Virus record (IMG/VR): IMGVR_UViG_3300020477_001105
Coordinates: 32,001-96,000 of that record
DNA: 64,000 bases
Strand: one strand, 5' to 3'
From: a virus
Every line of letters starts with the position of its first letter. Positions within the stretch are counted from its first letter, which is position 1. Under the pieces are notes generated by a model. That model saw only the letters and a list, made by a program, of their open reading frames with translations. It made no database searches and was not told the origin of the DNA. The position numbers and the translations under genes are program-made. Below are positions 1-64,000 of the stretch, piece by piece.

Positions 1-2533
1 CAGGGTCATTAGTTGCATCACCATTTAAAAGAATCGACCCGTTCGCGTTAGATTCTATTTCTAACGGGTAACTACTCGGGGTTCGCCCGATGCCGATGTG
101 ACCACCGTCGGAAATTCGCATGCTCTCAGCACCAGAAGCTTCATTTGCGAAGATTATATTATGACCTGAACTGTGATTATGAGTGAATTTTAAATCATTA
201 GATGTTTGAGATATAGTATGATTTATAGCACTAGAGGTATGAGTTTCACCTAATGTAATTGATCCATTAGCTGTAACATTACCACTGGAACTTAATGTAC
301 CTTTAACAGTAGCTGTTGCTTGACCGAAGCTGTCTCCACCAACAGAGAAGTATGTACCACTACTACCGACATAAAGGTCAGTAGCATCATCTACAGTCGT
401 CCCAGTACTACTATAAAAAGCTAACTTCTTAGCTACACCGGAGTTGATGGTACCAGAACCACCTCCACCTCCACCGCCAGAGCTGGTAAGAACTGTCATC
501 CACGTACCACCTTCATTCTTAGCTTCAATAGTACCGCCATTGTCTCTAATACCATACCCAGACTCTCCAGTTTCAGTATTAAAGTTAATATATTGAGCAC
601 GACCGAGAATTACTTGCTTGCCACTAATTGTTCCATTAACGGTTAATGAATGTGCATGATCAGGCACACAGCCAATAGCCACTGCCCCGGATGTACCTTT
701 CTGGAGTGACATGATTATACCGTCATGCTCGTCATAGAAATCATATCCCATCCCAACAGTATTACCACTAAATGCTAAATTACCTGTAGTAGCATTCTTG
801 GTCATGCTATATAGCTCAGATCCTTTCTGTAGCACTACTAACGGGTCACCATCATTTGTAGGGTCTTCAATATGAAGAGGTGCGATTGGTGAAGTAATTC
901 CAATACCAACATTACCGGATGCATCAACTCGTACTGCTTCTGTGTCAGCAGTACCAAGCGCTAATTGTGAACTAGCTGATGTCGCAAATACACGAGTAAT
1001 GTTATCTGTGTTATCATATCCTACATAACCTGCTCTTACAGTAGAATCGTATAATTCGAAATTCTTATGTCTACCAGTACTATCAATCTTAACTCTCGAA
1101 GTAACATCAGCAACTCCATTAACAGATACATGGCGAGCACTTAATGATTCACTAGCGCTGAGGCAACCAACAACAGATACATTTACATCTGGTGCAGCCG
1201 TTCCTAGGCCGACATTACCGTTATTATCAATTCGAACGCGCTCGAGATCATTAGTCCAGAATGTTAAAGGTCTATTTTCACGGTACCGAACGAGAGCGCA
1301 ATTAAGATCATCATTTACTCCAACAGAAAACCCAGTGGAATCTTCACTATTTGTAAAATGAACATATGAATAATCATTAGCATATATATGAAGAGGGTAG
1401 GCCGGTACGCTAATACCAATACCAACATAATTAGTAGACCCATTCCAGGTCATTATGCTGGTACCGTCCCAATCTTTAACTGCTAATGTATTAGTACCAC
1501 CTTCTAGTTGGAAGTGTTGATTTGAACCAAGTGCTCTTAAATATAAACTACCATATGCACTAATACTTCCTGCGACAGTTAGCATCTGTTCAGGTGTAGT
1601 AGTCCCGATGCCGACGCTACCACCAGTAGTGACAACCATTCTAGTTGAGCTATTAACGTGGTCGTAAAAAGAAAGTACTTGAGCACCTACATCATCATTT
1701 CGCACACTCCACATATCAGCATTGTTCTGTGCGAATGTTAAATTAGTATTTCCACTAGCGCTACTAGCGAGAAGGAGCGTAGGTGCAGCACCTGATACAG
1801 CTAAACCATCACATCTAGCGTCACCAGTTACATCCAGTTTGTAACTTGGTGAAGTTGCCCCCGTGCCTATGCCAACTTTACCGTCAGAATTAATACTGAC
1901 AAAACCTGTGGCGCGTGAAGTATCTGAACCAACATGTATCTTGTTAGTGCCATCAATCCAAAGAAAGTTTATTGCGTTTCCTGCTGCATTCTTCGAACTG
2001 AAAGAGTAATTATTGTCGACTCTGACTTCACCACCTGTAACTTGCAATTTAGTATCCGGCGCAGCAGTCCCAATGCCGACGTTACCACCAGCAAGTATGG
2101 TTACCCGGTCACCCGCACCCCGCTCATAAAATCTCAAACTATCACTAGAATTGTGAGAATACATAGACCACTCAGAAGTAGCATTATATAATTGCAGCTC
2201 AACATTCGATGCATTACCCGCTGACATAATCATCTGCGTCGTTGCATGTCCACCATATAAATGAAGTTTAGCTGCAGGGCTGTTCGTCCCGATGCCGACG
2301 TTACCAGAATTAGTATTAACAATATCATTTGTATTACGAGATACCCAGTGTCCAGAAAGATACTGAGAGCTCATTTGAGTCATGAGCGTGTATGCCTCAC
2401 CGCCCTTTAACCCAGAAGCTGGAATCTTAAAAGTCTGTAGCGTGCCACCGTTATTAATGGTGACTGGAATCAATTCACCACCGTCTGTGTCGTAACTAGC
2501 AGGAATATTGTTTAATTGGCTAATTCTTGGCAT
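1..2533 (-). CDS. Tail fibre/adhesin-like protein with repeated G-x-V-G-I-G modules (runs off the window start; absent from the ORF track)
   Basis: Read by hand from ATG at 2533: MPRISQLNNIPASYDTDGGELIPV...NSGNVGIGTNSPAAKLHLYG. About nine (G)xVGIG-type repeats. ATAAATA late-promoter motif upstream near 2551-2559. Confidence 0.85.
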   Translation of the reverse strand, partial: MPRISQLNNIPASYDTDGGELIPVTINNGGTLQTFKIPASGLKGGEAYTLMTQMSSQYLSGHWVSRNTNDIVNTNSGNVGIGTNSPAAKLHLYGGHATTQMIMSAGNASNVELQLYNATSEWSMYSHNSSDSLRFYERGAGDRVTILAGGNVGIGTAAPDTKLQVTGGEVRVDNNYSFSSKNAAGNAINFLWIDGTNKIHVGSDTSRATGFVSINSDGKVGIGTGATSPSYKLDVTGDARCDGLAVSGAAPTLLLASSASGNTNLTFAQNNADMWSVRNDDVGAQVLSFYDHVNSSTRMVVTTGGSVGIGTTTPEQMLTVAGSISAYGSLYLRALGSNQHFQLEGGTNTLAVKDWDGTSIMTWNGSTNYVGIGISVPAYPLHIYANDYSYVHFTNSEDSTGFSVGVNDDLNCALVRYRENRPLTFWTNDLERVRIDNNGNVGLGTAAPDVNVSVVGCLSASESLSARHVSVNGVADVTSRVKIDSTGRHKNFELYDSTVRAGYVGYDNTDNITRVFATSASSQLALGTADTEAVRVDASGNVGIGITSPIAPLHIEDPTNDGDPLVVLQKGSELYSMTKNATTGNLAFSGNTVGMGYDFYDEHDGIIMSLQKGTSGAVAIGCVPDHAHSLTVNGTISGKQVILGRAQYINFNTETGESGYGIRDNGGTIEAKNEGGTWMTVLTSSGGGGGGGSGTINSGVAKKLAFYSSTGTTVDDATDLYVGSSGTYFSVGGDSFGQATATVKGTLSSSGNVTANGSITLGETHTSSAINHTISQTSNDLKFTHNHSSGHNIIFANEASGAESMRISDGGHIGIGRTPSSYPLEIESNANGSILLNGDATNDP

Positions 2534-2565
2534 ATATGTATCCTGTATTATTATTTATATCGTCA

Positions 2566-5559
2566 CTAAGCGTCTCCAAATATGATAGTGTCATCTTCTT
2601 TAAATACGGGGTTTCCGTCCTCTTGCAATAATCCACCGATATCGTCGATAACCATCGCATATGCTGTGTTTGCTGCAGTATTTGTATAGAATGCGACATC
2701 AAAACAAACAGCAATATCACGTGCACCTGCTCCGGCGCTCAATGCTAAATTGTAAAGTAAATATGATACATTATGTGTATATGGACCAATATCAGTTGAT
2801 GCTACAGATGTCCATGTATGTTCGTTCCCAACCTGATATGTCTCCCTATTAGACCCTAATAATAATGAGTCTCTATCAGGGTCAATGGAATAAGTGTGAC
2901 AAGTCCGCCCTGATACTGGGTTAGTAGAACCACCTACCCCTGGAATCCCTTCATCGTACATTACAGTTCCAGGAACAGTATCACCAGATGTAGATGCATA
3001 ATCGGATAAGTTATAGTTAAACACGTTAATATCTGGCTTAATTAATCCTACCTGCTTAACGGTATAGCTACTCTTATCTGCTGTGTCGAAGTAATAATTA
3101 TGTAAGTACTGATAATTACAGTTATCTGTACCAAAAAATGTAAAGCTTAGTGTTTGATCATTGGAATTATGCCATACTGATGGTCTGTCGATCTCAGTAA
3201 TGTTAATCTCTTCTCCTGAACCAGATAGTGTAAAGCCTTTGCTACTCAAAAATTGATATGTTGTAGCCATATCATCAACAGCATCACTGGAAACTGTCGG
3301 TAGCAGTGTGTCTAGGGTAAGCACTGGTTCAAAGTGATTTGTACCGATATTAAATCGATACATCTCAGGGTATATGATCTTATAGTTAGAACCGGATAGA
3401 TAAGGATGTAAAGCAGTCTTTGATAAGATAATATCATTACTAGGTTCATTATACCACGGGTCAGCAAACTTTACAATATTAGCATTGTCACCGGATAACG
3501 AAAGGTATATTTGTTGTCCAAGATCTGTTGTAAATACGCCTGAAGAGTGGTCGTAATTAAATTTCTCTAAAACTAAGAAATTTTGAGTCTCTATAACTAT
3601 AACGTTCTGTATTAAATCAAAGTTTTTAATTTTATAGTGAAGCTCATCAATAATGTCAGTTGTATTTGAGTACTTGACAAATACTGCGCTTAAAGCAGAT
3701 GATACAGAATCAATAATAGTCGACTGCCCGTTTCTAAAAAATAATCTACCATATACATTGTCCTGTCTATCATAGATAGGCTTGTCTACAGTTAATGTAT
3801 CTGCTCTACTATCATATTGTGTAGTAAACGCTGATAGTTGATGATTAAAGTATCTATACTCTGGTGTAGTAAATGCATTGGTATAATCAGCTGATAACCC
3901 AGAAACACTGAATGGGTTATTACTTTCATTGCTCCAATCCGAAACACGGGCTTTATTGAAGTTAGAATTTACTTGATCAGTTGTTTTTCTAGCAGGTGTT
4001 ATCTTTTTATAAAGCGCGTATTCATTACCAAAGATGTCCGTCTTCCATTCATATGCTACTTCATCAGTTACTAATAAGTCTTGGATTTTATCAGATACAG
4101 GTATATCTTTTAAAGGTAAGATAGGATATACATCTTCATTACCCCATATTGATTCTACATCTCCTGACCATAGATCAATATTGTCTGTAGATTTGCTTAC
4201 ACCGCCTGGTTGATATTGTAATGTTTCCTCTCTGGATTGATAAGGGTAAAATTTTTGTAGCGATTTATCGTTAACAATATCACCTTGTTGAGAGCTAGCT
4301 TTATTGGCGCGAATACTAGTAACATCATCAGCATGTTTAACAGGAGATAATTGATCAGCCTGAGTATTACCTCTACCTGGACCATATTCATCTGGATCCG
4401 GAAATATGTATAGAGTATTTGGCTCTAACTTACTCTGATCATATGTATATGTTAAAACGACACTAGAATAATTAATAATGCCTAACTTGTCAGGTGTAAA
4501 AAACCCACCAATTTCTTTAATTGATTTTAAATGTGATGTGCTAGGGACAGAAGCATGTGTTGGATAATATCTATTTAAAATATTAGCAATGGGATGAGAT
4601 GGTTCAAACAGTGTCCCAGATAATGTCTCAGTTTGTGTGTTACCAGTCGATAGGTAGCAATACTTAGTACCGGAAAACTTCTCAATTAATTGCTTTTGAT
4701 AATTTAACGCTAAGTCATCTTTTGTTTTACCTGTACCAACAAAATTCTTTTCAGGTAAATTTTCTATATCCGTACGTACCGTATTAAAGGTAAGATTTAA
4801 TCCACCAGAAGATGTTATATCGTCGCCAGCACTTGACGTCAACAGTATCGGTATTTCCTCGAACAACTTTTGTATTGCTTCGGTAAAATTTAAATATAAA
4901 TTAGGGTCAACATTCTCAACATTGCTGTTAAAGAGAGTATGACGAGTATCCTGACTAGTGTTGTACTCGCTAGCATCAACATCAGGGCTATTATCGAAAT
5001 AATTTGGATATTCATCATACAACGAATCGACCTCAACGACCATGTCTCTATCAATAGCAGACGTCGGTGGAATGTACGTATTAGGGTAGTCTTTAGTAAA
5101 TTCTACAGATCTAAGTTGATCTATAATAATATCTTTAATTGTGTTTCTGGCTCCAGCTTCACTCCCTTTAAAACTGTGCTTAATTTTCGCATGCTTAACA
5201 TCGGTTCTCTTTCTAATAAAATACTGTGTTACTTGTTTTAGCTTCTTAACGAAGTATGGTATTACAATATCTAATTCTCTCTTATCTGTATAGTCGATGT
5301 TAAGTAGAAATCTCTTCTCGTCTGCAGTTGAATAGTCAATAGCAATTTGTTTAAGTAGCTCAATATATACGTTATCAATATATTGACCCTGGTTAATCTT
5401 CTCTGCCTTTTTTTCAGTATACCAATCAGCTACATAATCATTATACTGTTTAAATAACTGTGTTTCACTGAAGCGTGCTGTGTCCGCAAGTGTTTGTAAC
5501 CAGTCGATATACGATACTGGTCTATCTTCACTCTCTAATTTTGACGGATTATCAGCCAT
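2566..5559 (-). CDS. Large virion structural protein (baseplate/tail-associated), 997 aa
   Basis: Long ORF between the baseplate genes and the tail fibre gene. S/T/N/D-rich beta-type C-terminus. No exact family recognised. Confidence 0.6.
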   Translation of the reverse strand: MADNPSKLESEDRPVSYIDWLQTLADTARFSETQLFKQYNDYVADWYTEKKAEKINQGQYIDNVYIELLKQIAIDYSTADEKRFLLNIDYTDKRELDIVIPYFVKKLKQVTQYFIRKRTDVKHAKIKHSFKGSEAGARNTIKDIIIDQLRSVEFTKDYPNTYIPPTSAIDRDMVVEVDSLYDEYPNYFDNSPDVDASEYNTSQDTRHTLFNSNVENVDPNLYLNFTEAIQKLFEEIPILLTSSAGDDITSSGGLNLTFNTVRTDIENLPEKNFVGTGKTKDDLALNYQKQLIEKFSGTKYCYLSTGNTQTETLSGTLFEPSHPIANILNRYYPTHASVPSTSHLKSIKEIGGFFTPDKLGIINYSSVVLTYTYDQSKLEPNTLYIFPDPDEYGPGRGNTQADQLSPVKHADDVTSIRANKASSQQGDIVNDKSLQKFYPYQSREETLQYQPGGVSKSTDNIDLWSGDVESIWGNEDVYPILPLKDIPVSDKIQDLLVTDEVAYEWKTDIFGNEYALYKKITPARKTTDQVNSNFNKARVSDWSNESNNPFSVSGLSADYTNAFTTPEYRYFNHQLSAFTTQYDSRADTLTVDKPIYDRQDNVYGRLFFRNGQSTIIDSVSSALSAVFVKYSNTTDIIDELHYKIKNFDLIQNVIVIETQNFLVLEKFNYDHSSGVFTTDLGQQIYLSLSGDNANIVKFADPWYNEPSNDIILSKTALHPYLSGSNYKIIYPEMYRFNIGTNHFEPVLTLDTLLPTVSSDAVDDMATTYQFLSSKGFTLSGSGEEINITEIDRPSVWHNSNDQTLSFTFFGTDNCNYQYLHNYYFDTADKSSYTVKQVGLIKPDINVFNYNLSDYASTSGDTVPGTVMYDEGIPGVGGSTNPVSGRTCHTYSIDPDRDSLLLGSNRETYQVGNEHTWTSVASTDIGPYTHNVSYLLYNLALSAGAGARDIAVCFDVAFYTNTAANTAYAMVIDDIGGLLQEDGNPVFKEDDTIIFGDA

Positions 5560-5579
5560 ATAATTATATTTAATTTACA

Positions 5580-8500
5580 TTATTGATACTCGGATGTGCC
5601 AGCAGATATAGAATCTGTAAACATATTCAACCCTCTTCTAAGTTCATAATCGAGCATAACGTCAATTATTCCATCATCTTCAGCCCACGTATTAATGTGA
5701 CTCAATTCCTTAACCGTTGTCAGTGAATTTTCCCAGTCAATTAATCCCTCTTGCTGTGTGTTATTATACTCTTCGTTATATGAATAAAATTTATAATATT
5801 CCTTAATATCGAGACCGTTAATGTCGTTGTATAATCCCCATCCCCAGTTAACATGGTAACTGCTCAAAGGATACGCAGACACAAGTGATATACCATTAGC
5901 GGTTGCTGAAAATGGTTCGGACCCGGTACCAGATAAATACATTGGGTTAATTAATTTAAATTGACTATCGTATAACTGCTTTGCTACTAATTTAGTACCA
6001 GCTGAGACCATATATGTACTTGCATCTAGTTCATCTACATGATAGGCAGTTAAGTTATTAGTTACAACAGTCTTTAACCCAATATTAATCGGTCTAGTAG
6101 CAGGAGCGAGCTCATTACTATTATAACCTGCAAATTCACTCAAGCTCTCAAAATCACGGGCATACTTACTACGATCACCCCATAAATGTTTGCGATGTAC
6201 GGATGCTAAATCCATTACTCGCTTAATGCTAGCTGGGTATCCAAATTTATAATTTTCTATAGGTACATCAAACTGATCACAAATTGAATATAATGCATCT
6301 ATTGTGCATGTATCTATATCATTGTGATTTTGTACGAAATTAGATATCTTCTCATATACAACCTTACCAAGTTCAGTAGGTTGCGAGCTAAGGGTACCAA
6401 CTGATATACCGATAATATCATTGAACAGCTTATTATAATTCTTTAAAAATGGTTGCTGTCTGTAAGATTTAATAGTCTCTGCTGGGTCAAAGTCTTCTCC
6501 GAATTTGTTAATACTGTATTGACCTGTCGACGGGTAAATGGTGAATGTATTGTTTCCAGTAACTACTCGTTGACCTTGAACCTGTATGTATTTGTTAAAC
6601 CATTCATATCCAGTCCAGTCACCAATAGCTTGATACATATTTGACCCAATACCGGCTGTAGTTTGATCTTCATCAATATATTGTATAGAAGACAGTGACA
6701 TATTATATAGAGGTAAATAATGTATTCGATTTTCAAATGAATTAATTACCCATAGCCTATTGTAAAAGTCACACGTGATACCACCTAGATGTTGTTTAAC
6801 GCCGCGAATTTCTCTTTGAGCTCCCTTACCACCAGACAGTTCAACGAAATCAGTATCTAATATAGGTATATTTTTATCTATTTGCCCAGCTGATGTGATG
6901 CGTGTTACAGTATTAGTATCATGCGTCACCCATGCGTTCTGGTGATTGTCTACAACTATATAGCTAGGTATGTGAAAACCGGAGACTTTATGTAGTAATG
7001 TCCCTGATGAGTCAAATTTATATACATTATCAGACTCATACGATTTTACTGTTACAGCACCAGTGGCACCTGTACCATCTTCTGTACTATGTACAGTTAT
7101 GTTTCGGCTAGCTTGTGATGAATGTACTAGTCCAGCATACGGGTGAACTTCTACGTTGAAGTTACCGGCAACCCGGCTGGGAGCATCATGAGCCGACACT
7201 GCTTGAATTATCCACCAACCGTTATAGTTACATTGAATACCGGCTGGATCTCTCATAGGATTAGTAAACGTCCCTCCTGGTATGTGAATCAACTGACCAG
7301 GCTCAAAATTCGCTCCAGCGGCCCCCAATTCATCTGCGAACTGAAAGTCGTATACGTGGTCTAATTTCTTAGCTTCAATAACACCTGTCTTTTCACTTAG
7401 AACGTTTCTGATAAAATGTTTTTGCGTCGCTACCCATATATTATTATCATTATCTACAACTATATCAGTAGGAGCTTCGTAATCAGGAAAATCATACTTG
7501 ACAATGGCGCTACATGGGTCTACGGATGTATCATACTTTATAATAAACCCGTTAAGTGGATTAGAATATGCAATCCATATATTATCATCTAAATCACAAT
7601 CAACAGTGGTAGGTTCTGTTAGATTGAATCCTGCTAACCCGCTAGTAGCACTAACCGTTGTTGTGAACGAAGGACCTGTGTCCTCCCTCCAGCTAGTTAA
7701 AACTGTGTTGTATGTTACGTTTGAATCATCTCTAATAACCCTATCAACGTACCCTGTGTCAGGATCGATGCGAACTACTAGGTTACCGTCGTGCATTGGG
7801 ACCCACAACCGCTTTTCACTGTCGATAGTGATATCACTAGGTGTTAATCTATCTGGTGAATCTTTGTCATTAATGCTAATTAATGTCGCACTTGTAGTTA
7901 TCGAGCTGGTTGTTATTTGAACTTTCTGACTGAAGTCAAATGTGCTCAGTAACTCCATATTATTATTATATTTGAATACCTTATCGTTATGAGAGTCTGC
8001 AAAATATGCATACACTTTATTATTCAAATAACTAGCAGTAACTGGTACAACGGATACAGGATAATATCCTCCTGCTGACAATAGCGTTTCAGTTCTATTT
8101 CCGGGCAATGAAGTATTAATAACTCCAGAGTCACCGTCAAATTCATATTGCTCACCAGGTGCTACTCTATATACATTATCAAATTCTGGATTAGTTAAAT
8201 ATCCAAATAAAATGTCTCTATCATTATGAGCAGGATCGTTGATTACAACTTCACCCTTAAGCGAGACATTATCACCAACTTCTCTCGGTATAAAATATCC
8301 TCTATATGTACTCTCAATAGAATTAGGTAACTGCCCATCTTTTGTTCTAAAGAAATCTGCTGACAGCAACCTCGTATTAGTACCAGTACTACAGCTACTT
8401 ACGACACTGACGTTTACAACCCACGTACTAGAGTTAGGGGTAGTAGATGAATTAATAGACAACGCAGGGTAATCTTCAGCTCTAGAATTATATTGGTTCA

Positions 8501-9566
8501 CAAAGCTAATAACAAACGGTACTTCGCAATTTTGCCACTTAACTGACCCTAATGGCATCTCTAATAAACCGTTAGTTGTAAACGTTAATGATGTAGCTCT
8601 ACTAAAACGAGTTTTAGCTGGTATAGTTACTCTATATGATTCATAATGAGGTAGCGTGTCTATGCCATAATAATTGTTATTAGATATCTGAGACTGGAAT
8701 GGAAAATTGGACGTATCTAATGTCGCAAATAAAAATATAGGTGAATCATCTACACCTGAGCTGTAATTTTTTGCTGTATCATCTCCATAGAAAAACTCTG
8801 CAGTACCTGATGTACCGACAAACACAGCGTCAGGGTTAGAGGATATAGATCGAATAAAAGCATTTCTAGTAAATCCACCTTCTTCTACAGCTGATAACGC
8901 TATGTAGATATCTTCATTTGTTGTCTTAATTGACTCGATAGGGTTAAATATCTCTGCACCACTATCCGCAGTTAATTTTTCATAAAAGCTCCAAGTCTTA
9001 TCTAGATGTGACCATTTATATTCATTAAACCTTTTAATATCTAGTTTTCTAGATCTTGATCCGCTAGAATATAGAGTGAGTGTGTATCCGGTACCTGACA
9101 GCATATTATGCGGTTGCCAAGTATTAACTCTATCTATAGTAATAGGTTTTTGTAATACACCACCGGTACCAGCAGGGACATTTAATAAGTTAATAATGTC
9201 ATCATACGGTCTAGTCAGGTTATCTGTTAAAAAGTTTACTACTGATAATTGCTTGGTATGTGTACTGTATATCTCTTCACCGGAGGAATTATAGTTAATT
9301 AACTGTACGTTATATACACCTGGTTCCGTATATACGTGTGTCGCAGAAAACCCTTTTGTTGTAGTACCATCACCGAAGTCCCATACTGTGCTATCTGGTG
9401 AATATGTAAGACTGGAAGTACCGGTAACTGCAAATCTAAAAGTTGTTAACTTGTTTGTGTACCCGGATAATGTCTCTCTAGTGCCATCCCCATGCCCCGT
9501 ACTGTGGTTGGCGCTCAGCCCCCCAGTTACAGAAAAAGGTACATCGGATAGCGTATGGATAGCCAT
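5580..9566 (-). CDS. Baseplate-associated protein with N-terminal PKD domain and central beta-propeller-like repeats, 1328 aa
   Basis: PKD signature WDFGDGTT...HVYTEPGVYNVQL. Repeated D-x-x-x-N-I-W-I/V blades (DLDDNIWIA, DNDNNIWVA, DNHQNAWVT, DFYNRLWVI). Directly downstream of gp6. Confidence 0.7.
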   Translation of the reverse strand: MAIHTLSDVPFSVTGGLSANHSTGHGDGTRETLSGYTNKLTTFRFAVTGTSSLTYSPDSTVWDFGDGTTTKGFSATHVYTEPGVYNVQLINYNSSGEEIYSTHTKQLSVVNFLTDNLTRPYDDIINLLNVPAGTGGVLQKPITIDRVNTWQPHNMLSGTGYTLTLYSSGSRSRKLDIKRFNEYKWSHLDKTWSFYEKLTADSGAEIFNPIESIKTTNEDIYIALSAVEEGGFTRNAFIRSISSNPDAVFVGTSGTAEFFYGDDTAKNYSSGVDDSPIFLFATLDTSNFPFQSQISNNNYYGIDTLPHYESYRVTIPAKTRFSRATSLTFTTNGLLEMPLGSVKWQNCEVPFVISFVNQYNSRAEDYPALSINSSTTPNSSTWVVNVSVVSSCSTGTNTRLLSADFFRTKDGQLPNSIESTYRGYFIPREVGDNVSLKGEVVINDPAHNDRDILFGYLTNPEFDNVYRVAPGEQYEFDGDSGVINTSLPGNRTETLLSAGGYYPVSVVPVTASYLNNKVYAYFADSHNDKVFKYNNNMELLSTFDFSQKVQITTSSITTSATLISINDKDSPDRLTPSDITIDSEKRLWVPMHDGNLVVRIDPDTGYVDRVIRDDSNVTYNTVLTSWREDTGPSFTTTVSATSGLAGFNLTEPTTVDCDLDDNIWIAYSNPLNGFIIKYDTSVDPCSAIVKYDFPDYEAPTDIVVDNDNNIWVATQKHFIRNVLSEKTGVIEAKKLDHVYDFQFADELGAAGANFEPGQLIHIPGGTFTNPMRDPAGIQCNYNGWWIIQAVSAHDAPSRVAGNFNVEVHPYAGLVHSSQASRNITVHSTEDGTGATGAVTVKSYESDNVYKFDSSGTLLHKVSGFHIPSYIVVDNHQNAWVTHDTNTVTRITSAGQIDKNIPILDTDFVELSGGKGAQREIRGVKQHLGGITCDFYNRLWVINSFENRIHYLPLYNMSLSSIQYIDEDQTTAGIGSNMYQAIGDWTGYEWFNKYIQVQGQRVVTGNNTFTIYPSTGQYSINKFGEDFDPAETIKSYRQQPFLKNYNKLFNDIIGISVGTLSSQPTELGKVVYEKISNFVQNHNDIDTCTIDALYSICDQFDVPIENYKFGYPASIKRVMDLASVHRKHLWGDRSKYARDFESLSEFAGYNSNELAPATRPINIGLKTVVTNNLTAYHVDELDASTYMVSAGTKLVAKQLYDSQFKLINPMYLSGTGSEPFSATANGISLVSAYPLSSYHVNWGWGLYNDINGLDIKEYYKFYSYNEEYNNTQQEGLIDWENSLTTVKELSHINTWAEDDGIIDVMLDYELRRGLNMFTDSISAGTSEYQ

Positions 9567-9568
9567 TA

Positions 9569-11380
9569 TTAAAATTCAGTTGCTTCAAGTTTAGTTATGA
9601 AATTTATAGAATCGTTCAAATATGCACGTTTAAAATATGGGAGTTGAACGTTTGCAGTTGTAATTGAAACGTCTAAATCAGGATATATAGGGTTCCAGAT
9701 CATAAGACTTATCCCTTCAACTTCTAGGCTCATATCTGTTCGTACAGTCTTAATATTACTAACTCCATTGATACTCAATAAACTATTAGTGAGATCGTTG
9801 ACATTTATAACTCCACCCAATTGGCTATTATTAAAATATGTTTCAATTATAGTACTTGCTTGTTTTTCAATATTACTCAAACTAGCTCTAGAATTTTTAT
9901 CTCTAACCAATCTTAAACGAGTGTTATCTGCAATGGAAGTATCTAAGCTCTCATCAACGCTCTTGACACCTACATCTACAGACATATATACTGGATCCAT
10001 AATTAGAACTTCTGAGGTTAACGTCTTATTGTGTCGAACAGAATCAATAATGGTATTTTTCTGTGAAGGTGTTAGATAGCTATTTCTAACTGTGGTGCTA
10101 GCTGCTGTACTCGTTTTAGGTGTAGCATATACGTATACGTTATTAAAGTCACATGTATCTGCAAAATTTACCTGATTGTATATAGTGCTAGGATCACTAG
10201 TATGAGACCGCAGTTTTAGCGTATTGATGATATATGACATATGACCTTCTATATAGTCCCAGTTATTAACAACTTTGACATCTGAAATAACATTCGAATG
10301 TGTATGCTTAACGAAATTGGTAAAATCGGATTCTGTAACTAGTCTATGTTGCGATGAGAACACTTTAGGTGCTCTTTCCCTAATATCGCTAACAGTTTCA
10401 CCTAATGAATATTCAGTAGATGCATTAGCGTTTGTAAATGTCAATTGTACTAATTGTGTCGGAGACATATAGTTGGTGTTCGACACCTTTATCTGGCTAA
10501 AAATATCTTCAAATTGTATAGTACTGTATCGATTTAGATTCGAACCGTTGATAGCGTTAGGACCGACTTCACCGCGCTTACCCTCACTGACGAGGTAATA
10601 TACAGCTACTTGATCACCGGCTTGTAACTTCTTACCGTTAACATTATTACCAAATTTTATTTCATATCTCTTGTTCTCATTTAATCTAACTTCGTATGCA
10701 GGTGAATCACCATCTTCTAAGAATAGAGATGTAACCCTGTTCCATTCTTTCCAGTCTCCAGTTTTACCGTCCTTGATATACGCATGTATATTAAAATGGT
10801 CAATAATAGTATCGTCTCCCGGAAGCAATGTAATAAATTCAAATTCTTCTCCATTGGCAACATATACTGGGTATTCTTGAAACTGTCCCTGATATAAGAG
10901 GTGCTGGTTAGATATGACGTCTAATGATTCTGAAGAAGTTTGTGTCTTAGTAAACGTGATGTCCTTGTTGAGGGAAAACGACATACCGCCAGCGTTAATA
11001 AATGTATATCTAGGTATAGTATATGTATCAACAGCTAGCGAGGAATTTGCTACTGCTCCAAACGATAGCGAACTAGTCTGGTAACCTACAGGATTGTAAT
11101 CTATAGATTTAACAATTCTGTTCATATTTTCATACAACTCTGCATCTGTGAACATGGCTTCAGAAGATGTTTGGTTGAGATAGAACAATAATGTATGATA
11201 GCTGTATGCAATAATATCAATAACAGCAGACATATTACTACCTTCATAATTTTGATCAGTCAGTGTAGTCGTGCGATTAAGTCTATCGATTATATGACTC
11301 TTTAAGCTGGTTGCATCAAATGTCGCATACGCGTCAGTTGGCAGCTTAAATTCCGTTTTAGTTGTATTATTATTAGCCAT
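9569..11380 (-). CDS. Baseplate wedge subunit, T4 gp6-like
   Basis: DQNYEGSNMSAVIDIIAY, SEAMFTDA, YEIKFGNNVNGKK and ETVSDIRERAPKVFSSQHRLVTESDF are typical gp6 motifs. Confidence 0.9.
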   Translation of the reverse strand: MANNNTTKTEFKLPTDAYATFDATSLKSHIIDRLNRTTTLTDQNYEGSNMSAVIDIIAYSYHTLLFYLNQTSSEAMFTDAELYENMNRIVKSIDYNPVGYQTSSLSFGAVANSSLAVDTYTIPRYTFINAGGMSFSLNKDITFTKTQTSSESLDVISNQHLLYQGQFQEYPVYVANGEEFEFITLLPGDDTIIDHFNIHAYIKDGKTGDWKEWNRVTSLFLEDGDSPAYEVRLNENKRYEIKFGNNVNGKKLQAGDQVAVYYLVSEGKRGEVGPNAINGSNLNRYSTIQFEDIFSQIKVSNTNYMSPTQLVQLTFTNANASTEYSLGETVSDIRERAPKVFSSQHRLVTESDFTNFVKHTHSNVISDVKVVNNWDYIEGHMSYIINTLKLRSHTSDPSTIYNQVNFADTCDFNNVYVYATPKTSTAASTTVRNSYLTPSQKNTIIDSVRHNKTLTSEVLIMDPVYMSVDVGVKSVDESLDTSIADNTRLRLVRDKNSRASLSNIEKQASTIIETYFNNSQLGGVINVNDLTNSLLSINGVSNIKTVRTDMSLEVEGISLMIWNPIYPDLDVSITTANVQLPYFKRAYLNDSINFITKLEATEF

Positions 11381-11382
11381 GA

Positions 11383-11898
11383 TTACACAAAATTAAATCC
11401 TTTTTCGTCCAATATACCACCGACTGTAACTCTCTCATCTGAGAGGTTAGGCATTGTTATAACAAACCCTATATTATAAGTATTGCTAGGTACATCACCG
11501 ACTATCTTTATACCAGTTACTGAAATACGAGGTTCTTGACGAGATAATCCTACAAGTATTTGCCGAGCAATTAATTCACCTGTCTCACGAGTTATAGGAT
11601 CAAATAAAAATCTGGCTAAATTCATACCTAAATGCGGATTTAACAACTTCTCACCAGGAGTGGTATTGAAAATGTTTTCTATAGATTGCTTAATAGCACC
11701 TAAATCACGAATGTCAGCAATGTCTGTATTATTTTTAGATTGATTAGCTGGGAGGTTTACGTTAGACGATCCAATTTCAATATCTAACTTAATGTCTTTA
11801 TAGGTATATAGCTCTTCCGGGACAACTGTAGGGTTTACGTTGTCGTCAGTGCTATGAGGAGTTGTAACTCTCAGCCCGTCTAATTTAATAGATGCCAT
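11383..11898 (-). CDS. Baseplate wedge protein, T4 gp25-like
   Basis: AIKQSIENIFNTTPGEKLLNPHLG...LFDP...EPRI is the gp25/GPW pattern. Adjacent to gp6. Confidence 0.9.
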   Translation of the reverse strand: MASIKLDGLRVTTPHSTDDNVNPTVVPEELYTYKDIKLDIEIGSSNVNLPANQSKNNTDIADIRDLGAIKQSIENIFNTTPGEKLLNPHLGMNLARFLFDPITRETGELIARQILVGLSRQEPRISVTGIKIVGDVPSNTYNIGFVITMPNLSDERVTVGGILDEKGFNFV

Positions 11899-11951
11899 TC
11901 ACTAATTATTTATCTAAGACCTCGATATCCGCTTGATTAGCATAAATAATT

Positions 11952-12509
11952 ATGATGAAGAGCAAGTTTGATCTAATTGTTGAGGGAGCGTTGACTAGAT
12001 ACCAGGGAACTAACTTTCTTGTTGGTGACCGTATTAAATTTATCGAGAACTTCCTTCAGCACGAATGGGCTAAGAAACAACCAGAAGTTAAACTAGAGAG
12101 ATTAAAGCAACTCATTGAATCTGGCGATAATCTTAGAATTAGCGCTATAAAGACAGACAGACCAAATACTGCTCAAAACGGTCATTTTGAGATGGTTGAC
12201 GGGTTTTATGTAGACGTCATTCGCGAGAAGGCTCCAGGATTATTCATGCCTCAAGAAATATATACCGTTCCACAAGAATTAGTAGAACTTCAAGAAGATT
12301 ATCCGAATTTATCTGGAAAGACTCCAGATAGTCAAATTAAAGACGACCCAACTCAAATTAAGCCGAGTGAAGTTGATGTAGATGATCACGACTTAAGCCC
12401 AGTTAAACAAACTGGTATGGGTGATGGAGATAGACAGCTACGAAACAAAGATGAAAATATTTCTAAAGTAGCTCCTGCTAAATCTGATACTGGTAAATAT
12501 ATGAGTTAA
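11952..12509 (+). CDS. Hypothetical late protein (candidate internal head protein)
   Basis: Own CATAAATA box at 11941-11948. N-terminus MKSKFDLIVE. Confidence 0.6.
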   Translation: MMKSKFDLIVEGALTRYQGTNFLVGDRIKFIENFLQHEWAKKQPEVKLERLKQLIESGDNLRISAIKTDRPNTAQNGHFEMVDGFYVDVIREKAPGLFMPQEIYTVPQELVELQEDYPNLSGKTPDSQIKDDPTQIKPSEVDVDDHDLSPVKQTGMGDGDRQLRNKDENISKVAPAKSDTGKYMS

Positions 12510-13426
12510 TTATCAGATAGCTGAATCAAACAGCTATAACAATTAATCTCTTGATCCATCACAAAAGCGCTTCTATACAAAGCTTCGGCAATTATCACCA
12601 TATGCATCTTCTTCTTCTGATCTGACTTAACGTATGTATCGACATAATCAAATAGTAGTTTTAATAACATCGGGTAATCGCTATTAAACTTCTCCTCATT
12701 CTCAATCATATACTTTCTAACTTTAAGAACATGACCTTTAATAGTTAAAAGATATATTTGCTTAACAAACTCTTCGCACTTCTCTGAGTCTACGATGTTA
12801 AGTTTCTTATCTCTACAAAATTTTTGAAGCTCATTAACAGTGCGTCTTAAATCAGGATAATTATTTCTTATAAACTTTTTAAGAACCTCGTACTGCTCAT
12901 CTGATACGGAAATATCTTGATCCTTCAGAATATGAGAAATTCTATCAACACATAAATCTAAAGGAGGGGTTAGATCTAAATGTTGACATCTACTTTGTAG
13001 TGCTGGGATGATTCTATGACCATAATTGGCTGTTAATATGAAGCGAGTAATCTCAGCATACTCCTCCATAGTATTTCGAAGAGCTCGTTGCGCATCTTGA
13101 CTTAAACCGTCACATTCGTCTAATATAATAACCTTAATGTTACCGTCAATACTCTTAACTTGAGCAAACTGTACTACCTTGGATCTAATAGTATCAATAC
13201 CGTTTTCATCTGAAGCATTGATATACAAATATTGACAGTCAAGAATACTCTTCACTAACATCTTCGCGAGTGTAGTTTTACCTACACCTGGAGGACCGAC
13301 TAGCTGTATATTCGGTATCTCTCTATCTGAAGAAAACTTATCTACAATCGCTCTATTATCTTCAGATAGAACAATTTCTGATAATTCCTTAGGACGGTAT
13401 TTCTCTACCCAGAGATTTTCGAACAT
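12506..13426 (-). CDS. Clamp loader AAA+ subunit (T4 gp44/RFC-like)
   Basis: LWVEKYRP, GPPGVGKT, INASDENGID, IILDECD, ALQSRC. Confidence 0.95.
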   Translation of the reverse strand: MFENLWVEKYRPKELSEIVLSEDNRAIVDKFSSDREIPNIQLVGPPGVGKTTLAKMLVKSILDCQYLYINASDENGIDTIRSKVVQFAQVKSIDGNIKVIILDECDGLSQDAQRALRNTMEEYAEITRFILTANYGHRIIPALQSRCQHLDLTPPLDLCVDRISHILKDQDISVSDEQYEVLKKFIRNNYPDLRRTVNELQKFCRDKKLNIVDSEKCEEFVKQIYLLTIKGHVLKVRKYMIENEEKFNSDYPMLLKLLFDYVDTYVKSDQKKKMHMVIIAEALYRSAFVMDQEINCYSCLIQLSDN

Positions 13427-13533
13427 TACTTACGTTTTCTAGGCTTGACAGTCTTAGTTACAGTTACAGTCTTACGTACTGTGGTGCGGCCACGTTGTTT
13501 TACGGAAACTCGTTGTCTTGTATTTCTTGCCAT
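13426..13533 (-). CDS. Unannotated 35-aa highly basic microprotein
   Basis: MARNTRQRVSVKQRGRTTVRKTVTVTKTVKPRKRK*. Consensus sigma70-type promoter and AAGGA upstream. TAATG overlap with the clamp loader start. Confidence 0.75.
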   Translation of the reverse strand: MARNTRQRVSVKQRGRTTVRKTVTVTKTVKPRKRK

Positions 13534-13556
13534 AATATATCCTTTATTGTTCTTAT

Positions 13557-13585
13557 ATTATACGTTTTAATAAGAGGAACGTCAA
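13557..13585 (-). promoter_or_regulatory. Sigma70-type promoter TTGACG-17 nt-TATAAT
   Basis: Near-consensus -35/-10 with a 17-nt spacer, upstream of the 35-aa ORF and clamp loader. Confidence 0.8.
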
Positions 13586-13587
13586 GC

Positions 13588-14085
13588 TTATTTACCGCTA
13601 CTTCCAAAACCAGAAGCTCCGCGAGCTGATTCAGTAACTTCATCAGCCCATTCACATTGTGGATGAATAAGGGGGTATACTACAAACTGTGCGATTCTGT
13701 CACCTTTTTTAACTTGATGATTAGCTAGTGTCATATTTCTATGATCTGTATTAAAATTGTATAATTTAACTCCTAAATCTCCACGATAGCCATTATCAAT
13801 TACACCTAGATGAGGTTGTATACTATGTTTGAATCCTAGCCCAGATCTCGGTTCAATTCGAAACCAAAACCCTGGCTCAATATAAGCGAGTGTCAGACCG
13901 ACTGGTACAACAGCACTGCTATCAGCCTTGATAAGTACATCTTCAACGGCTACTAGGTCGTAACCTGAATCACCGGTTCCTATCTCGCTGTTGTTAGCTC
14001 TAGGTAGCTGTGCATCTGGATGCGTCTTAACAAACTTAACTATCGGATTTAATAGTAAATGTTGTCTATGAATTGTGTCACTCAT
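13588..14085 (-). CDS. dut: Trimeric dUTPase
   Basis: SGYDL, IEPRSGLG, GVIDNGYRG, GDRIAQ, RGASGFGSSG. Confidence 0.95.
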   Translation of the reverse strand: MSDTIHRQHLLLNPIVKFVKTHPDAQLPRANNSEIGTGDSGYDLVAVEDVLIKADSSAVVPVGLTLAYIEPGFWFRIEPRSGLGFKHSIQPHLGVIDNGYRGDLGVKLYNFNTDHRNMTLANHQVKKGDRIAQFVVYPLIHPQCEWADEVTESARGASGFGSSGK

Positions 14086-14233
14086 TTAATAGCGTATCTC
14101 CTCCGTATGTTGGATCTTGTTGATTACTTTCTACTTGTGCAGCGTTGTTAGTCTCTAACCATTGAATTAACTCTCTCAAATTCTCTGAATTGACTGAAAA
14201 CGTTCCGTGTCCTTCTACAATTACTGTCGCCAT
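14078..14233 (-). CDS. Small hypothetical protein, 51 aa (MATVIVEGHG...)
   Basis: Likely true start ATG 14233, 6 nt after TATAAT of a TTGAAA-17-TATAAT promoter (14240-14268). Confidence 0.6.
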   Translation of the reverse strand: MATVIVEGHGTFSVNSENLRELIQWLETNNAAQVESNQQDPTYGGDTLLNE

Positions 14234-14282
14234 GTTGGTATTATATGTTGTTAAGAGGGCATTTTCAACTAAGTATTTCAGG

Positions 14283-14774
14283 ATGAGTGACAATAAAGCG
14301 GAAGACCAATTAAATTCTCTAGTAAAGCAGTTACAAGAAAGCACAAAAGTCAATAAAGAAGTTTCCCGAAGAGCAGCAGAAGAAGGGCTTGCTCCGGAAG
14401 ATGTTGAAGAATTTGTTGTAAAAAACTCAGGTGAGCTAATTAATCAAAGCTTAGATACTTTACGAGAAGTTAAGGACTATGTTATGGCTTCTGGTGACCC
14501 AGATAGTATCGGAGCTCTAGCTGATTTAATCAAAGCTTCTAGTTCTGCTTTGGAAAGTTTGAATAAAATTGTAGTCCAAAATAAGCGTTCAGCTACATCT
14601 ATTTTAACTAAGAAGATGGATATTGATACTAAGCTGGCTATTGAGAATGAAAAACCAGATAAGAACTCCTATATAGGAACCAGAGATGAAGTGTTTAAGC
14701 AACTTGTGAAAGACGCTAAGGTTATTGAAGTTACCGAGGACGATCTGGACACGTCTTTATCTGGAAGACCCTAA
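14283..14774 (+). CDS. Probable terminase small subunit (T4 gp16-like)
   Basis: Helical central region and C-terminal SYIGTRDEVFKQL resembling the gp16 tail. Likely start ATG 14283 after ACTAAGTA. Confidence 0.6.
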   Translation: MSDNKAEDQLNSLVKQLQESTKVNKEVSRRAAEEGLAPEDVEEFVVKNSGELINQSLDTLREVKDYVMASGDPDSIGALADLIKASSSALESLNKIVVQNKRSATSILTKKMDIDTKLAIENEKPDKNSYIGTRDEVFKQLVKDAKVIEVTEDDLDTSLSGRP

Positions 14775-16004
14775 AGCTGTTTCAATATCAGCTACAGTGC
14801 TATCAACTTCCTTAAATTTATTTCTAAGAATATCTACTTCATACGAAGTATTCTCGACGACGTAATCAAACACTGTATAATCTATTTTTTGCTTATTATC
14901 AATTTTGTTTCTCCACGGGAGCAATACAGAGTATATATTACCTAACGTTTCTGCTATAATATCATTAAACTGCGCAGTATATGTTTTCATTCGCTTCCAT
15001 TGTGCAGTATCACCGGTACCACCGTTAAAATCTTCTCCGTGAGCCGTATTAATACCAGCAACAGCTCTAATTAACGAAGAATGGACTATATTTTTTCGAT
15101 ATACCTTTTCAATTTTTGAAGTCATATCGTGAAGCTGTTCTTCCGTTGCATCATCAATCTTATCTTGAAGTACAGGTGTTAAATAGCTAGGTCTTAATTT
15201 CTCATCTGTAGACCAACCAGTAAAGTCAACATCAAATAATGGTAACATCCACGGATCAACAGTCTCATCAATATCTCTAACTAAGGAGCCAATAGAGTCA
15301 CTAAAATCAGTAAAATAATCTACAGTACTATCAGTAACCAAATTTTGATATTTCCGGTGAACTTCTGGATGAGCGCGTTGGAACTTTTCGATCCAATATA
15401 TTAAAAATTGATTATCTAGATCTGCCATTCCTATATTAGGAACATTACCAGCTGAAATATGTTTTCTAACTGCATCATTAGTAGGCTTATCTACTTTTAT
15501 TAGCCTATTAGACATAGTTACTAAGTCTATAGCTTTAAATTGACCTTCTTCAGTTTGTATTGATCCGTCATCATTACGCACCCATACCTCAGTTTCATTT
15601 AATAATGTATTCTCGTATGAGACATACGGTAAGCTCAACGCGCCTGGGTTTGTTATAGAATAAGCTAATAGCTTATTTACTAAGCTATCTATAGGTTCAT
15701 CCTCCTTATTGTAAGTTAAATTGTCAGCAGAATTTGCTTCATACGGATCCATATATCCACCAGCATCTTCACCCCAGTTGAAATTAATACCATCATTCAG
15801 CTTCTCAAAAAACTTGCTTTGAGTCTCAAGCGTGTCCCATGTATGCTTTGTATAATTATGAAAATATACTAAAGCAATTTCACCTAGATATTTGTCTAAT
15901 GTGTTAGTGTAGCTGCTAGCAGCAATATGAAAATCAATAGAGTTAGCAACATCTGTATCAACAATGTGAGCTATTCCTGTCTTTACTGGAAACTGACTAC
16001 CCAT
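14757..16004 (-). CDS. Hypothetical protein in the tail/baseplate operon, 415 aa
   Basis: Translationally coupled to the upstream hub gene. No motif recognised. Confidence 0.55.
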   Translation of the reverse strand: MGSQFPVKTGIAHIVDTDVANSIDFHIAASSYTNTLDKYLGEIALVYFHNYTKHTWDTLETQSKFFEKLNDGINFNWGEDAGGYMDPYEANSADNLTYNKEDEPIDSLVNKLLAYSITNPGALSLPYVSYENTLLNETEVWVRNDDGSIQTEEGQFKAIDLVTMSNRLIKVDKPTNDAVRKHISAGNVPNIGMADLDNQFLIYWIEKFQRAHPEVHRKYQNLVTDSTVDYFTDFSDSIGSLVRDIDETVDPWMLPLFDVDFTGWSTDEKLRPSYLTPVLQDKIDDATEEQLHDMTSKIEKVYRKNIVHSSLIRAVAGINTAHGEDFNGGTGDTAQWKRMKTYTAQFNDIIAETLGNIYSVLLPWRNKIDNKQKIDYTVFDYVVENTSYEVDILRNKFKEVDSTVADIETALGSSR

Positions 16005-17524
16005 TATGCTAACTGTGTCTCCTCTCCGCTCATGTCTATTCTCAACCCACCTGGTGTACCTGGAGCGTCTAATAACAACGGTTCATACGTAAACGGTCTC
16101 ACACATGATATATGATTAGCATATGCATTTTGTTCAAGCATGAAGACATGGCTGACTTTAATACCTAACCAATCTCCCATCAATAATTTCTCGAAAGGTG
16201 TATCATTATTAGACGTCTTATCAGCTAACGTGTAAAATCTTCCTGCTTGTCTGTGAGTAGAGCCATGTACAGTAAAGCTAATTCCTGGACTAAACGCTAA
16301 AGCCTTATTCATAACTCTACCAATTGTCTTTTTATACCAAGATCTAACACCAGTATCAATATTCTTAAAAACTCTATTTTCTAACTTATCTGCGTTGACA
16401 GGAAAAACGGCGTTAACAGTATGAGATACTAATTTATCATTTACTAGTTGCTCATACTTGTCTCTGATAGATTGTATGTGAGTCTCTTTGCTTCTTATAA
16501 TAAACTCTTTATTTCTACGGTCATACGTATGACCTAGGGTAGTAACTAACTCACTCATACTATCTGCATTTGATGTATTTAATAATTCAAAATTAGTTAA
16601 TGAATCAAACATCTCTAATGTACCAGTGTCAATTTGTTTTGGTGATTTACCTTTTGGAATCTTACTGTTATTGACACCTTTAGTGTCTGTAGTTGTTCCA
16701 CTATGGAGTGCAAATACATCTGCGTTTGCAGGTCCCAATCCTTCTCCTCGATCACCAACTGTGCCTTGAAAATAATCTGATACCGATCTTAATGAAAATA
16801 AACTAATATTAGGTGACCTTTCTGCTCGCAGGAAACAATTATCATCATCGCTAGACATATGATCGTCTAGAACATACTCAATGTCATCGAACAGTGTTGT
16901 ATCACCTGTAGACGTATAAAATATTTTGTTTGAACCTAATGACCAATCATCAGCCCACATTAACTCAGCTCCTTTACCTTCTAAACCAGTTGTTAATAGG
17001 CTTTGAATCGCATCACCAGTATACATTGATCTATGTTCATCTGATAATTGACCAATATTAGGCATTATACCAGCCGCACCAGCAGTAGACCATCTTGTAT
17101 TAATCTCTCTTAAATATTGTTCTCGAATATCTCTTAAATGATATATCTTTGTTTTGTTATTAGTATCACCATTAATAACCTCTTCTTCATCATATATAAA
17201 GAATGCAAAATTTAATCCCCATAACTCAATCGGAAACTTTCTTTCATCCCCAGCTTTATGTACAGGTTTAATATCTACTAAGACTGTATCTCTACTATCA
17301 ATATTAAACGTTGGAGTTAAGGGAGAGTTGTCTAATGCATTATGACTACTATTAATAGTCAACTTACCTGTATGGAATATAGAGTATATATTATCCTCAA
17401 TTAATATTTCTTGAACAATACCTCGAGGCAGTCTCTGAGCTGGGCTGTTACCATTAATCAAAATTACGCTAATGTCGTAATTTTGATTATTCAGGCTAAC
17501 AGTTAAAGTGCTTTCAAAACTCAT
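16004..17524 (-). CDS. Baseplate hub protein (gp27-like)
   Basis: EILIEDNIYSIFHTGKLTI at the N-terminus and FTVHGSTHRQAG...GDWLGIKVSHVF at the C-terminus. Follows the gp53-like gene. Confidence 0.6.
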   Translation of the reverse strand: MSFESTLTVSLNNQNYDISVILINGNSPAQRLPRGIVQEILIEDNIYSIFHTGKLTINSSHNALDNSPLTPTFNIDSRDTVLVDIKPVHKAGDERKFPIELWGLNFAFFIYDEEEVINGDTNNKTKIYHLRDIREQYLREINTRWSTAGAAGIMPNIGQLSDEHRSMYTGDAIQSLLTTGLEGKGAELMWADDWSLGSNKIFYTSTGDTTLFDDIEYVLDDHMSSDDDNCFLRAERSPNISLFSLRSVSDYFQGTVGDRGEGLGPANADVFALHSGTTTDTKGVNNSKIPKGKSPKQIDTGTLEMFDSLTNFELLNTSNADSMSELVTTLGHTYDRRNKEFIIRSKETHIQSIRDKYEQLVNDKLVSHTVNAVFPVNADKLENRVFKNIDTGVRSWYKKTIGRVMNKALAFSPGISFTVHGSTHRQAGRFYTLADKTSNNDTPFEKLLMGDWLGIKVSHVFMLEQNAYANHISCVRPFTYEPLLLDAPGTPGGLRIDMSGEETQLA

Positions 17525-17895
17525 TGATTCTTAACTTGTCTATCTATCTCATCCAATACAGATCTAACAACAGTTGGAGATATAATTCTCAATATAGTAC
17601 CAGGTTCAGGATTATGTACCGGGTTAGTTATACCACTTGATATACATATTAACCACCACAAATTAATCGTACCATATTCTAAATAACTTATCTGCGGCCA
17701 AGTCATGTTTCCACGTACATTGACATATGTAACGGCTCCTTCTGGTAAATCTCTAGGTATCTTGATCTTCTTCAGAATATTAAATGCATAATGATCACCT
17801 TCTTTATACATCTTAAAGATCTTCTCATACAAGAACTCATGAAGCTGTGGTAAAGCAGTAATATCGTTTTGCACCTTATCTAGTTCTGTTTTCAT
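17521..17895 (-). CDS. Baseplate wedge protein, gp53-like (LysM-like)
   Basis: TWPQISYLEYGTINLWWLICISSGITNP...PGTILRI. Confidence 0.85.
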   Translation of the reverse strand: MKTELDKVQNDITALPQLHEFLYEKIFKMYKEGDHYAFNILKKIKIPRDLPEGAVTYVNVRGNMTWPQISYLEYGTINLWWLICISSGITNPVHNPEPGTILRIISPTVVRSVLDEIDRQVKNQ

Positions 17896-19310
17896 TTTGA
17901 CTTTCTTTGTATGTGATTAGTGTTTTGGTTCCAAGCCGTGGCAGTTGATTTTGTTTGCGGACCTACTGCGGCATCATTAATGAACACTTCGTAGATATCT
18001 GCTCCTTGAGTAATAGCATGGAACATAAGATTTTTAGTTTCCGGTAGCAATGATTTTAAGGTGATATTTACTTCCCATGCTTCAGGTATTTGAGTTTTTA
18101 TGCCACGGATTTTAGGATCAGGAGAACCTTGACTTGATCCTGCTTCCGTAACGTTTACACTTTTACCTTCATGTGATGTACTACCAGTACCATGGCGACG
18201 AACATAATCCGTTCCAGTTGATGGTTTCTTCTTCTCATACGGAGGATCTGTAAACGTCTTGGGATGAAAATTTGATCTATCGTCTACTTGTACAGGTACA
18301 ACCATCTCGCGCTGAGTGCCATGGCTCTTAATTTGTAATCCTGAAATATATGCGTAAGGGAAATAATGTAACCCATCAACCTCTACTTCATATATTACAG
18401 GAGGTTCTAAGAGTATCTTAGACGTCTTATTAGCTAAATTTTGATAAACTAACATGAACACTAATTGCCAGTTTTTTACCACATCCTCCCAAGAATTTGT
18501 ATTATATAAATAAAATGTAAATTTAACGTCAGGTGTTGCTGTTTGATCGTAATGATAAGACTTTGGTAAATCTATATACGCACCTTTAGCTACAGTTTCA
18601 AACTGAGATGTAATCATTTGAGCTAACCCTACTGGTGCATCTTTTAATATTGTACTAAATATACCACCTCCACGAACATCTCCCCATGCTTGACCTACTG
18701 ATTTATATTCATCAACAAAATAAGGCATTATATATTGAAACCCTGTAGGTTGTACACCATATAACCCCCAATAAGGTGTTAACCACGGTACATCATTTTT
18801 TATATTATCTGGAGGGTTTACTGTAATTTCAAAGTTTCCTGCATCTGGACCAAGTACAGTTTTTTTAACTTTTGTTTCTATTTCCTTAATTTTCTCTACA
18901 GCCTTTTCAACTTTTGCCTTATGTTCTTTTAACTTTTCATTAGCCGGGGAAGATCCAGAACCAGCTTGGCCGAATATACCTTCACCTATCGTTAATCCCT
19001 TATCCACTGCGTCTGTACCCATCGTAAGAAGATATCTTAACTGTTGCATTACAGAGTTAAACTCTATCTTATACTCCGACAGTTTGACGCGAGGTACTTC
19101 GTTACGACCTATAGAAGGTGTATGTGTCCATTGATGATCTGTAATAACATTAATTATCTGAGGGTCAAAATTACCCCGACTCGATGCCCGTGATTTTTGA
19201 GGTATGAGCTCAGGAGCCGCAGCGTTGTTCATATTAGGAAGGCTTACCTTGTTAAAGCCTAGGTCCTCCTTATCCATTGTCTTTATCTTAAATAGATGTC
19301 TCTCGTTCAT
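17892..19310 (-). CDS. Baseplate tail-tube cap/initiator (gp48-like)
   Basis: KFTFYLYNT...PPVIYEVEV...AYISGLQI...WEVNITL tube-fold pattern. Lies between the tape measure and gp53 genes. Confidence 0.55.
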   Translation of the reverse strand: MNERHLFKIKTMDKEDLGFNKVSLPNMNNAAAPELIPQKSRASSRGNFDPQIINVITDHQWTHTPSIGRNEVPRVKLSEYKIEFNSVMQQLRYLLTMGTDAVDKGLTIGEGIFGQAGSGSSPANEKLKEHKAKVEKAVEKIKEIETKVKKTVLGPDAGNFEITVNPPDNIKNDVPWLTPYWGLYGVQPTGFQYIMPYFVDEYKSVGQAWGDVRGGGIFSTILKDAPVGLAQMITSQFETVAKGAYIDLPKSYHYDQTATPDVKFTFYLYNTNSWEDVVKNWQLVFMLVYQNLANKTSKILLEPPVIYEVEVDGLHYFPYAYISGLQIKSHGTQREMVVPVQVDDRSNFHPKTFTDPPYEKKKPSTGTDYVRRHGTGSTSHEGKSVNVTEAGSSQGSPDPKIRGIKTQIPEAWEVNITLKSLLPETKNLMFHAITQGADIYEVFINDAAVGPQTKSTATAWNQNTNHIQRKSK

Positions 19311-21691
19311 ATGTTAAGCTTCCTCGCGCTAGTATTCGGACCAGTACCAGCTGGCATCTGTATCTGTTGGCCGCCCGGGGCTACCATTGCTACTGTACTC
19401 GGCTGTATACTCTCTATTGCTGTTATTAATTTCTCGTTACTTGTTTCAATAACCTCCATTAAAGTCTTACCAGTATTACCTACTAATGCACCTACAATAC
19501 CATCTGTTACTTTCTTGAAATCAGCATCTAATTTAATTGATGCTTGAGGTTGAGGTTTAGCATCCGGGTCTGCAGGTTTTTCAGGTTTAGCTTCTGGTGC
19601 AGGTTTTTCATCTCCAGGTGTTAGGAACGATTTTACTTTCTGCTCTGCTTGTTGTTGGAACATTTTAAGTACATCACCTTTTGCACCATGCCTCCAAGCA
19701 GCGCCTTTGAGTATTAGATTACTTTGAAGTTTCATAGCTTCAGCCGCTGTGTTTTGGCTTTTTATTATTTCATCTAAGTTAACCCCGGCTCCGGTAAGTT
19801 TGGCGACAGCACCCTTATCCTTTTTAATTTGTTCAAGACCGGTATCTATAACTCTATCAAACCCGGGGATAAATTGACCTATCTTTAATATACCCTGGAG
19901 CCAGTTTCCATCTGCGATATCGGTAAACCCGCTTATAACAGTCTTGACAGGCTCTAGCACGTTTTGTATTAGTGGTGACTCTACGAATCCTTTCCAAACA
20001 TCACCAGGTGAAGGGATTTTATCTATACCAAATTCTTTTCCTAAATTCTGAATAGCTTCTACGGGCCCTTTTTCCAAGAGTCTACCGATACTAGGGAATA
20101 ATGCTCCTTCACCTTGACCAAATAACATCTCTACTGGTCGACGTTGGAAATTTTCAATCCAGTTCCCTAAATTTGTACTATAAAACCACTCTCCAAGATC
20201 GAAGCTTAATATATCTTCTTTGAGTGCAGTTTTGAAATCTTTATCAAGCATTGCCATTATACTGTTTACTGTCTCTTCGCTCGCCACTAATCCTAAAGCA
20301 GTCTGCAATGGCTTCTCTTGCATTCCAGTTAGAAATGCTTGTACACTTGTATATAAATTACTACTTGTAATCTTATCCCAGAAACCACCTTCTCCTTTAA
20401 CATTGAGCAATCCACCAGCATCAAAAATGCCTTTATCACTGCTAAGGAAGTTTATTATTCCTTGAGGTAGGATAAATTTCAATTCATTCCAGTCTCCAGA
20501 TTTTCCAAACTCATTAATGTGATCGAAGATAGTTTTATCGCCTTCTCCAGCAAATAGAGATTTAAATCTCTTCTGTAAGCCAACTACTAATTTGTTCAGG
20601 AACCCTCCAAGGTCAATTTCTTTAAATCCGAACAAGTTTACATTTTCTACAACATCAACACCACCACCGGCGTCTATAAATTTCTTAATTGAATCTAAAA
20701 TAGGCTTTAAAGGCTTAATTGCATCACCCATAGCAGTTAGATCAAATTTGCCTGCTGCTTCTAAGAACTGGCCAATATTTTTAAAGAATGTTTTCTCTTT
20801 TAAGCTTGTTATAAATCTATTAATAACACCTAGCAGTCCACCTTCAAGATTAACCTGATCTAACCCAAGTGCTGCTATTGTAGTACCGGGTAAAACCTTC
20901 TTCCAATCAATCTTAACAATTGCATCGCCTAAAATGGGTACAATTTGTTCTATAGCAGATGCTAAAAATGAACCGAATTTATCTTTAATCGCTTTCCATA
21001 AGTCATTAAATCCCTTACCAGCGTCAACTCTTTTTATCCATTCACCGCCAAGCGCACCTGCGGGCATCCTCTCGGTTGTCTTTCCACCTACCCATTTCAA
21101 GAACGTACTAAATCCTGGAATAGCTACAGCCATTCGTGCTATGCCACCTTTAATATTACCTTTAGTGACTTCCAATATACCTGTAAGAAGGTGCTTTAAG
21201 TGGAAGAATGGGAACTTACTCAACAACCCGTCTTTCTCGTTTAAGAGCTTTTTACCAAAATCTACAAAACTAATTTGACCTTCTAATAGCGCTTTCCAAT
21301 CAGCTCCTAATATAGAGCCTATAACTGCACCTGCTGCACCTCCAAAGAATATCATCTTAAACACTTTGCTTAAAAATCCTTCCTTCTGCTGTACCTTTAC
21401 GTTGGGCATTTGCATTTGAGGCATAACCTTAGCAAGATAATCAGCAAAATGAGTTAATGGTCTAACGGAATTTCCTACTGAGTATCCTTGAATTACAACT
21501 TGTTGTACGTTTTTAAACTGACTACGGCTGTTATTTGCTATAGCATTAGGAAGAGCAGCCAATGTCTTATTAACACTATCTAGAGAAGATTTTTGCTGCC
21601 TTGCAACATTAACTAGAGTATTAGTAGACGTAGATAGCCCGTTAAGGGTACCTAGCATTCTATTAAACATTGCAGCGGATTGGTCGGCCAT
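19307..21691 (-). CDS. Probable tape measure protein
   Basis: 794-aa G/L/I/F/K-rich amphipathic helical protein downstream of the tube and hub-chaperone genes. Confidence 0.65.
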   Translation of the reverse strand: MADQSAAMFNRMLGTLNGLSTSTNTLVNVARQQKSSLDSVNKTLAALPNAIANNSRSQFKNVQQVVIQGYSVGNSVRPLTHFADYLAKVMPQMQMPNVKVQQKEGFLSKVFKMIFFGGAAGAVIGSILGADWKALLEGQISFVDFGKKLLNEKDGLLSKFPFFHLKHLLTGILEVTKGNIKGGIARMAVAIPGFSTFLKWVGGKTTERMPAGALGGEWIKRVDAGKGFNDLWKAIKDKFGSFLASAIEQIVPILGDAIVKIDWKKVLPGTTIAALGLDQVNLEGGLLGVINRFITSLKEKTFFKNIGQFLEAAGKFDLTAMGDAIKPLKPILDSIKKFIDAGGGVDVVENVNLFGFKEIDLGGFLNKLVVGLQKRFKSLFAGEGDKTIFDHINEFGKSGDWNELKFILPQGIINFLSSDKGIFDAGGLLNVKGEGGFWDKITSSNLYTSVQAFLTGMQEKPLQTALGLVASEETVNSIMAMLDKDFKTALKEDILSFDLGEWFYSTNLGNWIENFQRRPVEMLFGQGEGALFPSIGRLLEKGPVEAIQNLGKEFGIDKIPSPGDVWKGFVESPLIQNVLEPVKTVISGFTDIADGNWLQGILKIGQFIPGFDRVIDTGLEQIKKDKGAVAKLTGAGVNLDEIIKSQNTAAEAMKLQSNLILKGAAWRHGAKGDVLKMFQQQAEQKVKSFLTPGDEKPAPEAKPEKPADPDAKPQPQASIKLDADFKKVTDGIVGALVGNTGKTLMEVIETSNEKLITAIESIQPSTVAMVAPGGQQIQMPAGTGPNTSARKLNI

Positions 21692-21719
21692 AAATACTGT
21701 AAGTATTTATCGGAAACGC

Positions 21720-22586
21720 TTATAACCCGATGAAGAGATTTGCATCTACTGCAAGAATAGCATTTTTACCGGAAGCGTCTTTATAAGTTAAAGGTCCGTC
21801 TCTAAACTTCTTAAGCTTATTGATATAATTAGAAACTCCAGATATTACCCCAGATGGAAGTTTTTGTAAAATTGCAATATTGTCGTCTAATAAGGAGACA
21901 TCAGTGAAATTTAACGTTGTGCTTTTGTCTCCCTTGTTGATCACAATGGACTTAATATATTTGCATATCTCAACAAAGAACACCTCAGATACGACCTTCT
22001 CAATATCTTGAACTACCTTTTCGGCATCTTTTGTCTCGAAGTTGTCTTTATAGACATTTTGAAAATACGTATTCAGAGCATAATCAGTTTCTATGGACGG
22101 GATACCGAGATTAACGTCAATGTTACCTGACTTGTATTCATACGTTTTGCTATAGGTCATAAGACCGTCATCGATGCGGGTCTTTTTGAGTTTATCTACT
22201 ATCTTACCTAGCTCAACTACCACGGTTTTATCGTCATCTATGATGTCAATAGTGTCGTTGGAATATGCACGGAGCTGCAGCATAATAGCATCTCTATCTA
22301 GAGTAGTTAGAGTATAGCCGAGCTTAGCATCATCCTCAGTACAATTGTTAGCTATGATTTGATTGAAATTGTTGACAACTTGTAATCCGGCAGAAACTCC
22401 ATATACATCTTTTTGTGCACCGATCTGAAGCTCCATAATGCCCTTCATCTGCGATACATCTAGTGGTCTAAATTTAATTGTCTTGCCAAGAGTAGGGCAC
22501 CATGCTTCAACTGGATTGTCTGTATAAAACTCTTCAATATCCTGCAGGACATCCATGTAGTTGGTTTGTGCAGTATTACTCATCAA
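21720..22586 (-). CDS. Baseplate hub assembly protein, gp26-like
   Basis: KTIKFRPLDVSQMK...LTTLDRDAIMLQLRAYS...LQKLP. Confidence 0.65.
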   Translation of the reverse strand: MMSNTAQTNYMDVLQDIEEFYTDNPVEAWCPTLGKTIKFRPLDVSQMKGIMELQIGAQKDVYGVSAGLQVVNNFNQIIANNCTEDDAKLGYTLTTLDRDAIMLQLRAYSNDTIDIIDDDKTVVVELGKIVDKLKKTRIDDGLMTYSKTYEYKSGNIDVNLGIPSIETDYALNTYFQNVYKDNFETKDAEKVVQDIEKVVSEVFFVEICKYIKSIVINKGDKSTTLNFTDVSLLDDNIAILQKLPSGVISGVSNYINKLKKFRDGPLTYKDASGKNAILAVDANLFIGL

Positions 22587-22612
22587 TGTTATTTACAGAA
22601 AGAACTCGTTTT

Positions 22613-23494
22613 TCAACCTTTCAGGCTGTTGTTAGGGTTTACAGATTGTCCGGATTGTTGTTTCTGTTCTTCTTCTTTCTGCTTTTTAATTTCCTCGTTA
22701 ATAATATTATAATATAACATTAGTTCAGCAGGGGCACAGTTGTTTATACTTTCATGCGTGAAGTTAAAGTGTTTAATTAGCGTGTATTCGGTTTCATAAA
22801 ACTGCTTGAGATCTGTATTGAAGAATAACCTGATTATCTCTGCAATTGATCTATTGATAAAAGATAAGTGCATTTCTTGATCTGATCCTAGCTTAATTAC
22901 AGGTGTCGTTTTTAGTATTTGTTCCTGTTCATATAAAAACTCTAATACACTAGATAATACAAACGAAGGCAACTTATCAATTACCTCTCTCCTCTGATCT
23001 AGAGTTAATTCTCTTGCGTCAATAGCATTACCGTTAAACTCAATAACATCAATACTACTAGTAATCATATCTAACTGATTTTCCGCAGCTAACACTTTAG
23101 GTATTGTTCCTTCAACCTTAATACCATTTTTATCAATATTAAAAGTGTGTGCTACTTTATGCTGTTTAATCTTATCAATGACATCATTAACACTAATTTC
23201 AAATTGCTCTTGCCTGCCTTTGTCGACGATAGTTGTAAATTTAGCAACTGGTGAGACATTGTATGCTCTAATACCTAATAATATTCCTAATTTGTCAATA
23301 CACGAAAGGTTGTCAGTATCAATATCATTAACTGATAGATCCTTAATAAGAGTACTAACGAACATTTCTAGAATATTTGTATCACCGTTAAGAAGTACTT
23401 TAACAAAATTTTTATTTTGCCTGTGAGTGAATTGTTTGAAGTATAGAACGCTATCAGTAGATATTTGTTCTACAGGGTATATAAAGTCACTCAT
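22613..23494 (-). CDS. gp26-like hub assembly protein with gp51-like C-terminus
   Basis: LSCIDKLGILLGIRAYNV...IDKLP, then FYETEYTLIKHFNFTHESINNCAPAELMLYYNII. Confidence 0.6.
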   Translation of the reverse strand: MSDFIYPVEQISTDSVLYFKQFTHRQNKNFVKVLLNGDTNILEMFVSTLIKDLSVNDIDTDNLSCIDKLGILLGIRAYNVSPVAKFTTIVDKGRQEQFEISVNDVIDKIKQHKVAHTFNIDKNGIKVEGTIPKVLAAENQLDMITSSIDVIEFNGNAIDARELTLDQRREVIDKLPSFVLSSVLEFLYEQEQILKTTPVIKLGSDQEMHLSFINRSIAEIIRLFFNTDLKQFYETEYTLIKHFNFTHESINNCAPAELMLYYNIINEEIKKQKEEEQKQQSGQSVNPNNSLKG

Positions 23495-23507
23495 GTATAA
23501 TGACTTA

Positions 23508-24884
23508 TTACAAGCCTAACATATTACGACCAGAATTCATAATACCATTAGCTATTCGACCAGGCATACCTAATAATCCACCACCGCTTCGTTTAGATTT
23601 AGCAGGAAGGGATACCGCATTACCGCCAAACGCTGCATCGTCCCATGCTGCCATTTCTAGTGCATGATTAATGCCTCCCTCAGGTAAAATAGCTTGATAT
23701 CTCGTAAATACAAATTCAACGTCTCTTCTATCTGGGCCACCTTCCGGTGTATACGAGTACCTCTCGTTAGCAACGTTAATAGGGAAACAATCCTTAAAGT
23801 GGAACATTTTTCTTAATACAAATCCACGCACGTTAGCCATCTGACCGGGATCACCTCCACCAGCAGCATGATGAGAAGCTGGATCTACACCCATGCGACC
23901 GAAATTTAACAGGAACATATCTGTCTTAATATCCAAATCAGCGACTGGTCTAGCTACTAACCCATAATGTGATGTTTGAATAACCCACGGACGTATCAAA
24001 AAATCAACAAACGATACATTTGTTTCTAAAAATTCTACGTTTAAAGATCCGAACGGGTTACGCTGTTTCACAACAGGGGCCTTAATAAAGCCTCTATTAG
24101 GAATACCAACAGTTTCAGTACCTAAATTCTCTGGCGGGATACCAACTGTTTGTGCAAATGCACATCCAATATGAGATCTATACATTGGAGGTGTATGTAC
24201 AGTTTCACGTCCCATATCAACACCCCATGATGCATTAATCTCTTCACCCCATCCCTGCATACCATAACTAGTGGTACCAGGAGCTGGAGCGTCATTGCTT
24301 TCTTCATTTACAGAAGTTAGATTATCTTTAATAGCTGGTGGAACGTTAAATACTAGACACCATAGCTGATTTAATGGCAATGAAGATTCCCACTTACTTA
24401 AAACATTAAAAAAGTGGCTTCTAACAGCTACCGGGTTACCTGTTGCATCAAACACATTATTAATGATTTGCTCGCTGTTACCTATTAATTTTTCTAGATT
24501 AGTTTTTAAATCTAACCCGTAAGCATTTTTTGTGATAGGTTTATTAGTGGCGGTGTAATCTGTAGCAGGCTTCGCTGCAGCGGGTGGAGCAACCGGAGCA
24601 GTAGGGTTCGGTGTTCCCTCTAATCCTTCACTGCCTACCCTGTTCCCTGCAGCATTTAATTTTGCAAGATTCTCACGAGATACGGGTCGAGCTTGAACAC
24701 CGGGGTCAGTAAGAGCTTTTCCGCTCTGTGGATCTATATACCCCATCTGAGACGCGTTATTATCAGGAAGGTCACTAACATCCTGTTGCGGGGTTCCCAT
24801 TCTCTGAACACGCCTTTGGTTATTGACCCGTGCACGAGCTATTTGAGCCTGTTGATAGTTCGGAGGTGGTTGTGGTGCCGCCAT
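23508..24884 (-). CDS. Tail tube initiator-like protein (gp54-like) with low-complexity N-terminus
   Basis: C-terminal tube fold (LNVEFLET...FHFKDCFPINV...RDVEFVF). Immediately downstream of gp19. Confidence 0.6.
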   Translation of the reverse strand: MAAPQPPPNYQQAQIARARVNNQRRVQRMGTPQQDVSDLPDNNASQMGYIDPQSGKALTDPGVQARPVSRENLAKLNAAGNRVGSEGLEGTPNPTAPVAPPAAAKPATDYTATNKPITKNAYGLDLKTNLEKLIGNSEQIINNVFDATGNPVAVRSHFFNVLSKWESSLPLNQLWCLVFNVPPAIKDNLTSVNEESNDAPAPGTTSYGMQGWGEEINASWGVDMGRETVHTPPMYRSHIGCAFAQTVGIPPENLGTETVGIPNRGFIKAPVVKQRNPFGSLNVEFLETNVSFVDFLIRPWVIQTSHYGLVARPVADLDIKTDMFLLNFGRMGVDPASHHAAGGGDPGQMANVRGFVLRKMFHFKDCFPINVANERYSYTPEGGPDRRDVEFVFTRYQAILPEGGINHALEMAAWDDAAFGGNAVSLPAKSKRSGGGLLGMPGRIANGIMNSGRNMLGL

Positions 24885-24893
24885 ATAAAATAT

Positions 24894-24922
24894 TTATCCC
24901 GCAACGGTCAGTTACGGGATAA
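24894..24922 (-). terminator. 12-bp hairpin after the tail tube gene, overlapping the next late promoter
   Basis: mRNA UUAUCCCGUAAC-UGACC-GUUGCGGGAUAA with one G-U pair, followed by AUAUUUUAU. Confidence 0.55.
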
Positions 24923-24943
24923 CTAATGTGATGTTAATCGGAA

Positions 24944-25489
24944 TTAAACTGGTAGAATATTACGTCTCCAGTATTGATATGCTAATGTTGCTTGGAATTC
25001 AACAACTTCACCGTTACCGGTAGTGTTATAAACCAGCTCACCAACAGTAATCGGCCAAACACCGACTAATTGGTAAACTCTAACAACATCTAAGTTAGCA
25101 TTTAATTGTGCAAGAGAAACTGTAGAATTAGCATACAACCTATAAGCACCAGTACTTGTCTCATCATCAAAGATTGAACGAGACCAATTTTCAAAGACGG
25201 TTCTAATTGCATTGTCACCATCAGCTCTAAATGTAATCTGATAACCAGTGGCATCAGGGTACTCAACGGAGCCAGGAAGGTTAAACTGCAAGCCCATGAA
25301 AGGGGTGGGTACATTCTGAATGCCACGGGCAGGAAGGTTGGCGGCAGTAGCGTAGACTAAGTCGTCTTGTGTTAATACCGGTGCACCTCTATCAGAGACG
25401 TCAAGCACTCTGAACTGGAAATCGCGTGCGAAATCGCGTTCTTGTGCAACTCGATAGAAATCTTGAATTCCTTGTTGTATGTTTGGCAT
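24944..25489 (-). CDS. Tail tube protein (T4 gp19-like)
   Basis: ARDFQFRV, ANLPAR...FMG, FENW, LVGVWP, FQATLAYQYW. Follows the sheath gene. Confidence 0.92.
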   Translation of the reverse strand: MPNIQQGIQDFYRVAQERDFARDFQFRVLDVSDRGAPVLTQDDLVYATAANLPARGIQNVPTPFMGLQFNLPGSVEYPDATGYQITFRADGDNAIRTVFENWSRSIFDDETSTGAYRLYANSTVSLAQLNANLDVVRVYQLVGVWPITVGELVYNTTGNGEVVEFQATLAYQYWRRNILPV

Positions 25490-25509
25490 ATCTTGTAATT
25501 ATTTAGTCG

Positions 25510-27894
25510 TTAAGCTATTAATTCGTTAAAGTCCTGACCAGTTCTTGTTGCGTAGAAGTTAACCAGGATAAACTCAGCAGCACGTACCGGTTTAATGTAG
25601 ATGTCAACTACTAACTCGTTCTGATCAATAACGTCAGGTGTGTTGTTTCTTTCATCACAAATGATGAGGTAGTCATACATACCTTGTGTGTTTTTAACTC
25701 TATCAAAGATAGGTGTTAAATTATTCAGTACCTGTGTTCTTGTTAGTACTGTGTTTGGCTCGAATACGTAGAACTTCATCGTTTGTCTTACGAGCTTCTC
25801 GAGGTACAAGAACAACCTTCTTACATTAACTCTATCGAATGCGCTCGGCTTCTTGAACATGGTCTTCTGACCCCAAATTACGAAACCTTCATTCGGGAAT
25901 TGATGTACTGGGTTAATACTGATTCTATATAACTGATCTCTGTGCTTCTGCGCAGGAATTACTGCGAGATCATTTACACCACCAAATCTACCACGGGTAA
26001 ATCCAGCAGGAGCCCACCATGGGTCATATGTGTTATCAGTATTAGCAAATGTTGCTGCTGCTACACCGGAGAACGGTGCCCAGATTTGAGTATCAGATGT
26101 TCCATCATATACTCTAGCCCAGTTACCATATACAGTTGCGAAACTAGTATTAATCGAACCATATACGTGCCTCAACGGCCAATATACAGCTTGTGTAAAT
26201 ACTCTGGTCTTATCATTAAGAACCTTATCGTTTCTACCTTGTACAAAGATCCATCTCGGTGTATCAGCAATAAAGATGTGATCTTTTCTCTTGAATTCAG
26301 CAAAATTCTGGAATTCATTAAATACTGCTCTGTAATTCTGCTGCAGGTTATAACCTTCACCATGTAAGCTAGCATCAGAATTTACACCCTCGCTTAACTT
26401 ATATAAACCAGTAGAATTACTGTAATCACCCATATCAAATCTCAGGGTATCATCAAATGTCTCTAATCCAGTACCGGATAATTGCTGATACTCAGAACCA
26501 GCATAAACCGTACCTAAACCAGCTTCAACAGAAACATCAATCTGCTGTGCATCAACATTTAACAGGTTATCCATTACACGTCTAACCTTGGTCGGTACAG
26601 AACCAACAATCTTATTAACAGGATTAGCAGGCTGATATAAACCTAATGGTAGCAACGCATCCGTCATAGCTAAGCCAGTAGAGGCGTGATGTAAGCTTGT
26701 TAATACGTTTCTAGGTACACCAAAGTTACCAGAAAGTGATACGCTTGCAGAATCCGTAAGAGCTCTTTGAGATAAGAACCTTACCATCTTATTAGGTTCA
26801 TTATTGGCACTATTTGCCCATGTACCAGTATTAAGACTGATATTGGGGTTAATAATTACTTCAAGGTTAGGTGAACCGTCTTCAATATCACCTAAGAAGA
26901 ACGTCTTAGGTGTACCACCGTTTTGATTCTGTAGCTTGCGATACCCGTCAAGAGATCCCATATAAGACTCAGCTAATACATTATCTAATTTTAACGTATC
27001 AGTTGAGAACACTGATGTTCTCATCTTGAACAACCCTAAGATTGCGGTATCCTTAAATTCGTCACTAGAAACGTCAAATGTTGGTAGATTCTCAAGTTTC
27101 TCAGAAACATTACCATTACTATCTGTTGCAGTACCAGAGAGTGAGAAGTTTCTTCTCTCTGCAGGAACAACTAATGGGTTACCTACTAAGTTTTGACCGT
27201 TGCTGCTAGCATTAACACTATAGAAGTTGTTAACACTGTCAAAATCAGTCGCAGGATTCATCTGCGAGTTGTCAGTTAATGTGATGTAATAACCTTCATA
27301 CTTATCATTAATAGTAGTTTTAGCTTTATTAGTGATAATCATGCCAGCTTTACCCCAAGTATTGTGATCATTGGAGAAGCTCTCACTCGGTTTTACATGG
27401 TTAGTCCAACTAAACTGTCTTCTGTTTACTAAATCGTATTGCTCTTTACTCAGCTCAACTAAGGTTGGTCGACCAAATACATATCCAGTACCACCTGTAT
27501 CACCCACACCCGATAACGATGCACCAGCTGAATGTACGGTTGTAGGTAGTGCCTGCTCACCATTATAAGGGTAGCAAGGGAAGAATAACGCGGAATAGCT
27601 ATCACCAAAGCCCAATCCAGCTGCTGACCCGTATGGCAAGCGGGTCGTTAGCACATTTGCGTCGCTGTTAAATATACTCTTTACTGTGTGATAGAAATAT
27701 CTTTCTGCTGCATTGGTAGGTTTCCCGTATACTGTCTCAAATTCAGAGAAGCTGGCGACCTCCAGTAACTCGTCTGTTGGCCCTTGAGCTGCGAAGCCGG
27801 GTACCATGATATGAGTGCCGATAGGAAGCACAGGACGCAGAGATAAATCAATCTCATTAATTTCTACACCTGGTGATTGTATTGTACGTGCCAT
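25510..27894 (-). CDS. Tail sheath protein (T4 gp18-like)
   Basis: SPGVEINEIDLS, PWWAPAGFTRG, WGQKT, AFDRVNVRRLF, FEPN, CDERNNTPDVID, IYIKPVRAAEFI. Confidence 0.97.
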   Translation of the reverse strand: MARTIQSPGVEINEIDLSLRPVLPIGTHIMVPGFAAQGPTDELLEVASFSEFETVYGKPTNAAERYFYHTVKSIFNSDANVLTTRLPYGSAAGLGFGDSYSALFFPCYPYNGEQALPTTVHSAGASLSGVGDTGGTGYVFGRPTLVELSKEQYDLVNRRQFSWTNHVKPSESFSNDHNTWGKAGMIITNKAKTTINDKYEGYYITLTDNSQMNPATDFDSVNNFYSVNASSNGQNLVGNPLVVPAERRNFSLSGTATDSNGNVSEKLENLPTFDVSSDEFKDTAILGLFKMRTSVFSTDTLKLDNVLAESYMGSLDGYRKLQNQNGGTPKTFFLGDIEDGSPNLEVIINPNISLNTGTWANSANNEPNKMVRFLSQRALTDSASVSLSGNFGVPRNVLTSLHHASTGLAMTDALLPLGLYQPANPVNKIVGSVPTKVRRVMDNLLNVDAQQIDVSVEAGLGTVYAGSEYQQLSGTGLETFDDTLRFDMGDYSNSTGLYKLSEGVNSDASLHGEGYNLQQNYRAVFNEFQNFAEFKRKDHIFIADTPRWIFVQGRNDKVLNDKTRVFTQAVYWPLRHVYGSINTSFATVYGNWARVYDGTSDTQIWAPFSGVAAATFANTDNTYDPWWAPAGFTRGRFGGVNDLAVIPAQKHRDQLYRISINPVHQFPNEGFVIWGQKTMFKKPSAFDRVNVRRLFLYLEKLVRQTMKFYVFEPNTVLTRTQVLNNLTPIFDRVKNTQGMYDYLIICDERNNTPDVIDQNELVVDIYIKPVRAAEFILVNFYATRTGQDFNELIA

Positions 27895-27951
27895 ATAAAA
27901 TATTTATTCGTTTCGGAATTATTTTATTCTGGTTGAACCTAAAATTGTCGA

Positions 27952-28539
27952 CTAAAGTAAGTTAACATGTAGCTGAGAGAACGAGAATGTTAGGGTACTT
28001 TCAGCTTCTTGAGGATCTCTGTAATTGTACATTATTTCACCTAATCCGATGGGAAACGCTTTTGTGTAAGTAAACTCGACCACGTTTTTATTGTACTCAT
28101 TCATACCAAACACGGTAAAGTTGGTTTGATAGTCATCTAGCAGCATTCTAGGCTCCCTTTCACCTTGGGCATCATATATAGAGAGCTTGTCGTCGTTTAG
28201 TACATCTAGCCATCTCCATATATGCCAGTAGTTGTTAAATTGATTGTCGATGGTAAAGTTTACTGTAACGTCATCGTACTTAGATCTAGAGTGAGTGGAT
28301 ACGTTTAAGTGTTGACCTGCATACGGTAGATCGTTAGGTAATATAGTTACAGCTGGTACTACAACACCATATACGGAAAATTGTAGTGTATCAGGCATCG
28401 TTCTAGCATCGCTATGGTTATGTGTTGCTCGTTCTACTTTTGATACCGTATTCTTCAAAGCAGCAGGGACAGATAAAGATAGTAAAAATTTATCTAACCG
28501 GGCTTTGTTTAGTACTGACTGTTTTGCTTTATCTGCCAT
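27952..28539 (-). CDS. Tail completion/tube terminator protein (gp3-like)
   Basis: YDDVTVNFTIDNQFNNYWHIWRWL...FTYTKAFPIGLGEI...STLTFSF. Confidence 0.8.
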   Translation of the reverse strand: MADKAKQSVLNKARLDKFLLSLSVPAALKNTVSKVERATHNHSDARTMPDTLQFSVYGVVVPAVTILPNDLPYAGQHLNVSTHSRSKYDDVTVNFTIDNQFNNYWHIWRWLDVLNDDKLSIYDAQGEREPRMLLDDYQTNFTVFGMNEYNKNVVEFTYTKAFPIGLGEIMYNYRDPQEAESTLTFSFSQLHVNLL

Positions 28540-28541
28540 TA

Positions 28542-30320
28542 TTAAAAGTCTCCATAGTAATGCATGTTGTCACCTTTTTGGTTATCCCAAATATCATTAA
28601 ACTGATCTTCGTGTCTAGGTGAGGGGAATTCCCACCCTAACGTTTTAAGCTCATCAATATCACTACTCTGCTCGGTACTAGTGAAAACTATTGGTAAAGC
28701 ATTTCCGTGACTACCTATCACCTTTTCATTTGAATACATAGATACCGGATTTACAAAATGACGAGTACCGTAGTCTATAGATTTTATCATTTTAGGTTTA
28801 TGGTTGTCATCGAACTCAACAATTTCATAATATCTATCAACAACAGTTTCTTCCAACCCAATTAAAGACCATATCAACGACATAACTCTATCATCTAGAT
28901 AATTACCCTCTTTCTTTGCTGCCCAGGTACCATTAGGGTACCGTACAAATGATCTCATTTCATTAACAGTGCTAATATCATTGAATTTAACAACCTGTAA
29001 ATGGTTTACCCAATATCTCATATTAACCACACCTTTATATTTGGTATTAGTATGGGCAATAACACCTAACCTATTATCATACGACTTTGAGTGTGAGCCT
29101 TTTGGTGAAAAGGTAATTAAGTTAGAATACCCGTGCTGATTGAAAAGGTTATCAACTACTTGAGCTCCACAGTTGTTTCTCTCTACTGCAATAGGAGGAC
29201 TTCCCCAGTGTTGAGCTATCTCAAAAACCTTTGTGGTGAAATTATAGGGGGAAATAGTATTGTTATGGTATACGGCGACTTGAACAATATTCGTCAAATC
29301 TGTTATATCTAGAACTTGTACAACACTAGCATTTTCACCGACACCCTCTGCAATATCAACACCTATACCATATAAGTGGTCTTCTTTTGGTTCTTCCCAC
29401 AATAGATACTTACCTTCATCAAACACAAATTCTGGCTCAGAACAACCTAGCTTTAACCGTTCGAATAATTCTTCATCAATTACTGATTCACCTGTTTGTA
29501 AGAATACATTTCCAAATTCTTGACTAAAAGCCTCAACACTCCCAAGGGACTTCATAGTCTCCTCTTTCCACTCTTCGTCACGACCAGGGATCTCCCACCA
29601 ATCTACTCTCTCTGCCTTCCAGTTACTTTCACCCTTCTCTGCGTTGGTGTAAATTTCATGAAACAGGTTCTCGGTACCGTTAGGTGTGCTCGCAATAAAA
29701 ATTTTAGATTTTTTAGAAGATGAAATGATAGGATAGACTGATCTCCAGAAATCCTGAACTAAGTGATCATCAATAAATGCTAACTCATCAAGAACCAATA
29801 CATTACAGGAATCACCACGACCAGCATCCGATGACGTGGTTGAAATACCAATACTAGATCCATTATCTAATGCCATAGCGGTCTTACCGTACTCTACAAC
29901 ACCAGGTTTTAAGTGATTAGGTAACATCTCATATGCTAATCGCACTCTCTTAAAGATGTTAATAGCAGTCTGCTCTTTGTTAGCTACGATAAGTATTCGC
30001 TGATCTTCTTGAAAGCATGCTATCCATAAGCAATATATTGTCATTAAGGTAGTTTTACCAATCTGACGGCTAGCTAATAAACTAACAAATCTATTATCTC
30101 TTAAACTACGTAATACTCTCTTTTGACATTTATATAAGCCAATCCTCTCTCGGCCACGGTCTAGGTTAACAATATAAAAGAAGTTTTCTGCAAAATATAG
30201 TATATTACGCTTACTTTTCTTAAGCTCATTGATCATCTCCGGAGTCCACTCAAACTCAGCATCCGGTCTAGGAAGGTTCTTATTTCCTAGATAATATTTT
30301 TGATCATCTTTTTTGTTCAT
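28542..30320 (-). CDS. Terminase large subunit (T4 gp17-like)
   Basis: YLGNKNL, ASRQIGKT (Walker A), LVLDELAF (Walker B), ASTPNG, QEFG, IGVDIAEGVG, DDRVMS. Confidence 0.97.
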   Translation of the reverse strand: MNKKDDQKYYLGNKNLPRPDAEFEWTPEMINELKKSKRNILYFAENFFYIVNLDRGRERIGLYKCQKRVLRSLRDNRFVSLLASRQIGKTTLMTIYCLWIACFQEDQRILIVANKEQTAINIFKRVRLAYEMLPNHLKPGVVEYGKTAMALDNGSSIGISTTSSDAGRGDSCNVLVLDELAFIDDHLVQDFWRSVYPIISSSKKSKIFIASTPNGTENLFHEIYTNAEKGESNWKAERVDWWEIPGRDEEWKEETMKSLGSVEAFSQEFGNVFLQTGESVIDEELFERLKLGCSEPEFVFDEGKYLLWEEPKEDHLYGIGVDIAEGVGENASVVQVLDITDLTNIVQVAVYHNNTISPYNFTTKVFEIAQHWGSPPIAVERNNCGAQVVDNLFNQHGYSNLITFSPKGSHSKSYDNRLGVIAHTNTKYKGVVNMRYWVNHLQVVKFNDISTVNEMRSFVRYPNGTWAAKKEGNYLDDRVMSLIWSLIGLEETVVDRYYEIVEFDDNHKPKMIKSIDYGTRHFVNPVSMYSNEKVIGSHGNALPIVFTSTEQSSDIDELKTLGWEFPSPRHEDQFNDIWDNQKGDNMHYYGDF

Positions 30321-30337
30321 AAAAGGTTCCTACAATA

Positions 30338-30345
30338 TATAAATA
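30338..30345 (+). promoter_or_regulatory. T4-type late promoter TATAAATA (representative of more than 12 copies)
   Basis: Copies on + at 11941, 31322, 32140, 32404, 39148, 39591 and on - at 11907, 24891, 27901, 39131, 41432, 44870. All lie just upstream of starts of structural or unknown genes. Confidence 0.85.
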
Positions 30346-30350
30346 TTTAC

Positions 30351-31268
30351 ATGCCAGTACGACATATTGATGAAATTGGTGAACTATATTCCAAGAATGT
30401 TTCACCCGTAACAGATAAAGAGCTGAAACTTGAAGAACAAGAAGCTGCCAATCGCAAGAGTCTTCTTACAGAAGGTGAGGCTGTGAAGGCTAAACCCGCT
30501 AAAGATATAGCTTTTGAAGGTGAACCTAAAAAGGAAAAAGGGTTCGACGGCGCGACGACTCCTGATGGTGTAGAGAAGGCAGAATTGGATACCCAAAACA
30601 GCTCAACTGGCGAGTCTGCTTTTGGTGTTGAAAGTTTCTCTAACCCGGTGAAAAAAGAACAAAAAGAAATAAATAATTCTACAATGAAGGAAAATCAACA
30701 ACAATCACAGTCAACATTTGATCGCCTATTCGAAGATGTAATGGGTGGCGAAGAAGTAGATTTAGGCATGGAAGCTGAGCCCGGCATGGACGACATGATG
30801 GGTGGCGAAGAAGAGGACCTCGGTGGAGGTGATCTTGCTAGCAGGCTCCGTGAAGTAGCAGAACTTTTAGTTGGTATCGCTGACGACATGAGTGGAGAAG
30901 GCGGTGAAGAGGAAATCGAAGACATGGAAGATGTCGCCGAGGTTGAGGGAGATGAGTTTGGCGAGAGCTATACTAATTTCGACCACGACCATAACTTCAC
31001 TGGCGGGCAGGCAGTAGTCGACGGTGCTCACGAAAATACCGGCTTACAAGGTAAGAGTAACAAAGTATCCGGTTCCGGTCACCAAGTATCTGGTCACGGG
31101 CACGGCGAAGGTGGTGCAGGTGGACAGGAAGACGGTGGAAAACCTAAGCCCGTCGCGGGTGGTCAAGCAGTAGTTGATGGTTCTCACGAGAACGTTGGCT
31201 TGCAGGGCAAGAACAACAAAGTAGGTGGTAAAGTTTCTGGCGGTAATAAAGACTTATTCAGAGCTTAA
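30351..31268 (+). CDS. Acidic/Gly-rich late protein, possibly prohead core or scaffold-like
   Basis: Likely start ATG 30351, 5 nt after TATAAATA. E/D-rich, low complexity, with a duplicated 22-aa unit. Followed by a terminator. Confidence 0.55.
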   Translation: MPVRHIDEIGELYSKNVSPVTDKELKLEEQEAANRKSLLTEGEAVKAKPAKDIAFEGEPKKEKGFDGATTPDGVEKAELDTQNSSTGESAFGVESFSNPVKKEQKEINNSTMKENQQQSQSTFDRLFEDVMGGEEVDLGMEAEPGMDDMMGGEEEDLGGGDLASRLREVAELLVGIADDMSGEGGEEEIEDMEDVAEVEGDEFGESYTNFDHDHNFTGGQAVVDGAHENTGLQGKSNKVSGSGHQVSGHGHGEGGAGGQEDGGKPKPVAGGQAVVDGSHENVGLQGKNNKVGGKVSGGNKDLFRA

Positions 31269-31290
31269 TTCACTACAACATCCTTCATTT

Positions 31291-31322
31291 AGACCCGGTC
31301 AATATATTGACCGGGTTTTTTT
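31291..31322 (+). terminator. Intrinsic terminator
   Basis: AGACCCGGTCAAT-AT-ATTGACCGGGTTT followed by a T-run. Confidence 0.85.
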
Positions 31323-31335
31323 ATAAATACTTTTA

Positions 31336-31740
31336 ATGAAGGATAAGGATCAAAAACTAATTTGGGAAGCTTATATAACTGAGGATAAATGGCAGATTCT
31401 TCACGCCCAAAAAGCGCGCGCGCGCCCGCTAGCGGGCGCCGGTGTCCCAGACGGTAAGGCTGGTCCGCTATCTCCCATACAATCTATGATGATGGACTAT
31501 GGTATCTCACCTCAAGCACAGCAACAACACCGTCTAGATCCAGATTTTTTGACGCTGCAAACCAAAATGGGAGAATTCACCAATCCAAAAGGTTACAGTG
31601 TGCCAGCGAATTGGTGGGAGAAAGAAGCTCCAAGATTTGGGGCACAAAAAGATAAGCTTGGTCAACCGTTACCTGCTCGAAATTGGGGAGATGTAATTCG
31701 ACAATTTGGTGGCCGGTTTCCTGGATCTGGTCCAATTTAA
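31336..31740 (+). CDS. Hypothetical late protein (candidate internal head protein)
   Basis: TATAAATA at 31322-31329. N-terminus MKDKDQKLIWEAYITE. Confidence 0.6.
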   Translation: MKDKDQKLIWEAYITEDKWQILHAQKARARPLAGAGVPDGKAGPLSPIQSMMMDYGISPQAQQQHRLDPDFLTLQTKMGEFTNPKGYSVPANWWEKEAPRFGAQKDKLGQPLPARNWGDVIRQFGGRFPGSGPI

Positions 31741-31744
31741 AATT

Positions 31745-31930
31745 ATGTTATGGCTTAAACAAGTTATCGCAGCAATCTTAGAATTCTTCTCGGCTGAAAT
31801 GAAGCAAGATAAGAAAGCGTCTAATGCAGATAAAACACCTGACAAGTTGAAAAATGCATGGCGTGATCGTATAATAGAGGCAGAAAGAAAATCTAAAGAT
31901 GAAAGTACTAAAGACACTTCTACTGATTAG
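31745..31930 (+). CDS. Putative i-spanin-like protein
   Basis: MLWLKQVIAAILEFF hydrophobic N-terminus plus a charged helical tail. Overlaps a lipoprotein gene. Confidence 0.4.
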   Translation: MLWLKQVIAAILEFFSAEMKQDKKASNADKTPDKLKNAWRDRIIEAERKSKDESTKDTSTD

Positions 31931-32129
31931 CACCGCGGCCATACTTATGGGATGTGGATCCACTAAGGTTGTCTTCGTTGACACCCAATCTCAAATTGTA
32001 CGCATTGGCCCGAACGTCACTGGTAAGGTGTATGTTCTCAAAAACGGTGAATGGGTGCTATCTAAGAATAACATGCAATTACCTGAAGGGTGGTACGCTG
32101 GAGCTCTTCCTGCAGACGCAGAAGATTGA
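31899..32129 (+). CDS. Lipoprotein, putative o-spanin
   Basis: Signal peptide II MKVLKTLLLISTAAILMG|C (lipobox LMGC), short and Pro-containing. Confidence 0.6.
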   Translation: MKVLKTLLLISTAAILMGCGSTKVVFVDTQSQIVRIGPNVTGKVYVLKNGEWVLSKNNMQLPEGWYAGALPADAED

Positions 32130-32152
32130 CAGCTCACGGACTAAATACTTAC

Positions 32153-32341
32153 ATGAGCTGGATATTAGAACATAGAAATGAACTGATCGGAATCATAACA
32201 GGCATCGTCACTGTTGCCTCCGCCATCGCCGCGCTGACGCCAACACCTAAGGACGATACCATCGTAGGTAAGCTCTACAAAGTAGTCGATTTCTTAGCCA
32301 TTAACGTAGGTAAGGCTAAAGACGGTAGTAAAAAAAACTAA
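32153..32341 (+). CDS. Small membrane protein, putative holin
   Basis: MSWILEHRNELIGIITGIVTVASAIAALTPTPKDD...LAINVGKAKD. One TM segment and a basic tail. ACTAAATA 5 nt upstream. Confidence 0.55.
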   Translation: MSWILEHRNELIGIITGIVTVASAIAALTPTPKDDTIVGKLYKVVDFLAINVGKAKDGSKKN

Positions 32342-32370
32342 ATAAAAAACCCGTTACAGTTCTATAAAGT

Positions 32371-32402
32371 AACCTCACCTTAGGGTGAGGTTTTCTTTTT
32401 TT
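32371..32402 (+). terminator. Intrinsic terminator
   Basis: AACCTCACC-TTAG-GGTGAGGTT followed by a T-rich run. Confidence 0.8.
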
Positions 32403-32417
32403 ACATAAATACTATTG

Positions 32418-32810
32418 ATGAGACCTTTAAGTGAAGATGTACTAGGGGGCGAGATGCCTAGCTTTAAGGATTTCTTTAGGTTTACATCTGCAGAAAGCGG
32501 GGATACGGACGGTAATAGAGTAAAAGACGTCAATAATACTCGCATTCAAAAAGGTCTTACGGGTATGACCCGTCAAAGACAGAATCTAGTACCTGATAAA
32601 GATAAAGTTAATCCAGAACTCGTCCGTAAGGTTGAGATATTAAGAAACTCTATATCTGGTAAGCAAGTACTTAATGGAAAAGATTTAAAAGATATCTTAA
32701 CAATATACAAGATCAAAAATCTGACACCTGACCATCCTCGTGATCTAGGTACAACAGGTATCACGGTATATTTTGATGATAAATTAAACTCATACTGTAT
32801 AGGGAAATAA
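32418..32810 (+). CDS. Hypothetical late protein
   Basis: CATAAATA 6 nt upstream of ATG 32418. Coupled to the neck gene. Confidence 0.55.
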   Translation: MRPLSEDVLGGEMPSFKDFFRFTSAESGDTDGNRVKDVNNTRIQKGLTGMTRQRQNLVPDKDKVNPELVRKVEILRNSISGKQVLNGKDLKDILTIYKIKNLTPDHPRDLGTTGITVYFDDKLNSYCIGK

Positions 32811-33529
32811 TGCCACGACAATATTACGGAGATGAAGTAACAGTACCTGGAACGTTTAGAATCGGTGACAAGTCGTTTAACGATAATGAACGTGACAACT
32901 TCGCGTTGTGGTTTAATGAGCAAATTAAAATTTATGGACAAGAGGTTCACTACTATGTAAGTGGATATGCTCTTTCTGCTCACGATGCCTTCTACGGTGA
33001 ACAACCATCTGCTACTTATAGTGATCCTAGTAGAGTGGTTATGATGATTGAGTTAAATGAGCAATCAGTAATATTAAGCAAATTTGGTATAGAGGGTCAG
33101 GACGATGTTACTGCATGGATAGCAGTTAGTGCGTATTATGATACCTTCGGTCAAGGTGCAGAGCCAAAAGCAGGTGATGTGTTTCAATTGACAGAGTTTG
33201 GTAACGATAGACCCGGTGACCGTAATGGTAAGTTTTTCGAAATCACAGCTCGTCGTGATCAAGAAGTAAGTACAATTAACCCGCTAATGGGTCATTATGT
33301 TTGGTTAATACAAGCTAAGCGTCACGACTGGTCATTCGAACCTGGTCTGTCAGGTGAAAAGGGGCAAGACCAAGTATATGATGACTCTTTCTCAGGTAGG
33401 TTATCTGGTCATACTAACACACAGACTGATACCAAGGCATATACAGATAATGTTGATACAGATTCTAAGAGCGTATGGAATTATAGCGCTTATGGGGATG
33501 ACGATGATGTATATGGAGACTACAATTAA
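32810..33529 (+). CDS. Neck/head-closure protein (T4 gp14-like)
   Basis: EQIKIYGQEVHYY...FYGE...ILSKFGI...PKAGD...FFEIT...YVWLI. Confidence 0.8.
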   Translation: MPRQYYGDEVTVPGTFRIGDKSFNDNERDNFALWFNEQIKIYGQEVHYYVSGYALSAHDAFYGEQPSATYSDPSRVVMMIELNEQSVILSKFGIEGQDDVTAWIAVSAYYDTFGQGAEPKAGDVFQLTEFGNDRPGDRNGKFFEITARRDQEVSTINPLMGHYVWLIQAKRHDWSFEPGLSGEKGQDQVYDDSFSGRLSGHTNTQTDTKAYTDNVDTDSKSVWNYSAYGDDDDVYGDYN

Positions 33530-33750
33530 GCCTTATTAGAAGAATAATAAGCTTCGTAGTCCGGAAGTGCTTCTTTTCTAGCTGTAGCAATATATCTGTC
33601 AGCTTGCGCTGTATCTTCAAACGTCATATCGAATTTGTCACCGGTTGATTCCTTAAAAGTGTAAACAAGTTTCTCTTGGCGGACAGCGATATTATATACT
33701 GTTAATTGTTTACCGGATTTAACAAATTGTGTACCTACTATATAATGCAT
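33526..33750 (-). CDS. Hypothetical protein, 74 aa
   Basis: Last ORF of the minus-strand metabolic operon. Confidence 0.55.
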   Translation of the reverse strand: MHYIVGTQFVKSGKQLTVYNIAVRQEKLVYTFKESTGDKFDMTFEDTAQADRYIATARKEALPDYEAYYSSNKA

Positions 33751-34832
33751 AACTTTTTAAGATTCTTTTCAAACTTTTCGAACGGTATATCAGAGTAATT
33801 TAATACGTTAGGTAACTTAATATCACCACCTCTATTCTGCTGTACGCGATTATCAAATATACCTCTACCCATTAAATCAGCAACACTAGAAATAGAAAAT
33901 GCAGTACATTTCTGCATAGCGGTAAAGGTCTCATCACATTCAACTACATATTCTCTCTTCCATGTTAAACCTGAATTGTTTGTAACCTCAGTCATTATGA
34001 TAACTACGTCGTCTCGTGTTGATTCATATTCCGCGCTTGCTTCAAGTATACGTTTTAATTCATCATCAGACATCTTACATTTATTCATGAAGAAATCAAT
34101 TAATTCGTGATGACCTACCCATCTCAATGTCTTGTAAATGCAATTTTTAACACCTCTATCCTTCATACGACGAGTAGTATGAGCAGCACCACCACTAGTA
34201 CAAAACGCCTCTAAAGTAATACAATTTTCCCACTCCGGGTCAACTAATTCACAGTGACTCAAACCTGGTACAGTCTGTATCTCACCATCTCGTAATATCT
34301 CACAATCATCTCTATATTCGTTTAGTAACCCATCTAACGACCACGTCATGAAATACTTTAACGGGCCAACGGGTCTCTTAAGGGGTATACCGCCAACCAT
34401 CATCCTAACATCTGTCGCACCACTAACACGCGCATACCCTTGCTCTGCTAAAATATTAACCCATCCTGGAGCCAATCCCAAGTCAGTAAATACTGGAGCT
34501 GTTGCTTTTTTTGCATAGCTATTAATATTATCTGAAACATCAACTCTTCCACCTAAATCACAATACCGTAATCCATTATCAACACACCACGTGGCAACCT
34601 CTTCTGTCTGGTGGTATGGTAGAGATGAGATAACAATATCAGGATCATAGTCCTTAACATAATCAAAATTTGGAGAAGATAGTGTAAATGATATATCTTT
34701 ATTAATTAATCTCCGGAGATTATCTATACCTGTGCGATCTACATCAACACCTGCAACATCATACCCTAATTCATTCATGGCATAGCCGATAGCTTGCCCC
34801 ATTCTACCTACGCCATAAATTAATGCTTTCAT
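33738..34832 (-). CDS. Saccharopine dehydrogenase / lysine 6-dehydrogenase-family oxidoreductase
   Basis: Rossmann IYGVGRMG, ISSLPY, YCDLGG, DLGLAPG, VGGIP, TWSLDGLLNEY, TSGG, YKTLRWVGH. Confidence 0.88.
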   Translation of the reverse strand: MKALIYGVGRMGQAIGYAMNELGYDVAGVDVDRTGIDNLRRLINKDISFTLSSPNFDYVKDYDPDIVISSLPYHQTEEVATWCVDNGLRYCDLGGRVDVSDNINSYAKKATAPVFTDLGLAPGWVNILAEQGYARVSGATDVRMMVGGIPLKRPVGPLKYFMTWSLDGLLNEYRDDCEILRDGEIQTVPGLSHCELVDPEWENCITLEAFCTSGGAAHTTRRMKDRGVKNCIYKTLRWVGHHELIDFFMNKCKMSDDELKRILEASAEYESTRDDVVIIMTEVTNNSGLTWKREYVVECDETFTAMQKCTAFSISSVADLMGRGIFDNRVQQNRGGDIKLPNVLNYSDIPFEKFEKNLKKLCII

Positions 34833-34960
34833 TTTTTAAACCTCTTTCTAGGACCTCCTTGACCTCTATACTTTTTATTTCCTCTACTATTATTACTACA
34901 CCCTTGACGCGTCTTCTTACCGCGAGGCTTCTGATACCCCATTATATCCCGTCTAGACAT
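34829..34960 (-). CDS. Unannotated 43-aa basic microprotein with KKTRQG...KKYRGQG motif
   Basis: MSRRDIMGYQKPRGKKTRQGCSNNSRGNKKYRGQGGPRKRFKK*. ATGA overlap with the next gene. Confidence 0.7.
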   Translation of the reverse strand: MSRRDIMGYQKPRGKKTRQGCSNNSRGNKKYRGQGGPRKRFKK

Positions 34961-34963
34961 ATA

Positions 34964-35041
34964 CTAGTTACCTTTCTTCTTTCGCTTTTCTTTCTTAGGT
35001 TTCTTTTTCTCTCTCTTCGGTTTGTCTCTTCCTTTTCCCAT
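34964..35041 (-). CDS. Unannotated 25-aa Lys-rich microprotein
   Basis: MGKGRDKPKREKKKPKKEKRKKKGN*. Fills the operon gap with 3-nt spacers on both sides. Confidence 0.55.
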   Translation of the reverse strand: MGKGRDKPKREKKKPKKEKRKKKGN

Positions 35042-35044
35042 AAA

Positions 35045-35392
35045 TTACTCCCATTCCTTTAAAATTGCTCTAAATTTATTATACATTACCTCTTCAAACT
35101 CTAATTGCTCTTTCTCGTTCCACGGTGAATCATGATAACAGCAAGGTCGATGCTTTAAACTCATTATATAAGCAGCCTCTCTCAACAATCTATCCGGTTC
35201 TAAAGCTTTGTCCATAAAATTTTCCTGGACACTATGTTCATCGAAACGTCTACCCGGGCAATGCTTATAGATGTATTCCATATATTCACCATATGGTACC
35301 CAACCAACAGTATCCCTATATTCTTCGATTTCAGTGAGAGTTCTCATCCCGTTATCTTTCAAATTTTTATCTATTTCTTCTCTTTTATTCAT
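35045..35392 (-). CDS. Hypothetical protein, 115 aa
   Basis: ATGA-coupled to the ALDH gene. Confidence 0.55.
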   Translation of the reverse strand: MNKREEIDKNLKDNGMRTLTEIEEYRDTVGWVPYGEYMEYIYKHCPGRRFDEHSVQENFMDKALEPDRLLREAAYIMSLKHRPCCYHDSPWNEKEQLEFEEVMYNKFRAILKEWE

Positions 35393-36930
35393 TTTGACAT
35401 TCCTTGGGGAAAGGCGATATCCTCACCGTGATTAACGGTCCAAGACATAGTATGAGTGACAGCTAGCCATGTTTTAGCTGCAGACGGAAAGCCATTGCCG
35501 CTCTTCTTTACACCTCCAAACGACAAATGACTTTCCGCTGCAATGGATCCACCATTCCAGTAACACATACCCGTGTCACAATTATCTCGACAGTAACGAG
35601 CTGTACGATAATTATTAGTTAGAATGCCAACTGCCAATCCATATTCTGTATCATTATAAATCCGCACCCCTTCTTCAATAGTATCAAACGGAACTAATGC
35701 TACATGAGGACCGAAAACTTCATTTCTTAAGTACGGTGCCTCGTGACCTCTCCACTTTGTCTTATATACCATTGGTGTAATATAATACGCACCATTATCA
35801 GATGTATATTCAGGTACTACTAGAATTTGAGCATCATGATCTACAACAACTTCTTCGTTATACTCGGAGATCTTATCAAATCCTTGTTTATTGATAATAG
35901 GACCATAATACATGCTCTGATTTGGTGTACCATCGTCATTGAACGGGTTACCTGTCTTTATTTCTTTAGCCTTAGCGGCAAATTTTTCACAAAACTCATC
36001 ATATACTCCACGCTGAACAATCATTCTACCAGATGAGACACAACGTTGACCTGATAACTTAAATGCACTAGCAATTGCTGCATCAACAGCCATATCAACA
36101 TCAGCATCATCAAACACAATACAAGCTGACTTACTACCCATTTCGCAACTGGTCGTTTTATGCCAGCTCTCAGCAGCTACCTTTCGAATGTGTTGACCTA
36201 CATCTGCACTACCAGTGAAGCAAATATGATCTACATCTTCATGGATTAATGCATTACCAACCAATCCGTCACCATGTAACACCTGCAATACACCGGCAGG
36301 TAGACCGGCTTCGTGATATAATTGAGCTGCGGCATGAGTAGACCAAGGAGCATCTTCAGAAGGTTTAATGATAACTGTATTACCTTCGACTAATGCTGGA
36401 GCTGCACACCAAAACGGTCCGATAGCTAGTGGAAAATTAAAAGGAGATACTATCGCAATGACGCCTTTAGGCTTACGGATCATATACGAATCCTTCTCTG
36501 CAAGCTCAGATGAGACAATATCTCCAGTGGGGGTTCTACCGGACCCGAACGCGAACTGAGCCATGTGCAGCGCCTCGTTAACTTCCGCAATTGACTCGTT
36601 GTAATTTTTACCTGTTTCAAGAGAGATAATACGCGCTAATTTCTCTCTACGCTGTACAATTAAATCTGCAACCTTATTTAAAATCTCTGCTCTCTCCAAT
36701 CTACTTTTAGCCTTCCAAGAACTGAAAGCTGTCCGAGCGTTATCGTATGCCTCCCACACTTCTTCAGGAGTAGATTGAGGAAACATACCTAACACCTCCC
36801 CAGTAGCAGGATTGATATTAGCATATTCATCTGTGTCAAAATCTGCTCCCCCGACACCCTTTCTCCACGCTACAAATTCCCCGTTAACATAATTACGGCC
36901 TTCTACTAATTCGTCTGTCATTGTACTCAT
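35389..36930 (-). CDS. NAD(P)-dependent aldehyde dehydrogenase
   Basis: SPFNFP, KPSE, FTGS, CEMGSK (catalytic Glu), SGQRCVS (catalytic Cys), EVFGP, FGGVKKSG. Confidence 0.95.
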   Translation of the reverse strand: MSTMTDELVEGRNYVNGEFVAWRKGVGGADFDTDEYANINPATGEVLGMFPQSTPEEVWEAYDNARTAFSSWKAKSRLERAEILNKVADLIVQRREKLARIISLETGKNYNESIAEVNEALHMAQFAFGSGRTPTGDIVSSELAEKDSYMIRKPKGVIAIVSPFNFPLAIGPFWCAAPALVEGNTVIIKPSEDAPWSTHAAAQLYHEAGLPAGVLQVLHGDGLVGNALIHEDVDHICFTGSADVGQHIRKVAAESWHKTTSCEMGSKSACIVFDDADVDMAVDAAIASAFKLSGQRCVSSGRMIVQRGVYDEFCEKFAAKAKEIKTGNPFNDDGTPNQSMYYGPIINKQGFDKISEYNEEVVVDHDAQILVVPEYTSDNGAYYITPMVYKTKWRGHEAPYLRNEVFGPHVALVPFDTIEEGVRIYNDTEYGLAVGILTNNYRTARYCRDNCDTGMCYWNGGSIAAESHLSFGGVKKSGNGFPSAAKTWLAVTHTMSWTVNHGEDIAFPQGMSK

Positions 36931-37481
36931 AATTCTTGTGTGCTTAACATTAAATCTTTTACATTGTCTTCACAGAAGCCGTCTCCTTCCCGTGAAATTA
37001 ATTCATATATTACACCTGTAAGTTCAGATGGTTTTGTGAAAACTTGTTTTAATCCCGGGCAAGTAAGAGGTTCGTTAGAAAGAAATTCAGCATACCCTTC
37101 CTCTTTCCATTTCTTCATAGTATCTTCAACACTATCACACTGATAAGCCACATGATGAACACCACCCACCCCACCGCGAGCAGCAACCCAATCACCAACA
37201 ATAGATCCGATTTTACCATCGCTGACAAAGATCTCAGCCGGTGCATGATACGTGATATCTTCTTCGTCATACTCATTAAAACTTAAACAAGTATTTAGAG
37301 TCCAATCACGAGTTGAATCTGGTCGTTTTTCTGGTGGCACAAGAGCTAGACAATCAGCTTTAGAGCCATCATCAAACTCAATTTGAAATTCAGTGCCTAT
37401 AGTGTAACCGAGTGTGTCTTCAAAAAACTTAGCAGTCTTATATCGATTCTTTACTCGATAGGCAATATGATCTAATCTCAT
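36927..37481 (-). CDS. VOC-superfamily enzyme resembling the catalytic C-terminal domain of HPPD
   Basis: LDHIAY, GGVHHVAY, KQVFTKP, IYELISR...GFCEDNVKDL give an H/H/E triad and HPPD-like C-terminal motifs. Confidence 0.75.
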   Translation of the reverse strand: MRLDHIAYRVKNRYKTAKFFEDTLGYTIGTEFQIEFDDGSKADCLALVPPEKRPDSTRDWTLNTCLSFNEYDEEDITYHAPAEIFVSDGKIGSIVGDWVAARGGVGGVHHVAYQCDSVEDTMKKWKEEGYAEFLSNEPLTCPGLKQVFTKPSELTGVIYELISREGDGFCEDNVKDLMLSTQEL

Positions 37482-37488
37482 ATATATT

Positions 37489-37516
37489 ATTTTAACACAT
37501 ATGAAAAGGAAGTCAA
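37489..37516 (-). promoter_or_regulatory. Sigma70-type promoter of the metabolic operon
   Basis: TTGACT-16 nt-TAAAAT with extended TG. ATG 7 nt downstream. Confidence 0.65.
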
Positions 37517-37524
37517 CCTACCAA

Positions 37525-37815
37525 TTAAGCTGCGGTAGTCTCATCTACCTTATCCAGCTGTGCCTTAATCTCTGTCACCGCAACTGGTGTCTCTTCGTCG
37601 ACAAATTTCTGCAATGCTAAAGGCTTGATCCAGGACTTGTCTGTATCTAGGTTTATCTTTAAATGCTTAGCTTTTCTAGTTATAACGTCTAAACCTTGGA
37701 GCAGGGCGCACCAGCGGGCGGCTTCGTATAATGTCATATTATGTTTATCGGTCTGGCTGCTGATCTCAACCGGCTGTGTTACGTCAATGTTTAGGATTTT
37801 ATCTGGTTGTTTCAT
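37525..37815 (-). CDS. Hypothetical protein
   Basis: ORF in a tightly packed operon. Confidence 0.55.
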   Translation of the reverse strand: MKQPDKILNIDVTQPVEISSQTDKHNMTLYEAARWCALLQGLDVITRKAKHLKINLDTDKSWIKPLALQKFVDEETPVAVTEIKAQLDKVDETTAA

Positions 37816-37817
37816 AA

Positions 37818-38270
37818 TTACTTGAGTACTTTCTTAACACATTCGTGTACGTACCCATGCATTATAGGTAAAATTAAATTATTGTCAAGCTTAAAATTCA
37901 TGCTTTTGAGGACCGAAACGGATTCCTTTAAAACCGTCGATGCAGTCTTCAATTGATTCAGTTTTATCTGCTTTTTTTCGATATTATCGACCGTATCTTC
38001 AATATTATCTCTAATACCTTGTATTATAGTGTCTATAAATAAATGCAGAGCTATATCATACGTAGCATCACTGGCGGTATACTTTTGACCAATTAACTCA
38101 CCTTTCTTATATTGATAATATAAATTCTTATCTTTTTCCTTCCACAATTGAAGAATCTTTTCGTCAACCTCTTTAAAGACAACTCTAGGCTTTACTTCTT
38201 TCTGTGGTGTTATCGCTGACGGTTGTTTATCGTCGAATGAATCCCATAAATGCTTATCGTTTTCTACCAT
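37818..38270 (-). CDS. Hypothetical protein
   Basis: ORF in a tightly packed operon. Confidence 0.55.
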   Translation of the reverse strand: MVENDKHLWDSFDDKQPSAITPQKEVKPRVVFKEVDEKILQLWKEKDKNLYYQYKKGELIGQKYTASDATYDIALHLFIDTIIQGIRDNIEDTVDNIEKKQIKLNQLKTASTVLKESVSVLKSMNFKLDNNLILPIMHGYVHECVKKVLK

Positions 38271-38671
38271 TGCTTAACCTTTATCGATTCAGAGCTATCT
38301 TCGCCTAATGGATTTGTTACTTGCGCTGATTCTACCTCAATATACACTGCGTTCTCCTTATCACACTCGTCACACTTAAACGTATTGTTAATATCTAATC
38401 TGATAGGTGTCAAATTAACCTTCTTACACGCTGCACACGGGATACTGATCGTTTGCTTACCTAGTTCTTCTAAGATCTGGATCTCCATCTCCGCAGCTTT
38501 AGTAGCAGTTCTAACACTAACGACATACTTTACAATTTCCCATATAACAAATTGAGCTACAGTAGCAGCGAGAAATGTAGCCCAAAAATTTATATCAAAC
38601 TGTAGCAGAAAAAATGCTATAGAAGAACTTACAACTATAAGTATAGCTAGTGGCCTAATTAACTCTTTCAC
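38264..38671 (-). CDS. Membrane protein with C-terminal zinc ribbon
   Basis: Two N-terminal TM segments. CAAC...CDEC. Confidence 0.65.
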   Translation of the reverse strand: MKELIRPLAILIVVSSSIAFFLLQFDINFWATFLAATVAQFVIWEIVKYVVSVRTATKAAEMEIQILEELGKQTISIPCAACKKVNLTPIRLDINNTFKCDECDKENAVYIEVESAQVTNPLGEDSSESIKVKQW

Positions 38672-38686
38672 TATACTAATATTAAC

Positions 38687-39124
38687 CTACTTATCCCTTT
38701 TATCCACGGGAAGATTGTCATCACTGACATATGATTGGTCAGTTTCAGATTCAATTGAAAAACCATCAATATCAATGCTTATTGAATTTATAATCTTCTG
38801 AATTGTTTCAATTTTTTTGACAATTTTTTGGATTTGAGCTTTAGCTTTTGTCTTATCGTCTAAGACGGGATTTGCTTTGGCTAATAATAGAGATTTCTTA
38901 ACTTCAGCCGATTGAACGTATAAGTCACCTAATAGCTGTACAAGATTTTGTACTGAATGAGGCATCGAACCTGGTGCCTTTACGTAGTTCGGATGTTGGT
39001 TGTCACTTTTCTTGAGCATATCTAGTAGTGACATTGGCTCTGGACCGACATTGCGACCTGACGTACCAGTCGCCCATTTGTCGGACATTGCTAATACATC
39101 TTCAAGTAAAAATTTGCGCGCCAT
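38687..39124 (-). CDS. Hypothetical late protein
   Basis: AATAAATA 6 nt upstream. N-terminus MARKFLLE. Confidence 0.6.
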   Translation of the reverse strand: MARKFLLEDVLAMSDKWATGTSGRNVGPEPMSLLDMLKKSDNQHPNYVKAPGSMPHSVQNLVQLLGDLYVQSAEVKKSLLLAKANPVLDDKTKAKAQIQKIVKKIETIQKIINSISIDIDGFSIESETDQSYVSDDNLPVDKRDK

Positions 39125-39165
39125 TGTAATTATTTATTCGCTATAAAGATAAATACTTATAGCTT

Positions 39166-39582
39166 ATGAGCATCTATGATAAGAAGTTTAATGTATTACT
39201 TGAGCAAGAGGCTGATCCTGCGGCTCAAATGGGACCTGCAACTCCACCCGGGCCAGTTGAAGGTGAAATGAGTGATAGTGGCGCGACGTTAGCTGCAGTT
39301 AGCGATGTTGCGGATAATCCTGTCGTGAATTACCAAAAAGAGCAAAATGCTGCAATGACTCAGGCTATCGGTGGGTGGATTGGTCAAATTGAGGACTTTA
39401 CTAACTTCTTAAACGGGCTGGATGGTAACTCATTACAGTCGCAGTTGAATAATGCTGAGTGTGATACCCTATTTAACAATGTCTCCAAGAGTGAGACGAA
39501 AAAGATTTCAAGAATTGCGCAAGATCTTAGAGGTTTAGTTGAATCTCTCAAGGGATACTTGCTCTCTTCAGAAGAAAAATAA
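39166..39582 (+). CDS. Hypothetical late protein
   Basis: GATAAATA at 39148-39155. N-terminus MSIYDKKFNVLLEQE. Confidence 0.6.
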   Translation: MSIYDKKFNVLLEQEADPAAQMGPATPPGPVEGEMSDSGATLAAVSDVADNPVVNYQKEQNAAMTQAIGGWIGQIEDFTNFLNGLDGNSLQSQLNNAECDTLFNNVSKSETKKISRIAQDLRGLVESLKGYLLSSEEK

Positions 39583-39603
39583 CCCTAAAGAATAAATATT
39601 GAT

Positions 39604-40005
39604 ATGGCAGTAATATGGAACAATAATAAAAACGATGGCCAATCAGCGTCTACTATCACATCGTATCTATGCGGTGTAGCTGGTAACTTCGCAGCCAGTG
39701 CCTCTACACTGAACTTAAGTGGTTTTGGTACCGCCATCCTTGAAGGTAGCAAAGGTTACAATAACTGGGCTGTCGGTCACGAATTTACAATTGAGGGAGA
39801 CGGTACTCTCTATTCGATTACAGCCATGTCTAACTTGTCCGCTGATTCAACTACCGGTGACTGGAGTGCTGGTACAATTACTATTAGCCCTGTTTTATCC
39901 GGTGCAGCGAGAGTTGGTGCCGCTATAACAAAAGAAGACAGCTACAAGGGTAATCAAGGTAGTGCTGAGAACCATATCAGACTCAGACGCTTAGGTTACA
40001 TTTAA
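39604..40005 (+). CDS. Small late virion-type protein (S/G/A/T-rich; possible head decoration)
   Basis: AATAAATA 5 nt upstream. Beta-rich, with basic C-terminus HIRLRRLGYI. Confidence 0.5.
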   Translation: MAVIWNNNKNDGQSASTITSYLCGVAGNFAASASTLNLSGFGTAILEGSKGYNNWAVGHEFTIEGDGTLYSITAMSNLSADSTTGDWSAGTITISPVLSGAARVGAAITKEDSYKGNQGSAENHIRLRRLGYI

Positions 40006-41010
40006 TAGTACTCTAACTTTTAATCCCGTATGAGTGTTATCTAGAATAAACTTATACGGGATTTCGCTTATATTGAGAGCTACTGCCATATCATTGAAAT
40101 CCTTAAACCGTTTACCGTATTTCTCAGGCCATACGAAAACTCTATGACCTTGTTCCGCCAATTTCAACGTTTTACTCTTACTCGCACTATCCTGCCATTG
40201 AGAGTCTAATACCCATATCTGATCAAAGAAGTTATAGTGTGTTAATTGGTCTCTCTGCTTAGCAGATAGCGATCGATCACTGTTCTCTTGAATCCCTGCA
40301 ACAGCTGTACCATTCCTAACAAAGCACGCATCAATAGGACCTTCGAATATAAACAGATGATCAATATCTGAATTAATATTATTCAGATTAAACAGTGTCT
40401 TTTCGCTGTTAGATTTAGATAGATATTTCGGAAGAGAAGAGTTCGGAACAACAGTTCTACTCTGATAAAACGCTATGTCACCTGACTGGTCATAAAATGG
40501 AATAACTAGTCTATTTTTATGTGTAAAGTCTGTTAAGCTGACGTATAATGACTTAGGTCTATTGACTGCACTATGTAAACGTCTGCTGTGAATTAACTCT
40601 AAGCACATCTTTACAGGTTCATTATCTTTATGGTACTCGACTTGATGTTCATCAAATAAATTGATAGAGTCATGAGGTAATATTTCTGTACTATAATTAG
40701 TGCGGGTATACTTATCTTCAGAAACATCTTCAGGTATTAAATCATAATCTTTCGCTTCATTCATTATCTCCTCATATGTGAGATGACCAACCTCCTTAAT
40801 GAACTTAATAGCATTTCCTGACCAACCACAATTATGGCAATATATAGTACCAGATTTTACGATGTAGTATAGCCGGCGCTTTCTTCCCCAGCTCTTCCCC
40901 TCTTTGCACATAGGGCAACCACCTTCATACACATTAGTTGAGCGCTTAAACTTAACGTAACCGGCTAATTGATGAAACTTTTGAGCAATATAGTCTTCTG
41001 GTAGGACCAT
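39991..41010 (-). CDS. DNA primase (T4 gp61-like)
   Basis: CPMC...YCHNCG zinc finger, RLVIPF, YQSR, PKY, TOPRIM FEGPID, KDFND. Confidence 0.93.
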   Translation of the reverse strand: MVLPEDYIAQKFHQLAGYVKFKRSTNVYEGGCPMCKEGKSWGRKRRLYYIVKSGTIYCHNCGWSGNAIKFIKEVGHLTYEEIMNEAKDYDLIPEDVSEDKYTRTNYSTEILPHDSINLFDEHQVEYHKDNEPVKMCLELIHSRRLHSAVNRPKSLYVSLTDFTHKNRLVIPFYDQSGDIAFYQSRTVVPNSSLPKYLSKSNSEKTLFNLNNINSDIDHLFIFEGPIDACFVRNGTAVAGIQENSDRSLSAKQRDQLTHYNFFDQIWVLDSQWQDSASKSKTLKLAEQGHRVFVWPEKYGKRFKDFNDMAVALNISEIPYKFILDNTHTGLKVRVLLNVT

Positions 41011-41047
41011 GAAGATATTATAGTATCAAGATGTGAGAAAACTACTT

Positions 41048-41425
41048 TTAATGCTTATGCTTACGACCTTCAACCATTACTAGATCTTTGGCAGGAATAT
41101 TCTTCTCAATACCATTGTCCCACTGAACATCATAGTATTCAACTTCACCTTGTTCATTAATAGTATGGTGAGTGACTGTCCCTACAGATTCTTTTTTAGC
41201 GTCAGACCGACGCTTTCGAACTGTTTTCCATCAGTCGTGAGATTTGTGAGAATTATCTTTGGCCTTCTCCTCGACAATGCCTTTCTGGATAAATTGTCCA
41301 GTAGACGGGCAGTACCAATGAGCTTCAACAACAACACGGTCGTAGTACTCGATAGTTCTCAACTTAGGAGTAGAATATTCTCCTGTAAAGGGAGACATAA
41401 TTTTCTTTGGTTGTACGAAATCCAT
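41048..41425 (-). CDS. Predicted phage selenoprotein, 125 aa, Sec65 encoded by in-frame UGA at 41231-41233
   Basis: MDFVQPKK...NSHKSHD-[UGA]-WKTVRKRRSDAKKESVGTVTHHTINEQGEVEYYDVQWDNGIEKNIPAKDLVMVEGRKHKH-TAA. SECIS-like hairpin follows the UGA. CATAAATA late promoter at 41432-41439. Confidence 0.8.
41184..41224 (-). promoter_or_regulatory. Bacterial-type SECIS element
   Basis: Upper stem AGCGUC-[GGUCU]-GACGCU (41214-41198), with the loop starting 22 nt after the UGA. Lower stem ACAG-UUC / GAA-U-CUGU. Confidence 0.8.
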
Positions 41426-41430
41426 TTTAA

Positions 41431-41793
41431 TTATTTATGCTTTTTGTTATTTTTTCTATACTGTGCCTGGCATACCATATACACATCGGTAGGTAATGGT
41501 TCAATCTCTTCTAATATTTCATTCTGCAATCCATACTCTACATCACTGCGCGGCACTGATCTAACGTGTAAATCCGGTAAAGATAGAAACATATATTGAT
41601 CCTTTCGCTTCTCCATTAAAACAAAGAACTCTCCTCTATAATCACCATGAGCAACAGCATAAACTGTCCGTTCTTTTATACTACCCTTATCGGTACCACT
41701 GGATGGTTTGTTCCAAGCCTTCTTTAAAGTCTTTATAATCGATTTTAGCAATTGAATTAAGTTTATCTGAGTTAATTGAGTACCTAAAGTCAT
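41431..41793 (-). CDS. Hypothetical protein (start uncertain, overlaps the 3' end of rmlB)
   Basis: C-terminal ~85 aa fill the intergenic gap. Possible TTG start near 41752. Confidence 0.55.
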   Translation of the reverse strand: MTLGTQLTQINLIQLLKSIIKTLKKAWNKPSSGTDKGSIKERTVYAVAHGDYRGEFFVLMEKRKDQYMFLSLPDLHVRSVPRSDVEYGLQNEILEEIEPLPTDVYMVCQAQYRKNNKKHK

Positions 41794-42631
41794 GACCTAG
41801 CCTATCATCTACAAACTCAATCAAATCATGAGGTTTTCCGACAATATCTAAGATCAATTTGACCATCTCTATATTCTGAATCTCTTTTCCAGATCCAATA
41901 TTATATACTTCTCCCGCTTGACCGTTTTTATATACTTCATATATAGCCTTGCAGTGATCTTCTACGTAAATCCATTCTCTAACATTCTCACCCTTACCGT
42001 AGACAGGAATAGGTTTATCGTTTAATGCATTAGAAATAACTTTAGGAACTAGCTTCTCATCGTGCTGTCTGGGTCCATAATTATTACAGCATCTAGTAGT
42101 TACTACGTCTAACCCGAAAGTCTTATTAAACGATCTAACGATTAAATCCGCTGATGCCTTTGATGCCGAATAAACATTATTAGGTTCTAGAGGGTTACTC
42201 TCTTTAAATGACGGGTCGTCTAAGCCTAATGCACCATATACTTCATCGGTTGATACATGAACAAACCTAGGCACATTATACTCTCTCGCTTTTTGTAAAA
42301 GATTAAACGTTCCATATACATTAGCATCGATAAAAATCTCCGGACCAGTGATACTATTATCTACGTGGCTCTCAGCGGCAAAGTGAAATATAGCCTTCAC
42401 ATTCTCACCATTAAGTGCATCGGCTATGACGCTCTTACTAGTAGCTAAATCACAACACGTAACAACAACCCTGTTATCTTTATAATTTTTTTGTAAGATG
42501 TTACCGATATCAGCAGCATATGTCATCTTGTCGAGCACATGAACAGTACCATCCGTATGGTCACACAAGTAATTGACAAAATTACTCCCGATAAAACCAC
42601 AACCACCTGTTACGATATAATCACGCGTCAT
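41687..42631 (-). CDS. rmlB: dTDP-glucose 4,6-dehydratase
   Basis: VTGGCGFIGSNF, LDKMTYA, HFAAESHVDNSI, VSTDEVYG, YSASK, NNYGP, DRLGHDFRY. Confidence 0.95.
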   Translation of the reverse strand: MTRDYIVTGGCGFIGSNFVNYLCDHTDGTVHVLDKMTYAADIGNILQKNYKDNRVVVTCCDLATSKSVIADALNGENVKAIFHFAAESHVDNSITGPEIFIDANVYGTFNLLQKAREYNVPRFVHVSTDEVYGALGLDDPSFKESNPLEPNNVYSASKASADLIVRSFNKTFGLDVVTTRCCNNYGPRQHDEKLVPKVISNALNDKPIPVYGKGENVREWIYVEDHCKAIYEVYKNGQAGEVYNIGSGKEIQNIEMVKLILDIVGKPHDLIEFVDDRLGHDFRYSINSDKLNSIAKIDYKDFKEGLEQTIQWYR

Positions 42632-43520
42632 ATTTTCTCTCCAAATATGTTCTATATTGACAATTAGGCAGTGAAGAGATTACATTACAAAATTGGTTAT
42701 AGCTAATAAATTCTTTTTTATAGGCGATCTCCTCAACACAACCAATCATCAACCCTGTTCTAGATTGAATGGATTTTACAAACATCGACGCTTCGAACAT
42801 AGCTTCTGGTGCACCGGTATCAAACCAAGCAGCGCTATCTCTAAGCAACTTAACCTTTAGTTTTTTATCCTTGATGTAAAGGTTATTTAAATCCGTAATT
42901 TCAAGTTCACCTCTAGGTGAGGGTTTAAGAGAGCGTGCCTTGCTCACAGCAGAAGAATCATAAAAATATAACCCTGGTACGGCATAATTAGACTTAGGGT
43001 TTGCTGGTTTCTCCTCAATACCTTTAACTCTAACATTTCTCTCATACATGTCAGATGGTCGCTCAAAATCGACAACACCGTATTCTTCCGGGTTAGCCAC
43101 CCTATATCCGAACACGCAATTTTCATTCATCTTACTAATGTACATTAAGTCCTTATAGAAATCCTCTCCGTAAAAGATATTATCACCCAGTGCTAATGCA
43201 CACGGGTCACCTTTAAGAAATCCAACGTTCTCAGCAATTAAAAATGCTTCTGCAATGCCATTAGGTACGTCTTGTGTTGCGTACTCAATATTCATACCCC
43301 AGTCATTACCATTACCCAGAGTGCTATTAAACTGTAATATCTGATCAGGCGATGATATAATTAATACATCTCTGATGACAGCTGACATCAAGGACGCTAG
43401 CGGATAATAAATCATAGGCTTATCATACACTGGCAATAGCTGCTTATTGACACCAGCGGTCATAGGATACAACCTCGTACCCTTTCCGCCTGCTAGAATG
43501 ATTCCTTTTCTGTAACCCAT
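42621..43520 (-). CDS. rmlA: Glucose-1-phosphate thymidylyltransferase
   Basis: GIILAGGKGTRLYP, KQLLPVYDKPMIYYP, LGDNIFYG, EEKP, RGELEITD, WFDTG. Confidence 0.96.
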   Translation of the reverse strand: MGYRKGIILAGGKGTRLYPMTAGVNKQLLPVYDKPMIYYPLASLMSAVIRDVLIISSPDQILQFNSTLGNGNDWGMNIEYATQDVPNGIAEAFLIAENVGFLKGDPCALALGDNIFYGEDFYKDLMYISKMNENCVFGYRVANPEEYGVVDFERPSDMYERNVRVKGIEEKPANPKSNYAVPGLYFYDSSAVSKARSLKPSPRGELEITDLNNLYIKDKKLKVKLLRDSAAWFDTGAPEAMFEASMFVKSIQSRTGLMIGCVEEIAYKKEFISYNQFCNVISSLPNCQYRTYLERKYDA

Positions 43521-43521
43521 T

Positions 43522-44427
43522 TTAAAATGTTCCTACACCACCGATACCATATTTTAATTCCATATCATACTTCATGCCCATAACACACTGATTTAGAGCA
43601 TACTGTACTGATGGGAGTTTAATTCCGTATTTAGATAGTTTATCAGTGCTAAGTGTACAATTAGACCGCTTACATGCTAAATCTAAATCTTGCTCTTTGA
43701 CTTTAGTCCAATCTGCATACCCCATTCCATGCTTTCTTAAAACATCCAATATACCGTGAATATTAATCTTACCTTCATTGACTACATTGAAAATACCGGG
43801 TGGAATTTCGTGCCTATTTTCACATATCTTCTCTACAACCGTACACAAGTCTTCTACTCGCGTAATAGAGTTAACAGCGTCAATAACACGCTTGTATTTT
43901 CTCAATTTCACTAGTAGATTCTTATCGTGATCCTTACCGATAACAGGCATTCGAATTCTTAACGTGTAGCAATCCATGTCCTTTAAAAGTAGCTCACCGG
44001 CATGTTTCGAGCGACTGTAAAAACTGCTGTCGTTATTATATACACCGAAATTAGGTACATCTTCCTCAGTAAAGTCTTGGTCTCCTTGATAGATACACCC
44101 GCTAGAAATATGAATTACAGGTGTTCCGAAGTGTTCATTAATAAGGCGAGTTGTTCTAGCAGGAGCTACTACGTTGTATAACCAGCAATCTTCTTTATTA
44201 GATTCACAACCATCAACATTTGGGGAACCTGTATACCCGGAACAATTCACTACCACATCATAAGCAGGATTGGCTTCACTTAGAAAATGTCTGAGAGATT
44301 TAGCACCATTACCAGTCAAAGCGTAATCAACATCTCTTTGTGTGATTAAATCCGTGTTATGGTAGTCTGATAAATGACGGTGTACGGCCTGGCCGATGAA
44401 TCCTCCACCTAATACTAATAACTTCAT
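43522..44427 (-). CDS. RmlD-like SDR, probably the bifunctional NDP-4-keto-6-deoxyglucose epimerase/reductase (NRS/ER) type
   Basis: GGGFIG, GYTGSPNVDGCE, ISSGCIY, FTEEDVPNF, SFYSRSK, LRIRMP, KRSNCTL. Confidence 0.8.
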   Translation of the reverse strand: MKLLVLGGGFIGQAVHRHLSDYHNTDLITQRDVDYALTGNGAKSLRHFLSEANPAYDVVVNCSGYTGSPNVDGCESNKEDCWLYNVVAPARTTRLINEHFGTPVIHISSGCIYQGDQDFTEEDVPNFGVYNNDSSFYSRSKHAGELLLKDMDCYTLRIRMPVIGKDHDKNLLVKLRKYKRVIDAVNSITRVEDLCTVVEKICENRHEIPPGIFNVVNEGKINIHGILDVLRKHGMGYADWTKVKEQDLDLACKRSNCTLSTDKLSKYGIKLPSVQYALNQCVMGMKYDMELKYGIGGVGTF

Positions 44428-44443
44428 GCTATAATATTAACAC

Positions 44444-44863
44444 CTATAGTTCGAATTCTCCACCCGGAGGGAAGGGCGGAGGCTTGGCCATAGAAAATAC
44501 ATACTTCTGAAGAGCGACACTCAAAGCATCGTAATCCTTGTCAGTCTTACCTTGAGTTACCTGTACTAGCTCACCATCCATGTCATAACCTAGCACAATA
44601 TATGCAGACATATATTCATCTATTAGACTACATAATTGCTTTTTATTTTTCCTTCTACGACGACCAGCTGAATCTTCTAATCCAAAAAATAATGCTTCTA
44701 GACCCTTACTTATACCTTCCGGCTTATACTGGCCATTGTTATTACCACTAACCTTTTTAGAAGCTGATTTCTTAGCAGCTGGCTTTTTTGGTGCTACTTT
44801 CTTACGGGTACGCTTAGCCGGCTTTTTAGGCTCGTCTGGTTCAGGATGATCGCTTTTTACCAT
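44444..44863 (-). CDS. Hypothetical late protein with histone-H1-like K/A/P-rich N-terminus
   Basis: PKKPAKRTRKKVAPKKPAAKKSASKK. ACTAAATA 6 nt upstream. Confidence 0.6.
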   Translation of the reverse strand: MVKSDHPEPDEPKKPAKRTRKKVAPKKPAAKKSASKKVSGNNNGQYKPEGISKGLEALFFGLEDSAGRRRRKNKKQLCSLIDEYMSAYIVLGYDMDGELVQVTQGKTDKDYDALSVALQKYVFSMAKPPPFPPGGEFEL

Positions 44864-45194
44864 TTGAATTATTTAGTGTAGATTCTCGACCGATAACGTT
44901 ATATTCGGCTAAATAGCTTATAACAACTTCCATGGAGTCAGTACTAACTTTAAAATTCTTAGGCAGTGATTTACCACCATCATTGAATTCATATAACCCT
45001 CTACCACTAAACTCCTCGTCCTTATAGCATGTGACAAAAACAGATTCATGATAAGGGTTTAGCATAACAGTCCATCTTCTATCATCTTCATCCCCATATC
45101 TATCAAATAATCTGCACGCATAATAGCCGTTATCTCTAAGCCTCTTGAGAAAGTAGCTTTGATTTGTTATTTTATTTTTAGGCATGGTCTTCAC
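44841..45194 (-). CDS. Hypothetical protein
   Basis: Coupled to the clamp gene. Confidence 0.55.
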   Translation of the reverse strand: MKTMPKNKITNQSYFLKRLRDNGYYACRLFDRYGDEDDRRWTVMLNPYHESVFVTCYKDEEFSGRGLYEFNDGGKSLPKNFKVSTDSMEVVISYLAEYNVIGRESTLNNSNGKKRSS

Positions 45195-45934
45195 TTACTC
45201 AATCCAGATACGATATATGTCATCTTTACATCATTAGTATTAACCTCGAAAGTAAGGACATTCAACTCAGTATTAACATATACGGCAACCTCTTCACATC
45301 TAGTTCCTGCCAATACACGAATTGTTTCAAAGCTTATAGGTAGCGGTTCAGTTATCTCGTCACCATATATGCCATTACACAATTTCATACAAAAGCTATC
45401 AACGTTATGACGCTCTTTATCGTCAATCTCTGCATATACTTCACCATTCTTTGAGAACAGATACACTTTATTGATATCTAAGGCAAATGATCCATTCTTA
45501 ATCAAATTTATCAATGATGTATAAGGTACTTTAAATGAAGCGTTGTAATTCTTAACAGTCTGCTTAATCTTATCAACACTAACCGGTGGGGCGGACAGAA
45601 TACCATCATCTAATAAATGATATTTAAATCTTACGTCACTAGAACTATACTTGATGTGGTTAGATTCAAGTTCTAAAGATATATTATCCTTTTCAATGCA
45701 TTGCAGAATCTTAATCAACCTATTAAGATCTGGTAAGTTGAAGATATGAGTGCCCTCTACTTCTTCACACTCTACATCATACTGACCATATAAAATAACA
45801 GTATTATCAGCTGCTGACATAAGAGTACTAAACCCTTTATTAGTCAATTTAAGAATACAGCTATCGTTAATCTTACTAACAGGGCTTAGAAACTTATTAA
45901 CGAAGTCAGGCTTATTTCTTATCTTTAGGATCAT
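45191..45934 (-). CDS. Sliding clamp (T4 gp45/PCNA-like)
   Basis: 247 aa with a clamp-like two-domain pattern (FNLPDLNRLIKIL, RFKYHLLD). Replication-operon context. Confidence 0.7.
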   Translation of the reverse strand: MILKIRNKPDFVNKFLSPVSKINDSCILKLTNKGFSTLMSAADNTVILYGQYDVECEEVEGTHIFNLPDLNRLIKILQCIEKDNISLELESNHIKYSSSDVRFKYHLLDDGILSAPPVSVDKIKQTVKNYNASFKVPYTSLINLIKNGSFALDINKVYLFSKNGEVYAEIDDKERHNVDSFCMKLCNGIYGDEITEPLPISFETIRVLAGTRCEEVAVYVNTELNVLTFEVNTNDVKMTYIVSGLSK

Positions 45935-46406
45935 CTAATCTAAGTGTAATCTGTTTTACACGACCTTCAACACCTTTTTCCATGAACTTACTAAACTTTT
46001 TATCTAAGGCTCCAAGCTTAGTCAGTGTATCACTGATGTCACTTAATGTCTTTTCAATATTAGTCAGTCTTTCCTCTACGTTTGGAGGTAGTGTAATATG
46101 AGCCTGCACGGCCTGTTGCGGTGGTGCGACATATTGCACTTGCTGCGGTGGTGCAGCCTGAGGAATCATGTCTTGAGGGTTTACATATTGTGGTTGTGGT
46201 TGTGGTTGAGATGGTGGAGGAGGTGGCAGTGCTCCCTCAGCCTGTGCTTGCTGTACATGTGTCTTCAGAAAGGACTTAGCATCAAAATTACCTGCCTTAA
46301 GGCTTTCCGCCTCGGAGACCATATTTTCTTTCTGCTCATTAACAAACGCATTAGTGTGCGCTGCTAATGCCGCCACAGCCTCTAAGTCTTTCAGTGGATC
46401 CCCCAT
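45912..46406 (-). CDS. Hypothetical protein with P/Q-rich linker and coiled coil
   Basis: PPPPPSQPQPQPQ. Lies between gp32 and the clamp. Confidence 0.55.
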   Translation of the reverse strand: MGDPLKDLEAVAALAAHTNAFVNEQKENMVSEAESLKAGNFDAKSFLKTHVQQAQAEGALPPPPPSQPQPQPQYVNPQDMIPQAAPPQQVQYVAPPQQAVQAHITLPPNVEERLTNIEKTLSDISDTLTKLGALDKKFSKFMEKGVEGRVKQITLRLDDPKDKK

Positions 46407-46409
46407 GTA

Positions 46410-47270
46410 TTAGTCTCCTAATCCATCGAGTAGCTCTTTGACCTTGTCATCATCCAGCGGATCGACTTCAACCTCATCAGGTACACTTACTGTCTCAGCC
46501 TTTACAGTTTTTCTAGGCTTTTCCTCTTTAGGTTCAGGGTTCCAGGCTTCCTCGACACCTCCCTTCTTGCAATGAAAGTGCTCGTCAAGCATAGCCTTGA
46601 GCTCATCACTACTCTTAATAGTAAATACAGTCTCAAGATCATGAGCTCCACGGTACACCTTATCGATATCATCTTCTTCCAGATTAATATCAGATGGAGG
46701 AGCGAACCTAGATGATACATACGTCGGATATTCCCCCTGTCTCTCTACTTTAATCTTAAAGCTACAACCCTTAGAGGATAAATCAAAAATTCTAGGACCG
46801 AAATCATCAGCATCCTCACCCTCAATCGCTTCTACGATAATCTTATGTAGTTGTCTACCAAAGCGCAACAGCTTAACTTGACCGTTATTGTCAGGATTGC
46901 GAGGATCATCAACAACATATACGTTCGCTAACCAATTTTCACGACGAAGAATTTTCTCAGCCTTAGACTTCTCTTCATCAGTACCATGCTTCAGCAACGA
47001 GTACTTAGCAGTTGCAATAGGATCGGTCTCACCGAACGTTTGTGGGCTCACTGCGGAAATAAACTGGCCAGTGGCGAAACTCTCCCAAGAATGAGAGTAA
47101 TAGTTAAAAAACGTCTTTCCGGGGTCTTCGATATTAGGAACAAACCTAACAACATAAGTATTACCGGGCTCGAGTCTCATAATCTCCTTATAAGTGCTAT
47201 TCGAAGAAGTAGTCTTAGTCATGGCACTCTTAATTTGATCAAACATGCTTTGTGTGTATGTAGTTGACAT
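46410..47270 (-). CDS. ssDNA-binding protein (T4 gp32-like)
   Basis: VVRFVP, WLANVYVVDDPRNPDNNGQVKLLRFG, IFDL, YPTYVSSRF, acidic C-terminus. Confidence 0.88.
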   Translation of the reverse strand: MSTTYTQSMFDQIKSAMTKTTSSNSTYKEIMRLEPGNTYVVRFVPNIEDPGKTFFNYYSHSWESFATGQFISAVSPQTFGETDPIATAKYSLLKHGTDEEKSKAEKILRRENWLANVYVVDDPRNPDNNGQVKLLRFGRQLHKIIVEAIEGEDADDFGPRIFDLSSKGCSFKIKVERQGEYPTYVSSRFAPPSDINLEEDDIDKVYRGAHDLETVFTIKSSDELKAMLDEHFHCKKGGVEEAWNPEPKEEKPRKTVKAETVSVPDEVEVDPLDDDKVKELLDGLGD

Positions 47271-47277
47271 ATTAGTA

Positions 47278-47961
47278 TTATTGATTTTCTTTATTTTGAT
47301 TTATTATAGTATCTTCTTTGTGTTTAAGCAACAGTTTTTTAATCTGATTAGCACATTGTTTGGCAATCCTTTTAGCCTTTTTCGAGCTGTAAAATCTAGT
47401 TCGATGCAAAGGCACATCTGATGCATACTTACCAATAGTAAACTCTAATCTGTCATTATCAACTGTTGAAATTATATTTTCGAAATCATCTATTCCGAAT
47501 AGCGCTGCTATGTAGACGTCGTGATTCCGTATATGTAAAATGAACGTGTTCAAGTCGTTAGTCATATGCTGCAAATATTCGTCTAGACACATATTATTCT
47601 GTTTGCAAAACTTAAAAATATACATATATGTATTTTTTATATCTTCGATTCTGTTATCAGGAGAGGATGAATCTTGTTTTGCCATATACATAGAGTATAT
47701 TTTAATGGCTTTTGGAGAAGTGTAGAATTTTAGATCAAACTCAACATCGTCCGGGTATAGCTCATAAGGTGCATTAAAGAAGTCATTCCACTTAATGTTA
47801 GTGTGTTTGGCAAAGAGCCTAACCAATCTACGAACGTATGTATGCTTATCTGTATCTACAAAGCTATCGAAATTTTTACGAATTTTATATGGTACACCCT
47901 TTCGGGTGCGGTTAATTCTTAAATACGTGTTATACACGTTTTTTTCTTCGTTTGTTACCAC
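47278..47961 (-). CDS. Hypothetical replication-module protein (possibly gp59 helicase-loader-like)
   Basis: Directly upstream of gp32 as in T4. Basic and aromatic-rich. Evidence is positional only. Confidence 0.4.
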   Translation of the reverse strand: MVTNEEKNVYNTYLRINRTRKGVPYKIRKNFDSFVDTDKHTYVRRLVRLFAKHTNIKWNDFFNAPYELYPDDVEFDLKFYTSPKAIKIYSMYMAKQDSSSPDNRIEDIKNTYMYIFKFCKQNNMCLDEYLQHMTNDLNTFILHIRNHDVYIAALFGIDDFENIISTVDNDRLEFTIGKYASDVPLHRTRFYSSKKAKRIAKQCANQIKKLLLKHKEDTIINQNKENQ

Positions 47962-48259
47962 GTTTTTTTGGTGTCTTATATGTTGCGTTAAGATATTTTT
48001 TGATGTACTTACTCTTATGCAAAGAACTATCGTAATCTAGAAACGATTTAAATGCTTCATAGTCGGTATCAAAATCAGCCATATCCTTATACAGCTTTTT
48101 TACTTTATCTTCCTTCAACAATAATAAGAAAATATTTGGTAAATTCAACTTTTTATTATGAACTATGCACAAAAACGAACAAAAATTGAGAAATAAATCC
48201 TTGAGCTCTTCCTCACATACACGCACGCTAGGGTTTGGATTTATCGATGAAGGTTTCAT
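47930..48259 (-). CDS. Hypothetical protein
   Basis: Coupled ORF with a basic tail. Confidence 0.5.
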   Translation of the reverse strand: MKPSSINPNPSVRVCEEELKDLFLNFCSFLCIVHNKKLNLPNIFLLLLKEDKVKKLYKDMADFDTDYEAFKSFLDYDSSLHKSKYIKKYLNATYKTPKKRGNKRRKKRV

Positions 48260-49179
48260 GGTACTGGTTTAAACAATTTAGTAAACTGTAAAAATTTACT
48301 ACCGATCGACCCACCGGCTGCATATTTGTGTCCACCTCCTTCATCTGACAATTTTTGAGCTAATTGTGATAGGTCTAAATCCACGCTTTTATTCTTCCTA
48401 AAACTAACCTTATTAGATTTTAAATTTACAACAAGACCTACGTCAGCTCTGTTGTCTTTAATAATATGTTCCGCAACTTCGTTTATACAATCACTGGCGA
48501 AAGTAGAAACGAACTTATACGTTTTCTTTTTAATAGGTATGTCTGCAGCGTGTATTTGCAATTCCGACTTTATAGAGTTTAACTTATTATGATAGAATTG
48601 TATGATAGCATTTTGGTCTTTAGTGAACCCGCTAAACCCGTCACCGAAGTCATTTATAAATTTACGTAGCCTGTCACCTTGGTAGTTTCTAAACAAAAAA
48701 TTTAACGATAGTGTATCTTTCAGAGCTAATTTATAGCAATCATAATCATCGGCTAATAGTAATAAGTGCTTTTGCTGGTCAGTCAATTTATTATCAACTT
48801 TTTTATGTAGAAGATTGTATATATGCTTACAGCAGCTAGATTGCTCATTAATAAACGTCTTAGCCTTCTTATACTTATGCTTATTCTCTACGTGGGAAGT
48901 ATGATGGTCTATAATTACAACGTTCGGTAGATCAATTAGGTCTATGCAGTCCGATGTGTCTAAATCAAACACATATATTTGATCGTATTTTTTAGGGTTA
49001 TTAGTTTTTAGCCAATTTGAAAACGCGGGCCTGCAATCATTAACTCTGACCGTAGAATACGGTATATCACTATGACCGGTTAACCAGCTAAACACCAGAT
49101 AACTCATAGACCCGTCCAAATCTATATCTGTAAAGACAAACTTTTTCTTCAAGAGAAAAGTATTTACATCCAAATCCAC
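48256..49179 (-). CDS. DHH/DHHA1 phosphoesterase
   Basis: DIDLDG, VFDL, IIDHH, SFR, GGGHKYAAG. Confidence 0.9.
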   Translation of the reverse strand: MDLDVNTFLLKKKFVFTDIDLDGSMSYLVFSWLTGHSDIPYSTVRVNDCRPAFSNWLKTNNPKKYDQIYVFDLDTSDCIDLIDLPNVVIIDHHTSHVENKHKYKKAKTFINEQSSCCKHIYNLLHKKVDNKLTDQQKHLLLLADDYDCYKLALKDTLSLNFLFRNYQGDRLRKFINDFGDGFSGFTKDQNAIIQFYHNKLNSIKSELQIHAADIPIKKKTYKFVSTFASDCINEVAEHIIKDNRADVGLVVNLKSNKVSFRKNKSVDLDLSQLAQKLSDEGGGHKYAAGGSIGSKFLQFTKLFKPVP

Positions 49180-49189
49180 AATATTACAG

Positions 49190-50521
49190 CTAATCCTCGA
49201 CTAAAGATCTCAGAGTTCTATCAATAGCCATTGATTGTTCAGTGTTGTTCATCGACTCCGCTTCTGATAACGTCAGTGTAGTGTAGTCAACACTCATCTC
49301 AACTGACCCGAAATTTTGACCATATCTATTCTTAATCATCCCCATTCGAATAATACCTAGCTCAACATCTTCATCTTCTTGCCAGATGCTCATGATACAA
49401 TCAGCTGTAGCGGCTAGACCGATACTTTCACTAATATTTTCTACACCTGGATTGTGTTCGTTTAAGCCACTTCTGTTAACTTGTGTAGCTGTTACGAACG
49501 GACAATTAAACGTATACGACAAGGCTCTAACCTGCTCTGATGTATGTTTAATTCTCTCATATGAGTTGTTCCCGATTGGTGAATGTAGCAAGTTAATATA
49601 ATCTAATACTACTATATCAGGCTTAATACCTTGATGTATTAGCTTTTGCAGATATGCACTTAATTGTGTTGAAGATATAGCGTTAGGAGGAAATTCTTTA
49701 ATAATTAATCTAGAGTCTGGGTGACTATCTTTATATGTCTCTATATTTCGCTTAACAATATCAGAACTACCGGTTAAATCACTTATAGGTATTTGACTGA
49801 TACTAGTAGATATACGCTTAGCATACATTAGCTCAGACATTTCTAATGATATCAAAACAGCAGTCTTACCCTGTGCTGCTACGTTACACGCAATGTTACC
49901 TAAAAATATTGACTTACCAATATTAGTTGCTCCTGCGAACAAATATAAAGCTTTACCTTTCTCTAAAAAGCCACCACCTAGCTTTCTATCCAACCACTCC
50001 CAATTGGACGGTATATGTTTTTCTTCTTTCTGTAAATCAGCAATATGCTCGTCGATATTAGAAAAGAACTCCATTCCCAGTCCACCGGTGAGGTTTACGC
50101 CACAAGCCTTCTCAAACTTGTCCAATATATCAGCAGTATCTATGTTACCTGCCTGGCAGTCATCTGCTACGTCTATCATAGTATGATACACGCTTTTCTC
50201 TTTTATAAACCTCTCTGTATTTTCATATAGCTCATCTCTATTAAACTTTCTATCAATATCATTAAACTGGTTAACGATGTATTTAAATTGCTCTTTGAGC
50301 TCTGGTGTAGTCAGCCGAGATTTAATTTCAGTTATAGTAGGTGTACTATTACGTTTAATAAAAAAGTCCGTAATTAATTCAACGATAGAAGAGATTTGCT
50401 TATTCTTGAAATATCTAGGTTCAATAGTATCAACTAACGTTCCCAAATACTCAGGGTTAGTTAACATATTGTATATTACGACAATCTCAAAAAAATCAGT
50501 ATCTAGCTTTTGCTTGTCCAT
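49190..50521 (-). CDS. Replicative helicase (T4 gp41/DnaB-like)
   Basis: GATNIGKS, ISLEMSE, IKEFP, VLDYINL, TATQVNR, ISESIG, KNRYG. Confidence 0.95.
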   Translation of the reverse strand: MDKQKLDTDFFEIVVIYNMLTNPEYLGTLVDTIEPRYFKNKQISSIVELITDFFIKRNSTPTITEIKSRLTTPELKEQFKYIVNQFNDIDRKFNRDELYENTERFIKEKSVYHTMIDVADDCQAGNIDTADILDKFEKACGVNLTGGLGMEFFSNIDEHIADLQKEEKHIPSNWEWLDRKLGGGFLEKGKALYLFAGATNIGKSIFLGNIACNVAAQGKTAVLISLEMSELMYAKRISTSISQIPISDLTGSSDIVKRNIETYKDSHPDSRLIIKEFPPNAISSTQLSAYLQKLIHQGIKPDIVVLDYINLLHSPIGNNSYERIKHTSEQVRALSYTFNCPFVTATQVNRSGLNEHNPGVENISESIGLAATADCIMSIWQEDEDVELGIIRMGMIKNRYGQNFGSVEMSVDYTTLTLSEAESMNNTEQSMAIDRTLRSLVED

Positions 50522-51216
50522 TTATTCAAAAAATAACTTTGACTGTCAAGAAACTCTTGATTAACGTCTCCTAATCCAGGGCTATCGTGGCGCACCCATA
50601 TAGGCCATGTTGTTAATTTTAACCCATGTTTGTTAGCTTGCAAGCAAAAATCTAAATCATAATGATGAGCTATGGCTGGAAGGTTTTCGTCGAACCTAAC
50701 TTCAGGTTTTAAACTACTAACTTTAATAGCTAAAAATAAACCATCCATTATAACACATCTATTCGGTACAGGTCCGAAATTAGTTACAAACTGTTTACCA
50801 TCTCCTGTTTTATGTGCTACTGCACCTGACCAATCGTTTTGATTAGACATTAAATGCCATAGTGCAGGTTCCTTAATCTGAGCCTGTGTAGCACCGGCTA
50901 GGCCTACTATGTCATTATCCTTAAATGCTTCTTGTAGCTTTTCAGTCCAACCCAAATCATCCATTTTAACATCATCATGCATTAGTATGACTGTATCATA
51001 CCCCTCAGTCACTGCCATGTCTAATACTTTGTTGTAATGCTTTCCGATATTCTCTTTATTATTCTTTTTAACGACGGCCTGAAAGTGCATATCTGTATAT
51101 AAAATATGATCGTCACAATCTTCTCTAGCACAGCCAATAAGCATAGAGTTATATGTAGAAGTTTCTTCAAACCCCTCTACACCATGTTTTGTGCAGGTTC
51201 CAATTAAAGTTGTCAT
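50503..51216 (-). CDS. GT-A fold glycosyltransferase-like protein
   Basis: GKHYN...ILMHDDV, VGLAG, IMDGLFLAI, FDE...HHYDLDFCL, VRHDSPG. Confidence 0.75.
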   Translation of the reverse strand: MTTLIGTCTKHGVEGFEETSTYNSMLIGCAREDCDDHILYTDMHFQAVVKKNNKENIGKHYNKVLDMAVTEGYDTVILMHDDVKMDDLGWTEKLQEAFKDNDIVGLAGATQAQIKEPALWHLMSNQNDWSGAVAHKTGDGKQFVTNFGPVPNRCVIMDGLFLAIKVSSLKPEVRFDENLPAIAHHYDLDFCLQANKHGLKLTTWPIWVRHDSPGLGDVNQEFLDSQSYFLNKWTSKS

Positions 51217-51878
51217 AATACGAAAAACGGTGAACTGTACTCAAACTCACCGACTGGATCTATAGTATCTGTAATCTTATACAATACACCCTCTCTTAGA
51301 GGTACGAGAGTATGGTATGGATCCTGGATGGATGAAAAGTAATTATCTCTTACATCTCTGAAAAGTGTACTACCTACTCGGGCAAGATATTTGTTATTAC
51401 TATTTTCATTATATATCCATACACCGAATGTACCCTTTAATGCACCTAAAGCGCATGTAATAGCTTTGATTTCGTTTTCGTCGCTGTCCTCACCTATATA
51501 ACAGTGATCAATGAATGCTGGTATAACTGACGAGTCAACATTATTAACTGTATCCGGAGGTGAGCCTATCCAATACTCTTGTATAATATCTCTATCATTA
51601 GACAATACACCGTTATGTGCCACAACCCAGTCATTATGTCGAAACGGGTGGCTAGTAGCTACGCCATGTTCACGCTCAATTGACGTCGGGGCCTGTGTAT
51701 GCCCTAGATAGTAGTCGGAGTTGTCGAGTGCCATGTCAGGTTCCCCTGGTACTCTATGTATAATCGAACCGGTTGATGATACATATACACCCCCGTAAGC
51801 GAAGTCTCCACGCTGCTTATTCATAGCGTAGAGTGTTTTAAATTGTTCTAAGCGAGTGCTACCAAATATTCCACACAT
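51213..51878 (-). CDS. Class II (Ntn) glutamine amidotransferase, stand-alone
   Basis: N-terminal MCGIFG (nucleophilic Cys), GHTQAPT, HPF, AHNGVL, VDS. Confidence 0.85.
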   Translation of the reverse strand: MCGIFGSTRLEQFKTLYAMNKQRGDFAYGGVYVSSTGSIIHRVPGEPDMALDNSDYYLGHTQAPTSIEREHGVATSHPFRHNDWVVAHNGVLSNDRDIIQEYWIGSPPDTVNNVDSSVIPAFIDHCYIGEDSDENEIKAITCALGALKGTFGVWIYNENSNNKYLARVGSTLFRDVRDNYFSSIQDPYHTLVPLREGVLYKITDTIDPVGEFEYSSPFFVL

Positions 51879-51881
51879 AAT

Positions 51882-52091
51882 TTACTGCTCCATGTACCTA
51901 TCGTCTATATGTGTATCAGTTCTTGGGCGGATTGCTGATGCCAGCTCTCTGTCCCGCTGTCGGCAAATCTGCCATTGTTTTTCTTCATCTCTAGTCTTAT
52001 AATCCTTAGGGTTATGTCTACCTGTTGTTAACACAGTCCAGCACAATCTGATTCTAGTCAGCCAGCTGTATGTATCCTTAAATTCCATCAT
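51882..52091 (-). CDS. Hypothetical protein
   Basis: Coupled ORF with WLTRIRLCWTVLTTG motif. Confidence 0.5.
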   Translation of the reverse strand: MMEFKDTYSWLTRIRLCWTVLTTGRHNPKDYKTRDEEKQWQICRQRDRELASAIRPRTDTHIDDRYMEQ

Positions 52092-52729
52092 TGTTTTTTC
52101 GCTGTAAAGACGAGTACGTCCATGTACCCTGGTTCATCATTCTCTATAAGCTGTATACTTCTCCCGTTATGCCACAGATAACTATCATCCACAATAGCCA
52201 TAGTGCCTGGATCGAGAATTGCTTGTAAGAACGGTGGGTCCGTCTTACTTGTTGATAATAGTAGCTCACCACCGATAATATTGCAACGATCAATTCCAAT
52301 AACTGCAATGCAATCATATCCGTCTTGGTGCCAACCTTCAGGAGACAACTGAGTAGCTCCTCCTTTAGCGCGTACTCTCATTTGATGTATATCCATCGTA
52401 TACGGTGACGACAAGCTACATGCCCTATAAAATACATTACACATCTCTCTAAGACATGCGCTATTAATTACATCTTGATCGATGTTATCGAACGCGCGCG
52501 ACATTCCACCTTGATGCTGATTATACTTACTGCTTTGATTAAATTCTTTGACACGTAAATCTGTCACTACCGCGGTAGACTTATCACAGTCGACACTAAC
52601 ACGGGAATATCTTCGCAGTCTATAATTACCGTCGCGGTGATCAGTTTCCGGTAAGTGATTAAATGAGTCTCTAATCTCCTTAGCATACTCAGGGTTAACT
52701 TTAGTAATTTGTAATATTGTATTAGTCAT
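52088..52729 (-). CDS. 2OG-Fe(II) dioxygenase (2OG-Fe_Oxy_2-like)
   Basis: [21 protein letters not shown] (HxD), LWH, GYMDVLV. Confidence 0.8.
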
Positions 52730-53753
52730 TTTTTCCGAATATTTCGTTTGATTGTTGTGTTACTCTAACGAATGTCGCGCACTTGGGCATATATCTAATT
52801 GCGCTAGCTCCAATGTAAGTACAAGCGCTTCTCAGACCACCTAAGATGCTAGTCACAGTCCCTCTGACGGGTCCTTTATAGGGTACGTTGACTGTCTTAC
52901 CTTCTGAACTTCGATATTCTGCGACCCCGCCACTATATTTGTTCATAGCGGTATCGGAGCTCATTCCATAAAATTGTTTATATTGTCGTCCTTCTTCTTC
53001 GACGATCTCCCCACTACATTCTGCATGACCAGCAAGCATGCCGCCCAGCATAACATAATCAGCCCCAGCAGCAAAGGCTTTGGATATGTCCCCAGGACAA
53101 CAACAACCACCATCAGCCATAATATGCCCACCAACCCCGTGAGCAGCGTCAGCGCATTCAATGACCGCGCTGAGTTGAGGATATCCGACACCAGTCTGAA
53201 TACGAGTAGTGCAAACACTACCACTCCCAATACCAACTTTAACCACATCAGCTCCATTTAATATTAACTCCTCCGTCATTTCACCGGTAACAACATTACC
53301 AGCTATTATTACTTTATCAGGAAACTCTTTCCGTACAACTTTTACAAATTTGGAAAATCTTTCCGAATAACCATTTGCTACATCAATGCATATAAACTTA
53401 ACATCTAGATGTCGCAATACTGGTTTTATTTTATCATATTCCGTATATGTTATACCAGTTGTCACTGCAGCGTTATCCTTAATCTCTTGCCAATTATTTT
53501 GATACTGCTCCGGTGTGTGATGCTTATGTAAGCAAGTCAGCATAGCATGTTGCTTTAAGGCATGTGCCATCTCCATAGTACCGACATGATCCATATTAGC
53601 GGCTACTACTGGGTGACCAAGCCATTCATAATCACTATGTCTAAAGTGAAATTGACGTTTTAGCATTACTTCTTTTCTTGAGTTTAAAATAGACCGTTTA
53701 GGTCTCAGAAGTACGTCTTTATAATCTAACTTGATATCTTGTTCAATCCTCAT
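52722..53753 (-). CDS. guaC: GMP reductase
   Basis: [57 protein letters not shown]. Likely start MRIEQD at 53753. Confidence 0.95.
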
Positions 53754-54087
53754 ACAGCGTAGCGTGTCCTTCGTCAATAAGTCTCGAGTTTACAGAGTAA
53801 TCTAAATCATCTCCGACAAATATGTACCCTATACATCTACCATACTTACCAACTTTTGTTGATTCGATTATAAATTCATTATCACAATCTTCAAGTGTTT
53901 GTTTGAGCCATTCTTTAGCCTTGAGACCTTTCGCTTTCTCCTTCTTGTCTCTAGTACGACATTCCCACGCATCAATACCACCTAACCTGATTCGCTTCTT
54001 GACCCATGTATCGAAACCTAAGTCAATCATGGCATCTACAGTGTCACCGTCGATGACCCTGATTAACTTTGCTCTGTATTGGTACAT
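53743..54087 (-). CDS. Thermonuclease (SNase-like)
   Basis: [24 protein letters not shown]. Confidence 0.88.
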
Positions 54088-54500
54088 CTATTCACTAATT
54101 CCGATGATGAACGAATTTTTTCTCCTAGACCGTCTACCATTTCAATATTAAGCTGTCTACAAATATTAGCTTCAGGAATTTCTTCCTCCTTTCTATCACC
54201 GCCATTAGCAAAAATGTTCGGTCTGATCATATCAAGTGATTTACATACAGATAGATCTTCGTCAATCGACATGACCGCCACGTCTACACATTTTAATGCC
54301 TTAACAATTCTAAGTCGGTCCTCTAACTTCATAAACGACTTACCCTTCTTTTTATGAGCTTGTATATCATTGTTTACAATTACAAATAACCTATCACCTA
54401 AGCCCTTGGCCATTTCAAGATACTCTAAATGACCTACATGTAGAGGGTCAAAATACCCGCTAGCTGCTACTACCTTTACTGTTTCAATGTCAGTCTCCAT
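54063..54500 (-). CDS. Cytidylyltransferase-like nucleotidyltransferase (TagD/RibL family)
   Basis: SGYFDPLHVGH (HxGH), VIVNND, FANGGDR, KIRSSS. Confidence 0.88.
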   Translation of the reverse strand: METDIETVKVVAASGYFDPLHVGHLEYLEMAKGLGDRLFVIVNNDIQAHKKKGKSFMKLEDRLRIVKALKCVDVAVMSIDEDLSVCKSLDMIRPNIFANGGDRKEEEIPEANICRQLNIEMVDGLGEKIRSSSELVNRCTNTEQS

Positions 54501-54786
54501 TACCTGGTTTCATCTCTTTTAACTTTTTGACATCGTACCCGTCTTCTTTAGCTATACCCTTTTCGAATAGCTCTATAAAAAACTCTTGTACCCCCTTTTT
54601 GCTAACTCGCTTACGATTTTTTTCTTTCTTAAAGAGTTCGTCAAAAGCCTTATTGGTAGAAATTTCCATAGAGCAGGTATCGTCTGGGTTATCTTTAATG
54701 TCATGTATATAAACCCTCGGAAAATCACTGGCCATAACTTCTTCAAAGTTATTGTCGTTAAGGGGTATTCCTTTATGTTTCTTCAT
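54490..54786 (-). CDS. Hypothetical protein
   Basis: Coupled ORF. Confidence 0.5.
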   Translation of the reverse strand: MKKHKGIPLNDNNFEEVMASDFPRVYIHDIKDNPDDTCSMEISTNKAFDELFKKEKNRKRVSKKGVQEFFIELFEKGIAKEDGYDVKKLKEMKPGNGD

Positions 54787-54914
54787 GAGTATTTTTTATA
54801 TAATTTGATCATTAGATATACCGCAATCGCTGCTGGAACTAGCCAAATCAGCCCATTTACTGTATGTTCGGGGTGGTTACAAAGACCATTTACACATTTA
54901 ATTGTATTATTCAT
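54783..54914 (-). CDS. Unannotated 43-aa membrane microprotein
   Basis: MNNTIKCVNGLCNHPEHTVNGLIWLVPAAIAVYLMIKLYKKYS*. ATGA overlap with the next gene. Confidence 0.55.
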   Translation of the reverse strand: MNNTIKCVNGLCNHPEHTVNGLIWLVPAAIAVYLMIKLYKKYS

Positions 54915-54936
54915 ATTTCGTTCTCACTCGACTTTA

Positions 54937-55167
54937 TCATCCATCGTTGCCTATTGCTTCAACAGGACAAGCGTCCATAGCTTCCGCGCATAACGTCTCC
55001 TCCTCTTCATTTTCAGGTTGTTTGAAAACGTAGGAATAACCTCCGTCTTCGTTTCGTGTAAAATTGGCGGGTGCGGTTTCGCGGCATAGATCGCAGTCAA
55101 TACACTCTGTATCGCAATAGTATTTACCCGCTGCGTTATCTTCGTATTTATCTTCTTTCGTTGCCAT
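54937..55167 (-). CDS. Single-cluster [4Fe-4S]/[3Fe-4S] ferredoxin
   Basis: CIDCDLC...CPVEAI. Own TTGCTA-17-TATAAT promoter (55173-55201). Confidence 0.92.
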   Translation of the reverse strand: MATKEDKYEDNAAGKYYCDTECIDCDLCRETAPANFTRNEDGGYSYVFKQPENEEEETLCAEAMDACPVEAIGNDG

Positions 55168-55203
55168 AATTTATTATAACGATTAAAGTCCTAATTAGCA
55201 AAC

Positions 55204-55458
55204 TTATATTTCTTCATTATTTATCCACTCCGCTAATTCTTTTGCTTCTTCTTTACTCAAAATTAGTTGATCGTCATAATAGTTGCCTTTCGTTAACGCC
55301 ATCCAACACAACTTCAATCTCATCCACCAAGTTAACTTAACGGGATTTAAGCCCTCTCGCCAAAAACTAACATACAGTTCTTCCTCGTCATCAAACTTGG
55401 TAAGTAGCATACCTTCGCCGTGACAACTGCATTTAATGAATTTCTCTCGACTTTTCAT
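55204..55458 (-). CDS. Hypothetical protein
   Basis: CSCH motif and WWMRLKLCWMALTKG. Confidence 0.5.
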   Translation of the reverse strand: MKSREKFIKCSCHGEGMLLTKFDDEEELYVSFWREGLNPVKLTWWMRLKLCWMALTKGNYYDDQLILSKEEAKELAEWINNEEI

Positions 55459-55706
55459 TCTAAATTAAATTTATCCATCAACCTAGACACGCCAATTATT
55501 TCAATACCCACCTGAGTGTTCACTTCGTCTGTGTCTATTGATACCATATTCCCCTGCTTGTCTCTGTACACCATTACTGCACCGACTCGACCTTGCGGCG
55601 GAGCCACGTAGATATACATGGAATCCGCTTCTTCGTCATAACTAATTCTGTTATCGAAATCGTATTCGTTATACTTTCCGTAGCCTTCTGGAAATTTGGC
55701 TTTCAT
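55455..55706 (-). CDS. DUF2283-like small protein
   Basis: ISYDEEADSMYIY...IDTDE...VGIEIIGVS. Confidence 0.6.
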   Translation of the reverse strand: MKAKFPEGYGKYNEYDFDNRISYDEEADSMYIYVAPPQGRVGAVMVYRDKQGNMVSIDTDEVNTQVGIEIIGVSRLMDKFNLE

Positions 55707-55747
55707 TAATGTGAGTGATGTAATCTAAAAATTAGTTCTGCGACGAC

Positions 55748-56458
55748 TTACTTTCCTATCATGTTTAGTAATTTATCCCACGGAATCTCTCTGCTATACT
55801 CAAGAGGATCCTTAATACCTGCGTCGATAAACCCTTGGAGCCTAGATGAGCAGGCGGTACATTCTCCACACGCTTTGTCTTCTCCTTTGTAGCAGGTCCA
55901 GGTATGTCCAAAACTAACATCTAACTCAGTTCCCCATTCGATAATTTCTCTCTTCGACATCTCTATAAGAGGTGCTTCAATCTTAATTCTATGCTTTCTG
56001 TTCAAGGAAGTCAAGCTATTAATTGTTTCCAGAAACTCCTTGCTACCGTCCCAATAACCAGCTTGTGTATCTACTTGTGCAGCTCCGTGAAATACTGTAT
56101 TAGCCTCTAACGATTCAGCGATTGCACAACAAATAGACAATAACATCTGATTCCTGAACGGTACATAATTGACTGTCTGTGCATCTCCTAATACATCTCG
56201 TGTTAAGGCTACTTCAATCTCAGGGTTTGTTAGAGATGATGTGTTGATGTCCTTAAAAAAGTCTAACCTGATCAATTTATGGTTAACCCCGAGTTTTTCT
56301 GCCGTATATTCTGCAGATATTAACTCCCTACTATGTCTTTGACCGTAGTGAAAGGAAATTGCATGAACTTCGTCAAATTTATCCGATTTTACAGCATGAT
56401 AAAGTAATACTGTCGAATCTATTCCACCTGATATTGGTACTACACACTTAGTTGCCAT
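55748..56458 (-). CDS. queC: 7-cyano-7-deazaguanine synthase
   Basis: SGGIDS, FHYGQRH, YVPFRN, TWTCY...CGECTACSSR. Confidence 0.93.
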   Translation of the reverse strand: MATKCVVPISGGIDSTVLLYHAVKSDKFDEVHAISFHYGQRHSRELISAEYTAEKLGVNHKLIRLDFFKDINTSSLTNPEIEVALTRDVLGDAQTVNYVPFRNQMLLSICCAIAESLEANTVFHGAAQVDTQAGYWDGSKEFLETINSLTSLNRKHRIKIEAPLIEMSKREIIEWGTELDVSFGHTWTCYKGEDKACGECTACSSRLQGFIDAGIKDPLEYSREIPWDKLLNMIGK

Positions 56459-57500
56459 ATTGATACTTTTCGTTTAGGACTTCTTCCAGCTTTGGAAGGA
56501 TTGTCTCTTCCCAGAGCTTTTCATCCTTCCTCCAAGTTTTATAATATCCTAACTTCGTACCATCTTCAAGCGAATAAGTGGAACCACTTTGAATAATTAC
56601 ACCATGATTAACAGCGACCTCTTTTAAACCGGCATATTTGTCTAAGCCAGTTTTAAAATTTAAGTACATTTCACATTCTAGGAACGGTGGAACGAACCTA
56701 TTCTTAACTGTTAATGCTCTAAGTGTCGTCCCGCTATATTTTTTAGCTTCGGGCAACATTTCGTCGTCTTCATTAGCACCATCTTGCTTTTCACTTCTTG
56801 AAGCTAGCTGTACTAGTACACTCGCCAGATAAATCGGACCCTTACCACCGGCCTGATTCTTTACTAATGATGGAAACATAGCGGCAGGGTCGTCGTATGT
56901 ATGATTAGCGAATAGGATAGTAGTACCAGTCCTGGCCGCTTTATACGTCAAAAGCCTCATCATACTTTTAAGTGACTTAGCTCTCATGCCCATGTCCATA
57001 GCAGCCTTACCCTTCTCGGCATCCGTTACTTCCTTCTGTGAAGCCAGGTTACCCAGTGAGTCGATTGAGATAATGAACTTACCGTTCATACCACCAGCCT
57101 CAATACCATCTAAAAGGGCAATGAGTTGGTTTCTACAATCTTCAATAGTATTAACAGGCACGTACTTAGTCTTCTCAGGATCTAAACCTACAGCGCTAGC
57201 GTTTCCATCATCAACAGCCATCTCAGTATCGAACACGACAGGGATTAATCCCTTCTTCTGTGCCTTTCCGAGAATCTTATTAATAATATAAGTCTTACCA
57301 CACATCGAGGGACCAGCTAATCCAGTAATTCTACCTTTAGGTATACCCTTATATAACGAACCGGAAATAATTGAGTTCAATACCATGCACCCGGTGTCAA
57401 ACCACTCGTCAACATTTGATAGTGACGTATCAGACAGGAGGCTAGCTTCCGGGTTAAGCTTATCTAAAGCTTTGAACACATCTAATGCTTTTTTATCCAT
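56448..57500 (-). CDS. uvsX: RecA-like recombinase (UvsX)
   Basis: DTGCMVLN, GPSMCGKT, FDTE, IDSLGNL, DMGMRAK, ANHTY, GGKG, KNRF. Confidence 0.92.
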   Translation of the reverse strand: MDKKALDVFKALDKLNPEASLLSDTSLSNVDEWFDTGCMVLNSIISGSLYKGIPKGRITGLAGPSMCGKTYIINKILGKAQKKGLIPVVFDTEMAVDDGNASAVGLDPEKTKYVPVNTIEDCRNQLIALLDGIEAGGMNGKFIISIDSLGNLASQKEVTDAEKGKAAMDMGMRAKSLKSMMRLLTYKAARTGTTILFANHTYDDPAAMFPSLVKNQAGGKGPIYLASVLVQLASRSEKQDGANEDDEMLPEAKKYSGTTLRALTVKNRFVPPFLECEMYLNFKTGLDKYAGLKEVAVNHGVIIQSGSTYSLEDGTKLGYYKTWRKDEKLWEETILPKLEEVLNEKYQYGN

Positions 57501-57501
57501 T

Positions 57502-57888
57502 TTAGTCGTCGAATAATTTGACTACTGGGCTATTGGCATTACCTGCACCAGGGGTAACCACTTGCGGGGCATCTGGAGTTACAATAGCGGAAAACATTCT
57601 GCTGTATTGGTCTAGGAGACGAGCATCGAGCTGTACACCCTTTCCTAAAACTAAATTATCCTTCTTAAAGGACCACGTAGTATCACTATCACCTTCAGCA
57701 AATTCCTTAAAGAAGAAAGGCACTAGCTGTACTTGAATCTGGCCGGTTTGTGGGTTCGGTTGTACGTGAACAATAGCCGGATTTTTAACGTCTACATGGG
57801 TGTCGTCAGACCCCTCAAGTTCACCTACAATGGTTCTACCGATGCCATCAACAAAAACTTCAATATCTTTGGTATCACTCATATCCAT
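57502..57888 (-). CDS. Hypothetical protein (possible Sm-like fold)
   Basis: GRTIVGEL...VKNPAIV...LVPF...LLDQYSRMFSAIVTP. Confidence 0.55.
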   Translation of the reverse strand: MDMSDTKDIEVFVDGIGRTIVGELEGSDDTHVDVKNPAIVHVQPNPQTGQIQVQLVPFFFKEFAEGDSDTTWSFKKDNLVLGKGVQLDARLLDQYSRMFSAIVTPDAPQVVTPGAGNANSPVVKLFDD

Positions 57889-57915
57889 ATATATTAAACT
57901 CGTGTATGTGGTAAA

Positions 57916-60555
57916 TCAACCCTTTAATAGGTCAAATAAATCAGTTTGCACGATTTGACCAGGTTTACGGCACTTCCAACCTACCCCTTCATAAAACCTC
58001 TCAACAACACTATGTACAATTTTCTGGAACATTTGTTCCGTATCAGGTACAATGACGTCTTTAAACTCTTCAGGGTAGTAGTATTTGTAAGCTACGCACT
58101 TAATACCAAATTTATTAGGCTGAGACACATAAAAATATCTAACCTTGTCACCGGAATTAATAGCTTCATACTTATTACTTAAATCAAATCTATCTAATAA
58201 CAAATTATAGTAATATGCCGCCTTAACGTGAATAGGCATTCCCTTATACGTGTAGAAGTTGTCGCACTTATCTATAACGTCACCATAGTCGTTCCGCTTT
58301 TCAGTCTTATACTGACTAATACCCATGACAAACGCTATATCCTCGATAGGTAATGACTTAAATATGTCATACGTCTCGTTAAATAGGTCATTAGTAGTGT
58401 TCAGGTCCTTAGTCATCAACATAGTTTCAATGATCTTCTTGACATACGGCTTAATAGGCTTGGGCATTGTAGTCCTTACAACCTCGACACCTGTATACTT
58501 AAACTTATTGACCGCGATACCTTCGTCGTCTAACACATGAAGAACGTATCTCTTCTTTTGTAGGAACATTCCTACATCACATATACTCTCTCGCTTAAAT
58601 ACAAACCTACAATCTTGTGAATTCAGGACCGCGCGCCCCCATTCTACAATCTTATCGTTCAAATGTGACTCAATCTCCCTAACCACCTTGTGAGCATCCT
58701 TTGTAACCTTGCCCCTCTTAGTCTTAAACGGAACATTAAACTTGTCAATAATGTGTTTGATAGTAATATATACAGAGTCCGTGTCGTTGTAGATGATAGG
58801 GGAATCTTTCTGTATCTGCTCGTCGGTTAGATCACATTTATCCTTGATATAGTCACATAGAATCTTATTTGATTGTTTAATGATAGCCTGACCAGTGAGT
58901 GTAATAGACCGAGCGATATCCGGATCACCCATAATAGAGTGCTTATTACCGAAATAACCATATATACGGTTAATTAAAATCTTAATAGTGAACTGCTTAA
59001 TGTTTAGCTTATCCGCTTTATCTTGTAAAGCGGTTCTACTTGGATCATTATCAGGTAAATCGGCGAGTTCATGCTTAATCTTGTTTAACTCTCGCTTAAC
59101 GACAACCCGCTGTGCATAAAACTTATCAACAATTGCAGGAAAAATGCCTTTTTTGTTTTGTGAGAACAAGGCTCGTGACTTAGATATAGATAAATTATTA
59201 TCTTTAACAAACTTACCAAAGTTAGGCTTACTTAAGAGATAGGATTCACCATTGACATGGTTAACTCTAACATTATCTTGCTCTAAATCAAACGTACCCA
59301 TCTTCGTTTCGGGAGATAAATTCAACGAGATCATAATATTAGGGTACAGACTATTAACATCAAACGAAACTATATAATCCTGAAAGCCTCTTTGTGGCTC
59401 ACCAACATAAGCACCCTCGTATTTAACATCTTTCTGAGAAGCATCCTCAACAAAGCTGGGTATAATTAAACCACGCTCTCTGCTCTCTTTAACAACAGCA
59501 CCAGTGACAACATTTAAGGTACCCATTGCGTTCTCAAACGGTGTTAGCCCTACGTACGCTAGCATACGAAGTAATTCTAGGTACTGGAGCTTTTCCTCCA
59601 TTCTAACGAGCAGGTTAACGTCTTGAATATTGTAATCTACAAACGTCTCCCAATCGTCATCAGCTAAACTTGATAGATTGGTATTACCGAAATCTACTTT
59701 CTTTTCACCAAGTTCATGTTCAGCTATATCATTAAGTTTATATGACTCACGGAGACCTACACTGAACACCTTATACACATCTAGGTAGTCAACACACGAC
59801 ATGCCCTTAATATGCCACCTAGTTGACTCTCTACCAAAGCTACTCATTAACTGTCTACTATAAAGTACACCTATAGGTGACAATCTCCGACTATACTCTT
59901 CACCGAATATCTTCTGAATACGGTTAACTAAATACGGTATATCAAACAATTCACTATTCCACCCAGAGAGCATGTCAGGTGGATCGGCATGAATAAATTC
60001 TACAAAATTATATAACAAATCACGCTCCGACTTGCAGTGAACGTATATATGATTATCGTCCTTAGCCTTATAAGGCTTTAATCCCCAGGTATGAAACTTT
60101 TTACTTAAACTATCATAGACAGTAATTACGTTAACAGTGTCTTTAGCTTTCTCCGGTGTAGGGAACTCATTTGGACTATACGTCTCAATATCAATAAACT
60201 GAACCTTTATGGGGAATTGAGTAAACTCTGGTTCGTCATTAACTTCATGATACCTATCAATTAGGAATTGCTGTAGCACAGACACGTTCTCGAACAATCT
60301 AACCTGTACATTCTTTTTATCACGTTGCTGACCTTTAACCATTTCAGATATTCTCAATTGACGAGTATACTGATCAGGGAACGATATCTTCTTTAATGGA
60401 TTATTGTATAATGATGTGGCATCCGGGCGACCTTTGGTTTCGACGTAGTAATATGGCTCATACGGTACATCGTACGACACTCTATTACCATCCTTGTCCC
60501 AAGTGTATAGTCTGACTACACGGTCTTTAGATAAATACGCGACGTTTCTGTACAT
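57916..60555 (-). CDS. Family B DNA polymerase (T4 gp43-like)
   Basis: Exonuclease motifs DIET, GWNSELFDIPY, YNIQD. Polymerase motifs FDVNSLYP, KILINRIYG, YNDTDS, KKRY. Confidence 0.97.
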   Translation of the reverse strand: MYRNVAYLSKDRVVRLYTWDKDGNRVSYDVPYEPYYYVETKGRPDATSLYNNPLKKISFPDQYTRQLRISEMVKGQQRDKKNVQVRLFENVSVLQQFLIDRYHEVNDEPEFTQFPIKVQFIDIETYSPNEFPTPEKAKDTVNVITVYDSLSKKFHTWGLKPYKAKDDNHIYVHCKSERDLLYNFVEFIHADPPDMLSGWNSELFDIPYLVNRIQKIFGEEYSRRLSPIGVLYSRQLMSSFGRESTRWHIKGMSCVDYLDVYKVFSVGLRESYKLNDIAEHELGEKKVDFGNTNLSSLADDDWETFVDYNIQDVNLLVRMEEKLQYLELLRMLAYVGLTPFENAMGTLNVVTGAVVKESRERGLIIPSFVEDASQKDVKYEGAYVGEPQRGFQDYIVSFDVNSLYPNIMISLNLSPETKMGTFDLEQDNVRVNHVNGESYLLSKPNFGKFVKDNNLSISKSRALFSQNKKGIFPAIVDKFYAQRVVVKRELNKIKHELADLPDNDPSRTALQDKADKLNIKQFTIKILINRIYGYFGNKHSIMGDPDIARSITLTGQAIIKQSNKILCDYIKDKCDLTDEQIQKDSPIIYNDTDSVYITIKHIIDKFNVPFKTKRGKVTKDAHKVVREIESHLNDKIVEWGRAVLNSQDCRFVFKRESICDVGMFLQKKRYVLHVLDDEGIAVNKFKYTGVEVVRTTMPKPIKPYVKKIIETMLMTKDLNTTNDLFNETYDIFKSLPIEDIAFVMGISQYKTEKRNDYGDVIDKCDNFYTYKGMPIHVKAAYYYNLLLDRFDLSNKYEAINSGDKVRYFYVSQPNKFGIKCVAYKYYYPEEFKDVIVPDTEQMFQKIVHSVVERFYEGVGWKCRKPGQIVQTDLFDLLKG

Positions 60556-60573
60556 CAGGTATATTATAGATGC

Positions 60574-61812
60574 TTATCTGTTACATTCAAGGCTATGAAT
60601 TCGGGTACGCTTTTCGTGATGATACGGATAACGGTACATCTCTTGATACATGTCAATATTCTTATCTAATTCAAGCCATCGACCTTCTGCCACTTTACGG
60701 CCTTCGTCAGAATGCTTCATGTATGTACCTGGGTCTTTTAAAGTCTTTTTCAGCTGATCAATTAGCTCGTCACCAGTTCTAAATCTAATCGGAGCATCCT
60801 CATATGTGCACAGGTCCTGACACGCTATAGGTAGACCAAAGCAACAAGCTTCAATATGCTTCAAGTCACTCTTAGCCTTATTAAAAACATTATCCTGTAA
60901 CGGTGCTATTAACATATTACAATTAATCTCATCTAACAAGCCTGGATATTCATACAAACGTCTCCATTGATGAAACTCTACATGCCCTTGAGCGACTAAG
61001 TCCTGTACACCTAACGGAAATGCTCCTAAAAATACCCAATGGTAATCTTTATATGTCTTTCTTATGACAGGGACAATGTGATGGAAGTCATCTCTCTGCT
61101 TTACCCTATTTTCGACATCGAAATGTGCACCACTAGCAGGATATACAATTCTAGGTCTCTTTTTGAACTTCTTATAGTTCTTAATAATCTTATCTCTGTC
61201 ATAATAATTACCTATCCACCACTTTGGAGGGAAATTAGGTATGACAGTTACGTTCTGATTACCTGTCTTAGCTCTATAATACTCTTGCATGAACTTATTA
61301 GTGACGGTAATCTCATCAACGTTCTGCATAATAGCGCATGCGCATTCACGAATCTTTGGATCAGTAAATGCAGTTTTAAATTTATTATAATCCGGAATAT
61401 CTTCGTGAAAAACAATATCATCAATTTCGTATACAATGTTAAAGTTGTGTTTCTGTGCGAAGTTTTTCAGTAAACCTAGGAACTGCAGTTGTTGCTCAGT
61501 AGCCTGTCGCTGCAGCCTGACTGTTCTTGTATTAACATACCATCTCTCATCTAAACACATTAACGTAGTACTGTGAATGACTGCTTTTTGATGAGCATTA
61601 AGCATATGCTCTGGCCAAATCATACGCCAAAACCCACAACCACTATAGTCAGCTAGATAGTTAATACTTCTATCAAAATCTGCTTCAGGGGGTTGGATAT
61701 TCTCCCGGTCCGGTGGCTGAGGCTGGTTCGCAGGCGGTACCGTAGGTACAAAAAGCTGAGAACCGAACGGGTTACCTAAACCAGGGGCTCCAATTGCAGG
61801 AGGGATAATCAT
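60574..61812 (-). CDS. GT-B fold glycosyltransferase-like protein
   Basis: ADYSGCGFWR, YEIDD, VIPNF, IAPLQDNVFNKAKSDLKHIE. Confidence 0.75.
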   Translation of the reverse strand: MIIPPAIGAPGLGNPFGSQLFVPTVPPANQPQPPDRENIQPPEADFDRSINYLADYSGCGFWRMIWPEHMLNAHQKAVIHSTTLMCLDERWYVNTRTVRLQRQATEQQLQFLGLLKNFAQKHNFNIVYEIDDIVFHEDIPDYNKFKTAFTDPKIRECACAIMQNVDEITVTNKFMQEYYRAKTGNQNVTVIPNFPPKWWIGNYYDRDKIIKNYKKFKKRPRIVYPASGAHFDVENRVKQRDDFHHIVPVIRKTYKDYHWVFLGAFPLGVQDLVAQGHVEFHQWRRLYEYPGLLDEINCNMLIAPLQDNVFNKAKSDLKHIEACCFGLPIACQDLCTYEDAPIRFRTGDELIDQLKKTLKDPGTYMKHSDEGRKVAEGRWLELDKNIDMYQEMYRYPYHHEKRTRIHSLECNR

Positions 61813-61827
61813 ATTAATAATTAGGCA

Positions 61828-63645
61828 CTAATCCTTAAATTCAACCCGTCTCGTGACACCGTTTTCTTTCTCTAAAAATATAACCTCACCCGGGTTTGCG
61901 TAATGTGAACCAATCTTAACGCTTTCTTTTCTGTGACTGATAACCATGACACACTCATTATGCTTTTCAACACGTTCTCTTAGGATATTCAATACTAATT
62001 CAACACCCTTTTCATCTAAACTAGTGTCTAATAGCTCATCATATATGCTAATATTGTAAGCTACGTTGCCTTGCAAACGCCTAATGTCCATAAAAGCGAA
62101 TAAACAAGATAAATCGATGTTCTTTCTCTCAGCGCCACTGAAATTAAAATATGAACATTCCTTATTAGTTTCTGTTACGATTTCTTCCTCGAAATATTCA
62201 TTAAAGATGCAGCAACAATTAGCATCCATAAGCTGTAAGTAGTGTTGTAACTTAGAATTAAAGACTTGTAATATCTTCTTAACAATATATGACTTGACAC
62301 CCTCCTCTGATACTACAAACTTAACTACATCAACAATAGATAGGGTATGTCGAATCTTACTTAATGATTTACTGATATCTTCTAATCGTTTTTTAGTAGA
62401 ATTAATAAGCTTATCGTGCTGATCAGTATCGTTATCAAAGTTTTTCAAGTCTTGATCTAGCTGCTTATTCCATTCTTTTAACTGATTCATGCGGCTAGTT
62501 CTGCTATCGTTATCTTTGATCTTTAATTGATTGCTATTATATAATCCATTCTGATTAGTGATAGCTAACTTTAGTTTACTCTTTAACCCGTTTAGAGTTA
62601 ACAAGGTAGCTCTACATTTTTCAATTTCTTTATTCTTTGCATCAATAGACCCCTGAAGCTCTACTTTCTCTTCTTCAATTTGTGACCGATCATGATCCGT
62701 CACTGGTCTTAAGCATACCGGGCACTCATCTTTATCAGTACCTATCTTACTCAATTGCTGATCTACAAATCTAATCTCAGTCTCATACGTAGATATCTCT
62801 TTATCTACCTTCGTAATCTTATCATTACATGTATCTAAATTTTGCTCAATAGTCGATATCGTACCCTTAATCTTTTCTAATTCTTCAGTATTAATATCGA
62901 CTAATTTCTTTTGCAGCCGGTCTAACTCCTCTGTATTATCTATCTTTCTCTGCTCGTACCTATTCTTTCTATCTGACTGCTCCTTAACATATTGTGCCTT
63001 TTGCTCTTTGTGTGTTGATAGTGTGTGATCAACTTCCTCAAACTTAGCTCCCTCCACTTCATAGGTTCGCTTAGTATCATTGTGCTCAGATCGTACAAGT
63101 GATAACATATCACTAAACACTTCTAAGTTAAAAATACCTTCAACAAATTTTCGCTTCTCAACTTTCTTCTTCGCCATGAAGGGAATAGTGTTATTGAGAG
63201 TCATTATGACACAGTTTTGAAAAATGTCTGTTGATGCACTTAAAATGCTGCAAATATACTCTGTAGTATTACTGATAGAATCTCTAGTCTTGTCTTCACC
63301 ATCAACATACAACCTACATCTAGATGGTTCTAACATTCGTACAACCTTGTAATCTCTCTTTTTATCATTCTTGATAACTTCAAACTCTAACACTACTTCG
63401 CATCCCTTATATGCTAAATTGTGTACAATGTTTTCCTTTTTTAGCTCCCTAATAGTGCTACCGAAAATAGCAAAATGAATAGCATCAGCAATAGTAGACT
63501 TACCTACACCATTTCTTCTATCTAGCTTATCCTTGTTCGTTCCCGTTATAACATGTAAACCTGGCTTAAAGTCCACAGTTACAGGCTCTTCACCTACAGA
63601 CAGGAAGTTCTTAATGGACACCGTTTTAAAGTTTACATATTTCAT
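61828..63645 (-). CDS. Recombination endonuclease ATPase subunit (gp46/Rad50/SbcC-like)
   Basis: KNFLSVG, NGVGKS, zinc hook CPVC, FSGAE, YDE, VISH. Confidence 0.95.
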   Translation of the reverse strand: MKYVNFKTVSIKNFLSVGEEPVTVDFKPGLHVITGTNKDKLDRRNGVGKSTIADAIHFAIFGSTIRELKKENIVHNLAYKGCEVVLEFEVIKNDKKRDYKVVRMLEPSRCRLYVDGEDKTRDSISNTTEYICSILSASTDIFQNCVIMTLNNTIPFMAKKKVEKRKFVEGIFNLEVFSDMLSLVRSEHNDTKRTYEVEGAKFEEVDHTLSTHKEQKAQYVKEQSDRKNRYEQRKIDNTEELDRLQKKLVDINTEELEKIKGTISTIEQNLDTCNDKITKVDKEISTYETEIRFVDQQLSKIGTDKDECPVCLRPVTDHDRSQIEEEKVELQGSIDAKNKEIEKCRATLLTLNGLKSKLKLAITNQNGLYNSNQLKIKDNDSRTSRMNQLKEWNKQLDQDLKNFDNDTDQHDKLINSTKKRLEDISKSLSKIRHTLSIVDVVKFVVSEEGVKSYIVKKILQVFNSKLQHYLQLMDANCCCIFNEYFEEEIVTETNKECSYFNFSGAERKNIDLSCLFAFMDIRRLQGNVAYNISIYDELLDTSLDEKGVELVLNILRERVEKHNECVMVISHRKESVKIGSHYANPGEVIFLEKENGVTRRVEFKD

Positions 63646-64000
63646 CTAAGTACATCTATCATACACATCTAAAGTATAATCAATAATTTCTTTCTTATTA
63701 TCAATCTCTAACAAGTTAATAAATTCTTCAATAGCCGACTTCACTTCTATACCTGCAAAATCATGTCTACTGTCTTCATCTAAATTATATTGGTTAAAAC
63801 TCTGAGAGTAGTCAACATTAACAGCTTTTGCATTTAATGATGATAACTTTCTTAGAATAACATCCATGTCATCAGGTGCAACGTTTTTATCAACTACCAA
63901 CTTAACGAAGTTATTTTTAAACCACTTTTTAACTTTAGCATTAATACTTCCGACTTTAACGAGTTCAGATAAATGGATTTTCTTGTGCTTAGGTGACAGA
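63646..64000 (-). CDS. C-terminus of the gp47/Mre11-like nuclease (partial)
   Basis: Frame open to the window end (...SPKHKKI...NNFVKLVVDKN). Immediately upstream of gp46. Confidence 0.7.
   Translation of the reverse strand, partial: LSPKHKKIHLSELVKVGSINAKVKKWFKNNFVKLVVDKNVAPDDMDVILRKLSSLNAKAVNVDYSQSFNQYNLDEDSRHDFAGIEVKSAIEEFINLLEIDNKKEIIDYTLDVYDRCT

What the first reader, a model, noticed from the sequence alone, without database searches (positions are those of the whole stretch)
41048..41439. Hidden phage selenoprotein: in-frame UGA in an H-D-U motif with a bacterial SECIS hairpin, under a late promoter
Seen in sequence: the 64-aa ORF ends ...SHKSHD at TGA (41233-41231), but the frame stays open for 60 more codons (WKTVRKRRSDAKKESVGTVTHHTINEQGEVEYYDVQWDNGIEKNIPAKDLVMVEGRKHKH) to TAA at 41048. 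This fills the otherwise empty gap before primase. The extension has no usable in-frame start, and the ATG overlapping the TGA is in another frame and stops after 9 codons. The loop of a perfect 6-bp stem, AGCGUC-GGUCU-GACGCU, begins 22 nt after the UGA, on a lower stem ACAG-UUC/GAA-U-CUGU. Established knowledge: bacterial SECIS elements lie just 3' of the Sec UGA with a G early in the apical loop, and E. coli fdhF has GCA-GGUC-UGC. From memory (unverified), T4-like aquatic phages carry a domain H-x-C...H-T-x-x-E-x-G-x-V-x-x-Y-D-V...G-I-E...H-x-H with Cys where this UGA falls. Inference: the phage uses host SelB/tRNA-Sec to make a 125-aa Sec/His-rich, possibly metal-binding or redox, late protein. 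A 64-aa form would result when selenium is scarce, giving a selenium-dependent two-product switch.
Basis: partly seen in the sequence, partly recalled or inferred. Interest (0 to 1): 0.96.

Follow-up and report, generated by a model that had tools for sequence, protein, structure and literature searches.

The report
Phage selenoprotein gene with SECIS hairpin
A small gene of an uncultured marine T4-like phage reads through an internal UGA "stop" that every related phage copy keeps, always followed by a selenocysteine-insertion-type RNA hairpin and at a spot where cyanophage relatives have cysteine, so it most likely encodes a selenium-containing protein, something I found reported for no virus of bacteria.

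Summary
A 64-codon ORF (41425-41234, minus strand) ends at TGA 41233-41231, and the frame stays open for 60 more codons to TAA 41050-41048.

The TGA is neither an error nor a broken gene:
- All 4 close relatives with DNA in hand keep TGA at that codon. So do 37 loci of one distant subfamily and 6 of another; none has TGG.
- The extension is under purifying selection (dN/dS 0.05-0.24).
- TGA is an ordinary stop elsewhere in this genome, and also at the end of 14 of 32 related genes, so this is not a TGA=Trp code.
- In 42 relatives spanning the site, the residue is either Cys (22, including cyanophage isolates) or this UGA. Public databases print it as 'W'.
- Every UGA-type gene has a hairpin matching the published bacterial SECIS model, 20-23 nt after the UGA, with compensatory base changes. 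Four Cys-type cyanophage genes lack it.

Best reading: a phage-encoded selenoprotein made with the host's SelB and tRNA-Sec (confidence about 0.8). The host, selenium incorporation and protein function are untested.

This scan has already reported the same H-x-U family on other phage DNA. I found no paper describing it.

The parts
41048..41425 (-). Whole recoded coding sequence: 125 codons with UGA as codon 65, plus the TAA stop (41050-41048)
   Evidence: Full-length homologues at 63-74% identity. Purifying selection on both sides of the UGA.
41252..41425 (-). N-terminal module (residues 1-58), a separate mobile domain of unknown function
   Evidence: The HMM search finds it alone in 60-66 aa proteins and fused to other C-termini. 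No Pfam or PHROG family. AF2 predicts three strands.
41231..41233 (-). In-frame UGA, candidate Sec codon 65, in the motif H-D-U-W-K-T-V
   Evidence: TGA at the same codon in L001-L004, in 37 loci of the I-I-G-H-T-U-L-T-H-V subfamily and in 6 loci of the H-N-U-A-T-H-M subfamily. Cys is at the aligned column in 22 relatives.
41198..41214 (-). SECIS-like hairpin: 6-bp stem AGCGUC/GACGCU with loop GGUCU, or a 7-bp stem with a G.U closing pair and a GUC loop. 22 nt separate the UGA from the loop.
   Evidence: -7.8 kcal/mol. Kept in all 4 relatives. The closing pair is G-C (3 relatives), A-U (1, at the cost of Arg to Gln) or G.U (window). Synonymous positions are frozen in 4 of 5 hairpin codons, against 9 of 31 elsewhere.
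41051..41248 (-). Sec/Cys domain (residues about 60-125): the H-x-U motif, the hairpin-encoded linker, then a five-stranded small beta-barrel with conserved H87, H123 and H125
   Evidence: Alignment A5. AF2 models. Only generic SH3/KOW/Tudor-like similarity, best Z 5.0. PHROGs 764, 11470 and 22379.
41432..41438 (-). ATAAATA motif 6 nt upstream of the ATG, T4-late-promoter-like. It overlaps the stop codon of the upstream 120-aa gene.
   Evidence: TAAATA lies within 25 nt upstream of 32 of 123 ORFs, against 1.2% background. Function as a promoter was not tested.

Best explanation
The gene at 41425-41048 (minus strand) is one 125-codon coding sequence whose codon 65, UGA, is recoded as selenocysteine. 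The hairpin at 41214-41198, inside the coding sequence, would act as a bacterial-type SECIS. In the infected cell the host elongation factor SelB, loaded with Sec-tRNA(Sec), would bind its G-U-containing apical loop and deliver Sec to the ribosome paused at the UGA 22 nt upstream. Ribosomes that fail to do so would release a 64-aa fragment. The product has an N-terminal module of unknown role and a C-terminal small beta-barrel domain. In that domain Sec sits in an H-x-U motif next to conserved histidines (H63, H87, H123, H125), which suggests a metal-binding or redox centre. Shown here: conservation of the UGA, Cys at the same column in relatives, a covarying hairpin specific to UGA-type genes, translation of the extension, and normal use of TGA as a stop elsewhere. 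Inferred: SelB dependence, selenium incorporation, the metal or redox role, and late expression.
For: (1) UGA conservation. TGA sits at the same codon in 4 of 4 close relatives with DNA, in 37 loci of a distant subfamily and in 6 of 6 loci of a third subfamily. Together these give 31 distinct sites after removing duplicates, and none has TGG. (2) Cys/Sec pair. Among 42 relatives spanning the site, the column holds only Cys (22) or the UGA printed as 'W' (19, plus the window), and H63 is invariant. Four cyanophage isolates have TGT or TGC there. (3) Translation. dN/dS downstream of the UGA is 0.05-0.24, with dS 0.4-2.2. (4) Hairpin. All 31 distinct UGA-type sites have a stem of at least 5 bp with G in the first two loop positions, 20-23 nt after the UGA, at -5.0 to -9.0 kcal/mol. 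Only 3% of TGA trinucleotides in this genome reach -5 and 0.74% reach -7.5. The loops are N1-G-[G/U]-N-N2 with N1 and N2 pairing, which is the pattern of the published bSECIS model (PMC13188914). (5) Covariation. In 26 distinct sequences the six core pairs are 100% paired. Three of them switch type (AU/GC/GU, CG/AU and GU/GC/AU), giving 14 double-change cells against 4.5 +/- 1.5 in shuffles (0 of 500). In the window's own subfamily the closing pair is G-C, A-U or G.U. The three subfamilies have different stem sequences but the same geometry. (6) Not a code change. TGA ends 30 of 116 ORFs here, with extensions as short as those after TAA and TAG. 14 of 32 related genes themselves end in TGA, at the length where others end in TAA or TAG. 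No tRNA is encoded in this genome. (7) Cys-type genes lack the hairpin. (8) The UGA-type sequences form one side of a single branch (support 94/84), with internal branch lengths up to about 1 substitution per site, so the UGA has been kept through deep divergence.
Against: There is no experimental evidence. The host is unknown, so presence of selA/selB/selC/selD cannot be checked. Neither this 53%-complete genome nor four large related contigs encode tRNA-Sec, SelD or SelB. No isolated phage carries a UGA-type gene. Rfam gives no SECIS hit, although Rfam covers bacterial SECIS poorly. Whole 64-75 nt folds are not significantly more stable than shuffles (z -0.6 to -1.8), and only about a third of the hairpins reach -7.5 kcal/mol as bare stems. 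The window's own subfamily has only five DNA sequences and one covarying pair. The Cys/UGA split in the tree may be partly driven by the site itself and by the hairpin-encoded segment. The window subfamily lacks the His at position 68 that most relatives have. The fold gives no functional clue.
Confidence: 0.8

Rival explanations
1. Programmed stop-codon readthrough: a fraction of ribosomes read UGA with a near-cognate tRNA (Trp), helped by the downstream hairpin. This would give a short and a long product in a fixed ratio, as in the Q-beta A1 protein.
For: The UGA and hairpin are conserved, and a hairpin by itself does not say which residue is inserted. No Sec machinery was found on the phage contigs. 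TGA and TGG differ by one base.
Against: The aligned residue in the sister group is an invariant Cys beside an invariant His, never Trp. No natural TGG variant occurs among 31 distinct sites. The base after the UGA is not conserved (U, C, G or A), so there is no shared leaky context. In L003/L004 the short product would be only 23 aa. The hairpin geometry and loop match the SelB-type model.
Confidence: 0.08
2. UGA is read as cysteine rather than selenocysteine, through a SelB-dependent or opal-suppressor tRNA-Cys with a UCA anticodon in the host. Such tRNAs have been proposed for some deltaproteobacteria (PMC5389517).
For: Cys is the residue in homologues. tRNAs of this kind are described in PMC5389517.
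Against: No such tRNA appears in the tRNA clusters examined on related contigs or in this genome. These tRNAs are rare. A plain TGY codon would give Cys at no cost, yet TGA is kept throughout a deep clade.
Confidence: 0.04
3. Two separate genes: translation ends at the UGA and restarts just downstream (termination-reinitiation or a non-canonical start), with the hairpin regulating the coupling.
For: Code-11 gene callers split relatives this way (P0042, P0013, P0043). One subfamily has an in-frame AUG four codons after the UGA.
Against: In the window the first in-frame ATG, GTG or TTG is 52 codons downstream, and the overlapping ATG is out of frame and closes after 9 codons. The H-x motif before the UGA and the x-x-[H/K/T]-V after it form one conserved block, which is continuous in the Cys-type proteins.
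Confidence: 0.04
4. The phage lineage reads every TGA as Trp (genetic code 4 or a suppressor tRNA), as proposed for some recoded phages.
For: Database proteins were translated that way.
Against: TGA ends 26% of ORFs of at least 80 aa here, with a median 5-codon extension like TAA and TAG. 35 of 99 flanking ORFs and 14 of 32 family genes end in TGA. There are no tRNA genes. This is the only TGA site in the genome with open frame on both sides and a strong hairpin.
Confidence: 0.01
5. Sequencing or assembly error, or a recent nonsense mutation (a pseudogene).
For: It is a single base away from TGG or TGY. Raw reads could not be inspected.
Against: The same TGA is present in dozens of independent assemblies at 25-78% protein identity, with purifying selection downstream.
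Confidence: 0.01

Closest known systems
Bacterial selenoprotein genes with an in-ORF SECIS read by SelB (prototype E. coli fdhF; bSECIS consensus as summarised in PMC13188914)
   Same: An in-frame UGA is followed inside the coding sequence by a short stem-loop. Its apical loop carries G-[G/U], 16-37 nt downstream (here 22 nt; fdhF 18 nt with loop GGUC). Cys-containing homologues exist. TGA remains a stop elsewhere.
   Different: The gene is carried by a virus of bacteria and belongs to a virus-only protein family. It is not an oxidoreductase of known type. The Sec machinery would have to be borrowed from an unknown host. Nothing has been tested biochemically.
Cys-type homologues in T4-like cyanophages (e.g. 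P-SSM7 PSSM7_192 'possible cytitidyltransferase', T4-like gene cluster 715; phrog_764, 11470, 22379)
   Same: The same domain: H-x-C/U-x-x-[H/K]-V, H-[T/S]-L-x-E-x-G, Y-D-V, I-P and H-x-H.
   Different: They have TGT or TGC instead of TGA and no SECIS-type hairpin. They lack the basic hairpin-encoded linker. The 'cytidyltransferase' label has no Pfam support and probably comes from a neighbouring or fused gene.
Viral selenoproteins of eukaryotic viruses (molluscum contagiosum GPx1 and fowlpox GPx4 homologues; PMC8310308)
   Same: A virus-encoded UGA is decoded as Sec by host machinery. In fowlpox the SECIS also lies in the coding region.
   Different: Those are captured cellular glutathione peroxidases with eukaryotic SECIS elements. 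This is a bacterial-type SECIS in a phage-specific protein family.
Stop-codon reassignment in phages (TAG=Gln, TGA=Trp; e.g. PMC9523058) and Q-beta A1 UGA readthrough
   Same: A stop codon inside a phage gene is read as sense.
   Different: Here a single codon in a single gene is recoded, marked by a local RNA structure, and TGA works as a stop in the same mRNAs. The homologous residue is Cys, not Trp or Gln.

Membership tests
Bacterial-type selenoprotein gene (Sec-UGA + bSECIS) | In-frame UGA conserved among orthologues, with the frame continuing under purifying selection | tested here: met
   TGA at 31 of 31 distinct sites. dN/dS is 0.05-0.24 downstream.
Bacterial-type selenoprotein gene (Sec-UGA + bSECIS) | Cys-containing homologues with Cys aligned to the UGA (Sec/Cys pair) | tested here: met
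   22 Cys and 19 UGA-as-'W' sequences, and nothing else, at column 65 of A5. TGT or TGC in four cyanophage isolates.
Bacterial-type selenoprotein gene (Sec-UGA + bSECIS) | bSECIS model: 3-9 nt apical loop, 4-16 bp upper stem, G in the first two loop positions, 16-37 nt from the UGA, MFE of -7.5 kcal/mol or lower (PMC13188914 Fig. 2) | tested here: met
   Window: 5-nt loop GGUCU, 6-bp stem, 22-nt spacing, -7.8 kcal/mol for the bare hairpin, and -14.1 for the 64-nt region. All relatives meet the geometry. About a third reach -7.5 as bare stems.
Bacterial-type selenoprotein gene (Sec-UGA + bSECIS) | The RNA structure itself is under selection (covariation) and is absent from Cys forms | tested here: met
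   14 double-change cells against 4.5 +/- 1.5, 0 of 500 shuffles. G-C, A-U or G.U closing pair; no such hairpin in four Cys-type genes.
Bacterial-type selenoprotein gene (Sec-UGA + bSECIS) | Sec machinery (selA, selB, selC, selD) available in the translating cell | not testable with these tools
   The host is unknown. None of these genes is on the phage contigs. No relatives in cellular genomes.
Bacterial-type selenoprotein gene (Sec-UGA + bSECIS) | Selenium actually incorporated at the UGA position | not testable with these tools
   This needs 75Se labelling or mass spectrometry.
Genome-wide TGA=Trp code (table 4 or suppressor tRNA) | TGA absent as a terminator and frequent inside genes | tested here: not met
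phrog_764 ('cytidyltransferase') and related phrog_11470, 22379 | Significant profile match over the domain | tested here: inconclusive
   Read-through protein: E 2.5e-5 over residues 46-125, spanning the UGA. Cys-type relatives: E 1e-16 to 1e-30. No Pfam cytidylyltransferase domain in any member, so the name is not a tested function.
SH3 / KOW / Tudor-like small beta-barrels | Structural superposition with a clear score | tested here: inconclusive
   Best Z is 5.0 (NusG KOW, rmsd 2.2 over 47 residues), tied with many rows. Foldseek gave no hit at E <= 0.001. Models have pLDDT 75-77.

The most novel reading that the evidence does not exclude
A virus-only selenoprotein clade. Sec replaced Cys once in an H-x-C histidine-rich centre and was then kept throughout a wide radiation of marine T4-like and jumbo phages. 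This would make these phages depend on the host's Sec machinery and on selenium supply. Many relatives begin with an amphipathic M-K-...-L-I-x-E-E helix that resembles the T4 capsid-targeting and prohead-protease signal (from memory, untested). The domain may therefore be a packaged, injected virion protein whose dose is gated by selenium availability.
Probability: 0.15. Interest if true: 0.92.

Novelty: new variant of a known kind. Interest (0 to 1): 0.8.

Why it matters
Selenocysteine insertion is well known in cells and in two poxviruses. The reviews and full-text searches available here mention no selenoprotein encoded by a bacteriophage: a 2026 review of the prokaryotic selenoproteome has no occurrence of phage or virus, a 2021 review of viral recoding lists only poxviruses, there were zero hits for phage-selenoprotein phrases, and the family is absent from the GOS selenoprotein datasets.

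If confirmed, the finding would have four consequences:
- It adds a new selenoprotein family whose Sec/Cys pair flags a functional, probably redox or metal-binding, residue in a widespread uncharacterised cyanophage domain.
- It shows that phages can exploit the host SelB pathway, which links phage fitness to selenium availability in the ocean and gives a handle for host prediction (Sec-competent hosts only).
- It exposes a systematic annotation error. These genes are either split in two or translated with Trp in public databases.
- It offers compact natural SECIS variants for recoding work.

Tried and rejected
Trp at the site: the first protein alignment showed W in all homologues, which would have refuted Sec. 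The DNA showed these W are TGA, so that refutation was withdrawn.

Code 4, a suppressor tRNA, a sequencing error, a pseudogene and reinitiation at the overlapping ATG were all rejected.

Searches that led nowhere:
- Rfam at the site gave only chance-level snoRNA and RAGATH rows.
- Viral-contig searches with the window-type protein, alignment and DNA pattern found nothing.
- Genome contigs found no relatives.
- A viral-contig search for the Y-H-T-U-A-T-H-A subfamily found nothing.
- The Cys-type alignment was too diverse for the search for related loci.
- tRNA-Sec model hits on related contigs were ordinary tRNA-Ser and tRNA-Leu.
- selD and selB were absent from five phage records.
- The UGA-type is absent from GenBank phage records.

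Structure and function searches gave no functional lead: Foldseek against PDB and the VIA wide search returned only generic small beta-barrel similarity. Pfam had no family. The ESM Atlas showed only viral 'hypothetical protein' clusters.

Full report
**Observation.** On the minus strand an ATG at 41425 opens a 64-codon ORF that ends ...S-H-K-S-H-D at TGA 41233-41231. The same frame continues for 60 sense codons to TAA 41050-41048, 38 nt before the primase start at 41010. The only ATG near the TGA is out of frame and closes after 9 codons. The first in-frame ATG, GTG or TTG is 52 codons downstream. The hairpin AGCGUC/GGUCU/GACGCU lies at 41214-41198, and 22 nt separate the UGA from its loop.

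**A false refutation, then the turn.** A search with the read-through protein found four metagenomic homologues covering the whole length or the C-terminal two thirds. The DNA of four such loci showed otherwise. Every one has CAC GAC TGA TGG at that place, so the 'W' in the database proteins comes from gene callers that applied a TGA=Trp table to short contigs. Other database entries are the downstream halves of the same kind of gene, called under code 11.

**The UGA is decoded, but not through a code change.** Downstream of the UGA, dN/dS is 0.05-0.24 while synonymous sites are close to saturation (dS 0.4-2.2). The upstream part is also constrained. In this 111.7-kb virus record, TGA ends 30 of 116 ORFs of at least 80 aa. 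The frame after those TGAs closes after a median of 5 codons, as it does after TAA and TAG. No tRNA gene is present. This is the only TGA in the genome with open frame on both sides and a strong hairpin.

**A large family with a Cys/UGA alternation.** A profile search of 1.8 billion representative proteins gave 95 relatives. Among the 42 that span the site, the His two residues upstream is invariant. The site itself is Cys in 22 and 'W' in 19, and nothing else occurs.

- The Cys forms include the T4-like cyanophage proteins annotated 'possible cytitidyltransferase' (P-SSM7 PSSM7_192 and others; phrog_764).
- For the 'W' forms I fetched DNA from IMG/VR. In the I-I-G-H-T-x-L-T-H-V subfamily the codon is TGA in all 37 loci where the motif was found.
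- In the H-N-x-A-T-H-M subfamily the codon is TGA in 6 of 6 loci.
- After removing duplicates there are 31 distinct UGA sites and no TGG.
- 14 of 32 of these genes end in TGA at the same length where their relatives end in TAA or TAG. TGA is therefore a stop in the very same mRNAs.

A maximum-likelihood tree of the domain puts all UGA forms on one side of a single branch (support 94/84), with deep internal divergence. This fits one Cys-to-Sec change that was then retained. The recoded column and the hairpin-encoded segment contribute to that split, however.

**The hairpin.** The 2026 review PMC13188914 gives the bacterial SECIS model:

- an apical loop of 3-9 nt and an upper stem of 4-16 bp;
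- G in the first two loop positions, mostly N1-G-[G/U]-N-N2 with N1 pairing N2;
- 16-37 nt between the UGA and the loop;
- MFE of -7.5 kcal/mol or lower.

The window element fits: loop G-G-U-C-U with a G.U N1/N2 pair, a 6-bp stem, 22-nt spacing, and -7.8 kcal/mol for the bare hairpin. Its four relatives keep the stem, and the N1/N2 pair is G-C, A-U or G.U. The A-U version costs an Arg-to-Gln change. Synonymous positions are frozen in 4 of 5 hairpin codons against 9 of 31 elsewhere, while the 16-nt spacer varies freely.

The two other subfamilies have unrelated stem sequences but the same architecture, with loops A-G-G-R-U and A-G-U-C-U at 19-20 nt. In 26 distinct sequences of the largest subfamily the six core pairs are always paired and three of them switch type. 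That gives 14 double-change cells against 4.5 +/- 1.5 in shuffles (0 of 500), and the encoded amino acids change along with them.

All 31 distinct UGA sites have such a hairpin at -5.0 kcal/mol or better, against 3% of TGA trinucleotides in this genome. Four Cys-type cyanophage genes have none. The E. coli fdhF prototype, checked on MG1655 DNA, has UGA, 18 nt, then GCA-GGUC-UGC.

Some results are weaker. Whole-region folds are not significantly more stable than shuffles. Rfam gives no hit.

**Mechanism.** A conserved UGA, a Cys/UGA alternation beside an invariant His, and a covarying SelB-type hairpin found only in UGA forms together make up the standard computational signature of a bacterial selenoprotein gene. 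I therefore read the gene as a 125-aa selenoprotein made with host SelB, tRNA-Sec, SelA and SelD. That last step is inference. No tRNA-Sec, SelD or SelB is encoded here (the record is 53% complete) or on four related contigs of 141-284 kb. The host is unknown. The family has no relatives in 185,579 species-representative cellular genomes, and no isolated phage has the UGA form.

**Rivals.** Near-cognate Trp readthrough is disfavoured for three reasons: the homologous residue is an invariant Cys, no TGG variant exists, and the base after the UGA is not conserved. Cys insertion by a UCA-anticodon tRNA-Cys (PMC5389517) cannot be excluded, but it is rare and would give no advantage over a TGY codon. 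Reinitiation is excluded in the window by the lack of a start codon.

**The protein.** AF2 models (pLDDT 75-77) show an N-terminal three-stranded module and a five-stranded small beta-barrel. The barrel has only generic SH3/KOW/Tudor-like similarity, with best Z 5.0. There is no Pfam family, and ESM Atlas neighbours are all viral 'hypothetical proteins'.

Conserved H63, U/C65, H87, H123 and H125, plus H68 in most relatives but not in the window subfamily, suggest a metal or redox centre. This is inference. The N-terminal module occurs alone or fused to other domains. In L003/L004 the Sec domain follows only a 23-codon leader. A functional 'short form', and hence a two-product selenium switch, is therefore not the conserved feature.

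The ATAAATA motif 6 nt before the ATG belongs to a class enriched about 20-fold upstream of genes in this phage. That is compatible with a T4-type late promoter, but the motif also overlaps the stop codon of the upstream gene.

**Prior knowledge.** I found no paper describing a phage selenoprotein, and the family's motifs are absent from the GOS selenoprotein datasets. Subscription journals are not covered by that library. Within this scan the same H-x-U family had already been followed up on other phage genomes with the same conclusion.

**Verdict.** This is a new protein family and a new carrier, a virus of bacteria, for a known recoding mechanism. Confidence in Sec is about 0.8. It awaits a SelB- and selenium-dependent reporter assay, mass spectrometry and host identification.

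Noticed in passing
P0002-P0005, P0009 and others; P0013, P0042, P0043, P0046 and others: Public protein databases hold this family in two wrong forms. Some entries are translated with Trp at the recoded UGA (a TGA=W table applied to short contigs). Others are split, with the downstream half called from a start just after the UGA.
   Followed up: yes
whole genome G000; window 41432-41438 (-) for this gene: TAAATA lies within 25 nt upstream of the ATG of 32 of 123 ORFs, against 1.2% of random 25-mers, usually 5-8 nt before the start. Only 26 of 123 ORFs have an SD-like motif. This suggests T4-late-like promoters very close to start codons, possibly leaderless mRNAs.
   Followed up: partly
window 41252-41425 (-): The N-terminal 58 residues (S-P-x-x-G ... 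E-A-x-W-x-C-P-x-x-G-x-F-I-x-K-G) form a mobile module. It is found alone in 60-66 aa proteins and fused to unrelated C-termini, with no Pfam or PHROG family.
   Followed up: partly
P0016, P0018, P0026, P0044, P0054, P0059, P0068, P0073; L003 794-863, L004 760-826: Most other family members, both Cys and UGA type, begin with an amphipathic helix M-K-[I/L]-[T/S]-...-L-...-[L/I]-I-x-E-E. From memory this resembles the T4 capsid-targeting sequence with a prohead-protease site. The window protein lacks it. The idea was not tested.
   Followed up: no
genome G000 5-397 (-), outside the window; L044 630-993 (-): ARAGORN calls a tmRNA with a 27-residue tag at the start of this phage record, and another tmRNA on the 284-kb related contig.
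   Followed up: no
L005-L042 (IMG/VR contigs up to 284 kb): 14 of 32 UGA-type genes end in TGA. One mRNA therefore carries both a recoded and a terminating UGA.
   Followed up: yes
L017 2289-3398 (+): In a 236-kb contig the UGA-type gene lies two genes upstream of a head-tail adaptor-like ORF (phrog_211, E 7e-9). Other neighbours have no annotation. In the window the gene instead sits between sugar-nucleotide genes and primase.
   Followed up: partly
window 41431-43520 (-): Upstream on the same strand are a 120-aa ORF of unknown family, a dTDP-glucose 4,6-dehydratase-like ORF and a glucose-1-phosphate thymidylyltransferase-like ORF, judged from the ORF translations and cyanophage annotation. 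Relatives L001 and L002 share the 120-aa gene / Sec gene / primase order.
   Followed up: partly
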